From Candidatus Moraniibacteriota bacterium (GTDB lineage Bacteria; Patescibacteriota; Minisyncoccia; Moranbacterales; GCA-2747515), in NCBI GenBank assembly GCA_040772365.1, contig JAXGYI010000008.1, positions 1-58,398 on the forward strand: a stretch of 58,398 bases of DNA, written 5' to 3'. Below are positions 1-58,398 of the stretch, piece by piece. Under the pieces are notes generated by a model. That model saw only the letters and a list, made by a program, of their open reading frames with translations. It had not been told where the DNA came from and made no database searches. Both the position numbers and the translations under genes were made by a program. The stretch's first letter is position 1, and every line of letters begins with the position of its first letter.

Positions 1-94
1 CTTGAAAATGACACTGCTGATTGCTGTGATGTTGGTGGTGCCGGCGTTTGTGCTGTCTTTGGGTAGGTCACGATAGTAGTAGATAGTACCACGA

Positions 95-1306
95 TCAAAG
101 CACACCGTGATTAGGGTGTGCTTTTTGATGTATGCCAAGTACCATGAGTGTAGTGATGATCCAAAAGAGGTGTCCACGATCAATGCCCCACAATGACGTA
201 TCTGTACACCCAGTGATGATGATAAGAAAGAGGGTGAGTGCCGGAGAGAGGATGTGTTTCTGGTGACGGTGTACAAAACCAAGGAAAAAGATGCGCGAAA
301 AAAGTATCATGTACGTAGTTAGTGCAAGAATACCACCGGAAAAAAGCAGTGTCAGTGCGAGATTGTGTGGTGTTGGCACGGCCCAATCATTATACGGTGG
401 AAAAAATGGCTGCACAGCAAGGTATGCGGATTGAAAACTGTCAATCTCATGACCAATAAGGGTATTATTGTGCAAAAGAAATTGTGTAGTGTCCCATATC
501 ATCAAACGGGATGTGATTGATGAGTGTGTGTAAAACATGGGACTATTAATGGCCTTGATACTAACTACACTAACAAAGAGTAAGATGAGTAACGTGCCAC
601 CAATGAAGTATGTGCGCCACTGATATGAGTGAGTTGTGATATACCACAGTGTTACTGTTATTGTGAGGGCAAGGAGACTGGAAAGAGACTGTGTGAGAAC
701 TAATATGCCACCTGTACAAGCCAGGAGGGGAATGACGAGGTATCTACGGCTACGAAATATTGCACGAGAGGAGAGCATGAAGAAAAAAATTGGTGCAAGG
801 AGCATGGCAAGTTGATTGGGAGATGTGTAGAAACTTCCCTGTACGCGGTGATCAAAGGTAATGGCGCCTGTAAAAACAGTGATGCACGCGTCAGTAATAA
901 GGAGGATAAGGAGGAATAGAAGAGCTGTGGTAATAGTGTGAGATGTTTTTTTCGGATGAGGTGAGTAGTGAGAAATGCAAAAGGCAGTGCAGAGAGGAAG
1001 AAAAAGCCATTCAATGACGACGCCATAAGCATGTGAGGAGGGATTGTAGAGAAGCGTGGGAATAAAGGCAATGATGCACAGTACACCATAATACCACAGT
1101 AAATTTTCTCGTGGAGGAGTAATAGGTGTATGCCGCCAAAATGCGTAGAGTGGCAATGTTATACACACAAGGATAGCAAAGAGCGACACGATGCTGATTG
1201 ACGTGGTTGCAAAGGGAATGCGTAGAGAGAAAAACGGTAGTGAAAGAATGTATAGCGTAATGAGTGTTGCAGGGAGTACGTTACTGTGCAACCGAAGGAT
1301 TTTCAT
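95..1306 (-). CDS. O-antigen ligase (Wzy_C/WaaL-like) family membrane protein
   Basis: Multi-TM ORF with 'PNQLA', 'SRLMIW' and 'PHNLAL..G.L' motifs. Start set at the ATG at 1306 to minimise overlap with the upstream gene. Confidence 0.75.
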   Translation of the reverse strand: MKILRLHSNVLPATLITLYILSLPFFSLRIPFATTSISIVSLFAILVCITLPLYAFWRHTPITPPRENLLWYYGVLCIIAFIPTLLYNPSSHAYGVVIEWLFLPLCTAFCISHYSPHPKKTSHTITTALLFLLILLITDACITVFTGAITFDHRVQGSFYTSPNQLAMLLAPIFFFMLSSRAIFRSRRYLVIPLLACTGGILVLTQSLSSLLALTITVTLWYITTHSYQWRTYFIGGTLLILLFVSVVSIKAINSPMFYTHSSITSRLMIWDTTQFLLHNNTLIGHEIDSFQSAYLAVQPFFPPYNDWAVPTPHNLALTLLFSGGILALTTYMILFSRIFFLGFVHRHQKHILSPALTLFLIIITGCTDTSLWGIDRGHLFWIITTLMVLGIHQKAHPNHGVL

Positions 1307-2546
1307 AAGATGATGCCAATGCACACAGGAGTAATAGGAGAGGGAAAACATGCACAGAAAAGAGCGGTGTATCAAATAGTGCATGTGTACAGAATATACT
1401 CAATGCTATTATACCAGAAAAAGCTAGAGGATCTTTGCGATGGCGCACAAAAATGATGCATACAGAGAAAATGATTGCGCAAAAAAAACATAATCCCACA
1501 AAACCTGTTTCTACGGCAATATCTAGGTACGTGTTGTGAGCGTAAATTGGCGTGCGGTAGTCAGCTGTTGGGTCAACATGATGTGCGTAGGCTCCAAGAC
1601 CGCTTCCGAATAAGGGTTTTTGCAGAGTGAAGTTCCATGCATCGCGCCAGAGCTCAATACGGTGCGTACTTGAAAAATCACCAGCATGAAATGAGGAGAG
1701 AAAACGCTCAGTAACAATGTTTTGTGGGAGGAGGAATATACCAATGATCGTAATGGCGGCACACGCCGTGAGAGCGCGTAGATGTGATGGCACAGTGTGC
1801 CACAGTAGTACAAGAGCGACAATACCACCAATACACAGCCCCATATAGCCACCACGGGAAAATGTAAGGAGGTTGGCCAATGTGATCATCAGCGCAATTG
1901 TGAGGTGTAGCGGACGACGCGATTGCACAAAGAGCATCCATGAAAAAGGCAGTGTAATGCCGGTATAAAATGCAAGGATGTGTGGGTCGGGGAAAAATGC
2001 TACAGTGCGCATGAGGTCCATGGAGGCAACATGGACAAGCCAACTATTATAGGTAACGACGGCTTCGCCAAAATTTGTGCCAAGAAAAAAATGTGCAAGT
2101 GTACCCCACAGAGTAATTGTTGTAGGAAGAGAAATAATAAATTGTAGTAAAAATTGTACTAATGCAACAAATGCAGCACATCCCGTGCCATAGATCCACG
2201 CAGTAACAATCGTTGCACGATGGCTTGGTGTATGAACAATAAGATCAGTAATGAAAAAAAACAATGGCGCAAAGAGCGTAAAAAAGAGAAACTTGCGCAT
2301 GGTCCACAGAGGAACATCACTGACGAAAAATGACGTACCGATCCACATGAAAAAGAGTGCCATGCTTACCACAACAGTTCCACGGGGGATGAAAAACCGT
2401 CGCACTACGAGATTATGTATACATAACCATAGACCGAGCATCAGAGCGGCTAACCGTGCAAGAGAGAGATCAATTGATCCAACACTTAGAGCAAACTGAA
2501 ATGGTAGGAGTGCAAAGAAGAGGCTGATGGTGGTGTGACGTGTCAT
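1281..2546 (-). CDS. O-antigen ligase family protein
   Basis: Multi-TM protein with 'TFSRGG', 'RIELW...P.FGSGLG' and 'AHNTYLDIAVETGFVG' Wzy_C motifs. Confidence 0.85.
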   Translation of the reverse strand: MTRHTTISLFFALLPFQFALSVGSIDLSLARLAALMLGLWLCIHNLVVRRFFIPRGTVVVSMALFFMWIGTSFFVSDVPLWTMRKFLFFTLFAPLFFFITDLIVHTPSHRATIVTAWIYGTGCAAFVALVQFLLQFIISLPTTITLWGTLAHFFLGTNFGEAVVTYNSWLVHVASMDLMRTVAFFPDPHILAFYTGITLPFSWMLFVQSRRPLHLTIALMITLANLLTFSRGGYMGLCIGGIVALVLLWHTVPSHLRALTACAAITIIGIFLLPQNIVTERFLSSFHAGDFSSTHRIELWRDAWNFTLQKPLFGSGLGAYAHHVDPTADYRTPIYAHNTYLDIAVETGFVGLCFFCAIIFSVCIIFVRHRKDPLAFSGIIALSIFCTHALFDTPLFSVHVFPLLLLLCALASSYENPSVAQ

Positions 2547-3325
2547 GTGTGCGGGTGGAGCACGCGCAGGATGCGTAGGATGCGTGCCTGCAGTGATCCG
2601 CGATGTTTACGGATAAAAAGGTCTTGTGACGTATAATAGCACGTTTTTTGAAATGCGCGATTACCAGCCGTACTTACTCCACTGCTGTGGAGTAGTGTGT
2701 ATGATGGATCACGTATGATACGCCCACCAGAGGCATGGACACGCTCACAGAGATCGGCGTCTTCAAAGTACAAAAAAAACTCTTCATCAAAACCACCAAG
2801 CTGACGTAAAAATGCTGTAGAGCCACAGAGTGCAGCGCCACTAATCCAGCGAGGCATGTGTTGTGTAGTGCTATGCCAGGGCTTGGGGGAGATGTGGATA
2901 TTGTTGGCAATGATCGAGGGAAGAGTAATAGTGTTGCCGCATGACCATGCTTGCGGAGTACCATCAATATTATATATGGCGGGCGCAGCAAGTGTGGCGT
3001 TGTCGGAGCAGAGTGTTGTTAGAGATAAGAGATTTGCGCTAAAGGAATGCGTATCAGGGTTGAGAAAGAGCGTGTAGTGTTTAGTGGCATGAGTGAGGCC
3101 ATGGTTGCACGCCGCGCCAAAACCGATATTGCGATTGATTTCTATGATGCGCAAAGGTATTTGCGCTGTTAGAGAGAGGGGTGCTACATCATTATTGACG
3201 ACAATTACCTCAGTATCTGCGGTGTGGGCAATACGTGTAAGATCGGCTACACATCGGCGTAAAGCCTCGGTGCTATGGTAGTTGACGATAATGATAGAGA
3301 CACTATTAACGTGTATGTGAGACAT
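2543..3325 (-). CDS. Glycosyltransferase family 2
   Basis: 'SIIIVNY', 'NIGFGAACN', 'FLNPD', 'FDEEFFLYFEDADL'. Confidence 0.9.
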   Translation of the reverse strand: MSHIHVNSVSIIIVNYHSTEALRRCVADLTRIAHTADTEVIVVNNDVAPLSLTAQIPLRIIEINRNIGFGAACNHGLTHATKHYTLFLNPDTHSFSANLLSLTTLCSDNATLAAPAIYNIDGTPQAWSCGNTITLPSIIANNIHISPKPWHSTTQHMPRWISGAALCGSTAFLRQLGGFDEEFFLYFEDADLCERVHASGGRIIRDPSYTLLHSSGVSTAGNRAFQKTCYYTSQDLFIRKHRGSLQARILRILRVLHPHT

Positions 3326-4178
3326 AGTCGCGAAAAGCATGATAAACAGGTTGTGCAAGTGGTGTCTGGCGCATGCGATCGAGGGTATTTTTGATACGTC
3401 GGAGGAAGAAAGAGACGTGGAACCACACCTTGTTTAAACCATAGAGATGCTTGTGGAAAAAAAACAGTCCAGAAAGTACGAGGAAGTAGGTTTTTTGTGT
3501 CGGATCATGTTCGCTAACTTCTGTGTGAAGTGCCTTTGCAGCGGTAATAATACCTAAGGATAAACCTGCTTTTTGTGCGCGTACGGAGAGGTCGGCGTCT
3601 TCATAGTAGAGGAAGAACTGTTCATCAAAAAAGCCAATAGTGTCACATACATGTCGGTCAATTGTCATAACACATCCAGTGATATAGTCTGTTTCTGTGA
3701 TAATGGTGTTTTGAGGAATGACTGCGATGGGTGTGTGTACTGCACGGAAACGCCACCAGTGAATTGTACCACCAGCAAACCATGGGGATGTGTAGTGAGT
3801 ATCACGATAAATTACGGGAGAGGCAATGTGAATGGCGTGCGCTTGCATGGCGGTATAAATCTGATGCATGCACTCTGGATCAAGAAGAGCATCCGGATTA
3901 CAGAGCGTCATTGTTGTAGCGCCGCGCTCATAAGCGTAGCGCATACCAAGGTTTGCTGCAGCACCAAATCCAATATTATGGGTGTTGTGGATATATGCGA
4001 GCGTTGGGAATGCTTGCTTGCACAGACTGAGAGAGTGGTCTGTAGAAGCATTGTCAACAACGATAATATGTGGCGTGATGGATTTGCTTGCGAAAATACT
4101 ACGAATACACGCAACACTATCTGTGCCAGAGTTGTAATTTACAATAACAAAAAAATGGCGAGGATGATGCGAGGGCAT
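3306..4178 (-). CDS. Glycosyltransferase family 2
   Basis: 'VVDNAS.D', 'NIGFGAAAN', 'FDEQFFLYYEDADL'. Confidence 0.9.
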   Translation of the reverse strand: MPSHHPRHFFVIVNYNSGTDSVACIRSIFASKSITPHIIVVDNASTDHSLSLCKQAFPTLAYIHNTHNIGFGAAANLGMRYAYERGATTMTLCNPDALLDPECMHQIYTAMQAHAIHIASPVIYRDTHYTSPWFAGGTIHWWRFRAVHTPIAVIPQNTIITETDYITGCVMTIDRHVCDTIGFFDEQFFLYYEDADLSVRAQKAGLSLGIITAAKALHTEVSEHDPTQKTYFLVLSGLFFFHKHLYGLNKVWFHVSFFLRRIKNTLDRMRQTPLAQPVYHAFRDYVSHTR

Positions 4179-4187
4179 AGAAGTAGG

Positions 4188-5594
4188 CTAGCGGGATACT
4201 AATTGTAGTATATCATTGCGCGTGATGACGCGAAAGACAAAGAGAGCTATGACGTAGGCAGCTGTTGCTGCGATGGTCGTTGGAATAAGGGCAAAAGGTG
4301 AAAGCAGTAGCAGTGCAAGCATGAGTGCACCGGCGAGTAAAATAAAACCAATACGTAGCGATGCAAAAAGAAATGGTGTTGCAGTGCGTATGAGTAGGAG
4401 TGCTGCTACAGCGACGAAGAACTCTGTGGCAATGGATGTGTAAGCAGCACCAATGTATGAAAAAAAAGTAATAAATACAAAATTTGCAAGGATGTTGCCA
4501 ATGGCAGCGGCGCACTGAATATACATTAATTTTTTTTGTTGTGATGCCACAATGGCAATACTTGTAAACAGTTGTCCAAAGAAAATAAAAATAAGCGTGA
4601 AGGAGAGGATGCGTAATACGGGTACAGATGCTGTAAATTCTGTGCCACCAACGATGCGTATAATGGGATCAGCAAGTGCAATCAGGGCAATAACAATTGG
4701 AATGAGAATGATGATAAAAATTTTAAGAATGGTATTTGCAATAATATTGAACATCTGTGTGTTGGTAAAGACATAGCGTGACAGCAATGGAAACACCAGT
4801 CCAATGATCATGGCGGGGAAAAAGATGATCGTCTCGATGATTTTGTAGGCGGCACCATAAATACCAACATCGTGTTGATTTTGTAAAAAAGAAAGAAGAA
4901 TCGTATCACACTTAAAGTAGAGAAAGGTCACGATGGCTGTGATACCGATTGGAGCAGATTCTTTGAGGAAAGAGCGCCAGAAAGGAAAATCAATGGTTAC
5001 AGTAAGGTGCACCCAGCGTCGTGCCATCCAAAATACGAGCAGGAAACTCCACAATGTTGTTACAAGAAGGCTAGATGCAACAAAAACAAATGATAGCTGT
5101 GCGGTGATGGCGTACATAATGATACCAACCTGGAGGATTTTACCACTTAACTCTGCAAGTGCCACGCGATCCATGGCGATGTGCTTTTGAAAAAGACCAT
5201 TTAAAAGACCATAGCTGGAAGAGAAGATGAAGGCAACCGCAGCAATAAGAATACTGATCCGTACATCGTTTTCATAGGGGAGAAACCACACGCCAACACC
5301 AACACCTGCAGTGATGAGGAGAGAAATACTTGTACGTAGTGTAAAAATACGACTCAAAATGTAGGACTCATCAGCACCTTCGCGTGAGATTTCCCGCGTG
5401 GCAATGGTATACAATCCAAAATCACCAATTGCACCAAAGAATGCAAAAAACGCCAACATCGTTGTATATTTACCAAAGCCATCTGTGCCAAGATAGCGTG
5501 TAAGCATGCCAATAGCAATAAGGGCCAAGGCAATGGAAGCGACCTTGGCCAGGCTATTCACGATCACATTATAGGTGATTTTTTTGGCAATCAT
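4188..5594 (-). CDS. Oligosaccharide flippase (Wzx/MOP superfamily)
   Basis: 12-14 TM protein with 'RYLG.DGFGKY', 'DFGL..IATREIS' and 'DTILL...VGIYGAAYK'. Confidence 0.88.
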   Translation of the reverse strand: MIAKKITYNVIVNSLAKVASIALALIAIGMLTRYLGTDGFGKYTTMLAFFAFFGAIGDFGLYTIATREISREGADESYILSRIFTLRTSISLLITAGVGVGVWFLPYENDVRISILIAAVAFIFSSSYGLLNGLFQKHIAMDRVALAELSGKILQVGIIMYAITAQLSFVFVASSLLVTTLWSFLLVFWMARRWVHLTVTIDFPFWRSFLKESAPIGITAIVTFLYFKCDTILLSFLQNQHDVGIYGAAYKIIETIIFFPAMIIGLVFPLLSRYVFTNTQMFNIIANTILKIFIIILIPIVIALIALADPIIRIVGGTEFTASVPVLRILSFTLIFIFFGQLFTSIAIVASQQKKLMYIQCAAAIGNILANFVFITFFSYIGAAYTSIATEFFVAVAALLLIRTATPFLFASLRIGFILLAGALMLALLLLSPFALIPTTIAATAAYVIALFVFRVITRNDILQLVSR

Positions 5595-6079
5595 AGCGCA
5601 TCCATGATGCTTTGGGGCTTGATAACAACTTTACGATCTAGGCCCTCACCAATACTCTCTGAGCTTACGCGCTCATCTGATCCGGCAACAGTATGGACAA
5701 TGCGACGCTCATAGGCATTCATGGGTCGCAGAACAATAGGTTTTTTTTCACGATGCGCTTGATTTGCAGCATCTTTTGCAATAGCAGTAATCATGCGATC
5801 CTTATCGTCTTTATAGTCGTTAATATCGACATGGACGCGTTGTGTAATGCCTTTTTTATATGCGATAGAGCGAATAAGGTGTTCAAAGGCATAGAGATTT
5901 GCACCGTGCTGACCGATGAGAAGACGAGAGTATTCTCGCGGGGTTTTAATAGTGCAATGAAACACAGTTTTTTGACTACGGGTATCAATGTGTTCTTTTA
6001 CGGAGCAGCTGCCTTCAAACCCCATGACATCAATCAGTGTTTGAATAATGCGCTCCAATGCATCATACGGATTTTCCAT
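5591..6079 (-). CDS. jag: Jag/KhpB (EloR) KH + R3H RNA-binding protein
   Basis: 'LIGQHGANL', 'PMNAYERRIVH' (R3H), 'SESIGEG..RKVVI'; adjacent to yidC. Confidence 0.9.
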   Translation of the reverse strand: MENPYDALERIIQTLIDVMGFEGSCSVKEHIDTRSQKTVFHCTIKTPREYSRLLIGQHGANLYAFEHLIRSIAYKKGITQRVHVDINDYKDDKDRMITAIAKDAANQAHREKKPIVLRPMNAYERRIVHTVAGSDERVSSESIGEGLDRKVVIKPQSIMDAL

Positions 6080-6136
6080 AGAGTGTATACAGATTACAGA
6101 GATTAGAGAATAAAACAATGATATGTACTACGGTGT

Positions 6137-6874
6137 TCATGCGGTGTCTTCTCGCATGGTCCACCACTGCTGCACGATCATGAAAGCTGTCGATGCGAAC
6201 CAGTACAGGAGAAGCCCGGAGGGGAATTTTATACCAATGAACAGTGTCATAAGTGGTACGAAAAAGAGCATTTGTTTTTGCATGATGCTGGCAAAGTCAG
6301 GCATGTCTGATTTATCTGTCTCGCGCTTCTGTGTAGATTTTTCTTCAGGACTAGTCTTTGGTTGCATCATTTTCATCTGGTAGAATTGTGCTGCAGCTGT
6401 AATGATGGCTAAAAGAATATTGGGCTCAGCAAGTGGCATGATGCCGATAAAAAGAGGGTCGATGGTTTGGGGAAATGCAACAAAGGAATAGAGGTGGTTT
6501 GGGTCTACGGAAATAGTATGATCGTAGGATGAGTTCATAATGACACGATAGAGAGTGATGAGGAGTGTCATTTGCACGATGAGCGGTAGGCAGCCGGCAG
6601 CTGGATTAATGCGGTGTTTTTTGTATAGTGCAAGTGTTTCTCGAGAGAGTTTTTCCTTATCATCCTTGTATTTCTTTTGCAGTTCTTTGATTTTTGGTTG
6701 GATCTCCTGCATCTCTTTTTGTGATCGAATCTGTGTACGAGACAGAGGGATTAGGAGTACTTTGACAATAATAGTAAGCACGATAAGCGCAATACCGAAA
6801 TCGCCAAGGATATTATAGAGTGCAACAAGGGCGTTATAGACAGGTTGATAGATTGTAAGGAAAAGAAGTTCCAT
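6137..6874 (-). CDS. yidC: Membrane protein insertase YidC/Oxa1
   Basis: 'MQEIQPKIKELQKKYK', 'INPAAGCLPLIVQ', 'PSGLLLYW'. Confidence 0.95.
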   Translation of the reverse strand: MELLFLTIYQPVYNALVALYNILGDFGIALIVLTIIVKVLLIPLSRTQIRSQKEMQEIQPKIKELQKKYKDDKEKLSRETLALYKKHRINPAAGCLPLIVQMTLLITLYRVIMNSSYDHTISVDPNHLYSFVAFPQTIDPLFIGIMPLAEPNILLAIITAAAQFYQMKMMQPKTSPEEKSTQKRETDKSDMPDFASIMQKQMLFFVPLMTLFIGIKFPSGLLLYWFASTAFMIVQQWWTMREDTA

Positions 6875-6880
6875 AGGTGT

Positions 6881-7225
6881 TTAATGTAATAAGAGATTAG
6901 CGCGGAGAAATAATGCGTTTAAAATTTTTACAGCCTCTCTATATGGTAGCACGTCGGTGCGATTTGTATAGATGATAATAAGATCTACAGAAGGGCGTAT
7001 AGAGGGGTATAGTGCACGGCATGCAGCCTGAAGAATACGTCGTTGCCGATTACGCGCCACGGCAGATGGGCACGTCTTCTTACTGATAACACAGGATATA
7101 CGTGTGTGGCGATGTGTGGTAGGAAGCCAAAATAACAACACGCCACTGCTATAGTGGCGCGTCCCCATTGTATAAACACGGTGAAAATCAGATGTGGTGT
7201 GTAGACGCGCGATGGAGGGTAGCAT
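6881..7225 (-). CDS. rnpA: Ribonuclease P protein component
   Basis: 'ISKK...AVARNRQRR' RNR motif; canonical position after rpmH. Confidence 0.9.
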   Translation of the reverse strand: MLPSIARLHTTSDFHRVYTMGTRHYSSGVLLFWLPTTHRHTRISCVISKKTCPSAVARNRQRRILQAACRALYPSIRPSVDLIIIYTNRTDVLPYREAVKILNALFLRANLLLH

Positions 7226-7245
7226 GTGCGTTGAAAAAACGCGTA

Positions 7246-7380
7246 TTAGGCACTAATGCGGACACGCCCTTTGCTACGACGACGCTTCAAGACAGCTTGC
7301 CCAGCTTTTGTGCGCATGCGAGAAAGGAAACCATGGACGCGTTTGCGGCGCCGATTTTTTGGTTGATGGGTCTGCTTCAT
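7246..7380 (-). CDS. rpmH: 50S ribosomal protein L34
   Basis: Manually translated (below the ORF-track cutoff): [44 protein letters not shown]. Confidence 0.97.
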
Positions 7381-7412
7381 AATCACTAATACAGTACGGA
7401 AATAACCCCCAT

Positions 7413-7441
7413 AGAATAGCACATGATTGCATAAGAGTCAA
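7413..7441 (-). promoter_or_regulatory. sigma70-type promoter for the rpmH operon
   Basis: TTGACT-17 nt-TATTCT with a TG extension on the minus strand. Confidence 0.65.
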
Positions 7442-7521
7442 TAAATACTAGGATTGTATGCATCATGTGTAGTACATCAGTGACGCTTCCTCACAGAAGT
7501 GAGTGAAAGTGGAGAAGAGGT

Positions 7522-7668
7522 TTATCCACAGGTTATAAACAAACTGGGGATAAATATGCGCATTTGGCGGAACAAGTAACGGTTGCTATAATGCTAAATA
7601 CGTAATGGTTCAAATAAGTACACACATGTGTGCATATTATGTGTATAAGTGATATGCTGTGTGTATAA
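7522..7668. promoter_or_regulatory. DnaA-box cluster (oriC-like and/or dnaA autoregulation) plus dnaA promoter
   Basis: TTATCCACA at 7522-7530; TGTGTATAA at 7640-7648 and 7660-7668; near-matches at 7533 and 7545; TTGGCG-17-TATAAT at 7564-7592. Confidence 0.75.
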
Positions 7669-7735
7669 ACATAGCGGAAAGATAGTTGGGGGCACGTCTT
7701 TTCGTAGCCTATACAGGAAAGTAATGATCTATACT

Positions 7736-9178
7736 ATGTCAATAAGTGATTACGAGCAGCTGTGGAGCTCTGCCCTTGGAACAATCGAGCTTTCTATTTC
7801 TAAGGCAAATTTTAGTACGTGGTTCAAAAGCACAAAGATTCTCTCCATGGAAAATAATCATGTTGTGATTGGTGTGCCAAATGGGTTTGCTAAGGAGTGG
7901 CTAGAAAATAAATATCAGTCATATATCCTACAAGCATTGCGTCGCGAGCGTCCAGAAGTATATAGCATGAGCTGTGCAGTTTATAATCCACAAGAGTTGG
8001 ATCAGCAGGCTATGCAAGCGACGAAGCAAGAGTCATTGCGTGCAGCACCATCTATGCATCGTACACACATGGAGAGCGTTGCTACGCCACATGTAGCGTC
8101 GGCGGTGTCTGTGCAGGTGCCACATCAAGAAAACAGCCTGCTGACCACAAATATTGTCAGCCTCAATAATCGATATACGTTTGATAATTTTATTGTGGGA
8201 GAGCATAATGAGCTTGCTAAGGCGGCGTGTCATGCAGTATGTGAGAATTTGGGACGTATTTATAATCCGCTTTTTATTTATGGCAAGGTTGGTCTTGGAA
8301 AAACACATCTCCTGCAAGCCATTGGCAACCACGTTCGCGAACATGATGCAAAAAAACGTATTGTTTATACAACATCAGAGCGCTTTACAGCAGATTTGGT
8401 TAGTGCAATCAAAAATAATAAGGCGGATAAATTTAAAGATGAATATCAAAAAGTTGACCTGTTAATCATTGATGATGTGCAGTTTTTGGCAGGAAAAGAA
8501 AAAACACAGCAAGAATTCTTCCATATCTTTAACGTGCTGTATAATTTAAATAAACAAATCGTCATTTCTAGCGATCGTCCACCAAAGGCAATTAGCACAC
8601 TTGAAGAACGACTGCGATCACGTTTTGAAGGAGGAATGATTGTTGATGTCAGTCAGCCAGATTTGGAGACGCGCATCGCTATTTTGCGTGCAAAAGCGAT
8701 GGAAAAAGGGTTTTATCTGACAGATGAGGTATTGCGTTTTATGTCAGAGAATATTAAGAATAACATTCGCGAACTAGAAGGCGCGTTGAATCGAGTGATT
8801 GCAATCTGTGATTTACGTAAACAAGAACCCACGAGAGAGTTAGTGGAGCAGGCGCTGGGGGAGATTATTCAAAGCAGCAAGAAGAAATGTGTACAGAATA
8901 AAGAGGTCGTGGATGTGATTGCAGAATTTTATGAAGTTAGTCGTGAGGACTTGATGCGGAAGGGACGTAAAAAGGAAATTGTCTATCCACGGCAAATTGC
9001 TATGTATCTTTTACGTAAAGAACTGAACATGTCCTATCCAGGCATTGGTAAGTACTTTAATGGTCGCGATCATACAACAGCACTGCATGCTTATGAAAAA
9101 ATTAGCAAGGAGCTCAATAACAATGATCGCCTTAAGGAAGAAATTAGTTTTATTCGTGAAAGGCTGTATTCAATGTAG
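7736..9178 (+). CDS. dnaA: Chromosomal replication initiator DnaA
   Basis: 'YNPLFIYGKVGLGKTHL', 'DLLIIDDVQF', 'RELEGAL', 'GRDHTT'. Confidence 0.98.
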   Translation: MSISDYEQLWSSALGTIELSISKANFSTWFKSTKILSMENNHVVIGVPNGFAKEWLENKYQSYILQALRRERPEVYSMSCAVYNPQELDQQAMQATKQESLRAAPSMHRTHMESVATPHVASAVSVQVPHQENSLLTTNIVSLNNRYTFDNFIVGEHNELAKAACHAVCENLGRIYNPLFIYGKVGLGKTHLLQAIGNHVREHDAKKRIVYTTSERFTADLVSAIKNNKADKFKDEYQKVDLLIIDDVQFLAGKEKTQQEFFHIFNVLYNLNKQIVISSDRPPKAISTLEERLRSRFEGGMIVDVSQPDLETRIAILRAKAMEKGFYLTDEVLRFMSENIKNNIRELEGALNRVIAICDLRKQEPTRELVEQALGEIIQSSKKKCVQNKEVVDVIAEFYEVSREDLMRKGRKKEIVYPRQIAMYLLRKELNMSYPGIGKYFNGRDHTTALHAYEKISKELNNNDRLKEEISFIRERLYSM

Positions 9179-9222
9179 ATACGATAATTATAAATCTCTA
9201 TTTTTTAACATAGCACAATTTT

Positions 9223-10365
9223 ATGCAGGCAACATGTACATACGAAAATCTCAAAAACGCTCTTCACGTCACAGAGGTTGCTACAAGCAAGGGTGTAACG
9301 CTCTCTATTCTTCACAACATACTCATTGAGACGGATGGTAGCCAACTAAGTCTCTCCGCGACAAATTTAGAGATCGGTATTATTAAAAAAATTCAAGCGA
9401 AAATTGATGCTCCAGGAAAGATTGTTGTGCCGGCAAGTTTACTGAGTAGTTTTTTAACAGCATTACGTGGAACAGATCATGTGTCATTACATGTGGATGG
9501 GCGCATCTTAACAGTAGAAAGTGGTGCACATAAGGCAAGAATTAACGGTTTTGACGTTGATGAGTTTCCTATTATTCCACAAGGCACAGCGCGTAATGCT
9601 ATGGAGATGACGTTGGCGCCATTGAAAAGCAGCATTGCTAAAGTAGCACACTTTACATCAAAGAGTGAAACGCGGATTGAATTGACGGGTGTGTGTATGA
9701 TGCTTGGAGAAGATGTGATTTCTTTAGCGGCAACGGATAGTTTTCGCTTAGGAGAAATACGCTTACCAGCTAAAGACGTAGCACGTGATAGTGTGGCGTA
9801 CCGTAATATTGCAGCTGCATCACCACAGATGATTTTACCGCAGCAGCTATGTGCATACATTGCCAAATTATCGGATGAGTATGTCGTAACACAGTTTTCT
9901 GTAGAAGATAACCACCTCTTTTTGAATTGTGGTGATTTAGTTATCACAGCGCGCCTGATTGATGGGGCATATCCGGATTATGTGCAAATTATTCCACAGA
10001 ATATTACCACAGAGGTTATGATGAGTAAGGAGGTTTTGCTGGAAGCAATGAAGGTGACAACAGTTTTTACAGGACGCGAAAGTGGCGAGATCCGTTTTGT
10101 TGTCAAAAAAGACACCCTAACAATCACAACACGTCAACAGGAGATTGGAGAAAATATGACAGAGCTTCCGGTAAAAGTTAGCGGTCCCGAACAAGAACTA
10201 GTGCTTAATCCACGATACGTTATTGATGGTGTTGGGAGAATCGATCAAGAAGATGTGTCTATGGGCATTAACGGCAATGCTGCACCAGTGGTTTTTCGTG
10301 GCAGTGATTCTGGTACAAAAGTGGATACCTATACCTATATCGTCATGCCCGTCAAAAGTGTGTAA
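9223..10365 (+). CDS. dnaN: DNA polymerase III beta sliding clamp
   Basis: 'ATNLEIGI', 'AATDSFRL', 'RLIDGAYPDY', C-terminal 'IVMPV'. Confidence 0.95.
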   Translation: MQATCTYENLKNALHVTEVATSKGVTLSILHNILIETDGSQLSLSATNLEIGIIKKIQAKIDAPGKIVVPASLLSSFLTALRGTDHVSLHVDGRILTVESGAHKARINGFDVDEFPIIPQGTARNAMEMTLAPLKSSIAKVAHFTSKSETRIELTGVCMMLGEDVISLAATDSFRLGEIRLPAKDVARDSVAYRNIAAASPQMILPQQLCAYIAKLSDEYVVTQFSVEDNHLFLNCGDLVITARLIDGAYPDYVQIIPQNITTEVMMSKEVLLEAMKVTTVFTGRESGEIRFVVKKDTLTITTRQQEIGENMTELPVKVSGPEQELVLNPRYVIDGVGRIDQEDVSMGINGNAAPVVFRGSDSGTKVDTYTYIVMPVKSV

Positions 10366-10368
10366 GCT

Positions 10369-10656
10369 ATGAAAACAATCGGATCCTACATTACAAAAAA
10401 ACAAAAAACACCACGTACACGCACAATTGACGCGCCAACAATTATGCATCTCTTCTCTCGTGCTGTACGCATGGAATATGGTCGACAGGGCGAGCAGAAC
10501 ATTCTTCCACATTTACTGAAAAATGATGTGCTTTTTGTTAAGATTGAAAACTCACTATGGGCGCAAGAGTTATGGATGCGACGAACATTTTTTGTGGAGC
10601 ACATCAACACTACTGTCGGCACCACAGTAATTACGGATATTAAAATCGCCACGTAG
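10369..10656 (+). CDS. DciA/DUF721-like protein
   Basis: 95 aa with the 'LFVKIENSLWAQEL' pattern; directly after dnaN. Confidence 0.65.
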   Translation: MKTIGSYITKKQKTPRTRTIDAPTIMHLFSRAVRMEYGRQGEQNILPHLLKNDVLFVKIENSLWAQELWMRRTFFVEHINTTVGTTVITDIKIAT

Positions 10657-10669
10657 GTGTGGCGATTTT
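10642..10669. terminator. Bidirectional intrinsic terminator
   Basis: AAAATCGCCAC-gtaggt-GTGGCGATTTT between convergent genes. Confidence 0.75.
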
Positions 10670-10678
10670 GTGCAGAGC

Positions 10679-13507
10679 TTATTCACTAAAGTGTACGGCA
10701 ATACTTTTTGCAGCGCTGGCGGTCTTTCCAGAGGAGTCTACTACAGTAACCTCCATGCGTAGCGCTGTACCATTTGCATCGCTGGGGATCGCATAGGTAT
10801 ATGATGTGTCCGTTGTCTCTGCAACGACAGTGCCATCCACGCTGTAAGTAATCTTTGTGATATCGTAGGGTGTGACAGGTTTTGCCTTAAATGTGATTGT
10901 GTGATCTTTTGCTGTGTCTGGCATGTCAAGAGACACGGTTAGCGTGTATTTCGCAAAATCTTTCTCTTCACATGCTCGTGGTTTTTCCCCGAAGATGTGG
11001 TCCTTACTTTTATCGCTATAGTACTTTTCCACACCCTTCTCCCAATTTCTATACTGTGGATCATCTTTTGGATTACGAGGCTCTTCCCCAAGAGGATCAT
11101 CTCTATCTACATAGTACAAAATAGTGTGTGCATCAATAAAGGAACGCTTTTTACGCTTACTGCTTGGACAGTGGTCATTTGCAACACAGTAGGCATCTTT
11201 ATCAGGAATTTCGCACACATCAATCTTTTCATCACTAGGGGCCTTTCCATCCAAAATAGGCTTTCCTGTCTTATAGTCGTCTTTATCATATTTGGAAAAT
11301 TCCTTTCCAGATGGGTTGGGGTATGCGCGAAGAATAAAGTCACGAAAAATTGGTGCAGCAACATAGGACCCGTCACCACGTGCTGTCATGGAAGAATTAT
11401 CGTTATTGCCAGCCCACACACCAACAGCAATATCTGGTGTGTAGCCCATTGCCCATCCATCACGATTATCGTTTGTTGTACCGGTTTTAATAGCAACAGG
11501 CCGATCATCAAATCGCAGAGCACTATTTTCTCCAAAAACAGGTGCGCGGTACTTATTTGAAGAAAGCGCATGAGATAGCATTGCGATGTATTTTTCCTCA
11601 ATAATGCGTTCATCATCCGTATCTTCCGCAGTATAGAGTTCTGTACCATCTCCAGTTGTAATGCGTAGAAGTGCGCGCTTCTCATGCTTAATACCATTAT
11701 TAGCAAAAACGGCAAAGGCGGCAGTGTGATCGACAAGCTTGACTTCGCCACCACCCAATACCAGTGACAGACCATAGCGCTTTGGTTCATTGAGCGTTGT
11801 AATACCTAATTGCTTGACGAACGTGATAACATCTGTTGCTCCTGCAAGATACAGTGCTTTTACAGCAGGAATATTGAGAGACATGGCAAGCGCTTCTTTC
11901 ATAGAAACAGGGCCGGTAAATGTTCCAGAGTAGTTGCGGGGCATGTACTCTGTTGTTTTGTCTGTGCCAAACTGGGTTTCAACATCATAGAGAATTGTTT
12001 CTGGTGTATAGCCTTTTTTGAATGCATATAAGTAAGCATAGGGCTTGAATGAGGATCCTGGTTGGCGATCACGTATAGCAACATTCACCTGGCCATCTAT
12101 TTCTGTATCAAAATAATTACGTGATCCGACCATCGTGACAATGTCGCCATTTGCAGGATCAACAGCAACGAGTGCAGCATTTTCTGCGTTGTATTTATGT
12201 GTATTTTCCAAAGCACGATCCTGAACGATTTTTTCGGCAATTTGCTGCTTCTCCCAATCCAGTGTTGTAATAACGTGAAGCCCCTTCTTTTCTAAAGCCT
12301 CAGCACCATATTGCTCTTCTAGAATATCGCGCACATACATGACAAAGTGCGGTGCCTTGATATTCTCGGTGTTTTTAGAAATCTTTGCAAAAATATCAAC
12401 TTTTTTTGCATCTTCTGCAGCATGCTGTGAAATATAGCCAAGATTTACCATCTCATTCAAAGCGTGCTCTTGACGTATCTTAAGGCGTTCCGTATGTGAC
12501 CCATATGGTGAGTAGCGTGACGGTGCCTGGGGAAGAGAGGCAAGTAATGCTGCCTCATCCAAAACCAAATCCTTGGCATTTTTATTGAAAAAGGTTTGCG
12601 CTGCAGCTTCAATACCATAAGCATTCGATCCATAAGGAATCTCATTAAGATACATTCCTAAAATTTCATCCTTAGAGAAACGCAGTTCAATCTCTACTGC
12701 CAAAATTAACTCCTTGATCTTACGTGTCAAACTACGCTCATTGGTAAGGAGGGAGTTTTTTACAAATTGTTGTGTAATAGTAGATCCACCGCGCCCACTA
12801 CCAACATGAAAGATATTGGAAATAATGGCATTTGCAACACCCTTCAAATCAAAGCCAATATGCTTGTAGAAGTTATGATCCTCCAATGCAATTGTTGCCT
12901 GCTTGACAACAAGGGGGATGTCTTGCTCTGGAATAATGGTGCGTTTTTCTTCTCCATGGATATCGTATAACAGTACCGTGCCTGTGCGATCATAGATTTT
13001 GGTACTCTCAGCAATCGTGCGTGTATTGACTTTACCAGGCTCTGGCAAGTCTTTTGCAAAATAGGCAAATACGGCGGCAATGCCTATTATACCGATGAGC
13101 GCGGCAATACCAGCAATCTTTGCTGCAACAATACCATACTTCTTCCATCGTGCTTTTTTATTGCGTGATGTGCGTGGATTTCGAGAAGATGTTGTGCGTT
13201 TTCTTGCCATAAGTCGTGAGAATAATGATGATGCTGTTTTATCTGGACGCGCGGGTTTCTGTAAAGGTGTAGTGGGAACTTCTGACGTAGGGGCTTTTTG
13301 AGCACCTCTATTGCTGTGGATACTTGTAGTGTATCCACGTCTGATGGCCGCAGTAAATTCCGCTATACCATCCCCAACACGTCGAAAAACACCGCGTTTT
13401 TCTGAGGGGATCGTGTGAAAAACTCGCCTGTGCGCCTGTTCGGCACGTTTTTTACGTAGATATTCCATGCTATCCATATATACGTATTGTACATGGTTTT
13501 GATACAA
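10679..13507 (-). CDS. Class A penicillin-binding protein (transglycosylase + transpeptidase, C-terminal Ig-like domain)
   Basis: 'ALEDHNFY.H.G.D', 'GGSTITQQ', 'RKIKE', 'QPGSSFKP', 'SLNIPA', 'KTGTT'; exact start uncertain. Confidence 0.93.
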   Translation of the reverse strand: MYQNHVQYVYMDSMEYLRKKRAEQAHRRVFHTIPSEKRGVFRRVGDGIAEFTAAIRRGYTTSIHSNRGAQKAPTSEVPTTPLQKPARPDKTASSLFSRLMARKRTTSSRNPRTSRNKKARWKKYGIVAAKIAGIAALIGIIGIAAVFAYFAKDLPEPGKVNTRTIAESTKIYDRTGTVLLYDIHGEEKRTIIPEQDIPLVVKQATIALEDHNFYKHIGFDLKGVANAIISNIFHVGSGRGGSTITQQFVKNSLLTNERSLTRKIKELILAVEIELRFSKDEILGMYLNEIPYGSNAYGIEAAAQTFFNKNAKDLVLDEAALLASLPQAPSRYSPYGSHTERLKIRQEHALNEMVNLGYISQHAAEDAKKVDIFAKISKNTENIKAPHFVMYVRDILEEQYGAEALEKKGLHVITTLDWEKQQIAEKIVQDRALENTHKYNAENAALVAVDPANGDIVTMVGSRNYFDTEIDGQVNVAIRDRQPGSSFKPYAYLYAFKKGYTPETILYDVETQFGTDKTTEYMPRNYSGTFTGPVSMKEALAMSLNIPAVKALYLAGATDVITFVKQLGITTLNEPKRYGLSLVLGGGEVKLVDHTAAFAVFANNGIKHEKRALLRITTGDGTELYTAEDTDDERIIEEKYIAMLSHALSSNKYRAPVFGENSALRFDDRPVAIKTGTTNDNRDGWAMGYTPDIAVGVWAGNNDNSSMTARGDGSYVAAPIFRDFILRAYPNPSGKEFSKYDKDDYKTGKPILDGKAPSDEKIDVCEIPDKDAYCVANDHCPSSKRKKRSFIDAHTILYYVDRDDPLGEEPRNPKDDPQYRNWEKGVEKYYSDKSKDHIFGEKPRACEEKDFAKYTLTVSLDMPDTAKDHTITFKAKPVTPYDITKITYSVDGTVVAETTDTSYTYAIPSDANGTALRMEVTVVDSSGKTASAAKSIAVHFSE

Positions 13508-13554
13508 ATACCACCATCATTGGATAGCAAGCAGTAGTTGCACACCTCTTAAAG

Positions 13555-14810
13555 TTATACCCTACGTGCTGTAAAGTGTTTTTTAATCGAAGCAATTGTC
13601 TGACGGTGATCATCTCCGCAAATCACAACAACCACATCCCCGCTGCGCGCTCGATGCGCGGCGGCACAAATAGCATCGTCTTCCACGATGATGTTTTCAA
13701 CAGAATTTTTTGTAGATTTTTTGATTGCGCGATAAAGTAATTGGGATACCTCTCCAGTACGGCGCTGTATGCCAGCTAATCCTGAAAACTTTTTTCTGAC
13801 TATACCGTCAATTTTATCAAAGATGATAAAGTGATCAAAATAGGGCGCAATAAATTCACCGGTAGATTGAATGACGGCATCAGTGCGATCAGGTGCCAGT
13901 CGAATACACCAATTGCCTTGTTCTGCTGTGCTAGGGATTTTGCTAAGAGACCAATGTGTTTAAGAGATTGTTTCTCATGTGCATAATCTGCAATAATGGT
14001 GACGTTTCTACTGTTGCGAAAAATAACCAACCTGCCCCCATGGAGATCTAATTGATATGCGTAAAATGCTTTCGCAAACTTACAGGGAATTTTTTCAAAT
14101 AGAGAAAAAATCACCGCTGTAATCGCGAGAACATTATAAATAGATGGCAGGTACTTTCCATTAAATGTCCAGTAAATTTTACGAAGGTCTAGAATTTTTT
14201 TATAATCGGTATGCTGTATTAGATACACGAAATCGCCCTTGGTTGTAAGAACTGTTCTCCCCTCAGCGGCGTATCTCTTGATTTTTTCAGGAGGCATCTC
14301 AACGCCGTAAAGCACGGTTTGTTTTTTTGGTACGTTACCATAGCGATCAAGGGCTTCCATGGCAAGATCGTCATCGGCATTGCATATACAAGTTCCATCC
14401 TTTGTGATATTTTCAAAAACAAAGCGTTTTGCATAAGCAATATCTTTTTGACTACGAATGCGATGACCAGCAATATGCTCCTCGTAGACGTTCAGGAAAA
14501 TACCAATGTTATGAAAATTACACCCAATGCCGGGTGACGCACTGCTCCCAATCGATGTTTCCAAAATTGCAATATAGTCTTCCCGATCTTTTTTATTGAC
14601 AAGTGCCGTAAGGTATTTTCCAGGACAAACTGTCGGCACAATATTGAATGTGTCTAAGGATTCTTTGAGAGTGCTTTTTTGCTTACCGTTCACGAAATGT
14701 CCGTCGGTGTCTACGCGCAGTGTTTTTTGGCGCAAGAATCGACAGATGTGATCAACGGCGCGCGTCACAGTTGTTTTGCCCTTTGATCCCGTAATAATAA
14801 CGATCTTCAT
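13555..14810 (-). pseudogene. Stand-alone Mur-ligase-like protein resembling the cyanophycin synthetase M domain; frameshifted near 13905
   Basis: 'ITGSKGKTT', 'AILET', 'LNV.EEH', 'NADD', 'GGRL', 'ADYAHE'. Another frame continues 'IRLAPDRTD...FDHFIIFDK...GEVSQLL...GDVVVVICGD' to TAA at 13555. Confidence 0.75.
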
Positions 14811-14813
14811 AAG

Positions 14814-15758
14814 CTAGTTTTCAGATAGTCTTTTTAGAGATGCTATAATGCTGTGTAAAAAATGCACCCTACTGTGCATGACTTCGCTTGGAAAGCCAAT
14901 TTGATCATTAAGCTCAAATACGTATGCCTTTTTATCCATGATGCCAAAGTCTATAGAATACAGAGGTTTATTGTATTTACTATCTACTATGCTTTGTATT
15001 TTGTGCACAGATTCCATAATATAGTGCGGAATCGCGTTTAGTGAAACCTCATGCAGCGAACCCCCTTGTGCGACATTTGCTAATAAAGACCCCTCTCGAG
15101 GCGTGCGCACATGGGCGAGGATAGCATCTCCTTCAACAATAACAATGCGTAGGTCATGGGGACCATTGATGATACCATCAATTCCTCCCGATGTGTCAAT
15201 AAATTCCTGCAGTACATAAGAACGTGTTATCGAAATACCGTGTAGCTTTTCTGGGTAATCAATAAAGATTCCTTTACCCCCAAAGTCATTTTCTGGTTTT
15301 AATACGGCCAATGCATTTGGAGGAAATGTGCTCAATGCTTCTCTCATTTCGTCAGAAGTGCGCACCTGTAAACTTTTTGGCATAAAAGCACTAAGGATAG
15401 CATATGAAGCATTTTTATCAGCACAGAGTTTTTTAAAAGAAGCACCGTTTAGAACTTTATGACTTATATCTTCAGGCGGAAATTCTAGTCCGCCACTTCT
15501 GTCGTATACGGCATCTGCTGCTATGGAGCCAGAATGTTTAGTAAAGCTCCCATTTTCAAATTTTAAAAGATTTTCAAAAATAAGATTGCCTTTATAGGCA
15601 CATCTTCCACTGGAAATATACATCTCCATGCCACTCTTAAGTCCATATTGAAATAATTCATAATAGACTTTGCGCTTAATACCAAAATCATGAAATGGAT
15701 CGGTGGGATTCTTTTCTTTGCCAAAATAAATAACTATGCTCGGCTTTTTTGTTCGCAT
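14814..15758 (-). CDS. ATP-grasp ligase (RimK/YheCD-like)
   Basis: 'VLKP...GGKGI', 'LQEFID', 'DLRIV', 'ANVAQGG', 'SIDF', 'FELND'. Confidence 0.85.
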   Translation of the reverse strand: MRTKKPSIVIYFGKEKNPTDPFHDFGIKRKVYYELFQYGLKSGMEMYISSGRCAYKGNLIFENLLKFENGSFTKHSGSIAADAVYDRSGGLEFPPEDISHKVLNGASFKKLCADKNASYAILSAFMPKSLQVRTSDEMREALSTFPPNALAVLKPENDFGGKGIFIDYPEKLHGISITRSYVLQEFIDTSGGIDGIINGPHDLRIVIVEGDAILAHVRTPREGSLLANVAQGGSLHEVSLNAIPHYIMESVHKIQSIVDSKYNKPLYSIDFGIMDKKAYVFELNDQIGFPSEVMHSRVHFLHSIIASLKRLSEN

Positions 15759-16642
15759 AGAGTCAAGTAACTAGTTAATGCGGTAAGTTCTGGCGAATTT
15801 TTTTCATCCAATGTAAACTGTGGTGCGGAATTCACCTCCAAAACATATGGCTGATCATCTTTGGCGTCAATGAGGATATCTACACCGGCGATATCAATAA
15901 CTAGGGCAGTCGCAGCATTTTCTGCCAGTCGGAGAATTTTTTGTGGAACTTCGGCAAGTGGTAGAAATGTTTCTGTTGCACCAAGAGAAACATTGTTGCG
16001 AAACTCCCCCTTTTGACGTTTTTTTGTTTCGGCAACTGCTGCAGATCCTCCCAAAACAAGAATCCGATATTCGATGGTATTTTGGATAAACTCTTGCAAG
16101 ATGATATTTTTTTGAGAATCTCTTGGAATTTTTTGGAAAAAACTATGTAGGTCGTCACGGACTTTTATCAGAGAAACACCCTTGCCTTGAGAAGTATTCA
16201 GTTGTTTTGCGATAAGCGGAAAACCGAGCTCTTCTGACGCTCTGTAAAGATGTGTATCGCTCCACATGCCCGCGATTACGGTTTTGGGAAAGGGGATGTT
16301 ATTTTGTGCGAAAATAGAGTACTGGACCATTTTTGTAGGAAAGGGGACATATGAACGAAATTGGTCAAGGATCCCAATATTGTTTTTTTGTGCATATTGA
16401 CTGATAACATATGCAAAATCTCTCCAGGCAGCCACTCTGCGAAAGTATAGTGTAGAAAGATTTTTAGGTACTTTTCCACGTACATAAAGACGACAAATGC
16501 CTTTCTGTAAGACAATGCAGGTGTCTTCAAGAAATGCAATTGTATGCTCAGTATTTTGTTCGGATAGTTTTTGAGAAAGGAGTGTGAGTGTTTTCTGTGC
16601 AGAGGATTCGGGTTTTGGTTCTGCGGATAGTATGAGTAGCAT
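15734..16642 (-). CDS. RimK/LysX-family alpha-L-glutamate ligase-like ATP-grasp
   Basis: 'IPFPKT', 'GFPLIAK...SQGKGV', 'LQEFI', 'FRNNVSLG', 'AGVDIL', 'LEVNSAP'. Confidence 0.88.
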   Translation of the reverse strand: MLLILSAEPKPESSAQKTLTLLSQKLSEQNTEHTIAFLEDTCIVLQKGICRLYVRGKVPKNLSTLYFRRVAAWRDFAYVISQYAQKNNIGILDQFRSYVPFPTKMVQYSIFAQNNIPFPKTVIAGMWSDTHLYRASEELGFPLIAKQLNTSQGKGVSLIKVRDDLHSFFQKIPRDSQKNIILQEFIQNTIEYRILVLGGSAAVAETKKRQKGEFRNNVSLGATETFLPLAEVPQKILRLAENAATALVIDIAGVDILIDAKDDQPYVLEVNSAPQFTLDEKNSPELTALTSYLTLCEQKSRA

Positions 16643-16749
16643 ATAAGGATGGTCACAATCTAATTATGGCAAATGAAAGCCGATTGACGTGTGTACTATT
16701 AATGGGCAGCTGCAAGGATGCGGTGGTAGTAGAGATTATGACACCATGC

Positions 16750-17694
16750 TTATTTTTGTGCCTTGTCAAATAATGCGATGAGGCGAGAAAACATCTTCTC
16801 TTGTGCATCCTTCTGCTCATCACTGAAAAATAGCCCCGGCTTGTCATTGAGCTCAATCACCCAAGGTGCTCCGTATTCATCAAACATCACATCAATAGCG
16901 TATACTTTGTAGCGAAAAATATCAAAGATGTCCTGGATGTCGTGCACAATGGGCAATAGCGACGACGGAACATCACTGTTGCTCATCGGTATAATTGTAC
17001 CGCCCTGAGAAATGTTTGCAAGGTCAGATCCCTGTGCTGGCACACGTGCATAGGTGTAGATGAGTTCATTTTCAATAAAAACGAGACGTAGATCGTGCGG
17101 TCCCGTGATGCATCCGGGAATACCCTTTCTGCTATCAATAAATTCCTGTACGAGTATGGGATAGGTTAACTGGTGCTTTACAACAGCATCAGCTGTGAGT
17201 ACTTCTACATATTTTCCACCACTACCATGTGATTTTTTAAGCACGATTTTCTTTGTAGGAATTTTTTGCGTAATGGCTAAGAGTTCTTTTTCATTATATA
17301 CTTTGTAGTGTTTTTTTGAGTGATGCGCAAGAATGAGAGAGGTGTAAAGCTTGTTACTGAGTAGTGTGGAAAACTCTAAATCATTAATAATGGGTGTAAA
17401 GGTTTTGAGTTGCTCTAGAACAATACGTGTATGTGGATGCCACACCGCTTTGTTGAAAATAACATCTGGTCGAATATTATGAGACAATATCCACTGTCCA
17501 TTGGTAAAAGACCATGCGGTGGAAAACATTTTTTGCTCATGATCATACCATTGATACGATGCGCGATACAGAGCGAGGCCGCTTTGTGCTGCAGTGGTGG
17601 AGAGGTGTTCGTAAGGAGTGCGATAAATACTGTCTGAGGAGAAGGGCTGATCAGGTACTGTGGGTTTCCCTGTAAGTATGATAATATTTTTCAT
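16750..17694 (-). CDS. ATP-grasp ligase (paralog of 14814-15758)
   Basis: 'VLKK..GSGGK', 'VQEFIDS..GI.G.ITGPHDLR', 'ANISQGG', 'IELND.PG'. Confidence 0.85.
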   Translation of the reverse strand: MKNIIILTGKPTVPDQPFSSDSIYRTPYEHLSTTAAQSGLALYRASYQWYDHEQKMFSTAWSFTNGQWILSHNIRPDVIFNKAVWHPHTRIVLEQLKTFTPIINDLEFSTLLSNKLYTSLILAHHSKKHYKVYNEKELLAITQKIPTKKIVLKKSHGSGGKYVEVLTADAVVKHQLTYPILVQEFIDSRKGIPGCITGPHDLRLVFIENELIYTYARVPAQGSDLANISQGGTIIPMSNSDVPSSLLPIVHDIQDIFDIFRYKVYAIDVMFDEYGAPWVIELNDKPGLFFSDEQKDAQEKMFSRLIALFDKAQK

Positions 17695-17704
17695 AATGCA
17701 CATT

Positions 17705-19114
17705 TTATTGACTTACATCAACCAAAAAACTCCCGAGATTGCGCCTGCCGATGATCATATGATACTTTAACTCACTACGATCTGTAATGTTTATTTTTGC
17801 AGAAATTGATAATCTATCCATGGTAAATTGTGCAGACACAACGGGACGCACGGAGGATCCGCTTGCAGAAAACACAACGGCTACATCTGTGAGGTAGGGG
17901 ATATCCTTGCCATACTCACGCATGAACTTTGTCTTCACCTCTTTTTCTTTTTCGGGGGTTGATATAAAAGAGGTTGTATCAATTTTGGCAAAAGCATCTA
18001 GTGTTGGTCCAAAACCGAGTTCGCGCGCAAGATTAGTGTCAATGGATGTAGAGTAAGCACCAGTATCAATTTTGGCATCCACGATTTTTTTTACGCCATT
18101 TTTGCCGATAATTTCTACTTTCTCCACGAAGCCAATCACGCGTTTACCAGAAATACCTTCCAATTCTTCTTCAATTTCACCACCAAAAAGGTTTTTACCA
18201 ACAGTGACACCACGCTCAATGGATTTGATCTTCAAACCATCTACGCGCTCCAGGCGTCGTTTGAGCCCAGCAAGATTGGCGACCTGGATGGAAAGTCCTG
18301 GGCGGGCATTGAGTTCCAATATCATCGGACCACCATCGCGGTCAATGGCGATGTCAGCGCCAAGGTAGCCAAGCTTTGAAGCAAACTGTGCTTTGACGGC
18401 GAGGCGGAGAATATCATTCCAATAGGGAATCTTGATACCGGAAAGCAGAAGGCGCGTGCCGGGAAGGTAGTCAATGATGCGCGATTTACCTTGCACGGCA
18501 GTTGTCGTAATACCACGCGCCATATCAATACCAACGCCAATACCACCCTGCTGGAGATTTGCTTTACCATCAGACTCTTTAGTTGGGAGGCGTAGCATTG
18601 CCATCACAGGGACTCTGTTGTAGACGATAACACGGATATCAGGAATGCCCTTATAGGCATAGGGACGAAACTCCGGTGAGAGTTTAAGACGTTGTTCAAA
18701 AAATGCAACATCTGGTGTATTAGATAAAGAGTACTCACCATCCAAAATACGTCGTACGTGCGTGCTAATATCAGTGGCAGTGATCACTTTGCCGTTGGAT
18801 TTAATCCATGCATCCATATGCCCCTTCTTGCGTCCATAGACAACGATAATTCCTTCACCGCCAAGACCATTATTAGGTTTAACAACAAAACTTGCTGGCA
18901 GTGTAGTCCAGTCAAAAGTTTCAAGATCATGCACGGATGTAATTTTTGTGATGAGTTTTGGCACAGCAACTCCAGCACGACGTAACATGCGCTTGGATGC
19001 AAGTTTATCATCGGCGAGTCGTTTTGCTTTTTTGAGGTTGTGGGGGCGGATGTAAGTGAGGTTACGGGCGTTCATGCCCAGAACTTTTTTACTTGCCCGT
19101 AGTGTTGCAAGCAT
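17705..19114 (-). CDS. Alpha-L-glutamate-ligase-related ATP-grasp fused to a C-terminal retropepsin-like (RimB-type) peptidase
   Basis: N-terminal 'GMNARN..YI', 'VVKP..GLGGEGI', 'PDIRVI', 'ANLQQGG', 'LELNARPGL'; C-terminal 'AKIDTGA' and 'IIGRR'. Confidence 0.85.
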   Translation of the reverse strand: MLATLRASKKVLGMNARNLTYIRPHNLKKAKRLADDKLASKRMLRRAGVAVPKLITKITSVHDLETFDWTTLPASFVVKPNNGLGGEGIIVVYGRKKGHMDAWIKSNGKVITATDISTHVRRILDGEYSLSNTPDVAFFEQRLKLSPEFRPYAYKGIPDIRVIVYNRVPVMAMLRLPTKESDGKANLQQGGIGVGIDMARGITTTAVQGKSRIIDYLPGTRLLLSGIKIPYWNDILRLAVKAQFASKLGYLGADIAIDRDGGPMILELNARPGLSIQVANLAGLKRRLERVDGLKIKSIERGVTVGKNLFGGEIEEELEGISGKRVIGFVEKVEIIGKNGVKKIVDAKIDTGAYSTSIDTNLARELGFGPTLDAFAKIDTTSFISTPEKEKEVKTKFMREYGKDIPYLTDVAVVFSASGSSVRPVVSAQFTMDRLSISAKINITDRSELKYHMIIGRRNLGSFLVDVSQ

Positions 19115-19119
19115 GGTGC

Positions 19120-19815
19120 TTATGAGATATTTTTAAACACATCGCGAAAACGCCACAGTTCCGTAAGGCGTAGTCCTGTCCATTTTCCCAAAAAGAGGTT
19201 GAGAGGGATGATGAGAAGGATAATGAGAGGGTGCATGAGGATGAATCCGATTACGGTGTTGCCGATTGGTGTCGTCGGTGACATGATGGTGTAACCAATG
19301 AGCGCAATAATCAGTGTTTCAATTGCTAGTGTTATAGCTACGCGAGATCCTTTTTCTACCTGCACGGTTACAAATTTCTCTACAAGAGTAATAATGATGA
19401 GGATGGGAAAAATTGGTGATGAGGCAAAGCCGGTGCGTGCCATCATACCACTAAGAGCGAGTAGTACGAGAATTGAGAGCGATACAACTGTGAGGTTAAT
19501 TGCTGTGCGTGGAAGATAGAGGAGGCGTAATGGCTTGAGGACAAAGCGCATGAGCATACCAACACATAGTACAACGATATAGATCATGATTGCGTACTTG
19601 ATATCTGTCCATCGCTCGCGTCCAATAAAAACAAAAGCAAACGTGATCATGGATGGTGTGTAAATACCAAATGCTTTAATACCGATGATCTGACGTAGTA
19701 TGACAACAAATGTGGCAATGACAGGAAAGAGAAGGAGTAGAATAATAGTGTCAGGAGAAACATTTTGCTGGAGCAGGAAGGTGATGATGGGGCTGTTGAT
19801 AATATCGGGATTCAT
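19120..19815 (-). CDS. 7TM protein of the family usually fused to an inactive transglutaminase
   Basis: 'RQIIGIKAFGIYTP', 'LLYLPR', 'FPILI', 'GKWTGLRLTELWRF'; typical partner of the adjacent ATP-grasp. Confidence 0.8.
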   Translation of the reverse strand: MNPDIINSPIITFLLQQNVSPDTIILLLLFPVIATFVVILRQIIGIKAFGIYTPSMITFAFVFIGRERWTDIKYAIMIYIVVLCVGMLMRFVLKPLRLLYLPRTAINLTVVSLSILVLLALSGMMARTGFASSPIFPILIIITLVEKFVTVQVEKGSRVAITLAIETLIIALIGYTIMSPTTPIGNTVIGFILMHPLIILLIIPLNLFLGKWTGLRLTELWRFRDVFKNIS

Positions 19816-20321
19816 AGTGAGGAGGATTTAATAATAGAACGAAGGCGTCGTGATTGTAGGTGACACAGAGCAACTGCTAATGCATCAGCTGTATCATCCA
19901 AATGGGGTGTATGATGTAATTGTAGCATATGTGTGACTGCTGTCTGTATTTGTTTCTTTGTTGCACGTCCATATCCGGTAAGCGCCTGCTTAATCTGCAG
20001 AGGTGTATATTCTGCAACTGCAAGGTTGTTGACAGCGCATGCATGCAACAATACACCGCGTGCCTGTGCAACGCCAATCACTGTTTTTGCATTTTTGAAA
20101 TAGAATAGCTCCTCGATAGCAGCTTCTTTTGGTGTGTATGTTGTGATGACATCTGTAAGGTCTGTATGAATTTCAGTTAATCGGGTGGCAGGTGGTGTTT
20201 GTCTTGCGGTTGCAATGTGCCCACAGGCCACAGAGCATGTTGTGTGCGTGTGTTCGTCATATGCTACAACAGCCCACCCAACAATTGCCGTGCCGGGATC
20301 AATGCCTAGGATACGTATCAT
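19812..20321 (-). CDS. ruvC: Holliday junction resolvase RuvC
   Basis: 'ILGIDPG', 'AIEELF', 'QARGV', 'GYGRATK.Q', 'DDTADALA'. Confidence 0.95.
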   Translation of the reverse strand: MIRILGIDPGTAIVGWAVVAYDEHTHTTCSVACGHIATARQTPPATRLTEIHTDLTDVITTYTPKEAAIEELFYFKNAKTVIGVAQARGVLLHACAVNNLAVAEYTPLQIKQALTGYGRATKKQIQTAVTHMLQLHHTPHLDDTADALAVALCHLQSRRLRSIIKSSSL

Positions 20322-20349
20322 AAAATATCTTCACGAATTTAACATTATA

Positions 20350-21054
20350 CTATGAATTTTCAACATTGTCAAATATCTCGGTCACATCATCATGCGCATC
20401 AATGAGGTCATATAGTGTGGTGTAGGCAGATGCATCTTGTGCAGAAAGTTGTACGGTATGTGTTGCGCTATAGATCAGTCGTGCCTCGTGTACCGTAGTA
20501 GGTAGCGCAGCAGCAATAGTGTGGAGATCGTGGGGCTTTGTAATGACGGTGAGCGTGTCATCGTCAACGGCAATATCTTCCGCACCGGCATTGATTGCGG
20601 CAATTTCTGCAGTGCCCGTTTGGTCATTTGGAAGAGTGATGTAGCCAACATAGTCAAACTGAAATGACACACTTCCATTTGGAACAAATTTCCCGTTGTT
20701 TTTCTTGAGAATGGTTTTGATATCGGTGAGTGTGCGATTGGTGTTATCGGTTGCGCATGTGATGATCATCGCTGCGCCACCTGGACCCATGGCCTCATAG
20801 ACAACTTCTTCAATATGAGCATCCTCGCTACCGCTACCACGTGCAATGGCGCGATCAATATTCTCTTTCGGCATATTTGCTCGACGCGCATGGTCAATGG
20901 CGATGCGTAGAGCATTGTTGGTGACGGGATCTGTGTCACCGCTCTGGACGGCAACGGTAATGGCTTTACTGATGCGCGTGAAGACTTTAGAGCGTTTGGC
21001 GTCTTGTGCTTCTTTGCGATGCTTGATCCCAGACCATTTATTATGTCCTGCCAT
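20350..21054 (-). CDS. yebC: YebC/PmpR family protein
   Basis: 'MAGHNKWSGIKHRK', 'NMPKENIDRAI', 'TDNTNRT'. Confidence 0.95.
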   Translation of the reverse strand: MAGHNKWSGIKHRKEAQDAKRSKVFTRISKAITVAVQSGDTDPVTNNALRIAIDHARRANMPKENIDRAIARGSGSEDAHIEEVVYEAMGPGGAAMIITCATDNTNRTLTDIKTILKKNNGKFVPNGSVSFQFDYVGYITLPNDQTGTAEIAAINAGAEDIAVDDDTLTVITKPHDLHTIAAALPTTVHEARLIYSATHTVQLSAQDASAYTTLYDLIDAHDDVTEIFDNVENS

Positions 21055-21155
21055 AAAACATGACTTACTGTTCAAAGGAATACGATAATACCATCGTCCC
21101 ATTTTTCCGCTATTTATGCAAATCTCAAGGAACGCACGTTAGGGTAGGACAGTAT

Positions 21156-24050
21156 TTAATGGTGTGTGCAGAGTGTGTAGGTTGTGTGGGGTGGCGTGAT
21201 GTAGGTATGTGGCACGCACGCAGATGATGTAGGAATGTACGCGTAGAGAGGAAAATCTGAAACAGCAGTGCTGTGTGGCGGCTCTATGAGGACGGTGACA
21301 ATTTTCGTGAGTGAAGCATTGAGGGTACCAACGATATATGTAATATGCTGTAGCCACAGAGACGCTGTTGCAATGAATCGTTTCTGTAATGCAGGACTGT
21401 GAATGAATGTATACACCGCATCGCGATTGATCGTGTGCGTCATGCGAGCATTTTCACGCTCTGCGGCAGCTGCGGCAATGGCATAGGCGCGTGCACGCTT
21501 TTGTGCATTAGGTACAATGTGCCACTGCCACACATTATTATGTCGTACGTACAGTGCATCTTCCGGGACATTTTTTCCTGGCGCTGCATAAGACACGGAG
21601 TCAATAGTTGTACTATCTGGCATACGTAGCTCTATGACACCAGTGGTATTTGGGAGAGTAATTGCTGCATGTGTGCGTGTAATGTGTATCGTAGCACCTT
21701 TTTTGAGGATAATGTGCTCACGTATGAAATGATTTACAATTCTCTTTTTAGTAGTGCCTGTAGCAACACTCCAACCAAAAAGATCGATATTTTTTTTGCT
21801 GCGATTTGTCAATGCGATATATTCTACGCCAGTATCACGACCTTCGGGATTGGGAGAGAGTTCAGTAATGGCAATCTTATAGCGAGGAAATGTAGTAATT
21901 GTAATGGTAAAAGGAACAGTGATATCTTCACTGCCATCCTGAATACGTACACTGCCGTTGTATGTACCGTTTTTGAGATATTTGTGTCGCGTTTTCCATA
22001 AGTAGCTACGTCGCCCATCACCAAAATCCCAGCGTATCTTGAGTTTTTCACCATCCATATCCTTTGCCGTAAGAGAGAATTCCGTGAAGACATTTTTATA
22101 TCCTGTGGTGGGCAGGGATTTTTTGACAACTATAGGGAGATTGTTGAAGATGTTTGGCGCATTTGGTGTGAGGTGACGACTCCAACGCCACGTGCCTGCT
22201 GCGTCATCAAGGTTATATGACACGCCCTTGCGCGCCGATGCGTAAGAGATGGTACTTGTTACTGCACCGCTTGGTGCAAGGAGGGATACAGTATCTCCTG
22301 TATTATTCAGTGCGAAAGAGAACGTAGTGCGATAGATGGCAAGAAAGGTGTGCGGTGGGAGTATGGTTTCCGTGCTGAAGGTATAGAGACCTTTTGCGGA
22401 AGCATCGCGCAATTGCCAATTTTTAAGATCTATAGCACTATCAGTAGGATTATAAATTTCAATATACTCATTGGTACGGTCATCAGCTTCGGGGTATGGA
22501 AGAACTTCTGTAATCTGTAGCTCTGGATAAGTGATTGCGGCGGGGTTGGGCATGTTTTCCATATGCGGCGTTGGATCTGCCCAATACCATGACGCATCTG
22601 ATGCGTTGTAGGAAAGGCGCGTACGAGCTTTTTCATATGCAACGGTATCCGTTATTGCACAAAGGGGGTTGATGAGAGAAACATATTCCCCTCCTGTGTC
22701 ATTAAGTGCAAATGTATAGATATCTTTTGAGAATGCATGATAGGCATGTGCTGGTAGTACATCGTCAGCGGTGAAAATATGCATGCCATTTTTAGAGGCG
22801 TCACGTATGCGCCATTTTTCCAAGGAAACAGGGAACGGGTGGGGGTTGTGGAGCTCAATAAATTCCTGTGAATACATACAGGTAACATCATCTTCCGCGC
22901 AGGGTTTCGGATAGATTTCACTAATAGTGATTTGCGCATTGGCGTTATCCGGAGTAAATTTTCCAGGCTGCGGACAGGAATTTTGTATAAAATCACTGGC
23001 GTTGTCATCAGTATCTACATATGCGCCATCTATTTTCCTACGCTCAATACTTTCGTTTTTTATAGGATTCTTCATAGGGTTTTTTTCAAAAACTGTAGCA
23101 GCGCCAAATCCAACGCGATCAATAATTTTTTTCTCATTATCATAAAGTGTAATTGTGGAATTTTCTGCAATTGTGAAAGATTTTCCAGAAAAAGGCGCAT
23201 CAGCGTGAAGCGTGTCTGTAAAATCGGTATGCGCGATTACGAAAAATGATTGTGGTGCAATTGTATAGGCATCAAGGGATTTTGCGGCGGCTAAGTTTGA
23301 TTCGGTGCCGCTTTTTGTCATCTTCTTGAGTGCGAAACCCTTGAGAGAGATCGGCGTAGTACCATTATTAAAGATTTCTACATACTCCTCTCGTGTACTG
23401 GTAGATGTTCCGAGGAGGACCTCTGTAATCATCACTGTTCCTGCAAGAGGGGAGGATGATGGAAGTGCATCATAGTGCTTATCTGGCACTGGCACGGGTG
23501 GTAGTGTAGCAGCATCTCGCTGCGGGAGTATATCATCTTTCTGTTGTGGCACCTGGACCTCTGGTGCTATGGATAAGGGAGACTCTACTGGACCAGGCTC
23601 TTGTTGCGTAGACCGTGTAGTGTCGTTTGTGGGTAATTCTGGGACATCTTGGGACAAAGAGGGCTGCGGCGATACCGGTAATTGCTGCTGTGTATTGATA
23701 TGTTCCGGCAAGTCGGGTGGTGGATGTGTTTGTGTTTCTGATGGTATAGCAACAGCGCTGTTTGGTGGGGTGATAATCGATGCTGTGGTGTCGTGTGGCA
23801 CAGGATCTGGCGATGGTGTATCTAATGTGGTGGGGGGTACAACATCTTTTTCTGGGAGAGGAGAAGTCTCTGTAATAGATTCATCATGTTCTGCGGGAGA
23901 TGGCGCCAAGGGAACATGTTCATGTGCACCGATGTGGTATGGTGTGATGAGTAGTGCACAGAGGAGGATAAAGAAAAATAGGCAGCGACCTATGTAGTGT
24001 GATGCAGAGGCGATAGTGTCACATGCTGAGCAGCGGTAATGTGTGAACAT
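21156..24050 (-). CDS. Secreted lamin-tail-domain (LTD) repeat protein with a PKD domain and a Pro/Thr-rich stalk
   Basis: Four repeats of 'I.E..P.P....E(Y/F)IE..N......L.GW'; 'WDFGDG' PKD motif; N-terminal hydrophobic segment. Confidence 0.8.
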   Translation of the reverse strand: MFTHYRCSACDTIASASHYIGRCLFFFILLCALLITPYHIGAHEHVPLAPSPAEHDESITETSPLPEKDVVPPTTLDTPSPDPVPHDTTASIITPPNSAVAIPSETQTHPPPDLPEHINTQQQLPVSPQPSLSQDVPELPTNDTTRSTQQEPGPVESPLSIAPEVQVPQQKDDILPQRDAATLPPVPVPDKHYDALPSSSPLAGTVMITEVLLGTSTSTREEYVEIFNNGTTPISLKGFALKKMTKSGTESNLAAAKSLDAYTIAPQSFFVIAHTDFTDTLHADAPFSGKSFTIAENSTITLYDNEKKIIDRVGFGAATVFEKNPMKNPIKNESIERRKIDGAYVDTDDNASDFIQNSCPQPGKFTPDNANAQITISEIYPKPCAEDDVTCMYSQEFIELHNPHPFPVSLEKWRIRDASKNGMHIFTADDVLPAHAYHAFSKDIYTFALNDTGGEYVSLINPLCAITDTVAYEKARTRLSYNASDASWYWADPTPHMENMPNPAAITYPELQITEVLPYPEADDRTNEYIEIYNPTDSAIDLKNWQLRDASAKGLYTFSTETILPPHTFLAIYRTTFSFALNNTGDTVSLLAPSGAVTSTISYASARKGVSYNLDDAAGTWRWSRHLTPNAPNIFNNLPIVVKKSLPTTGYKNVFTEFSLTAKDMDGEKLKIRWDFGDGRRSYLWKTRHKYLKNGTYNGSVRIQDGSEDITVPFTITITTFPRYKIAITELSPNPEGRDTGVEYIALTNRSKKNIDLFGWSVATGTTKKRIVNHFIREHIILKKGATIHITRTHAAITLPNTTGVIELRMPDSTTIDSVSYAAPGKNVPEDALYVRHNNVWQWHIVPNAQKRARAYAIAAAAAERENARMTHTINRDAVYTFIHSPALQKRFIATASLWLQHITYIVGTLNASLTKIVTVLIEPPHSTAVSDFPLYAYIPTSSACVPHTYITPPHTTYTLCTHH

Positions 24051-24056
24051 ATAGTT

Positions 24057-24623
24057 TTATGCAAAAGGTGCTTCTGCGACAGGTTGTGATGCGGCCTTGA
24101 GGCGTGCACGCTTTTGATTTGTCATAATCTCTGCCTTGATAGTATAGGGATTGCCTACAGATTCAATCAGGAAGCGTGACTGTTCAGCAGCAGTTTGTAC
24201 GGATAGTGTACCAAAATTCAAAAGTGTTGGAAAAAATCCTTGAACATCTGTTGTGACATCTTGGATAGATTCGTATTTCAGTTCGCTGACTTGACGTGTG
24301 AAGAGACCTTTTTGAGAGACATTGACAATGCGGTAGTTTGTCATGATCCAAATGTCTAAGTGGTAATCAAACCATGTGAGAAATCCATAAACCCACATTA
24401 ACAGCAATGCTAGAGAATTAACAAAAAGAAAAATAGTGCGTTGAATTTCTTGTCCCGGTGCGGAGAGGATATGTGGATAGAGGATGGCGCCAGTAATCAT
24501 CATAGCAAACAGAAGAAGAATGGGAATGTATTTTAAAAAGAGATTAAACCAGTGCCTATGGACAATATGGAGGATTTTCTCGTCGGGATTTGTCGAGGAA
24601 AAATAGTAGTCAAGAGGGCGCAT
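24057..24623 (-). CDS. Membrane protein with a bacterial PH domain
   Basis: 2 TM segments, then 'MTNYRIV...GLF', 'IQDV', 'LLNFGTL.VQTA'. Confidence 0.75.
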   Translation of the reverse strand: MRPLDYYFSSTNPDEKILHIVHRHWFNLFLKYIPILLLFAMMITGAILYPHILSAPGQEIQRTIFLFVNSLALLLMWVYGFLTWFDYHLDIWIMTNYRIVNVSQKGLFTRQVSELKYESIQDVTTDVQGFFPTLLNFGTLSVQTAAEQSRFLIESVGNPYTIKAEIMTNQKRARLKAASQPVAEAPFA

Positions 24624-24626
24624 AGT

Positions 24627-24866
24627 CTAGTAACGATAAAGATTTGATGGGGGACTATTAAAAATGGCATCGTGGGGAATCATAGTAAAGAGTGCAATAT
24701 TGATGATAACAAGAACTATTGTGACGGTGATATAAACAGCAATCAATGGTTTGGTAAACGTAGGATCTAGAGAGTAAGTGTCTAGGCGTGTGACCATGAA
24801 GAAGCTGATGGTGACAATGGTAAGAATAAAGATGGCGTATAGGGCGACGAAAATAGCTGTTGTCAT
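24627..24866 (-). CDS. Small 2-TM hypothetical protein
   Basis: Tightly packed in the operon; two hydrophobic helices. Confidence 0.6.
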
Positions 24867-25894
24867 AAAGGGAGGCGATTTTTGCGAATATGGGCGTAGC
24901 CGTGGTCGGTGATGACGCGTCCGCGCGGCGATCGTGCAAGAAATCCCAACTGCATCAAAAATGGTTCATAGACATCTTCAATTGTCTGCACTTCTTCGGA
25001 GAGCGCATTGGCGATGGTTTGCACACCGACAGGTCCGCCGTCAAACTTGTCAATGATGACTTGCAAAAATGCACGGTCCGTTGGTTCCAGTCCATGCTCG
25101 TCAATGGCGAGCATGGCAAGGGCACTATTGGCGACGTCCGCGTCAATTATAGCACGCTCGTGCACGTCCGCCCAATCACGTGCGCGCTTGAGGAGGCGAT
25201 TGGCAATGCGTGGTGTTTGACGCGCCGCACCAGCCAAGCGTGTGGCGCCGGCGGCGTCAACTGCACATCCCAAAATTGCTGCACTCCGCGATACAATGCG
25301 TTCAATGTCGTCATGCGTATAGAATTCCAATCGATGAATTACACCAAAGCGATCGCGCAGCGGTCCCGTGAGATTGCCCATGCGCGTCGTTGCGCCGATT
25401 AGCGTAAATTTTGGTAGATCAATTTGCAGTGCCTGCGCGCTAGGTCCCTTGCCCACTACTAAGTCCAGTTTATGGTCTTCCATGGCGGGATAGAGAACTT
25501 CTTCCACGGCCTTGTTGAGACGATGAATTTCATCAATGAACAATACATCCCCGTCTTGCATGTTGGTGAGGATGGAACCGAGATCACCAACACGTTCAAT
25601 GGCAGGACCAGATGTCGTCTTGATGTTGACGTTCATCTCGCGCGCAATGATCGTGGCAAGGGTGGTTTTTCCCAAGCCTGGCGGACCATAGAGGAGAATG
25701 TGTTCCAAGGGCTCCTTGCGCTTCTTTGCCGCATCCAGGAAAATGCGCAACTGCTTCTTGATTTTTTCCTGTCCAATGTATTCTTCTAACGTTTGCGGAC
25801 GCAGTGTGTAGTCAATGGAAAAACGGGCTTCCGGCGCATCGGCGTCTGTGCGGTCTGGTGCGGCGTGGTCGGCGGGATCGGTAATGAGTGTCAT
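24863..25894 (-). CDS. ruvB: Holliday junction branch migration ATPase RuvB
   Basis: '[12 protein letters not shown]', 'GPPGLGKTT', 'FIDEIHR', 'GATTR', 'YEPFLMQ'. Confidence 0.97.
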
Positions 25895-25962
25895 GGGATA
25901 TAGTGGATCAAGGGTTAGAACGGCACAGAAACTGTGGCCAATATCTCCAATATTACCATCTC

Positions 25963-25991
25963 TTGACAGGAAATCCAAGACATGCTAGGAT
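25963..25991 (+). promoter_or_regulatory. sigma70-type promoter
   Basis: TTGACA-17-TAGGAT with a TG extension, divergent from ruvB. Confidence 0.65.
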
Positions 25992-25996
25992 GGAGA

Positions 25997-26269
25997 GTCC
26001 CGTATGTGGACACATGCACATTGTCGTATTTTCATATCTGTAGGCACTGGTGGGCTGTTCTATCTTTTCGGCTCACCTTGGAAGTTGCTTTGTCCAGATC
26101 GGGTTCTTGTGGTTTCGGCTGCGGCTCTCCTCGACGCTTCTTCTCCCCGCGGGCGCCATCGGCCCCGCGGGCTTGCTGCCTACGGTTCTAAAAGGAGGTA
26201 GCGCCATGCCTACAGATATGAGAATGACGCAATGCAAAAAAACCACCACACTCTCGTGGTGGTTTTTTG
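25997..26269 (+). ncRNA. Candidate structured sRNA or RNA switch (unclassified)
   Basis: Own promoter and terminator; perfect 15-bp closing stem (26032-26046 with 26207-26221) enclosing several hairpins. Confidence 0.5.
26235..26269. terminator. Intrinsic terminator (bidirectional)
   Basis: CAAAAAAACCACCAC-actctc-GTGGTGGTTTTTTG. Confidence 0.8.
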
Positions 26270-26387
26270 TTTGCCGCGCTACTGTGTCACGCGCATCCAC
26301 AGTCTTTGTACCACTCAACAAACAACAACCCCACAAATAGCAACCTTGCTGTTTGTGGGATGTGCTGTGGAAATAGCTATGACTACT

Positions 26388-27135
26388 TCAATGCAAGAGC
26401 ACTTCATTTCCGCAAAGATTAGCAAAGAGGCGATCGCTTTCAGTGATGGTGCATTTTATGTGAAAAATGCGGGCTACCATCAAAAGCGAGAGATTGCCAA
26501 ACATCTGAAGCAGGGGGTCTTCCGTAATTCTGTCTCGCGCACTGCCATTGAAACGTAGAATATTGTTCTCAATGTCTTGTATGCCGCCAGCATAGTCAAT
26601 AACGTTGCCGGATGCGGGGTTGTAAAAAACGGCATTGATGGTGAAATCACGCAGCGCGGCATCATGGGCGGGCACAGGTGTGTCTTGCGGTATCGTCGTC
26701 CGATGCCGTTTTAAAAAACGAGATCTCATATTCTTCACTACTGTCAAACGTCACGCGCACCACCTCACTAGACTTGCCGTGTGTGCCAATCTTGCATATG
26801 TGCGGCATGTCTTGCAAAATTTCCACAACGCGATGTGCGGGAAGATTGGTCGTAAAATTAAGATCGTGCGGTGTGTGATGCAAGAGTAGATCTCGAACAA
26901 AGCCGCCCGCGATGAGCGCGTGGGCGCGCCTGGTGATGGGCGTACCATTCTTGTGTACGGTGACTTCGCTGCTGTGCAGAGCATCCACAATGGACTGTGC
27001 GCCGCCAGGTATCGGTATGTTGTGTTGCTGAAAAATATCCTCTAAGCGTCCGACACGCAGGGTGGTGATTTCGTGCGGTTTTTCATGGGCGCCGACGGTG
27101 AATGTGCGTTTTTCAAAAGATGGTATGGACTTCAT
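26388..27135 (-). pseudogene. Degraded CCA-adding enzyme/poly(A) polymerase head domain
   Basis: 'IAGGFVRDLLL..PHDLNF' in one frame and 'RDFTINA...ID..GG..D....LR...EDPL' in another (shift near 26660-26700); DxD changed to DxN; truncated. Confidence 0.8.
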
Positions 27136-27256
27136 ATATACTGAGATAAGCGACTTATGGCTTACATCATATCATAATATGGTAGGCACGTGGTTTTTTC
27201 ATGTATGGTACGGTATAATAGATATGAGAGTTACCCTGATATATCTTGAGAGACCT

Positions 27257-29762
27257 ATGACATTGGAAACATTGCATCATGCGGACATGGTGCCATCGCG
27301 GAAAACCGTTCCTCCCACACACGCCGTGGAAAAACCACAATTATTCGAAGAGGAAGAGATGATGCGAGCGATTGGAGACGCACAAAAGGCTTTGGAAGAT
27401 CTCGGTTATGTGACACAAGGGGAGGATGTTGCCGTTTTTGATGCGCGAAAATTTCAAGAGGATTTCAGTAAAAAAAACAGTTGTTGCAAACACGGCGCTA
27501 TATCGTCTATATCGCAAATCACAACAAAGACTGACAAACATGGTATTTCACCTCTTTCGTGGCTACCGTGTCGTTTCTGTAGAAGACTATGCAGATGGTG
27601 TGCGTGATCCGAAAGACGTGATCTACGATCCGCGCAGCGCTGATGATGCGTTGACTATTGAAAAAATCCAACAAAGTCGCTTTTATTTCTTGCCACATGA
27701 GCTTATAACATTGATCCATTACGCAAAGACGCGCTATGGTGATTTAGAAGATGTAAACTTTCGAGAAGTGACACTGGCGGCCTTGATCTATCACCCGCAG
27801 TATGGGGACGCCTACAGGGATGAACAAACGGGGATACTTATGATGAAGGGACCAGACGGAGAATATAGAAAATTTTCTGCGGAACATTTGCGCAGGATGT
27901 ATGGCGCGTTTGAGGATGTGGAAAAGGGAGGCATTAGTGATGGACGAAAATTCTTTCGCACCGTAACGCCGCAACTTTTGGAAAAGGGGCTAGTGAAAAT
28001 GAGTGATATCGGCGTACAATCCGTAGAGGCTTCACGCACAGAGACAGATAAACGTATGATTGGGCGCAGAGGCACGGTGATGTTTGACAAGGTGCGTCAT
28101 ACACTGGGATCGCAATATGAAAATCACCTGGCATACAATCTTGGTGAACGATGTGGTGCGGTGGTGGCGCAAGCGGAGGATGGAACGAAAAATGTCGTTG
28201 CTACATTTAATATCGTCCCCTATGATCAGGCAAAAACAGATGTTCCGTTACAATCATATAAAATTGCCAATATTAAACAGGCACATCCACAAGCCTTTGA
28301 TGAGACATATTTTTATCATATGCACGAAGGGGAGGACATTGCACAATACAAAAAGAGGATTGAAACAATAGAGTCATTGCAAATCTTACTGCATTCCGAG
28401 AAATACTTGCAAGAGCAGTTAGGGATTTCCTTGGAAAAGTTCTCTTTTGCTGAACAGATGATGATTGCGCGCATGTTGAACAGCGTCAGTGTGTTGCACA
28501 AAGAAAAAATAGATCACTTTATTAGGATATTTGGCAACAACGGTCTCAAGTCCTTCCTCTCCCTCGAACACGGCGGTCACGACATGGGCAACAAGATCCT
28601 CCGCATCGGCGAAAAGTACGACCAAAACACCGCAGACGCCATCTTTGCTAAATACGCAGAGTTGGCAGATGTCACAGATAACATTGATGCGTATGTGAAA
28701 ACACAGTTTCAAGAACACGAAGACGTTGATCGCAAGAAAATTGGCGAGAAGCTTCTAGTCGATGCTAAAAATCTCCTGGAGTCCTATGCTGATAGGGAAG
28801 ACACGGCACGTGGCGAGGAAATCATTGCAGCATTGGAAAAGATCAATGCTCGCGTCGCCCTCACGGCGGAAATCATCCAACAGCTTCCGCGCGAAAGTGT
28901 GGCACATCTGGATCTTACCAAGCTCTCTGACGTAGAGCGACACATTGACCTTACGGCACAAAACTTGCACAGCATGCCGGAACTTCTTGCCAAAATGGAA
29001 GCGGTGGTGCATGATAAATTCCCCACGGGAGATGCCCAGTCTTTTCGCGAGGATTGTCTCAGCGAACGCAACAACGGTGTGACCGTGACACTTGCTAACG
29101 GAGAAATCCTCTCCTTTTTCATGAAAAAGAAGGTGGGAGAACACCTGTCCGAACTGGACTGGTTCAGTGCCAATCCTGATGCGCCGATCAAGGGCATTGG
29201 CGAAGCAACGGCACTGCTAGGCTTCAATCACGCGCGCGATAAAGATGAAAACTACTACGCCGTCGCCAAGCCACACATCAAATCACTCAGCACACTTATT
29301 GAACTGCAGGGATTCGTCGGATTTGGCGGTATGACAAAGGACGGGGAATACAAGCACCACTATATGCGCACACGTCGTTTGGCACACGAAATGCCTTATC
29401 ACATCAAACAATTATCACAAAATCACAATAATGCACTCCTCCACGATCTCCAAACAACTTGCGAAAAAAGCAACACCACCTATTCACTACAATACCAAGA
29501 CCGTACTTACGATGTTGCACGCGTAACATTTTTGGGTGTGACGCACGAACATGATGTCACGGACAAGGATGAGCACGGATGGCTGTATCAAGAAATGCAG
29601 AGGCAAACAAGCAAGGGCAGCATCCTTGTGCGCTACATTCCCGCATCAGACGCCAAAGACAACGTCACCTACTATGCCGTTTTTGCACCGGACCATAGCA
29701 CAGCCGATGAGCGCAGAGAAGTGGAAGACTATGTACGATCTAAAGATGTCCACAGCGCATAA
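27257..29762 (+). CDS. Large hypothetical protein (possible GNAT-like C-terminal region), split by a frameshift at an A8 run
   Basis: ATG at 27257 joins the 778-aa ORF if one A is removed from A8 at 27470-27477. Confidence 0.6.
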
Positions 29763-30511
29763 AAGAAGATCGTAAAAAGCTGCACAACACTGCGGCTTGT
29801 GATCACGACTGTTATATGCACATCGCTTTCTTGCGACGTGATATAGAGCGTATTGTCACATACAAGCAACTCACCACCTGGAAAATCAAAAGGCACATTC
29901 TTGGGAGGGACGATCCGCGTTTCACGCAATTGTGCGGCATCTGTTGCTTGTAACGCTTTGCCGGCGACATCACCAAATGCGATGGTGCGCGTAGAGATAC
30001 CATGCCGCATACGTTTTGCAACAAAATCTTTAAGAATGGCATGTGTTGCGGCATCCTCGTCACCGGGTAAGACTTTCACGAAAGACAAAATTTCATGACC
30101 GTGTGATGCATCGCGCAACAGGCGCGTATACATCTTTTTCATGCCGTCACGACCCTCATAGAATTCAATTCCCGGCTTGTTGTTAGCAATATTGTAGAGG
30201 GAAATCAATGATCCGATGTCGCTTTCCAAATGGTGCACGGTGTTTTGCGCATTGCGCACACGACTTTCTGCAAGTCCTTTGAGTACACTCGGATGCTTTG
30301 CCGCAAAAACGGCAACAGAACCTGTGCGCTCCTGCTTTTCTACAATACCTAGAACCACTAACTCATCTAAAGTCTTGTAGACGAGTCCGCGCTTCAACGG
30401 GGTGTTTTTTGCGATCAACCCTGCTTTTTGCGCACCGTGTGTGAGCAAGGATGTATAGACCACCACTTGATTGTCTGTCAGCCCAAGTTGTTGTAAAAGG
30501 GTATTTTCCAT
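29729..30511 (-). CDS. TrmB-family HTH transcriptional regulator
   Basis: 'LQQLGLT..Q..VY..LL..G....IAK...KRGLVYKTL..L...G.V' and 'PGIEFYEG..G'. Confidence 0.85.
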   Translation of the reverse strand: MENTLLQQLGLTDNQVVVYTSLLTHGAQKAGLIAKNTPLKRGLVYKTLDELVVLGIVEKQERTGSVAVFAAKHPSVLKGLAESRVRNAQNTVHHLESDIGSLISLYNIANNKPGIEFYEGRDGMKKMYTRLLRDASHGHEILSFVKVLPGDEDAATHAILKDFVAKRMRHGISTRTIAFGDVAGKALQATDAAQLRETRIVPPKNVPFDFPGGELLVCDNTLYITSQESDVHITVVITSRSVVQLFTIFFYALWTSLDRT

Positions 30512-30537
30512 ATCTTTTCATCAGGGAGTACACAGTA

Positions 30538-30566
30538 AGTATAGCATGGCGAGTATAAATTGTCAA
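30538..30566 (-). promoter_or_regulatory. Consensus sigma70 promoter for the TrmB-like gene
   Basis: TTGACA-17-TATACT with an extended -10 (TGC). Confidence 0.8.
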
Positions 30567-30659
30567 ATAGTTGTGACAAAAAAATGGGATAAAATACACA
30601 AAAAATGATAATAATATAGAAGAAATACAGCATTTAAAACAAAAAATGTTCGAAAACTA

Positions 30660-30688
30660 TTGACAAATCTCTACAAACCTGCTATACT
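30660..30688 (+). promoter_or_regulatory. Consensus sigma70 promoter for the hairpin-rich small-ORF unit
   Basis: TTGACA-17-TATACT with an extended -10 (TGC). Confidence 0.8.
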
Positions 30689-30692
30689 ACTT

Positions 30693-31275
30693 TGTTACGA
30701 TGACATACTAAAAACAACGTAACACAGTACTTTAGAAAAAAACAGCGGCGTAAGAGATCGGATGTGTACAGTTTACTTTCAGACAAGCAATAGCTTGTCG
30801 CAAGGAGAGAGTGAATTGCTAGAAGATAGACATCTGACATCTTCCCGCAATCGTTCAACAACGATTGCATGTGATGGATACAAAAAAAGTGAGAGCATAG
30901 ACGAACAATCTATCCTCCTCCATCATTCGCACACGTGTGAGATGCATTGTGGCAGAGAGAGTCCACGATCCACTCCCGGAAAGCGGCATGACAATCACCC
31001 GATACCTTTTTCCAGAGAGATCGGTTGCATCTGACAGACTGAACACCTGTTCGGATGCAAGAATCTCTTTGTAAACAATGCACAGAGAACAGTTTTTTGA
31101 AAGTTCAATATTGCACATTATCATTTCCATATTTTGGATCATCCATTTAAGATTGCAACGCATTAACATCCATTGCAGTTTCAAATGGATGATTCAAAAA
31201 AAACTCCTGGATACTGTAATAGTGCAGTGTCCGGGGCAAAATTCTTTTCCCGCCAATTGGTGGGGAGGAGGAGAG
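30693..31275 (+). ncRNA. Long structured leader or ncRNA (about 580 nt), unclassified
   Basis: Near-continuous stems, many closing only with G-U pairs on the + strand; no credible ORF. Confidence 0.6.
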
Positions 31276-31467
31276 ATGGAGAAAACACAAGAAAATCCAT
31301 GCCCGCTCTGTGGCGGGTATGGGTTTTGGCACGGGTGGGACGGGCTCGGCTATGCCGCGCCCTGTCCCTGTGAAAAAACCTCTCTCCCGTATACGGAGCG
31401 AGGGTACGAAATCGTTCTGGAGTCGCCATGGCTCCAGAGCGATTGGGACACACGCCCCTTTACTTAA
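31276..31467 (+). CDS. Small zinc-finger-like protein (CxxCxGxG...CxC), 63 aa
   Basis: GGAGGAGG SD before the ATG at 31276; 'CPLCGGYG...CPC'. Confidence 0.65.
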   Translation: MEKTQENPCPLCGGYGFWHGWDGLGYAAPCPCEKTSLPYTERGYEIVLESPWLQSDWDTRPFT

Positions 31468-31490
31468 TAAGTAGAGGGGCGCGTCCCACC

Positions 31491-31687
31491 CGGTTTATGT
31501 GTTCCGGGTAAAAAAGAACACTCCTTTACCAGCTCACCAGGGAGGTTAATGGAGAGCACATTATCCCCAAGCAATTGGGGACGTCCGCTGAAAAACGCGG
31601 ACACGTTCAAAAGGGCAAGATCAGTTCAATGCTTGCCCCTCTTATCAAAGCTGCAAATAGGTTGTAGTTTTGTGGGAGATGTTCTTT
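31491..31687 (+). repeat. Structured intergenic element, copy 1
   Basis: About 24 differences over about 198 nt versus copy 2 (manual alignment); six hairpins. Confidence 0.9.
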
Positions 31688-31814
31688 GACGCAACATGTA
31701 CCACAAACTTCGCAAGATATGTGATGGAAATATTTTTTTCGCCACATACCTTGTGAATTTCACGCAAGAGTCGTGCCGGCGAAACCGGTTGCACATTTGC
31801 TCAAGGAGGAAAAA

Positions 31815-31997
31815 ATGAGCGAATTTATGAGAGTACTAGAAGTGCTGTTTTTAGCAGGCGTTATCTTGCTGGTGATAGCACTTGTAGTTGGCTCTGCCTT
31901 CCTTTATTGGAAGGTAACCGCGTCACTGCTGTTTGCGGTGGCGTGGGGGCTAGCCTTCCTTCTCAGTTTCTGCATGCTTTTTGGATGCGGTGATTGA
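31815..31997 (+). CDS. Small 2-TM membrane protein, 60 aa
   Basis: AAGGAGG SD before the ATG at 31815; two hydrophobic helices. Confidence 0.65.
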   Translation: MSEFMRVLEVLFLAGVILLVIALVVGSAFLYWKVTASLLFAVAWGLAFLLSFCMLFGCGD

Positions 31998-32310
31998 TAA
32001 GGGGCTGCCAGAGCCATAGTCGGAGCCAGCTGTGACCGACGAAAAACAAACTGGCAAAGTAAGAGAGTGTAATAGACCAGGAAAATCACTCTCAGGAGTT
32101 CTAGGGAAAACTCCATAAACATTTCCCTCTTCACTAGAGTTTTTATCCACATTACGATAAAAATTCTTAGAAGAGGTGCTCTTTGAAAAAAATACATATT
32201 TTCTCCACATGATTTCATTTGTGTGCTTCTGATCAGGCACGCAAAAATCCCCCGCATAGTGCGGGGGAGAAATCATAAATCCCGTCGGAAAGGCGGGGAG
32301 GAGAAAAAAT

Positions 32311-33199
32311 ATGTATCGTTACGAACTGTTGGATCCACGCCCTCAGGGCATGGAGGCCAATGAAAAAATCTTTGCCGACGCCCCGCAAGGGGTGCTCGGC
32401 ATCGAAGTCACCATCCCTCAGCTGGTGGAGCAGTGCCAGCTGGGGAATATTGACCCCCAGCACTCTGGGGGGAGGGATGATCTGGCGGCCATTGAGGTCG
32501 CCATTTCTCACCCCCTCCCACCTTCTGGGTCCGTGCTCGCCACTGTGTGGGCGGATCTGGATGCTATTGGCTCCATGGCTGTGCTCGCCCTGCGAGCACG
32601 TGGGGTCAATCTGACCCCTGCAATGGAGAGGGTATCGGCAGTCGCGGCTGCCGACAAGACAAAAGCAACAAAATGGCAGGGTCCGCGACCCCTGCCAACA
32701 GTGGTCTCCCCGTGGGGTAACTCCCCGGAGAAACCACTGGCCGCCATCGCGGCCGCTGTTGGGGACTTCCGGGTTCCCCTCAGCGACCGTCGCCCTGATG
32801 GAGCAGTGGCTCCTGACGGGCGAGGAGCCATCCTCATACCGCGAGCGGAGAGGGATGGCGGAGGCTCTTGCCTCCGGCCAGATCCAGATTGAGAAGGTGG
32901 GGGAGGTGGCAGTTGTCACCTCTACCCACAGAGCAGCCACAGGGGTGGGCTACATGCTCGCCCCAGTGGTTGTGGCCCTGAACCCGGAGTTTCGGGTTCA
33001 GGGTGGGGAGCCTCACCGGAAATTCACGATATGCCAGTTTAGTTCTGGCTACTGTGACATTTCTGGTGCCCTTCAAGAGCTCAGTGAGCTTGAGAAGGGT
33101 TGGGGTGGTTCGCCGAGTATCGGCGGGTCTCCTCAGGGAGTATCCTCCACCTTGACGACCGAGCAGGTCGTTGAGGTGATCACCCGTCACCTCCTATAA
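32311..33199 (+). pseudogene. DHH/DHHA1-like phosphoesterase-family protein, frameshifted near 32787
   Basis: GGAGGAG SD; 'NIDPQH' and 'ADLD' in the first frame, 'GWGGSPSIGGSP' in the second; visibly higher GC than its flanks. Confidence 0.6.
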
Positions 33200-33206
33200 A
33201 TACCCT

Positions 33207-33429
33207 CGGTTTGTGTGTTCCGGATAAAAAAGAACACTCCTCTACTGCTCACCATGGAGGTCAATGGAGAGCACACTGTCCCCAAGTAATTGGGGACGTC
33301 CGCTGAAAAACGCGGACACGTTCACGAGGGCAAGGTTTGTTCAATTCTTGCCCCTCTTATCAAAATCGCAAAATAGTTTGTGGTTTTGTGGGAGGTTGTT
33401 CTTTTCAATTTAAAAAGGAGGAGAAAATG
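33207..33429 (+). repeat. Structured intergenic element, copy 2 (extends through the SD and ATG)
   Basis: Matches 31491-31687; its 3' part matches 33891-33971. Confidence 0.9.
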
Positions 33430-33843
33430 AAAATAGCCGGAAAAAACTTTTCGTGCTTACAAGGCCTTGCGGTGTCTCATTCTCAAGAAAAGCAAAACGA
33501 GGAGGAAAAGGTGAAAATCGATGCCAATCATTATTTGTACAAAAAGGTGAATGGGGAGTTCCCTTGCTCTCAATGTGGCACGGAAATGGTATGGCCGGGA
33601 CGGGCCGATCAACCAGAGGAGAAGGTTGATGTATACTCCCATGGAGATGCGGAGTTTCGCTGCTCGTGCGGCAGTATCGAGCGCCGAAACGTTTGGCGCC
33701 GGATCGAGGTGGAAGGTATTCACTACAAGGTTGTTTCTTGTAGTGGATGCGGAAGAAAGGGGAATGCCTCAGTCCGGTCATCCGGTCCGCATTATTGTGG
33801 GGCATGTGCCATGAAAGACTATCTTTCCAATCCGAAGTACTAG
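33427..33843 (+). CDS. Small multi-zinc-ribbon protein
   Basis: AAGGAGGAG SD; CSQC, CSC, CSGC, CGAC; alternative in-frame GTG start at 33511 with its own GGAGG. Confidence 0.65.
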   Translation: MKIAGKNFSCLQGLAVSHSQEKQNEEEKVKIDANHYLYKKVNGEFPCSQCGTEMVWPGRADQPEEKVDVYSHGDAEFRCSCGSIERRNVWRRIEVEGIHYKVVSCSGCGRKGNASVRSSGPHYCGACAMKDYLSNPKY

Positions 33844-33864
33844 GACTGGAAAGAGAAAGAAGGT

Positions 33865-33971
33865 GGGTAAGGCAGTGAAAATTCATTGCTTTGCCCCTCT
33901 TATCAAGACTGCAAAATAGTTTGTGGTTTTGTGGGAGAGGTTCTTTTCAATTTAAAAAGGAGGAGAAAATG
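33865..33971 (+). repeat. Structured intergenic element, partial copy 3
   Basis: TTGCCCCTCTTATCAA...GTTCTTTTCAATTTAAAAAGGAGGAGAAAATG shared with copy 2. Confidence 0.88.
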
Positions 33972-34145
33972 AAGAGAGATGGCTTTTTGTTGATAGTTAT
34001 TTTGTTGGTTGCGGCTGCTCTTCGCCTTTTCCAACTCGCGGCAGCAGCCAGCGAGACGGAAAAGTTGGAGGGATACCTGGCGGAAATCCGTCAGGTAAAT
34101 GCAGAGTTTCGCCAGCAGATAAAGCAGGCGGAACAAAAGCATTAG
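33969..34145 (+). CDS. Small protein with an N-terminal TM/signal segment and a coiled coil, 58 aa
   Basis: AAGGAGGAG SD; hydrophobic N-terminus followed by a heptad-like charged tail. Confidence 0.65.
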   Translation: MKRDGFLLIVILLVAAALRLFQLAAAASETEKLEGYLAEIRQVNAEFRQQIKQAEQKH

Positions 34146-34149
34146 CCCG

Positions 34150-34194
34150 CAGGGTCCAAGTATCGCCAATGTGCGAAAATGGACCCTGTTTTTT
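34150..34194 (+). terminator. Intrinsic terminator ending the small-ORF unit
   Basis: CAGGGTCCA...TGGACCCTG followed by TTTTTT. Confidence 0.75.
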
Positions 34195-34289
34195 GTAGAT
34201 CATATCACCCATACGTGCTGTGTATTTTTAGAAGAAAGGTGTATCTGTATAAAGTACAACACAGTGGTTCGCACGTCATGTAACTCCTA

Positions 34290-34417
34290 CACACCGCCGC
34301 ACAATACGCAAAACACTCCTTGCAAAGATCTTTTGCTGTGGTGTGCTCGTAAAAGTGCAACACGTACAAGATATAACTCTCTCCTTTTTGCGGAGAGGTT
34401 TTGTGTGCGGCGGTGTG
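34290..34417. repeat. 14-bp perfect inverted repeat enclosing internal hairpins (sRNA candidate)
   Basis: CACACCGCCGCACA (34290-34303) / TGTGCGGCGGTGTG (34404-34417). Confidence 0.6.
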
Positions 34418-34456
34418 TTGTGGATGCATGATGTGCCCGTAGGTATTGATGCAATG

Positions 34457-34483
34457 AAAAAAGAGAGCAAGTGCTCTCTTTTT
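34457..34483. terminator. Bidirectional intrinsic terminator downstream of the pilB-like gene
   Basis: AAAAAAGAGAGC-aagt-GCTCTCTTTTT. Confidence 0.8.
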
Positions 34484-34513
34484 GGTTTTTGTCATGCGGT
34501 GCAGATGGCACTG

Positions 34514-37500
34514 CTATAGTGTCGTCACGCGACGGGCTTCTTCCAGTGTAGTGACACCCTCCAACACTTTAAGGATGGCGTCTTGCTCCATGGTGAGCAT
34601 GCCGGATTCCACAGCCTTCTTTTTGATCTCACTGATGAGTGCGCCGCGGCTAATGAGCTCGCGCTGATCGTCGTCCATAATGAATACTTCCGATACCACT
34701 GTGCGACCCTTGTAGCCGATGCCATTACACGTGGGACAGCCTACGGGGACGAATAGTTTTTCGGTTTGCGGGCGTTGCACTGTGACGAGCGGTGAGATGC
34801 TGTCGAGCGTTTTGCCAATCAGAGTTTTTTCTTCTTCTGTTGGATCGTGCTCTTTTTTGCAAGTACAGAGGGTACGCACGAGTCGCTGTGCGATAAACGC
34901 ATTGACGGCAGTAGTGAGGTCATCTGTACCAACACCAAGACGCAGGAGGCGTTGTACAGCACCAGCGGCATCGTTGGTGTGGAGTGAGGAGAGAAGAAGG
35001 TGTCCGGTGAGCGCGGCATTAACGGCTGTTTGTGCGGTTTCCTCGTCGCGGATCTCACCCACGAGCATGACGTCGGGGTCTTGGCGGAGCAGTGATCGCA
35101 GCGCCGATGCAAATGTGTAATCGGTTTTTTTATCAATCTGTGTTTGTAGAATGCCATCAAGCTGATATTCAATCGGATCTTCAATCGTGATGATTTTAAT
35201 GTCAGGGCTGTAAATTTTTCGCAAGATACTGTAGAGTGTTGTAGTTTTACCGGATCCAGTAGGACCGGTATTGAGGACGATGCCGTATGGTTTGGTGACT
35301 TGTGACATGATACGCTCCAGATTGTAGTCGCGAATGCCGATTGTATGGATATCAATATTCACAGTTTCTCTGTTGAGGAGGCGTAGTACAACCGTTTCGC
35401 CATAACCACCGACAATAATGGATACACGCACGTCGACGTGATTTTCTGTAGAGTCTTCTTTTTCATATATAATACGAAAACGGCTATCCGATACACCTTG
35501 GCGAATTGTTGTGGGAATATCACTGACAACTTTAATTTTACTAAGTAATAGTGGATAGCTCAGGAGTGGAAAATTAGCAATAGACTGTAGAACACCGTCC
35601 ATGCGCATACGTACATCCACGTAGTTTTCTTGGGGTTCAATATGAATATCACTAGATCGAAGTGCTTGCCCATAAGAGAGGATGGTGGGCAGCACATCGC
35701 TATCACTTGCAGCGTTGATCAGGGCGTCCATTGCGGCAAAGTCTTGTGTGTGCGCAGCAGCATTTTTTTGGATTTCCTGTGAGACAAAAATACCACGTGA
35801 GAGTGATTGCGACATGAGATCTTCATACAGCTGTGTAATAAGCTCGCTTTCCGTTGTGACACGCATCACCTCTTCAATGGTAGTAATGCCATTCAGTGCT
35901 TTAATAACGCCATCTTGCGTCATTGTGACAAGACCGTTTTCAATAGCAGCTTTTATGATTTCCGTCTCACTTTCCATATTCATCACCATCTGCTCAATCT
36001 GTGGTGTCATGGTGAAGACCTCAAAGATACCGACGCGACCTTTGTAGCCGGTATGATTACAGTGACTACAGCCAACAGCGCGGTAAATCGTAGTGATGTT
36101 TTTAGGGATAGTGAGTTTAGCCTTTGGAGAAATCAGTGCTAGCATTTTCATAAAGATCTCTATGGTCTCTTGTGCTGGTTCGTACTGCTCCTTACAGTGA
36201 GAGCAGAGTGTGCGCACAAGGCGTTGTGCCATAAAAATATTTGTAGCAGAGGGGATAAGGGTTGGTTTGACACCAAGTTCCATAAGGCGCGGAATAGTGG
36301 CAATGGCATTGTTGGTGTGTAGAGTAGAAAGCACTAAATGTCCGGTGAGTGCGGCGTTGACGGCTACATCCGCTGTCTCATCATCACGAATTTCACCAAC
36401 TAAAATTACATCCGGATCTTGACGCACGATGGCGCGCAAGCCACGGGCAAATGTATAGCCGCGTTCTTTGGAGACCTGTGTCTGTGAAATACCTTCAATT
36501 TGATATTCAATAGGATCCTCAATGGTAATAATCTTCGTTTCTTCAGTCTTGATGTGATTGATGAGTGTGTAGAGCGTTGTGGTTTTACCGGATCCAGTAG
36601 GTCCAGTGGTGAGAATCATGCCGGCATTTTTGACCATATTGTTCTGCACATCTTCAAATGCCTTACCCATAAGCCCAAGGCCATTAAGACCTACAAGCAC
36701 GCTGTCACTACGCAGAAGACGCATCACGACACCTTCGGATTCCTTACCAGGAATTGTTGCGACACGCACATCCACATGCGCATTGTCAATATCAAAAAAG
36801 AAATGCCCATCCTGTGCCTCATCGCGAATGTTAATTTTCATTTTCCCCATGAGCTTGATGCGGTTGACAATAAGGTGATAGGCATTGTCGGGAATGGAGA
36901 TGATATTTTGCAGCACACCATCAATGCGGTAGCGCATGGTAATAGCATCACGTTGTGGCTCGAGATGGATATCGCTGGCGCTGAGCTTGATGGCACCGGA
37001 GAAAATAATACTGAGGATTTCTGTTGTAGGTAGGGCGTCAATATTATCTTTGAGTTTAAGGAGCTTGCCCAGACTATCCTCAAACTCTTCCAAATCTTTT
37101 CCGCTCAGTGTCACGCGCATTGTGTCGATGGCGTCGATGAAATAGGCATTTTTGTATTGGCGCATCAGTTTATTGAAGGAGTCCTCGGAAATAACAAAGA
37201 GCTCTACGTCCCACCCTTTAACTTCGCGCAGGTTTTCAATAAAATCTGGTAAGCGTTCATTCATGGGGTCTGTGGTGCCAATTTTGAGAATTTTTCCGGC
37301 ACTACGAAAGACGGCAACGCCAAATTCTTTTGCCGTTTGCTCGGGAATGATAGACACGTCGTCAGTGGAAATCGGGGTGATGTTCAGGTCGATATAGGGG
37401 AGCCCGAGTCTCTTGGCAAGATAGGACGCATACTCTTCTTGGTTTTTTGCGCGTAGCTGTTGTAGTGTACGCGTTGTTTCACGTTCGCGCGGTGTCGCTG

Positions 37501-37531
37501 CTGGGTGTGTGCTTTTTTGGACAATGACCAT
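34514..37531 (-). CDS. GspE/PilB-family secretion ATPase with two tandem ATPase modules
   Basis: Two copies each of 'SDIH.EP', 'GPTGSGKTTTLY', 'TIEDPIEY', 'RQDPDV..VGEIRD', 'LHTN' and Cys zinc motifs. Confidence 0.93.
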   Translation of the reverse strand: MVIVQKSTHPAATPRERETTRTLQQLRAKNQEEYASYLAKRLGLPYIDLNITPISTDDVSIIPEQTAKEFGVAVFRSAGKILKIGTTDPMNERLPDFIENLREVKGWDVELFVISEDSFNKLMRQYKNAYFIDAIDTMRVTLSGKDLEEFEDSLGKLLKLKDNIDALPTTEILSIIFSGAIKLSASDIHLEPQRDAITMRYRIDGVLQNIISIPDNAYHLIVNRIKLMGKMKINIRDEAQDGHFFFDIDNAHVDVRVATIPGKESEGVVMRLLRSDSVLVGLNGLGLMGKAFEDVQNNMVKNAGMILTTGPTGSGKTTTLYTLINHIKTEETKIITIEDPIEYQIEGISQTQVSKERGYTFARGLRAIVRQDPDVILVGEIRDDETADVAVNAALTGHLVLSTLHTNNAIATIPRLMELGVKPTLIPSATNIFMAQRLVRTLCSHCKEQYEPAQETIEIFMKMLALISPKAKLTIPKNITTIYRAVGCSHCNHTGYKGRVGIFEVFTMTPQIEQMVMNMESETEIIKAAIENGLVTMTQDGVIKALNGITTIEEVMRVTTESELITQLYEDLMSQSLSRGIFVSQEIQKNAAAHTQDFAAMDALINAASDSDVLPTILSYGQALRSSDIHIEPQENYVDVRMRMDGVLQSIANFPLLSYPLLLSKIKVVSDIPTTIRQGVSDSRFRIIYEKEDSTENHVDVRVSIIVGGYGETVVLRLLNRETVNIDIHTIGIRDYNLERIMSQVTKPYGIVLNTGPTGSGKTTTLYSILRKIYSPDIKIITIEDPIEYQLDGILQTQIDKKTDYTFASALRSLLRQDPDVMLVGEIRDEETAQTAVNAALTGHLLLSSLHTNDAAGAVQRLLRLGVGTDDLTTAVNAFIAQRLVRTLCTCKKEHDPTEEEKTLIGKTLDSISPLVTVQRPQTEKLFVPVGCPTCNGIGYKGRTVVSEVFIMDDDQRELISRGALISEIKKKAVESGMLTMEQDAILKVLEGVTTLEEARRVTTL

Positions 37532-37626
37532 AGGGGTAATATGATTTTTCTTTTATCATATCAGCAGTTCCCGTAAAAAGAAAGCGTTCGCTGTACAGGG
37601 CGTACTGTATAATGTGAAGATGCCTA

Positions 37627-38787
37627 TTATCCCGTACCTAAAACTTTCAGATATTCTGCAAATGTTTTGCACATCTCATCCTCTGCGTCGTCACGCGTTT
37701 TTGCTTTTAAGGTGATTTCATAGGAGTAGGTGTCCAATACAGTGATCTGCGGCAATGTATTGTCAAGGCGCAAATTGGCATTCTTTGTGTCAACCAGGGC
37801 AATAAAAACATGATCCTCTTTTTCGTAGAGCAGGACAAAGATTTTTCCAACTGGGTAATTTTCACTCATCTTTTCAACGATGGCATGGATATGATGCTTG
37901 TGAGCACTCACGCGTACGATATCACTGTGCGTCAGTGTTGAGATGATAATTTTTGAATGACACTTTGCGGGTGCGAGATTTTTCATTGCGCGTCCCCAGA
38001 GCTGCAGCAAGGAAAACGTTTGATTGCGATAGAGGTGCTGAATGATGGTTTGTTGATCGGCGCCAAGTTCAATCAGTGTGCTAGCAAGTGTGAGCGCATG
38101 TGGCGTGGTATTGTGTTTTTGAAAGCTATTTGTTGCACTGATGATGCCGGTAAGTAGGCACTGTGCGATGGGGCGTGGGACTTTTTTATGGGCAAGTGTC
38201 AGGAGGAGATCGCCCACGATTTCTGCTACAGATGATGCAACGGGTGAGACGATGTTTACTTGTCCAAACTGCTCATTGTTGCTGTTATTATCAATATTAA
38301 TAATGGGAATTTCATAAAAAATGTCTGGCACCTCTTCGTAGAGTGTACCCATAGATTCCTTATCTACAGCGCCAAGTGTAATGAGGAGATCATAGGGGAA
38401 CTGTGCCGGCATGAAAGAAAAATCACGTGAATCAATCATGCCCTTCTCTGGTGTGATGCGAATGAGAAAGGCATCATCAGTTTGTTCTGTATGAACGTCC
38501 AAAATTTTATTATAAGCAGTTTTGAATGAGAGGATGAGATCACGTGTGCCGGAGATGGAGTGGCGGATGGTGGTGGTGTGTGGTACAGAAAGAAAATGCA
38601 GCTGCGTGGTTTCTTCGTATGGATCGGAAAATGCGATTGTGGTGCGAATCGTGCGTGCATCACAGTGGTGTGCAATGGCGAGAGCGGCGCAGTAGACGTC
38701 AGCACTAGGGCGCGTTGGCAACAACAGAAGCACATGCGTGCTTTTGTTGATAAGTTTATCTAGCTGCTGTGCTCCGGATGATATCAT
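37627..38787 (-). CDS. Degenerate DHH-family (NrnA-like) protein
   Basis: Fold motifs retained ('PIINID', 'SSVAEIV', 'LLTGII..TNSF', 'LWGRA') but the catalytic D/H residues are replaced. Confidence 0.75.
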   Translation of the reverse strand: MISSGAQQLDKLINKSTHVLLLLPTRPSADVYCAALAIAHHCDARTIRTTIAFSDPYEETTQLHFLSVPHTTTIRHSISGTRDLILSFKTAYNKILDVHTEQTDDAFLIRITPEKGMIDSRDFSFMPAQFPYDLLITLGAVDKESMGTLYEEVPDIFYEIPIINIDNNSNNEQFGQVNIVSPVASSVAEIVGDLLLTLAHKKVPRPIAQCLLTGIISATNSFQKHNTTPHALTLASTLIELGADQQTIIQHLYRNQTFSLLQLWGRAMKNLAPAKCHSKIIISTLTHSDIVRVSAHKHHIHAIVEKMSENYPVGKIFVLLYEKEDHVFIALVDTKNANLRLDNTLPQITVLDTYSYEITLKAKTRDDAEDEMCKTFAEYLKVLGTG

Positions 38788-38823
38788 GCCGTATATACGA
38801 AGTTTAATATGAGTGAGTAGTTC

Positions 38824-38852
38824 AGAGTATCAAGGGCACCGTGCTTTGTCAA
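38824..38852 (-). promoter_or_regulatory. sigma70-type promoter
   Basis: TTGACA-17-TACTCT. Confidence 0.55.
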
Positions 38853-38960
38853 ACACCCTTTTTACAAGCCTGTGTATTGGCAGGACGTTGGTATTTCTGT
38901 TAGTGCTGTAGTAAGTAGACTTCTTGAAGAAAATGGTAAGGTAGCGTAGTGTAGAAGAAT

Positions 38961-39395
38961 ATGAAACGTATGATTACAACATCAGTGGAGGAGACCATGG
39001 ATCTTGCGACACGCTTTGTGCGAAGCTTGCCGCCCACGAGTACCATTGTTGCACTGAGTGGTGACCTTGGTGCAGGTAAGACGACATTTGCGCAAGGTGT
39101 TTTGCGTGCATGCGGTGCCACACCGCCTTATACCAGCCCCACATTTACGATTATGAAAGAGTACGTGATACCTGGTGGTGTGTTTGAGCGTGTTATACAC
39201 TGTGACGCCTATCGCATCACGGCGCAAGATATGCTAGAATTAGGATGGGAGGAGATGATCGCTGCACAAAACACGCTGATTGTAGTAGAGTGGTCGGAGC
39301 GCATTGCACATATTATGCCACAGAGCGCTATCCCCATTGCGTGTGCTGTTGTGGACGATACTCGTCGTGCCTATACAATGCGCGAAAAACTGTAA
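38961..39395 (+). CDS. tsaE: tRNA threonylcarbamoyladenosine biosynthesis ATPase TsaE
   Basis: 'LSGDLGAGKTT', 'SPTFTI', 'HCDAYR', 'VEW'. Confidence 0.93.
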   Translation: MKRMITTSVEETMDLATRFVRSLPPTSTIVALSGDLGAGKTTFAQGVLRACGATPPYTSPTFTIMKEYVIPGGVFERVIHCDAYRITAQDMLELGWEEMIAAQNTLIVVEWSERIAHIMPQSAIPIACAVVDDTRRAYTMREKL

Positions 39396-39423
39396 AGCAA
39401 ATGTAATGATTTTATAAAATACT

Positions 39424-40140
39424 ATGATCTATCCACACACCGTATCGCCCAACCGTGCGATCGTGGTTGGCATTGTTGGTATGCTGTGGCTGTTTGCTGC
39501 AGGCTGTCAACAAACTGCTGTTCAGCAACAGCGCAGTGATGTTGCTACACCGCCCACCACAACAGCAGATACACCGAAGACGGATCTACCAAAAAATTCT
39601 CATCAATCATTATCACAATCAACAGCTATGCATACAACACCCCCCTCACAAATTGACATGACTCTCGCCGACACGTGCACGGGCGCAGTGATCACTACCA
39701 CAAAAGGCGATATCACGCTTTCTTTGATGAATACAGATGCGCCGATGACTGTGGCGAATTTCTGTACATTAGCCAAGAAGGGTTTTTATGACGGCGTGAT
39801 CTTTCACCGTGTCATCGCTGGATTTATGATTCAGGGTGGTGATCCGGATGGTACGGGCATGGGTGGTCCAGGTTATCAGTTTGCTGACGAAATCCATGCC
39901 AATAACCACAATGCCGTGGGTACAATTGCCATGGCAAACGCCGGTCCTGGCACAAATGGCAGTCAATTCTTCATCAACGTTTCGGACAATAACTTTCTTG
40001 ACACCAAGCACACGGTGTTTGGTACAGTGACGGCGGGGATGGATGTGGTGAACACCATCGCAACCACACCAACGGACGGCGCTGATCGCCCGACGGAAGA
40101 AGTGCGCATTGAGCGTATCGTCGTGCACGAGCAAGAGTAA
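39424..40140 (+). CDS. Cyclophilin-type peptidyl-prolyl isomerase, probable lipoprotein
   Basis: 'FAAGC' lipobox-like; 'FHRVIAGFMIQGGDP', 'AMANAGPGTNGSQFFI', 'HTVFG'. Confidence 0.93.
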   Translation: MIYPHTVSPNRAIVVGIVGMLWLFAAGCQQTAVQQQRSDVATPPTTTADTPKTDLPKNSHQSLSQSTAMHTTPPSQIDMTLADTCTGAVITTTKGDITLSLMNTDAPMTVANFCTLAKKGFYDGVIFHRVIAGFMIQGGDPDGTGMGGPGYQFADEIHANNHNAVGTIAMANAGPGTNGSQFFINVSDNNFLDTKHTVFGTVTAGMDVVNTIATTPTDGADRPTEEVRIERIVVHEQE

Positions 40141-40171
40141 TGCACGGTAATCATTATGACATCATGCTGCT

Positions 40172-41134
40172 ATGACGTATCTCTTGTTTTTTGTGGGGTT
40201 TGCCTTGCTGATCAAGGGCGCCGATTGGCTCGTTGCTGGCGCATCGCAGGTTGCGCATCGCTTTCGGGTTCCAGCAATTGTGATCGGCTTAACAATTGTG
40301 GCATTTGGGACATCGGCGCCGGAGCTTGTTGTGAATATTCTGGCAAGTGCGCGCGGTGAAACGGATCTTGCATTGGGTAATATTGTTGGCAGCAATATCG
40401 CAAATATTTGGTTGATTCTTGGTATTGCAGCAATGATTTATCCGATCACAACCAAGAAAAACACAATCTGGAAAGAAATCCCTATGGGTGTGTTGGCGAT
40501 GATCGTTCTAGGTATCATGGCGCATGACAGCAGCATTGATGGTGCAGCAGTATCCGCAATTACGCGTACTGATGGATTAGTCCTCTTGGCATTTTTTACT
40601 ATCTTTTTGTATTACACATTTGGTATTTCGCGTGTTACAGGTAATGTAAGCGATCATGATGTTGATGTTGTTGGAGCACATAGTATGTGGAAATCTACCA
40701 TCATGATTTTTGGAGGTCTTGCTGGGCTAGTGATTGGAGGCGCATGGATTGTGGATGGCGCCGTAGCGATTGCGCGCATATTTGGCGTGAGTGAGGCAAT
40801 GATCGGTTTGACAATTGTGGCAATTGGAACGTCGTTGCCGGAGTTAGCAACATCAGTTGTCGCAGCATATCGCAAGCATACAGATATTGCTATTGGTAAT
40901 GTTGTCGGGTCAGGTATTTTTAACATCTTCTTTATTCTCGGAACAAGCGCGATAGTTCGTCCTTTACCAGTCAGCCCGCTTTTTACTCGCGATTTCGCAG
41001 TGGCACTATTTGCGAGCGTATTGCTATTCGTGATGATGTTTGTTGGACGTAGGCATACTATTTACAGAGTAGAAGGTATTATTATGGTAGCACTATACAT
41101 CACATATATGGTAATCGTTGTCATGCAGCAGTAA
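40172..41134 (+). CDS. Calcium/sodium antiporter (YrbG/CaCA family)
   Basis: Two alpha repeats: 'GTSAPE...GNIVGSN' and 'GTSLPE...GNVVGS'. Confidence 0.92.
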   Translation: MTYLLFFVGFALLIKGADWLVAGASQVAHRFRVPAIVIGLTIVAFGTSAPELVVNILASARGETDLALGNIVGSNIANIWLILGIAAMIYPITTKKNTIWKEIPMGVLAMIVLGIMAHDSSIDGAAVSAITRTDGLVLLAFFTIFLYYTFGISRVTGNVSDHDVDVVGAHSMWKSTIMIFGGLAGLVIGGAWIVDGAVAIARIFGVSEAMIGLTIVAIGTSLPELATSVVAAYRKHTDIAIGNVVGSGIFNIFFILGTSAIVRPLPVSPLFTRDFAVALFASVLLFVMMFVGRRHTIYRVEGIIMVALYITYMVIVVMQQ

Positions 41135-41175
41135 ATGGTTTTGCATGAACGGCATGGTGTGCGTATAATAGTTAT

Positions 41176-41739
41176 ATGACACAGGTAATAATCATTCACG
41201 GGTGGAGCGGATCGCCAGATGCAAATTGGTTTGGGTGGCTGCGTGATGCACTTGCTGCGCATAATATTGCTGTGTGTGTACCGCAGATGCCAGCAGAGGA
41301 CTTTCCGCGTGTTGCGACGTGGACAGCGGCGATTGCTGCTGCAACAAAAACGCCAGATGATCGCACATTTTTTGTGGGACACAGTTTGGGTAATATGGCG
41401 ATTTTGCACTATCTCCAATCACTTCCCGCTACTGCGCGCATTGGCGGCGTATTGCTAGTGGCGCCCTATATGCACTCTATCGGTATTCCGTTTCTTGATG
41501 ATTTTCTTGCCGACCCTGTGGACTATGCAAAGGTGAAAGAGATCGTACAAAAAATTGCCGTCATCGCATCCGACAACGATCCCTATGTTCCGCTTGCCAT
41601 GGCGCAGGATGTCGCAGATGTACTCGGCGCGCAGATGCACATTATGCCCGACGCCGGTCACATCAACGATGTCAGTGGCTATACAACACTTGAGGACGGT
41701 CTTGCAGTATTGCAGGAGATGATGGGGGAGGGGAAGTGA
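41176..41739 (+). CDS. Alpha/beta hydrolase, RBBP9/YdeN family
   Basis: 'IIHGW', 'WFGWL', 'VGHSLG', 'SDNDPYVP', 'AGHIN'. Confidence 0.9.
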   Translation: MTQVIIIHGWSGSPDANWFGWLRDALAAHNIAVCVPQMPAEDFPRVATWTAAIAAATKTPDDRTFFVGHSLGNMAILHYLQSLPATARIGGVLLVAPYMHSIGIPFLDDFLADPVDYAKVKEIVQKIAVIASDNDPYVPLAMAQDVADVLGAQMHIMPDAGHINDVSGYTTLEDGLAVLQEMMGEGK

Positions 41740-41772
41740 CATCATAAAAATAGTGGAGACAATGTAAAAGAA

Positions 41773-41802
41773 AAGAGGCATTCTCAGATGAGAATGCCTC
41801 TT
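41773..41802. terminator. Hairpin terminator between convergent genes
   Basis: AAGAGGCATTCTCA-ga-TGAGAATGCCTCTT. Confidence 0.7.
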
Positions 41803-41820
41803 GTGTTCACGAGCGCGCTA

Positions 41821-42945
41821 CTATCTTACTTCGCGCGTTTGTATTTTGCCCTGTGGAACACCCTGAGGACCTACCGTTTTCTTTTGGGCAGGTTGACCAG
41901 GGATTGGTTGGTAGCCTTGTTGCTGCCGTGGCATTTGCTGCAACAGCTCTGGTGGTATTTGCATGTTGTTCATGACATTTACCACACTTTTTTGGTGCGT
42001 TGCCTCTTGTGCGTTCCTAATTTCTTCCAAGTAGGCAATGTATGTTGCCTGGCAGATGTTGCGCAAATCCGCATATGAACCGGGGATTGCAATTTGAATC
42101 CCCTGGACATACGGGTGTTGTTTCACCCAGGCGCGCCCGTAACTTGGACCAACGCCAAAGTGAAAGACGTTACCGGAATTCTTTGCCGCGTTGACAAAGC
42201 CACCGCCACCCAACAATGCAAGTGTAAATTGTACACTGTGGTTGACGACACCGCCATCCCCGGAAACAATAATTGCATTACCACCGCGGCGGACCGTTCT
42301 CTGCATAAGTGCGCCGAGCTGATGGATACTAGTCGTATCATCATCGCTGGTTTTAGCAACATCATGACCCACGATGGCAAAGTTCAAGCCGCCAATAGGG
42401 TTCATAGGGAGAACGCAAACCCCATTTTTTACATCTCCCGACATTTGCTGTCCACCGCCGGCGAAAGTTATTTTGCCGGAACCATTGGCATACGTGTCGA
42501 TTTCTCCGGCATTGAAAAATACCTTGGGAAGCATTGCACGTGTCGAGTAGTAGTTTGGTCCGTTATTGTTTGGCGGGATCGGGGTGGTGTATCCCGGAAT
42601 TGGTGCCGGACCCGGAACAGGAAAGTCCCTGGGGCTGTCGACATCAATTCTGCTGCTTGCATCGATGTCGCCGATATTAGCACTTGAACTTGAGGAGCTT
42701 CCATGGACATTAATGTTAGCGCTTGAGTTTGACGAACTTCCGTGGATATCTACATTCTGTGTGGCATTGGCATTGGCAGCTGCAGATGCAGCTGCTGCAG
42801 CTGCTGCATTGTTTTGGTTTGCGCACCCACCGGGTCCGCATGCAGCCCCACCTGCTTGACCGACTGCAAAACTGTACTGTACCGATGCTGCAAAAAATAA
42901 TACTGCATAGAAAATTGTGCACAATGCTGATTTGGTTGTTGTCAT
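41821..42945 (-). CDS. Secreted hypothetical protein with Ala/Ser-rich low-complexity segments
   Basis: Signal-peptide-like N-terminus; GGAGG SD; poly-Ala run; 13-aa duplicated unit. Confidence 0.7.
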   Translation of the reverse strand: MTTTKSALCTIFYAVLFFAASVQYSFAVGQAGGAACGPGGCANQNNAAAAAAASAAANANATQNVDIHGSSSNSSANINVHGSSSSSSANIGDIDASSRIDVDSPRDFPVPGPAPIPGYTTPIPPNNNGPNYYSTRAMLPKVFFNAGEIDTYANGSGKITFAGGGQQMSGDVKNGVCVLPMNPIGGLNFAIVGHDVAKTSDDDTTSIHQLGALMQRTVRRGGNAIIVSGDGGVVNHSVQFTLALLGGGGFVNAAKNSGNVFHFGVGPSYGRAWVKQHPYVQGIQIAIPGSYADLRNICQATYIAYLEEIRNAQEATHQKSVVNVMNNMQIPPELLQQMPRQQQGYQPIPGQPAQKKTVGPQGVPQGKIQTREVR

Positions 42946-43490
42946 GACTTTCCTCCATTAGTGGTGTTTTTTTCCAACTTCCATTCATATGGTCCCAAAA
43001 ACAAGAATGTTTTCTTATTTCCGAGCCACACTTCTATTGGTTTCGGTGATTCTAGTGCGAGTATTATATTTTCTTCCCATTCCTCCTCTTCTCCATTAAA
43101 AATGACCTCTATCTCCGGATCATGGTCCATACCATTTTTATAGGTATAAAGCATGACCGTAAATTCCTTGTTTAAGGGATTGCTTACGCCAACTTCTAAC
43201 CATAAATCGGTTGTTGTGGTCGGAAGCAATGTGACTACACCCTCGCTGAAATTTGGCGATCGCCTCTTTTCGATCATCTTATTAATTTTTTGATTGAAAT
43301 ACTGCTCCTTGCTCCTCGGAACAATCCACAGTGTCTGATGCGTTGTTGAGTCAAACTGTGATAGGACGTGTTCCACGGGCTTTCCATGTGGCGGTGTTTG
43401 ATAACTGTAGTCGTACCGAATCACACAGCCACCAAGAGAGAAAACGAGAAGCAGAATGGAAAGACAAGCTTTAATACTGTGTTTTTTCAT
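42942..43490 (-). CDS. Hypothetical lipoprotein
   Basis: 'MKKHSIK...LGGC' lipobox; AGAGGA SD. Confidence 0.65.
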   Translation of the reverse strand: MKKHSIKACLSILLLVFSLGGCVIRYDYSYQTPPHGKPVEHVLSQFDSTTHQTLWIVPRSKEQYFNQKINKMIEKRRSPNFSEGVVTLLPTTTTDLWLEVGVSNPLNKEFTVMLYTYKNGMDHDPEIEVIFNGEEEEWEENIILALESPKPIEVWLGNKKTFLFLGPYEWKLEKNTTNGGKS

Positions 43491-43550
43491 TACACTTCCT
43501 CTCAGAATGCTTTGATAAGTCTTATTTTTCTGTCAAATAACTAGTTTTTG

Positions 43551-43579
43551 AATGTAGCAGATAAACAATGTTTTGTCAA
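43551..43579 (-). promoter_or_regulatory. sigma70-type promoter
   Basis: TTGACA-17-TACATT with a TG extension. Confidence 0.65.
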
Positions 43580-43599
43580 TAGAAAACTGCCCAATGTAT

Positions 43600-44298
43600 T
43601 TATTGAGCAGATTCTGATTGCATGGCCTTATCTTCGTGGTAGATCCATATCGGATCACCATGTTTGAGGGCGGCATAGAGGCGCTCGCCATCGTGCCACA
43701 GCACATTGACGCATCCACTAGAATTCATGACGCCCTCCAGGAGTGCAGCGTGCACGAGCTTGTCTGTGTTGCTGATGCGTATAGCGAAGTACATCTTTGC
43801 ACCCTTTGTTAGCTCGCTTGGACCACGGGAAATGTGGAGGCGCTTCTTTTCTCCGACAAAAAACTTTCCTGGCGGCGTCTCTTTGCCAATACCGCCGGTA
43901 TTGACCGGACCGGAAAAGAGGAGTTCTCCATACCTATAAAATCCAAAGTACTGCTGATCCAGGCAGATCATGAGCGCACGCGGATAGCGTGCAATGCTTG
44001 CAATGGTAATGGGCATGGGGATGGTGAATACTTTGAGGACATTCGGATCCGGATCTGGTAAGAGCATCTGAAATCCCGGCAACAAGTGTCGTCCATCTAC
44101 GCGGTTGACCTCCTGCGTGATGCGCCAGTGATCTGGGTTTTGGACGAGATTCTCCAACGTGTCGCCCTTTTGTACAGTGTAGCTATAAAAACCTTGTGGC
44201 GGGTCAAAATAGAGTACTTCCGACCATGCCACATCTTTTCCAAAGGGCAATAAGACGTATATCGTCGCGCACAACACAACCTGCAATAATTTTTTCAT
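43600..44298 (-). CDS. LysM + L,D-transpeptidase (YkuD) protein
   Basis: 'YTVQKGDTL' LysM; 'GPVNTG...TPPG.F'; 'H...SSGCVN'. Confidence 0.8.
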   Translation of the reverse strand: MKKLLQVVLCATIYVLLPFGKDVAWSEVLYFDPPQGFYSYTVQKGDTLENLVQNPDHWRITQEVNRVDGRHLLPGFQMLLPDPDPNVLKVFTIPMPITIASIARYPRALMICLDQQYFGFYRYGELLFSGPVNTGGIGKETPPGKFFVGEKKRLHISRGPSELTKGAKMYFAIRISNTDKLVHAALLEGVMNSSGCVNVLWHDGERLYAALKHGDPIWIYHEDKAMQSESAQ

Positions 44299-44356
44299 TT
44301 CCCAGTCTCCATGTAATGTAGTATAGTGATATTCTTTTGTTTAAGAACAACGCTTT

Positions 44357-44424
44357 ACTTTATCTATTTAGAAAGATTCTGTCAATTTTCTTTACTTGAT
44401 CAAATACACATATACGTGTACAAT
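44357..44424. promoter_or_regulatory. Divergent promoters (LDT gene on -, uvrA on +)
   Basis: Minus strand TTGACA-17-TAAAGT (44357-44385); plus strand TTGATC-17-TACAAT (44396-44424). Confidence 0.55.
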
Positions 44425-44433
44425 GGGAAGACT

Positions 44434-47301
44434 ATGCAGGAAGAACCTAGGAATATTGTCGTTAAAGGGGCACGAGAACACAATTTGAAAAACATCACTC
44501 TCACGATTCCGCGGGATCGTTTGACCGTGTTTACGGGACTGTCTGGATCAGGTAAGACGACCTTGGCGTTTGATACGATTTTTGCCGAGGGGCAACGACG
44601 GTATTTGGAAAGCGTATCCAGCTATGCACGGCAGTTTTTGGGACAGATGGACAAGCCGGATGTGGATGTGATTGAGGGTTTGTCTCCGGCAATTGCTATT
44701 GACCAAAAAACAACATCGCGTAATCCACGGTCAACTGTCGGCACAGTGACAGAGATTCATGACTACATGCGACTACTGTGGTCTAAGATTGGCATGCCAA
44801 CATGCCCACAGTGCAAGCAGTCTATTTCTGTATTGTCCACCGATGAGATTGTGACGCAGATCCTTGATGCTGCGCGCGACACGGAAATTAAAATTTGTGC
44901 GCCTGTCGTGCGTGATCGCAAGGGTACCTACATGAAGCTTTTTTTGGACATGTGGGATCGCGGATTTTTGGAAGTATATGTCAATGGTGCACTACATACA
45001 TTGCAAGAAGCAGGGCAGTTAACACTAGATCGGTATAAGAAACACTCTATTGATATCGTTGTGGATACTATTACAGTGACGGATGAGCAGATCTCACGAT
45101 TGTTTGAGGCTGTGGAATTATCACTGCGCTTAGCAGAGGGTATAGTACACGTGCGGTTTGCAGATGATGTGCAGAAGACAGAAAATATTTTTGTATATAA
45201 TCAAAAATATGCATGCCCAAGCCACCCAGATGTTGCTTTTCCTGATTTAGAGCCGCGGCTATTCAGTTTCAATTCGCCTTTTGGTGCATGTCCTGTGTGC
45301 GAGGGGTTGGGTGTGAAAAAGGACGTTGACCCGTCACTCGTAATTCCTGATGAGACAATGACGATTGCGCAAGGTGGTGTGTTGCCATGGAGTAACAAAA
45401 AGAGAAACTCCTACTATGGTGCGGTACTGCACAGTGTGATGCAGCACCATAATATTCCCGACAACGTGCGTATCAAGGATCTCCATGAGAGACATCGGGA
45501 GATTTTACTGCATGGCGAAGATGATCCCGACCCAATCACTGTGCGTATGCGTAGCGCTAAGGGTAGTGCACTGCGATTTACAACCTATTGGCGTGGTATT
45601 GTCGGTTTTTTGCAAGAGCGTTATCAAAGATCCGAATCAGAGACGGTGCAACGCGATATTGAGCAGTACATGTCACAGACACCGTGTAGTGCGTGTGCTG
45701 GTAGTCGCTACAAGCCAGAGGTGTTGTGGGTGACGGTTGGTGGCAAAAATATTGACGCTGTATCGCACATGACCATTACTGAGGCAAGTGTATTTTTTGA
45801 ACAATTGCAATTGACGACACAGGAGAGGCTGATTGGGGAGCGCATTATTAGGGAAATTGTTGGGCGTTTGACATTTCTTAACAAGGTCGGACTCGGTTAT
45901 CTGACACTTGCGCGTGCGGCGCATACGTTGAGCGGCGGCGAATCGCAGCGTATTCGATTGGCAAGTCAAATCGGATCACAGTTGATGGGAGTGTTATATA
46001 TTTTGGATGAACCGTCTATCGGGCTGCATGCGCGTGACAACACGAAACTTTTAGAGACGCTGTTGTATCTGCGTGATCTCGGCAACACGGTGATTGTCAT
46101 TGAACATGATGAAGAAACGATTCGCGCTGCCGATTTTTTGGTGGACATTGGTCCTGGAGCGGGTAAGCACGGTGGGCGCATTGTTGCCAGTGGTACGCCG
46201 ACGCAGGTTTTGCGATCGCCGCAGTCCGTGACGGCACAATATTTGCGCGGAGAAAAACATATTCCCGTGCCGCAAAAACGCCATACTATCAAGGGCAAGA
46301 AGATGGTAACGGTGCGCGGCGCACGGGCGAACAACTTGAAAAATATCACTGTGGAATTTCCGCTTGGTATGATGACGGTAGTGACGGGTGTGAGTGGCAG
46401 CGGTAAGTCCACACTTGTGGGAGATATCCTCTACAAAGGTTTATCGCATACGATCATGCGTAGTATGCAACGCCCCGGCAAACATCGTGACATTATCGGT
46501 GCAGATGGTTTGGATAAAGTGATTATGATTGACCAGAGTCCCATCGGGCGTACGCCACGATCCAATCCCGCAACATATACGGGGGTATTTACGCCAATTC
46601 GCGCATTGTTTGCGCAGACAAAGGCAGCGAGGGCGCGTGGTTATCAAGCACGGCGGTTTAGTTTTAATGTGCCAGGTGGACGATGCGACAACTGCAAAGG
46701 CGATGGGTCATTGAAAATCGAAATGCAATTTATGGCAGATGTCTATCTCCCGTGCGATGTATGTCATGGAGCACGCTATAATAGCGAGACATTGCAGATT
46801 GTTTATAAAGGAAAAACGATTGCCGATGTTCTTGCAATGACGGTGGATGATGCTGTGGCGTTTTTTGACGCGTATCCGGCGATACGGACGGTGATGGCGA
46901 CATTGCAAGATGTGGGGTTGGGATATATTCAGTTAGGACAAAGCGCAACAACGCTCAGCGGTGGTGAGGCGCAGCGCGTCAAACTTGCCACAGAACTTGC
47001 ACGTAAGGCAACCGGTAATACGATGTATATTTTGGACGAACCGACAACGGGCCTACACTTTGAGGATGTGGCAAAGCTTTTGGATGTGTTGCAGCGACTT
47101 GTGGATGCGGGTAATAGTGTCGTGGTGATTGAGCACAACATGGACGTAATCAAAACGGCGGACTGGATTATTGATATGGGACCGGAAGGTGGCGCCGGTG
47201 GCGGATCGGTAGTTGTGGTTGGTACGCCGGAAGAGGTGAAGAAGTATCACAAAGAGAGTTTTACGGCAAAATATTTGCGAGATGTGTTGAAGAAAAAATA
47301 A
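44434..47301 (+). CDS. uvrA: Excinuclease ABC subunit A
   Basis: 'GAREHNLKN', two Walker A motifs, 'LSGGE.QR' twice, zinc fingers. Confidence 0.98.
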   Translation: MQEEPRNIVVKGAREHNLKNITLTIPRDRLTVFTGLSGSGKTTLAFDTIFAEGQRRYLESVSSYARQFLGQMDKPDVDVIEGLSPAIAIDQKTTSRNPRSTVGTVTEIHDYMRLLWSKIGMPTCPQCKQSISVLSTDEIVTQILDAARDTEIKICAPVVRDRKGTYMKLFLDMWDRGFLEVYVNGALHTLQEAGQLTLDRYKKHSIDIVVDTITVTDEQISRLFEAVELSLRLAEGIVHVRFADDVQKTENIFVYNQKYACPSHPDVAFPDLEPRLFSFNSPFGACPVCEGLGVKKDVDPSLVIPDETMTIAQGGVLPWSNKKRNSYYGAVLHSVMQHHNIPDNVRIKDLHERHREILLHGEDDPDPITVRMRSAKGSALRFTTYWRGIVGFLQERYQRSESETVQRDIEQYMSQTPCSACAGSRYKPEVLWVTVGGKNIDAVSHMTITEASVFFEQLQLTTQERLIGERIIREIVGRLTFLNKVGLGYLTLARAAHTLSGGESQRIRLASQIGSQLMGVLYILDEPSIGLHARDNTKLLETLLYLRDLGNTVIVIEHDEETIRAADFLVDIGPGAGKHGGRIVASGTPTQVLRSPQSVTAQYLRGEKHIPVPQKRHTIKGKKMVTVRGARANNLKNITVEFPLGMMTVVTGVSGSGKSTLVGDILYKGLSHTIMRSMQRPGKHRDIIGADGLDKVIMIDQSPIGRTPRSNPATYTGVFTPIRALFAQTKAARARGYQARRFSFNVPGGRCDNCKGDGSLKIEMQFMADVYLPCDVCHGARYNSETLQIVYKGKTIADVLAMTVDDAVAFFDAYPAIRTVMATLQDVGLGYIQLGQSATTLSGGEAQRVKLATELARKATGNTMYILDEPTTGLHFEDVAKLLDVLQRLVDAGNSVVVIEHNMDVIKTADWIIDMGPEGGAGGGSVVVVGTPEEVKKYHKESFTAKYLRDVLKKK

Positions 47302-47451
47302 CGGTGCTGAAGTCTTTGTGAGCACAGGATGGTACTGCTGTTGTTGTGCTTGCGTAGATCACGAGAGATGGCGTGCCGTGTAGTTGCATGTCAAAATGGT
47401 GCGTGTTATGCTGAAAAAAAAGTAGCCTTCGTGATTTGTGATGAAAAAGTT

Positions 47452-50400
47452 ATGCATCGGTTTTTGATGATACGGGGTGTTGCGATTGTCATGGTGTGTG
47501 TTTTTCTTTTTGCGCCATTGTCATACGACATTCCTGCTTTTGTTGCCTATGTTTTTGCGGATGATGCATCGTTGATTATTGATGCGGATACGACGTGGTC
47601 GGGGGAGATGGATTTCAGTCACTATGAAACGATTGATCTTGTTGGTGATGCCCGTCTCACAATTGAACCCGGTGCGCGGATTGTTATTCCCACAATGTAT
47701 GTGGAAGACACGTCGCATATTCTTGCACAAGGCACGGGACGCCAACCGATTACAATCACGCAAGCGCAGATGCCTCCACACGATGAGGAAACCTGCCCGC
47801 GTCCGCCACGCGGCATGATTTCTTTTGAATCGTCGTACGAGGAGGGCATGTTATTACCCACCTCATCTTTTTCGCACGTGATTTTTGATGGTCTGGGTTT
47901 GCTCACAGATTGTGATGCGGGTCCTATTATGGTTCATAGGGATGCAGCACCCTCTTTGATCAATGGCGCATATGCACAAAAACCAGCGCCACCTCTTGCA
48001 CCAGACTATAACATCTATCGTGCACCCGCAGTGCGTTTCGTGTCTGGTCGCGTTAGTATGGATCACTGTGTGTTTACCAACAGTAAGGATCGTGATGTTG
48101 TTGTGGAAACGAATATTAATGCCATGACACAGGGTGTGAACTTTTTGCGGATTACCAACTCTGATTTTTTGGGTAATGCAGAGCACATTGCCGTACAGTC
48201 GCGCGTACGACGGATTGATCTCTATGGTGCATTCTTGAGATCATGTATGGAGGAGTGCCATGCACAGTATAGCAAACATACAGCAATGGTGTGGTGGGAA
48301 AGAGAAAATCTGTGTAAGCAGATCTGTACTCCACGTGCAGAAGGAAATGAGAGATTTTTTGACGATACCGTTGTCCAATTAACGGGGAACTGGTACGGAC
48401 ATGCAGCGGGTCCGGACCGATCATATGAGTCGTGGCATGGCAAGGGTATGCGTGTTTTTGGCAATGTCACATTAAAAACATTGCGCACGGAGCCGAATAT
48501 TGTTCACGGATCTAATGTGCTGTTCTTGCCAGGCTTTAAGGCGAGTGTGCTGTATAAGCGTCGCAGCGTTGTGGGTGAAGACACCTTGTGGCCACCGAAT
48601 TATTTTTTGGATATAAACGACCTCATGCTTAACAAGAGCGGAAAGAGTGTGGATGAGGGCATTTTTACACAGAATGTTCTTGACGAGACAATTGCCGGTA
48701 ATCTGTATAAATCATTTCTGGGAGACTTGCATGATATGAAAGAGCGGGGAGAAATTATTGACTATGTGTCGTATGCCTATGATTGGCGCGACAGTGTGGA
48801 TGATGTTGCGCGTTTTGGAAGTGTGTACCGCAATGGGGAGCGAAAAAATCCCGTGGAGGAAGTGCAGAGGCTTGCACAGTCATCTTTCAGTAACAAAGTC
48901 ACCATTGTGGCGCATTCCAACGGCGGGCTGCTTGCCAAAGCGGTGATGCAAGAGTTGGAACGTCAAGGAAAAGCGGAGCTTGTGGACAATGTGATTCTTG
49001 TGGGATCGCCACAGATGGGAACTCCCAAAGCAATTGGTGCGTTGTTGCACGGCTTTGACGAGCAACTACCTATTCCTGGGTTAATGTCGGATTTTCAGGC
49101 GCGTGCATTTGGTGAGAATATGCCTGGGGCATATGGACTACTGCCGTCGCGCGAGTATTTTCTTCGTACAGGAGAGCCCGTAATCAACTTTTCCGCAGAA
49201 ACGATGGAACCATATACGGCATATCGTGAATTCTATGGTGATGCGATTGATGGCGCGCAAGAGTTTGATGATTTTATTTTCGGCACGAAAGACGGTCGCG
49301 ATAAACCGAAATCAGCAGACACGATCAGTGCGAACATCCTCAACAAAAAACTTGCACGTCGCGCGCAAGAGTTGCACGATGACCTTGACGTATGGACGCC
49401 ACCGGACAATGTTCATCTCATTCAAATTGCCGGGTGGGGACTGGATACAGTTCGCGGTTTCACATATACAGCAGAGACAAAAACAGAGTGCGCACTAGAT
49501 AAAACCGCTCATCCCTTTGCACCTTCTGGGGAATGTCATGAAGTGACGCGCCCCATTATTGAGCCGCAGTATACAGTAGATGGCGACGGCACTGTGACTG
49601 CACCGAGCGCGCTGATGCTTGCTGATACGGATCGCGTGGATCGGTATTGGGTGGATTTGTTTACTGGTAATACATGGTACAGAACGCTACGAACTCATAA
49701 AAATATACTTGAATTTGGATCTGTAAAAGATTTTATAAATACTATAATTACAACACATAATCCGCCTCGTGTATTACCGAAATACATGTTTACACAACGC
49801 CCGAAAGAGCCTAAAAAAATGAAAAACCCTCACCGCATCCGCATGTCTCTCTACTCCCCTCTGGACATCCACCTCTACGATCAACACGGCAATCACACCG
49901 GACCGGTGGTGACAACAGTAAATGGCAAGGAAGTAACAACGATTGAAACACACATTCCCAATAGCTATTATGATTTTTTTGGCGAGCAGAAGTATGTCGG
50001 ATGGGGAGAGGATAGTGACATTCGTGTTACATTGAGTGGTTACGACAAGGGCGCGTACACACTTACGTTGCAAGAAGTTTCCGTAACGGATCACGGCGAA
50101 AAACAAGGCAGCTATGTCACATTTGCCGATCTGCCCACGGCAGATGGGACAGAGGTGTATGTGCGCGTACCAAACGGCGACCTTGAAAGCATGACAACAC
50201 TTACCGCGGATTATGATGGCGATGGGTCTGTTGATTATACACTCGCACCCCACGTCAACGGCACAGTTCGTCTCACTTCCGCAACAGCGGATATAGCACA
50301 ACCAACGAAGACAATGCAGGTACAGCAAGACTCATCATCGGCAAAAATCGGTGTTGGTACAGAAAAAAAGGCTTCCATTGATCGCTGGACGGCAGTGCGG

Positions 50401-50673
50401 CGTACCGCGCCAGGCACAAAATGTCCGGAAAAACTTGACATTACGCTTTTTGGTAAACATTTTGACAAAAATGTTACTGTACGTATCGGCGGCACAAAGG
50501 CAAAAAAGGTCGTACACTACAATAGCAAAAAAATCACAGCCACATTTTGTATGACCGATCTTCAATCTGTAAAAACCAATTCCCTTCGCTCTATTACTGC
50601 ACAAAACCCTAAAACAAAAGCGGATAAAGCACAGAAAAAAATTGATATAATCCATTTATTCAGTACATTATAA
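47452..50673 (+). CDS. Large secreted alpha/beta-hydrolase (LCAT/phospholipase-like) with accessory domains
   Basis: Signal-like N-terminus; 'FLPGF', 'YDWR', 'AHSNGG' nucleophile elbow, 'GSPQMGTP', 'GDGTV'; IPT/TIG-like C-terminus. Confidence 0.8.
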   Translation: MHRFLMIRGVAIVMVCVFLFAPLSYDIPAFVAYVFADDASLIIDADTTWSGEMDFSHYETIDLVGDARLTIEPGARIVIPTMYVEDTSHILAQGTGRQPITITQAQMPPHDEETCPRPPRGMISFESSYEEGMLLPTSSFSHVIFDGLGLLTDCDAGPIMVHRDAAPSLINGAYAQKPAPPLAPDYNIYRAPAVRFVSGRVSMDHCVFTNSKDRDVVVETNINAMTQGVNFLRITNSDFLGNAEHIAVQSRVRRIDLYGAFLRSCMEECHAQYSKHTAMVWWERENLCKQICTPRAEGNERFFDDTVVQLTGNWYGHAAGPDRSYESWHGKGMRVFGNVTLKTLRTEPNIVHGSNVLFLPGFKASVLYKRRSVVGEDTLWPPNYFLDINDLMLNKSGKSVDEGIFTQNVLDETIAGNLYKSFLGDLHDMKERGEIIDYVSYAYDWRDSVDDVARFGSVYRNGERKNPVEEVQRLAQSSFSNKVTIVAHSNGGLLAKAVMQELERQGKAELVDNVILVGSPQMGTPKAIGALLHGFDEQLPIPGLMSDFQARAFGENMPGAYGLLPSREYFLRTGEPVINFSAETMEPYTAYREFYGDAIDGAQEFDDFIFGTKDGRDKPKSADTISANILNKKLARRAQELHDDLDVWTPPDNVHLIQIAGWGLDTVRGFTYTAETKTECALDKTAHPFAPSGECHEVTRPIIEPQYTVDGDGTVTAPSALMLADTDRVDRYWVDLFTGNTWYRTLRTHKNILEFGSVKDFINTIITTHNPPRVLPKYMFTQRPKEPKKMKNPHRIRMSLYSPLDIHLYDQHGNHTGPVVTTVNGKEVTTIETHIPNSYYDFFGEQKYVGWGEDSDIRVTLSGYDKGAYTLTLQEVSVTDHGEKQGSYVTFADLPTADGTEVYVRVPNGDLESMTTLTADYDGDGSVDYTLAPHVNGTVRLTSATADIAQPTKTMQVQQDSSSAKIGVGTEKKASIDRWTAVRRTAPGTKCPEKLDITLFGKHFDKNVTVRIGGTKAKKVVHYNSKKITATFCMTDLQSVKTNSLRSITAQNPKTKADKAQKKIDIIHLFSTL

Positions 50674-50678
50674 AAAAT

Positions 50679-51083
50679 ATGAATAAAAAAATTTTAATTT
50701 TTACGGGCAGTTTTCTAGGGATCGCTCTTTTAATTCTTAATGGAGTATTATGTCCAAGTCCAGAAATACAAAGTTATTGTTTTTTTGATGATTATGCAAA
50801 TGAAATTCTTCAACCGCTATTAACGTTGTGTATCGCCCTATTTTCATCTTCCATTTTCACATTTCTCATTTCTGATAGTATATTCAAACGATGGATCAAG
50901 TTTGCTATTGCATGGATGATTATGGCAGTGATCGCCATCGCCGTCTCTCCCGTCTACTCCCCCTATATCTTTGGCGGACCAACTAAAGAATCCGTCTCCA
51001 TCTGGATGGGCACACTCTTTGTCATCATCAGCCTGACCATGTTTGCCGTGATGACATGGCGGGAGAGGCGGCATAAAAATTGA
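50679..51083 (+). CDS. 4-TM membrane protein, paralog A (putative immunity)
   Basis: Starts 5 nt after the lipase stop; C-terminal part nearly identical to the next gene. Confidence 0.7.
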   Translation: MNKKILIFTGSFLGIALLILNGVLCPSPEIQSYCFFDDYANEILQPLLTLCIALFSSSIFTFLISDSIFKRWIKFAIAWMIMAVIAIAVSPVYSPYIFGGPTKESVSIWMGTLFVIISLTMFAVMTWRERRHKN

Positions 51084-51520
51084 TATATCTCATTTTATTC
51101 AATAAAATATAGAAAATATGAATAAAAAAAATTTAATTTTATTAGGGGCAATAGTCAGCTTTATCTTAGGCATTCTTTCCTTTGATCCGTATGTGTATGG
51201 AATATGCGTTGAAACAAAGAAATGCTTATTTGATGGGTGGAGTTTTAGTATCTCGGAGCCGTTAATCTTAACATCAATAAGCTATTTCATTACATCCATT
51301 TTCACATTTCTCATTTCTGATAGTATATTCAAACGATGGATCAAGTTTGCTATTGCATGGATGATTATGGCAGTGATCGCCATCGCCGTCTCTCCCGTCT
51401 ACTCCCCCTATATCTTTGGCGGACCAACTAAAGAATCCGTCTCCATCTGGATGGGCACACTCTTTGTCATCATCAGCCTCACCATGTTTACCGTCATGAC
51501 ATGGCGGGAGAGGCGGCATA
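50850..51520 (+). repeat. 226-bp direct repeat (50850-51075 and 51295-51520)
   Basis: Only 3 mismatches seen, all near the 3' end. Confidence 0.92.
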
Positions 51521-51525
51521 TATAA
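51118..51525 (+). CDS. 4-TM membrane protein, paralog B (putative immunity)
   Basis: Same architecture as paralog A; divergent Cys-containing N-terminal loop. Confidence 0.7.
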   Translation: MNKKNLILLGAIVSFILGILSFDPYVYGICVETKKCLFDGWSFSISEPLILTSISYFITSIFTFLISDSIFKRWIKFAIAWMIMAVIAIAVSPVYSPYIFGGPTKESVSIWMGTLFVIISLTMFTVMTWRERRHI

Positions 51526-51553
51526 GCATATAATTATGTAATGGTAATACTGT

Positions 51554-52174
51554 ATGGAAAAGCACAAGAATTTTTTTATGGAGTTTCGTGATCCGCAGAA
51601 ATATGTGCGGTATGAAGATATTCCTGATATCTATAAGAATTTTTTTATGCCAACAGAGGATGGTGAAGGTTTTGTATTTCATTCCGTGGCGACATATATT
51701 GACAGCGCGCGCTACAAGTCGGACACACTGCGCAACAATCCCGCAACGAGTTTTTTGCGTGCCTATGTTGACGATGCCTATGTTGATGCAGATATGGTGC
51801 AGCGGGAAGATGCGGAGATTGCTGCGGCGATTACGGATCTACGTAAAGAAGGAGTACATGAAATCAAGGAGCACGGTGCTGTGGTTGATACACCCGATAA
51901 AATACGCGTGACGTTTTCTTATCGCGGACACGACTTTGTGCTAACGGGATATCTCGGAGGCGTTATGGAGGAAGATGGAAATGATATGCAGGAAAACACC
52001 GATGAGGTATATAGAAAGGTGTCATCGTATCGTTTCGTCATTCTTTCTGGTACATTTGATGGTAAGACTATTGCGCGTGAAGATTTTGTAAAGTGCACAA
52101 ATGACTTTACTGCACCAATTGTGACAAAACTACAGCTCATGGCACAGGAGTTTGAGCGTAAGAATGTGCAGTAA
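51554..52174 (+). CDS. Hypothetical protein
   Basis: 206-aa ORF filling the gap on the operon strand; no recognised motif. Confidence 0.6.
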   Translation: MEKHKNFFMEFRDPQKYVRYEDIPDIYKNFFMPTEDGEGFVFHSVATYIDSARYKSDTLRNNPATSFLRAYVDDAYVDADMVQREDAEIAAAITDLRKEGVHEIKEHGAVVDTPDKIRVTFSYRGHDFVLTGYLGGVMEEDGNDMQENTDEVYRKVSSYRFVILSGTFDGKTIAREDFVKCTNDFTAPIVTKLQLMAQEFERKNVQ

Positions 52175-52201
52175 GAAAGTAGCGCAGAACAGATTTATAT
52201 T

Positions 52202-53455
52202 ATGACATATGACGTGCGCCGCATTGCGGCGTTTCCCAAAAAACCAGGAGTATATCTTTTCCGTGATACGAAGCGGCGCGTATTGTATGTGGGCAAGGCA
52301 ACAAGCTTGCGTGATCGCGTGCGGCAGTATTTCAGCGGACACGATACACGCGGTGAGCGCATCGCGCAGTTGGTGGCGCATACGGCGGATGTGACGTATG
52401 TGGAGACCGACAGTGTTCTTGAGGCATTGATCATGGAGGCGGAGTTAATTCGTCGCTATAAACCACACTACAATATTGATGGCAAAGACGATAAGAGTTA
52501 CTCCTTTTTTGTGATTACCAAGGAGGATTTTCCGCGTGTTGTGATCTTGCGTCAGACAGATTTTGACAAGGATGTGTACAAAAATAATCCGACCATTACA
52601 GGAGGAAAAGTTTTTGGACCGTATATGTCACAGCAGCATATGCGCATCGCTCTGAAAATCATTCGCCGGATTTTCCCCTTTCACGATCGCAGTGAGAAGA
52701 CGGAAAAAGGGTGCTTACACTATCAAATCGGGATGTGTCCGGGTCCATATGCTGGCGCAATCGACAAGGCGGATTATCGTCGCAACATCCGTAATATTGC
52801 ACTCTTCCTTTCAGGGCGCAAGAAAAAACTTGTCGCGCAGCTGGAAGCACGCATGCAGAAATTAGCGCGCGAGGAACGTTTTGAGGATGCTGCAGTGGTT
52901 AGGCAGCAAATTTTTGCACTTACACACATCAACGACATCGCTTTGATGAAAAAAGAATTTGCATTTACACGATTTAGTGCACATGATGTGCGCATTGAGG
53001 CATATGATATTTCCCATAGCGGCGGGGAAGCCATGACGGGGTCAATGGTAGTTTTTGTTAATGGTGTGCCGGACAAAAGTGCTTATCGCTCATTTAAAAT
53101 CAAAGCAGTGGAAGGCATTAACGATATTGCTGCAATGCGTGAGGTATTGGCACGTCGCATGACTCATCTGCACGAGTGGGGTGTGCCGAACCTGATTGTT
53201 GTGGACGGTGGCAAAGGACATCTCGCTATGGCAGAAGATCTCTGGTGTAAGCTGGGCGTACAGATTCCCGTTATTGCTGTTTCCAAAGGTCCGACGCGCA
53301 AAAGGGTAGACATTCACAAAAGCGCAGCGTATCCGGTGCGCGATACGTTGATTGCCGATGTGACACTTGTGGAGCATTTGCGTGAAGAGGCACACCGGTT
53401 TGCAATCGCCTATCATAAAAAATTGCGCGATCAAAAAACATTTATGCAGAACTAA
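52202..53455 (+). CDS. uvrC: Excinuclease ABC subunit C (short form)
   Basis: GIY-YIG 'PGVYLF...LYVGKA..LR.RV..YF', UVR domain, 'IEAYDISH', 'VDGGKG', 'EAHRFA'. Confidence 0.92.
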   Translation: MTYDVRRIAAFPKKPGVYLFRDTKRRVLYVGKATSLRDRVRQYFSGHDTRGERIAQLVAHTADVTYVETDSVLEALIMEAELIRRYKPHYNIDGKDDKSYSFFVITKEDFPRVVILRQTDFDKDVYKNNPTITGGKVFGPYMSQQHMRIALKIIRRIFPFHDRSEKTEKGCLHYQIGMCPGPYAGAIDKADYRRNIRNIALFLSGRKKKLVAQLEARMQKLAREERFEDAAVVRQQIFALTHINDIALMKKEFAFTRFSAHDVRIEAYDISHSGGEAMTGSMVVFVNGVPDKSAYRSFKIKAVEGINDIAAMREVLARRMTHLHEWGVPNLIVVDGGKGHLAMAEDLWCKLGVQIPVIAVSKGPTRKRVDIHKSAAYPVRDTLIADVTLVEHLREEAHRFAIAYHKKLRDQKTFMQN

Positions 53456-53554
53456 CTTGATGTGGCAGAGCAGATGAGTAAATGCATATGATATGCTATA
53501 CTTGTGTATAGAGTACGGAAGACAAAAAGCAAAAACACCACATCAAAAAAATAT

Positions 53555-55261
53555 ATGGCGCAAAAAATTATTGATGATCTGTGCATTACCGTGGCAGGAC
53601 GTGCAGGGCAGGGTATTCAGAGTGTTGCAGCACTACTGTCGCATATTTTAAAACTACAAGGCTATCATACGTACACCACGTCGGAGTATATGTCGCGGGT
53701 GCGCGGTGGCATGAACTCCACAACGATTCGTGTGAGCACCAAGCGCCGCGATGCCTATCGCGAGACGATTGATCTCTTTGTGCCGCTAGATAAGGCGGCA
53801 TTTGAGCACTGTGCACACCGGTTTACAAAAGACACAATCTTTCTAGGTGTGAAAAACACAGCGTTTTGCGCCGATTGCGTGATGGACGTGGATTTTCAAT
53901 CTATTGCACGTGCTGTTGGGCATCCCATTTTTGAAAATACCGTTGCTGCAGGTGCAATTTTGGGATTGCTAGAGACGGATGTTACTATTGCACAGGATTT
54001 TATGCGTACCTTTTTTGTACGCAAGGGTGAGGACGTGATTGCAAAGAATAGCGAAGCGGTAACAAAGGGTTTTAAAATGGGTGAACATTTTGCATTTACG
54101 CAAGATGTGCATTTTACAATTACGCCAGATACAGCAGTGATAAAAAACCTCTTCATGAACGGTTCGGAGGCCATCGGCTTTGGCGCTCTTGCGGCAGGAT
54201 GTGATTTTTATGCAGCATACCCAATGTCACCATCTACGGATGTCTTGACGTTTTTGGCGCAACGCGGCAAGGAATGTGCCATGATCGTGGAACAGGCGAC
54301 GGACGAGATTGAGGCGATCAATATGGCACTTGGCGCATCCTATGCTGGTGCACGTGCTATGGTAGGAACTAGTGGTGGCGGATTTGACCTCATGTGTGAG
54401 AGTATATCACTTGCTGGCATGACGGAGACACCTATTACAGTTTTTGTGGGCATGCGTCCGGGTCCGGCAACGGGTTTACCGACGCGGACGGGACAGGAAG
54501 ATGCTAACCTTGTGATTTATGCCGGACACGGGGAATTTATGCGTGCAGTTTTTGCGCCTGCTACCTTGTTACAGGCCTATGAACTAACGGCACATGCCTT
54601 AGTAGTTGCTGATGTAGCGCAGGTGCCGACGTTTGTGTTGGCGGATCAATTTTTCTTGGACGGATTGTGCAGTGTGCATGTAGATGATTTTGTGGCGCAA
54701 GACTATGACAAGCGTATCGTGGAATCACAGCACGACTACATGCGCTATGCGTTGACGGAAGGGGGTATCAGTGAACGGAGCGTGCCAGGGTATGGCAATG
54801 GTGTAGTATGTGTGGATAGTGATGAGCATGATGAAACAGGTCGTATCACTGAAGACATGCGCGGTATGCGCCACGCAATGATGGAAAAACGACTTACGCA
54901 GCGCAAAAAACTTTTGCAAGACATGGCACTTTCGCCGGAGGTGATTGGTAAGAAGTCTGCGCGTGTGCTTGTAGTGTGCTGGGGAAGTAATCGCAATGTT
55001 GTTGCGGAAGCTGTGGAGGCGATGGATGATGTGAGTGTAGTGTCGTTTACACAGATCTATCCGTTGCCCAAGCAGATCGGTAAGGTGTTTACTAAAGCGG
55101 AACGAGTGATTGTTGTGGAGAATAATGCTACGGGGCAGTTTGCGCGACTCCTTTCCTGTGAAGGCGGTGTTGTGGTACACAAGACGATTCTGAAGTCTAC
55201 AGGTGAGCCATTTAGCGTAGAGGAACTACGTACCACACTGCGATCATTAACTAAAAAATAA
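53555..55261 (+). CDS. 2-oxoacid:ferredoxin oxidoreductase, alpha (gamma-alpha fusion) subunit
   Basis: 'GRAGQGIQ', 'SRVRGG', 'YPMSPS', 'TSGGGF', 'RPGPATGLPT'. Confidence 0.93.
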   Translation: MAQKIIDDLCITVAGRAGQGIQSVAALLSHILKLQGYHTYTTSEYMSRVRGGMNSTTIRVSTKRRDAYRETIDLFVPLDKAAFEHCAHRFTKDTIFLGVKNTAFCADCVMDVDFQSIARAVGHPIFENTVAAGAILGLLETDVTIAQDFMRTFFVRKGEDVIAKNSEAVTKGFKMGEHFAFTQDVHFTITPDTAVIKNLFMNGSEAIGFGALAAGCDFYAAYPMSPSTDVLTFLAQRGKECAMIVEQATDEIEAINMALGASYAGARAMVGTSGGGFDLMCESISLAGMTETPITVFVGMRPGPATGLPTRTGQEDANLVIYAGHGEFMRAVFAPATLLQAYELTAHALVVADVAQVPTFVLADQFFLDGLCSVHVDDFVAQDYDKRIVESQHDYMRYALTEGGISERSVPGYGNGVVCVDSDEHDETGRITEDMRGMRHAMMEKRLTQRKKLLQDMALSPEVIGKKSARVLVVCWGSNRNVVAEAVEAMDDVSVVSFTQIYPLPKQIGKVFTKAERVIVVENNATGQFARLLSCEGGVVVHKTILKSTGEPFSVEELRTTLRSLTKK

Positions 55262-55265
55262 CACT

Positions 55266-56147
55266 ATGATTGGATCGGCAAAAATTCCTATAAATTTTGC
55301 GGCACCGGCATCCGTGGAAAATCAGTGGTGTCCTGGGTGTGGTAATTTTCCCATTCTGCAAACAATACAAAAAGTTCTACAAGCGCAAGATCTTCGTCCG
55401 CAAGAGGTCACATTGGTATCGGGCATTGGACAAGCAGCAAAGTTGCCACAGTATCTTGCATGCAATTATTTCAATGGACTGCATGGGCGTGCACTACCTG
55501 TAGCAATGGGCATAAAAATTGCTAATCCAGAACAGACCGTAATTGTTACCACAGGTGATGGTGATCTTTACGGTGAAGGTGGTAATCACTTCATTCACAC
55601 GATTCGTCGCAATCCCAACATCACCGTTATTGCGCATAATAATATGATTTACGGACTCACTAAAGGACAGGCATCACCTACATCGGAAGAAGGTTTGGTG
55701 ACGCCGGTACAGCCGCTTGGCGTTGCCGTAGATCCACTCAATCCCGTAGCACTGGCGATTGCTTTAGATGCGCCGTTCGTAGCACGTGCATCGGCCGGCG
55801 ATCAGGCACAGCTCTATGAGATCATGACGCAGGCCGTCGCACATAGAGGGTTTGCCCTCGTAGACGTTCTCCAGCCGTGTGTTGTATTCAATAAGGTCAA
55901 TACCTATCAGTGGTTTGCTGATCACTCCTTTACGATTGATGATGACTACGATCGATCGCAGCAAGCAGAGGCGTTTCGTCGTGCAACGTCAACGGATGCG
56001 GCATATCCACTTGGTGTCATATATCAACACAATCGGCGACCAGTCTACGAAGAGGTTATTGATGCGTATCGTACCGATACGCGCCCACTGTATCGTCGCA
56101 CAACAAATTGTGCAATTCGTAGTGCATTGATTGCTGCACAGGTGTAG
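55266..56147 (+). CDS. 2-oxoacid:ferredoxin oxidoreductase, beta (TPP-binding) subunit
   Basis: 'WCPGCG', 'SGIGQ', 'HGRALP', 'GDGD...GGNH', 'YGLTKGQASPT', 'QPC'. Confidence 0.93.
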   Translation: MIGSAKIPINFAAPASVENQWCPGCGNFPILQTIQKVLQAQDLRPQEVTLVSGIGQAAKLPQYLACNYFNGLHGRALPVAMGIKIANPEQTVIVTTGDGDLYGEGGNHFIHTIRRNPNITVIAHNNMIYGLTKGQASPTSEEGLVTPVQPLGVAVDPLNPVALAIALDAPFVARASAGDQAQLYEIMTQAVAHRGFALVDVLQPCVVFNKVNTYQWFADHSFTIDDDYDRSQQAEAFRRATSTDAAYPLGVIYQHNRRPVYEEVIDAYRTDTRPLYRRTTNCAIRSALIAAQV

Positions 56148-56226
56148 AATGTTCACGATGACACTTTGCTCTTCAAGGGCACCTCTTGTATAATAAAAAC
56201 ATCTCCTATTTTTAGTAAAAGATTGT

Positions 56227-57042
56227 ATGACGCGAGTAGCAAAACGTACAGCGATTATCATTATTTATGGTATTATTTTTGCACTCATTGTGTCGGGTGT
56301 TGCGAGTCTATTTATAGCTAGGCCAACATGTACGGATGGTATTAAAAATCAAAAAGAGGAACAGGTGGATTGCGGTGGTCCCTGTGCGCCATGTGCCGTA
56401 GATATCGTGGGGAAGGATATTGTTGTACAGAAGGCATTTATTGTACCGGCAGGAGAGGGTAATTATGACGTACTTGCGGAAATTCACAATCCAAACCCAC
56501 TTTTCGGCGGAAAGAATGTGTACTACACGGTCACAATGAAAGATGCTAGCGGAGCGAAAATCATGACGCGTAGTGGGCAGACATTTATTTTACCAAATGC
56601 CAATAAATACATTGTGGAGGTAGAGTGGCAAACACCGCAAAAACCGGCACGGGTGGATGTGACAATTGATAAAGTTGAATGGGTCAAGTTTACGACCTTT
56701 GCTGCACCACAGATCGTTGTACGCAATCAACGATTCGGATTGATTCACAGCGGCACAGGTTATGCTGAGGCATTTGGGCTAGTGGTTAACGACAGTTCTT
56801 ATGATTTTCACAATGTGACAATCAACGTCATCCTTTTTGATCAGCGTGATGTGCCAATTGCTGTAAATAAGACTGTGCAGAATACGTTAGATGCACAGAC
56901 ACAGAGAGAATTTCGTCTTACATGGCCCAATGCATTTCCTGGCACGATCGTTCGATCAGAAATGGAGCCAGAGACCAATGTCTTTGATTCTTCGAATTTT
57001 ATGAAAAAGTTCATGGCGCCAGTTGAATCGGGTGTACAGTAG
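56227..57042 (+). CDS. Membrane-anchored protein with a Cys-rich motif and two Ig-like domains
   Basis: N-terminal TM; 'CTDGIKNQ.E..VDCGGPC..C'. Confidence 0.65.
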   Translation: MTRVAKRTAIIIIYGIIFALIVSGVASLFIARPTCTDGIKNQKEEQVDCGGPCAPCAVDIVGKDIVVQKAFIVPAGEGNYDVLAEIHNPNPLFGGKNVYYTVTMKDASGAKIMTRSGQTFILPNANKYIVEVEWQTPQKPARVDVTIDKVEWVKFTTFAAPQIVVRNQRFGLIHSGTGYAEAFGLVVNDSSYDFHNVTINVILFDQRDVPIAVNKTVQNTLDAQTQREFRLTWPNAFPGTIVRSEMEPETNVFDSSNFMKKFMAPVESGVQ

Positions 57043-57069
57043 TGTGTCATTTTTACTAAGACTGCGCGT

Positions 57070-58182
57070 ATGCTACGGCGATTTTTCAGATATGATCCCC
57101 TCTACGGATCTGCCATTGTGCTTTTAGTGGGATTTGGCACAGTAGCGCTGTGGAGTGTTTTAGTTGGCGATGGTGATAAAAACCATCTTGTTTTTTCACG
57201 TCATATTATATACGTCCTTTTGGGCGGAGGGCTCTTTTGGCTTTTTGCACGTGTAGATTACGGTGTATTACGTGCATACAGCACGGCCTTGTATTTTTTT
57301 TCTATTCTCCTTCTCCTGCTAACACTATTTTTTGGTACGACAGTACGTGGAACCTCAGGTTGGCTTAATCTTGGATTTACTGTTGTGCAGCCAGTGGAAA
57401 TTGTAAAAATTTTTATGATTATCTTTTTGGCACATTTTATTTCTGAAAAGCGCGGAGAACTTGGTGAGGTAGCATCCATCATTACATCATTTGTTTTAGT
57501 GGCAGTTGTGGGTGCGCTTGTGATGCTGCAGCCGGACTTTGGTTCAGCACTCGTCATTTTTGGGATATGGTTTGGTATGATGGTTGTTTCTGGTATGCGT
57601 AAAAGATACCTTGCGGCATTTATTATGCTAGGCGCAGTTATAGCACTTATAGCATGGCAATTTTTTGCACCGTATCAGCGTGATCGCATTTTAGATTTTT
57701 TACACCCCGAACGTGATCCGCGAGGTAGCGGATACAATGTCCTGCAATCGATGATTACCGTAGGAAATGGTGGGGTTTTCGGACGTGGTTTTGGCTATGG
57801 ATCGCAATCGCGTCTCAATTTTTTACCGGAGAAGCATACAGATTTTATTTTTGCCACAGTGGTGGAGGCAGTGGGTTTTGTAGGCGCGACGATTTTATTC
57901 GTGCTCTATGCCATAGTGTTTACGAGGTTTTTCTTAATTGCTCATTATGCTCGCGATGGATTTGGCTACTTTTTATCTGTTGGTGTGCTGGTGCTTTTTT
58001 TTATTCACTTCATAATCAATGTTGGAATGAACGTTGGTGTGTTGCCGGTTACAGGCATTCCGTTACCATTAATTAGCTATGGCGGAAGCTCTTTGGTGAG
58101 CATGCTTGTGGCATGTGGTATCGTAATGAGTGTATACATGCGACGTGAAGCAACAATGACCAGTCATATTGAATCCTATTAA
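57070..58182 (+). CDS. rodA: SEDS peptidoglycan polymerase RodA
   Basis: 'QPVEIVK', 'QPDFGSA', 'YQRDRI', 'GYNVLQS', 'FLPEKHTDFIF', 'TGIPLPLISYGGSS'. Confidence 0.9.
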   Translation: MLRRFFRYDPLYGSAIVLLVGFGTVALWSVLVGDGDKNHLVFSRHIIYVLLGGGLFWLFARVDYGVLRAYSTALYFFSILLLLLTLFFGTTVRGTSGWLNLGFTVVQPVEIVKIFMIIFLAHFISEKRGELGEVASIITSFVLVAVVGALVMLQPDFGSALVIFGIWFGMMVVSGMRKRYLAAFIMLGAVIALIAWQFFAPYQRDRILDFLHPERDPRGSGYNVLQSMITVGNGGVFGRGFGYGSQSRLNFLPEKHTDFIFATVVEAVGFVGATILFVLYAIVFTRFFLIAHYARDGFGYFLSVGVLVLFFIHFIINVGMNVGVLPVTGIPLPLISYGGSSLVSMLVACGIVMSVYMRREATMTSHIESY

Positions 58183-58207
58183 AGATGTGCTACAATGCCA
58201 TTTGTAT

Positions 58208-58280
58208 GGGCCATTAGCTCATTTGGTAGAGCGCATCCATGGCATGGATGAGGTGACCGGTTCGATTCCGGTATGGTCCA
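58208..58280 (+). tRNA. tRNA-Ala (GGC), CCA not encoded
   Basis: Cloverleaf GGGCCAT/ATGGTCC with G3-U70; anticodon arm CATCC-ATGGCAT-GGATG; T-loop GGTTCGATTCC; upstream TGCTACAAT extended -10. Confidence 0.95.
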
Positions 58281-58398
58281 CACGCATAGTGTATGCACTT
58301 GGTGCAAGAGTACTGTTATCCACATATAGTATACATATGCTTTGTATGCTATACTTACCACATAACGATCCATAATCCATAACCAGTAAACAAAAAAA

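Follow-up and report, generated by a model that had tools for sequence, protein, structure and literature searches.

A conserved two-hairpin RNA spacer between the genes of regulator-linked arrays in Candidatus Moraniibacteriota

Introduction

REP/BIME elements of proteobacteria are intercistronic mRNA-stabilising hairpins; a genome has hundreds of them, spread over its whole length and associated with RAYT Y1 transposases. The RNase III signals of phage T7 mRNA are related long irregular hairpins at gene junctions, and their cutting leaves a hairpin on the 3' end of the upstream RNA; processing sites of RNase III are helices of about two turns. The attC sites of integrons carry the motifs RYYYAAC (inverse core) and GTTRRRY (core) at their two ends; each cassette is followed by one such site, the last cassette not excepted, and a tyrosine recombinase, the integron integrase, heads the array. 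ANTAR targets consist of two short hairpins with conserved hexaloops and go together with an ANTAR-domain regulator, and TIGR guide arrays are composed of short tandem units.

The repeat analysed here lies in a stretch of 58,398 nucleotides from a Candidatus Moraniibacteriota bacterium (the window). Like REP/BIME, it is a generic hairpin repeat inside operons, presumably transcribed with them, near stop codons and independent of flanking gene content; unlike REP/BIME, it occurs in this genome (G000) as three copies within 2.5 kb and is a fixed two-hairpin unit with a conserved bulged-U helix. Y1 (RAYT) transposase genes (PF01797) were absent from G000 and from a related genome (G007), which carry 3 and 8 copies, respectively, and in other genomes they were located on contigs without arrays. 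With the T7 signals it shares long irregular hairpins, forming a family and repeated at the junctions of one putative transcription unit, but its host is a CPR bacterium and not a phage, its long hairpin has sequence-invariant pairs and its cleavage is hypothetical. As in integron arrays, small unrelated genes on the same strand are separated by structured strand-specific repeats and preceded by one head promoter beside a divergent gene, whereas there are two hairpins instead of one, a G-U-rich helix on the mRNA strand, no integrase and no site after the last gene. The tail of the repeat (GTTCTTT or GTTCATT) did not fit the attC core, and the complementary AAAGAAC was confined to this genome's two full copies. 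ANTAR targets of the EutV/AmiR type are likewise two-hairpin motifs that recur at several junctions within a gene cluster and have receiver-domain proteins in the neighbourhood; the hairpins of the present repeat are much longer, their loops follow no hexaloop rule, and Pfam scans of the array proteins yielded only Response_reg and no ANTAR domain. TIGR guide arrays were rejected as the identity of the repeat, being a different kind of repeat.

Results

Copies of the repeat in the window

A six-hairpin element of about 200 nt had been described by a first-pass annotation, in full copies at 31491-31687 and 33207-33404 and a partial copy at 33865-33971, and had not been recognised there as a known riboswitch or Rfam family. 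Both full copies were recovered by repeat search (31491-31529/33207-33245, 92%; 31532-31657/33247-33372, 89%) and by blastn of copy 1 on the whole genome (0.92 Mb), which gave three places only, the other three matches having E values of at least 1.09. The partial copy was also present (33348-33415/33891-33958, 81%), but its module ends at 33946. All three copies are on the + strand, and none was found elsewhere in the genome. The cores of copies 1, 2 and 3 scored 55.7 bits (31636-31691), 67.7 bits (33351-33407) and 64.2 bits (33894-33950), respectively, with covariance model R2. The tail, ribosome-binding site (RBS) and start codon of copy 3 (33940-33978) are 95% identical to their counterparts of copy 2. 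The coordinates of all features are given in Table 1.

No Rfam family matched: the sole match in the whole window at the gathering thresholds of Rfam 15 was a tRNA (58208-58280), and in 31300-34200 at E values up to 10 nothing reached threshold, the best match on the element being Chlorobi-1 (19.9 and 16.0 bits; threshold 50). By full-text search, no such RNA motif was found described for Moraniibacteriota or other CPR bacteria. The repeat is a real, conserved and uncatalogued RNA spacer, for which a function is proposed below.

Table 1. Features of the array and of the repeat copies in the window
Feature	Position	Strand	Remarks
TrmBL2-like winged-helix regulator gene	29729..30511	-	Divergent from array; Pfam TrmB 1.9e-11
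Divergent head promoters (within 30538..30688)	30660-30688 (+), 30566-30538 (-)	+/-	Each TTGACA-17-TATACT, 11/12 matches, TG before -10
Small Cys-rich gene upstream of copy 1	31277..31467	+	63 aa; longer reading 31078-31467, 129 aa
Copy 1, full element	31491..31687	+	P1-P4 extension 31499-31602; tail GTTCTTT 31681-31687
Copy 1, P1	31499-31504/31516-31521	+	
Copy 1, P2	31532-31539/31550-31557	+	
Copy 1, P3	31564-31570/31575-31581	+	
Copy 1, P4	31583-31588/31597-31602	+	
Copy 1, P5	31613-31619/31632-31638	+	Hairpin 31613-31638
Copy 1, P6 (extended)	31639-31678	+	
Hydrophobic protein gene	31815..31997	+	60 aa; 128 nt downstream of copy 1; RBS AAGGAGG
Gene upstream of copy 2	32311..33199	+	Two overlapping frames, 32311-32892 and 32759-33199
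Copy 2, full element	33207..33404	+	P1-P4 extension; P5 33328-33353; extended P6 33354-33394; tail GTTCTTT 33398-33404
Cys-rich protein gene	33427..33843	+	138 aa; start codon 22 nt past copy 2 tail
Copy 3, core module only	33865..33946	+	Rebuilt P5 33865-33896; extended P6 33897-33937; tail GTTCTTT 33940-33946
Last gene of array	33969..34145	+	58 aa; start codon 22 nt past copy 3 tail
Canonical intrinsic terminator	34150..34195	+	After last gene; stem CAGGGTCC/GGACCCTG, then six T; read from sequence

Folding of the full copies

All stem sequences quoted in the first-pass annotation were found in the window. The change of the P3 loop from GCAA to GUAA was confirmed, as was the 5' arm of P6, which differs in all three copies with pairing kept by G-U. 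Copy 3 indeed has a rebuilt P5, a 14-bp hairpin of -21.4 kcal/mol. Folding energies of copies 1 and 2 were -75.3 kcal/mol (z -4.55) and -80.8 kcal/mol (z -7.13), respectively, and for either copy none of 200 shuffles was as stable. The minimum-energy folds contained P3-P6 in both copies, P2 in copy 2 only and P1 in neither; in both, the 3' arm of P1 (AAAGAACA) was engaged with the tail (UGUUCUUU) in a closing helix of long range. The P2 loop and the CUCC upstream, for which pairing had been suggested, are identical in sequence between copies 1 and 2. P1-P4 were found in this genome only. The 9 differences between the two full copies include none in the P1-P4 stems (P = 0.0014) and no covariation there, and the sole support for P1-P4 is this avoidance of stems by substitutions. 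The stem sequences are present as described, but the conserved unit is the two-hairpin module at the 3' side.

Structure and conservation of the module

The conserved unit comprises the 3' third of the element (about 95 nt): a compact hairpin of 7-14 bp with a purine-rich 5' arm (P5), a long bulged hairpin of 17 bp (P6) with a bulged U, one mismatch and an invariant A-U-rich middle, and a single-stranded GUUCUUU tail. P5 directly abuts P6 with no linker between them. P6 was assessed by alignment and P5 by fold position.

In 56 copies, 93.4% of the P6 cells were paired, compared with 38-51% when the partners were slid. Compensatory changes on both sides were observed at 11 of the 17 pairs (116 cells), and the covariation score was reached by none of 500 shuffles. 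G-U exceeded A-C by 138 to 18 (58 copies x 17 pairs), and by 66 to 2 at the inner 11 pairs of 35 copies. Of 55 modules, 52 had the more stable fold on the + strand, and covariance-model scores on the opposite strand were far lower (e.g. 25.7 bits against 59.5). Selection on a single-stranded structure of the + strand, as proposed by the first-pass annotation, is strongly supported by these data for P5 and P6. At three P6 positions an A-U pair is invariant or nearly so (56, 56 and 54 of 56 copies) and the C-G pair beside the bulged U is conserved in 45 of 56, while the neighbouring pairs covary freely. The conserved part is palindromic (CAAAA...TTTTG) and its U-run is nearly invariant; the outer pairs 3' of the U-run covary, from which it follows that selection acts on the whole of P6 in read-through RNA.

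In 43 of 55 copies, the core boundary coincided with the end of a compact hairpin whose energy was -10 kcal/mol or lower; the same was true of 13 of 1100 shuffles and of 31 of 1990 natural windows (control rates of 1.2-1.6%). This strict rule was used for the P5 result, a looser one being passed by about one third of random windows. Among the 53 P5 hairpins recovered under the looser rule, 50 sequences were distinct. P5 falls into a few discrete sequence types, which recur across families; identical types stand, in families f1 and f9, beside unrelated genes. The loops of 52 P5 hairpins had 4 nt in 21, 6 nt in 13 and other lengths in 18, with no common pattern.

A coding role of the module was rejected: an open frame runs through P5 and P6 in only 18 of 53 copies, the opposite strand gives the same number, no one frame is shared throughout, and the core varies from 51 to 59 nt. 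The Shine-Dalgarno-like GGAGGTGAT ahead of P5 was also rejected as part of the module, since only 10 of 56 copies carry it.

Placement within arrays

The module lies between same-strand ORFs of at least 40 aa in 43 of 56 copies (13 are not so flanked), at a median of 11 nt past the upstream stop codon and 31 nt ahead of the next ORF. The distance between core end and RBS ranges from 6 nt to over 100 nt; the RBS is strong and close downstream of copies 2 and 3, and was unpaired with the module in the folds. By all-against-all BLASTP, the flanking genes are non-homologous from copy to copy and the downstream genes are singletons. The arrays are hypervariable in their small-gene cargo, among which receiver-domain proteins recur.

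No internal sigma-70-like promoter was found in or after the three copies of the window, and in three arrays (the window and loci L049 and L051) no promoter or terminator call fell consistently on P5 or P6, a single 9/12 promoter match at chance level being found in an L049 copy. The divergent promoter arrangement of the window was also found at L049 and L051. At the end of the array the last gene is followed by the terminator and not by a module; this terminator was not called by the scan, whose loop limit is 3-8 nt, its loop being 23 nt. For the product of the small gene upstream of copy 1, no match was found in Pfam (129-aa reading), PHROG or PADLOC. Gene 32311..33199 is crossed without indel by a DNA contig of run X2 (31580-33317); DNA contigs break at the repeats, with no joints listed. 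An RNA library, which may contain DNA, gave two small contigs, one of which (179 nt, 33581-33759) lies inside gene 33427..33843. The array as a defence system was rejected, PADLOC on 53 proteins giving four marginal matches only (E 7.5e-5 to 9e-4).

The regulator at the array head gave a structure model with pLDDT 86.5, and its family profile matched TrmBL2 (PDB 5box) over the full length (E 1.1e-9). The family, with 19 members at 15 of 19 loci, is the only protein family common to arrays of different genomes. In metagenomes, it was found within 2 kb at 6 of 9 module-positive loci and at 0 of 71 chance-match loci. In the order sample it occurs in 88 of 151 genomes; since the family has expanded into many paralogs, its co-occurrence with the module is uninformative. 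No analogous repeat element was found at three TrmB-rich loci that lack the motif, the repeats there being paralogous coding sequence.

Compared with the closest relative (G010), both flanks of the G000 array are 81% identical and no cargo is common, and the boundaries of replacement lie at 31075 and 34322; judged by this alignment, the whole array is an island that can be exchanged while its site stays the same.

Distribution

By covariance model, the module was found in 34 of 151 genomes sampled in the order, covering 7 of 12 families, while in a class-level sample of 151 genomes G000 was the sole match. Named database records with true copies belong to Candidatus Moraniibacteriota. In the genus, 1-10 copies per genome occur, clustered and confined to regulator-linked arrays. 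The scan patterns recover 21 of 56 known copies (viral and genome scans) or 17 of 56 (metagenome scan), so that these scans are limited in sensitivity. A phage link was rejected: none of 75 viral pattern matches was real by covariance score (best 24.5 bits), no match was obtained by blastn against 50,697 phage and 72,556 plasmid records, and 10 proteins gave no PHROGs match.

Discussion

The module is best explained, though only tentatively, as a generic intercistronic element for the processing or stability of mRNA. It would be transcribed within a polycistronic mRNA from the one strong promoter beside the TrmBL2-like gene. The unrelatedness of the flanking genes from copy to copy makes it a generic 'punctuation' of the operon. 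Most likely, the long P6 helix would be recognised and cut by a double-strand-specific factor, and a gene for RNase III is present in the genome (133.5 bits); alternatively, the AU-rich tail might be cut by RNase Y, whose gene is also present. Neither Rho nor RNase E/G was found in G000 (99.4% complete). After cutting, P5, or P5 together with P6, would cap the 3' end of the upstream segment against exonucleases, each cistron would obtain its own stability and translation, and the shared promoter could serve any newly acquired gene. In the two full copies the P1-P4 extension, part of which pairs with the tail, might modulate access to it. Since P5 and P6 are joined without a linker, it is not obvious how they would be cut apart. 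The bulged U and the invariance of A-U pairs suggest recognition by a sequence-specific partner; this counts against RNase III, which is not known to need sequence-specific features.

A leaky attenuator is possible but doubtful; here P6 (A-run, weak stem, UUUUGU) and/or P5 would act as inefficient terminators or pause sites, grading operon expression without Rho. The layout of P6 is that of a canonical bidirectional terminator of the same genome (10639-10671; A-run, stem, TTTTGT) with G-C swapped for A-U/G-U, and this reading is also favoured by the near-invariance of the U-run, by the lack of a detected Rho and by the position of P5 directly past the stop codon, the usual place of a terminator. 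Against a canonical terminator (a G+C-rich stem with a U-run), P5 has no U-run and P6 has only a weak A-U/G-U stem before its UUUUGU; the terminator scan called neither on the + strand of the three arrays, the covarying pairs 3' of the U-run are unneeded in a terminator, and the true array end carries a canonical terminator without module. The sequence-invariant P6 positions amid covarying neighbours, the few P5 types recurring across families and the receiver-domain proteins of the cargo would suit a dedicated RNA-binding protein acting in trans, either an antiterminator or a translational regulator, that reads the bulged-U helix at all junctions at once, in the manner of ANTAR/EutV or coat-protein operators. 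We consider such a binding site unlikely: the array proteins yielded no RNA-binding family, the one neighbour that is conserved matches TrmBL2, which binds DNA, and the variable P5 loops, 4 nt being commonest, show no hexaloop pattern of ANTAR type. As a ligand-sensing riboswitch or an independent small-RNA gene, the repeat could account for its stable multi-hairpin fold and for the strong RBS soon after copies 2 and 3, but the downstream genes are unrelated, what is conserved amounts to two plain hairpins lacking a multi-helix junction, the RBS is neither at a fixed distance nor paired with the module, and no promoter call lies consistently on or just ahead of the copies. Riboswitches have a conserved ligand-binding junction and precede genes of related function. 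Since each copy has different, unrelated genes beside it, a riboswitch-like role is unlikely, and the probability of this last reading is very low.

Other readings place the function on DNA. The recurrence of the same P5 types beside unrelated genes and the ends of homology blocks at modules (24 of 478 endpoints between genomes, against 9.7 expected) fit a DNA-level or a selfish element equally. A structured site of recombination or a cassette boundary that folds, as attC does, in single-stranded DNA, or a homology patch shuffling units of module and gene, would also agree with the hypervariable cargo between conserved modules, with a 5-kb run of extra cassettes in genome G003 relative to G004 that begins at a module, and with the integron-like layout of divergent gene, one promoter and same-strand array. 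This is nevertheless improbable: no integrase or recombinase was found among the ORFs examined near the arrays of the window and of 18 related loci, the two tyrosine recombinases of the genome (PF00589) are on other contigs (C1 and C4 only), Y1 transposases are absent from G000 and G007 and TnpB from G000, and the tail is unlike the attC core. Moreover, the last gene has no module after it, the G003/G004 indel has a module at one end only, and the whole-array replacement between G000 and G010 is bounded away from modules. Very improbable is the further-reaching version, in which the module would mark the boundaries of a new integrase-free CPR gene-cassette system, a functional analogue of the integron with a fixed platform (TrmBL2-like gene and strong divergent promoter) and exchangeable units of module and small gene, moved or captured by an enzyme reading the strand-specific hairpins. 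A selfish or neutral intergenic repeat (REP/MITE-like), its hairpins tolerated between genes with no host role, is as improbable as the recombination site or cassette boundary; its indifference to flanking genes, patchy distribution (34 of 151 genomes) and several copies per locus are set against the low copy number, the confinement to the mRNA strand of regulator-linked arrays, the long-term structural covariation across 7 families, the lack of a linked transposase and the lack of an analogous element at the three TrmB-rich loci without the motif. The palindrome of P6 and the regulator gene, which adjoins the array at nearly every locus and at the module-positive metagenome loci noted above, would be explained by a double-stranded DNA operator of the TrmBL2-like regulator. 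That is highly improbable, as the excess of G-U over A-C and the compensatory changes are unexpected for a protein-bound DNA palindrome, no model match lies in the divergent promoter region, where the regulator should bind, and the regulator family (88 of 151 genomes) is much wider than the module.

Structured RNA motifs with comparable covariation are rarely found. The motif marks a recurrent feature of the order, namely fast-changing arrays of small genes that share one promoter and adjoin the gene for a paralog of a chromatin-type regulator of archaea. A DNA-level role, if true, would make it a new kind of gene-capture system. As an intercistronic processing or stability element, the module may be a compact and portable 'insulator' part, and from its mechanism one could learn how expression is balanced inside operons that keep gaining foreign genes in organisms lacking Rho and RNase E/G.

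Copies in the window and their folds

The first-pass annotation had proposed, outside any known Rfam family, a six-hairpin element (P1 to P6) of about 200 nt in two full copies and one partial copy. The two full copies, 88-92% identical to each other, were recovered by a direct-repeat search and by blastn, together with a partial copy that matches them over their last 65-68 nt. Across the whole source genome, G000 (918,769 bases in 14 contigs, completeness rated 99.4%, the window being contig C8), no further copy was found, the three remaining blastn matches having E values of at least 1.09. Each quoted stem was found in its place, no Rfam family reached its threshold when the full window was scanned, nor when the element region was scanned permissively, and a full-text literature search found nothing on such a motif.

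The minimum free energies were -75.3 kcal/mol (z -4.55) for copy 1 and -80.8 kcal/mol (z -7.13) for copy 2, equally good shuffles being 0/200 for each, and the reverse strand of copy 1 folded more weakly (-68.7 kcal/mol). P3, P4, P5 and P6 were present in the minimum-energy folds of both full copies and P2 in that of copy 2 only; P1 was absent from both, its 3' arm being taken up in a long-range closing helix with the conserved tail. Nine of the 104 positions of P1-P4 differ between the two copies, none of them among the 54 stem positions (P = 0.0014 under uniform placement), and covariation in these stems is impossible since there are two copies only.

Positions of the features in the window (C8) and in array loci of relatives (L049, L051, L062)
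Feature	Sequence	Position	Strand	Remark
Copy 1, full	C8	31491-31687	+	
Copy 2, full	C8	33207-33404	+	
Partial copy	C8	33882-33958	+	
Promoter-like site	C8	31097-31124		
Inverted repeat, 32 nt	C8	31132-31199		81% complementary, 4-nt spacer; between promoter-like site and first small gene
Terminator-like hairpin	C8	32248-32268	-	Canonical, with T-run; inside + strand array, just 5' of the RBS of the gene at 32311
Gene 5' of copy 2	C8	32311-33199		Read in two frames that overlap (193 and 146 aa); GC ~52% vs ~45% around
Bidirectional terminator	C8	10639-10671		Between convergent genes; A-run, stem and TTTTGT resembling P6, stem G+C-rich
Tandem modules	L051	3441-3615		
Tandem modules	L049	16151-16362		
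Putative modification cargo	L051	5833-7822		
Putative modification cargo	L062	5896-7227		
Putative modification cargo	L049	5392-6243		

Conserved unit and distribution

When copy 2 was compared by blastn with 29 other genomes of the family, matches were obtained in four only, all of the same genus and all spanning the 3' part only, and P1-P4 had no match in any of 11 relatives of the genus. What is widespread is therefore a two-hairpin module (P5, bulged P6 and a GUUCUUU tail), of which the six-hairpin element is a local elaboration: all the annotated stems stand in the window, but the unit that is conserved is the smaller one.

A covariance model of the P6 core built from 14 copies (R1) matched 9 of the 11 other genomes of the genus at E <=0.01, 8 of these at E <=4.2e-10, with 1-10 copies per genome, clustered and on one strand. 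A second model built from 56 copies (R2) matched 34 of the 151 genomes sampled in the order, in 7/12 families and 19/77 genera. In a class-level sample of 151 genomes R2 matched G000 only, 5 of the other 150 coming from families of its order. Real copies were held by two of the named records scored, both titled Candidatus Moraniibacteriota.

Covariation in P6 and recurrence of P5

P6 consists of 17 pairs and a bulged U. In an alignment of 56 distinct copies, which was model-fitted and thus favours structure, 93.4% of cells were paired, vs 38-51% with the 3' partners slid by 1-3 columns; a MAFFT alignment of 14 copies led to the same result (94.1% vs 44-50%). Among the homologues, in which covariation was to be sought, both sides had changed at 11 of the 17 pairs (116 cells), and the covariation score was reached by 0/500 shuffles. 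G-U outnumbered A-C by 138 to 18 in 58 copies, and by 66 to 2 when 35 copies were counted over their inner 11 pairs. Equal numbers are expected of a double-stranded DNA palindrome, so the fold belongs to the single-stranded + strand; with the compensatory changes, this upholds for P6 the earlier proposal of selection on such a fold. Such features of P6 as the bulged U and the invariant A-U pairs point to a specific protein partner.

P5 is variable in sequence (50 distinct among 53 recovered) and falls into a few sequence types, all with a 5' arm rich in purines; in different families identical types adjoin genes that are unrelated. In 43 of 55 testable copies a compact hairpin (<=35 nt, -10 kcal/mol or better) ended at the core boundary, three further ones having been dropped (locus edge or beside N), vs 13/1100 shuffles and 31/1990 natural windows; by reading of the fold output, a weaker hairpin still stood at the place of P5 in 9 of the 12 misses. 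In 10/56 copies (e.g. L049 13860, and in the loci L062, L064 and L070) P5 is preceded at 13-22 nt by a perfect extended Shine-Dalgarno-like motif, AGGAGGTGAT, which no start codon follows; the P2-loop GGAGG of the G000 copies is possibly related to this motif.

Placement, cargo and the regulator

Of 56 copies, 43 lie between same-strand ORFs of at least 40 aa, with median distances of 11 nt from the preceding stop codon and 31 nt to the following ORF, the exceptions being mostly contig edges or tandem copies with only tiny ORFs between. The tandem modules in L051 and L049 are ~230-270 nt apart with no ORF >=40 aa between them, and a 12-codon ORF preceded by a strong RBS lies in one of the gaps. 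The module is non-coding. The cargo genes are small and mostly without any family, with occasional receiver domains and radical-SAM/SPASM, B12-radical-SAM, ATP-grasp and methyltransferase genes; at three loci genes of the latter four kinds stand beside small Cys-rich ORFs and look like peptide-modification (RiPP-type) cargo. The frame change in the gene 5' of copy 2 is spanned without an indel by a DNA contig of an independent run and is thus not an assembly slip of G000 alone, which leaves a pseudogene or a programmed shift as the explanation.

By all-against-all BLASTP, the only family common to different loci was a TrmB winged-helix protein of ~240-280 aa (19 members in 15/19 loci), whose profile matched archaeal TrmBL2 (PDB 5box) over its full length (E 1.1e-9) and whose gene is usually divergent from the array. 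Among metagenome loci retrieved solely through the RNA pattern, the regulator gene lay within 2 kb in 6/9 module-positive vs 0/71 chance-match loci, two of the six being near-identical to loci already in the set. The family matched in 88/151 genomes, with at most 17 copies per genome, and is therefore much broader than the module. Order-wide, paralogues (G068:C7, G155, G095 and other genomes) reach 17 per ~1 Mb genome and are often clustered; such an expansion is unusual for genomes this reduced, and the family could be a chromatin-type silencer of acquired genes.

Strong divergent promoters (TTGACA-17-TATACT) stand at the array heads in G000, L049 and L051; in these three arrays no terminator was called on P5 or P6, and one promoter-like match, a weak one, fell inside a copy. 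At the end of the G000 array stands a canonical terminator, with no module. The inverted repeat before the first small gene could be an operator or leader hairpin, and the - strand terminator-like hairpin was the source of weak anti-hemB/sRNA Rfam matches.

Turnover of the array

The closest relative, G010, with a regulator 88% identical to the one in G000, keeps the left flank to 31075 and the right flank from 34322 (81% identity), and only modules are common to the two between these points; loose ends of contigs from sequencing run X9 fall at 31075 and 34365. The array in its entirety is thus a replaceable island, its site being fixed between the gene for the TrmBL2-like protein and that for a T2SSE ATPase. 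Between genomes, ends of homology blocks fell inside modules in 24/478 cases vs 9.7 expected, and a 5-kb run of cassettes that G003 has in excess of G004 begins at a module at one end and not at the other. The scans of ORFs near the arrays turned up no recombinase, the two tyrosine recombinases of G000 being on contigs other than C8; Y1 transposases were absent from G000 and G007 and off-array in other genomes, and TnpB was absent from G000. Phage and plasmid records gave no matches to the module, viral pattern matches included no real copies, and defence-system models gave nothing convincing. The properties of TrmBL2, REP/RAYT, attC, ANTAR and T7 RNase III used for comparison are general background.

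Interpretation

The motif is, with high confidence as to structure, a real, uncatalogued, order-wide structured RNA, broadly familiar in functional kind and unusual in genomic setting. Since P6 resembles a weakened version of the A-run/stem/U-run terminators of G000, leaky attenuation is the main rival explanation; against it, covariation extends to pairs beyond the U-run, evidence that it is the completed hairpin that counts in read-through RNA. We prefer, with low to moderate confidence, to read the module as generic intercistronic punctuation of polycistronic mRNA. RNase III and RNase Y are encoded in G000, in which Rho and RNase E/G were not found, and the RNA evidence consists of one 179-nt contig within a gene. 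As punctuation, the module would be cleaved either in P6, after recognition of this helix, or in the AU-rich tail; protection of the upstream fragment would then fall to P5 or to P5 and P6 together. In this way cistrons that are newly acquired and unrelated could each be expressed from a single head promoter.
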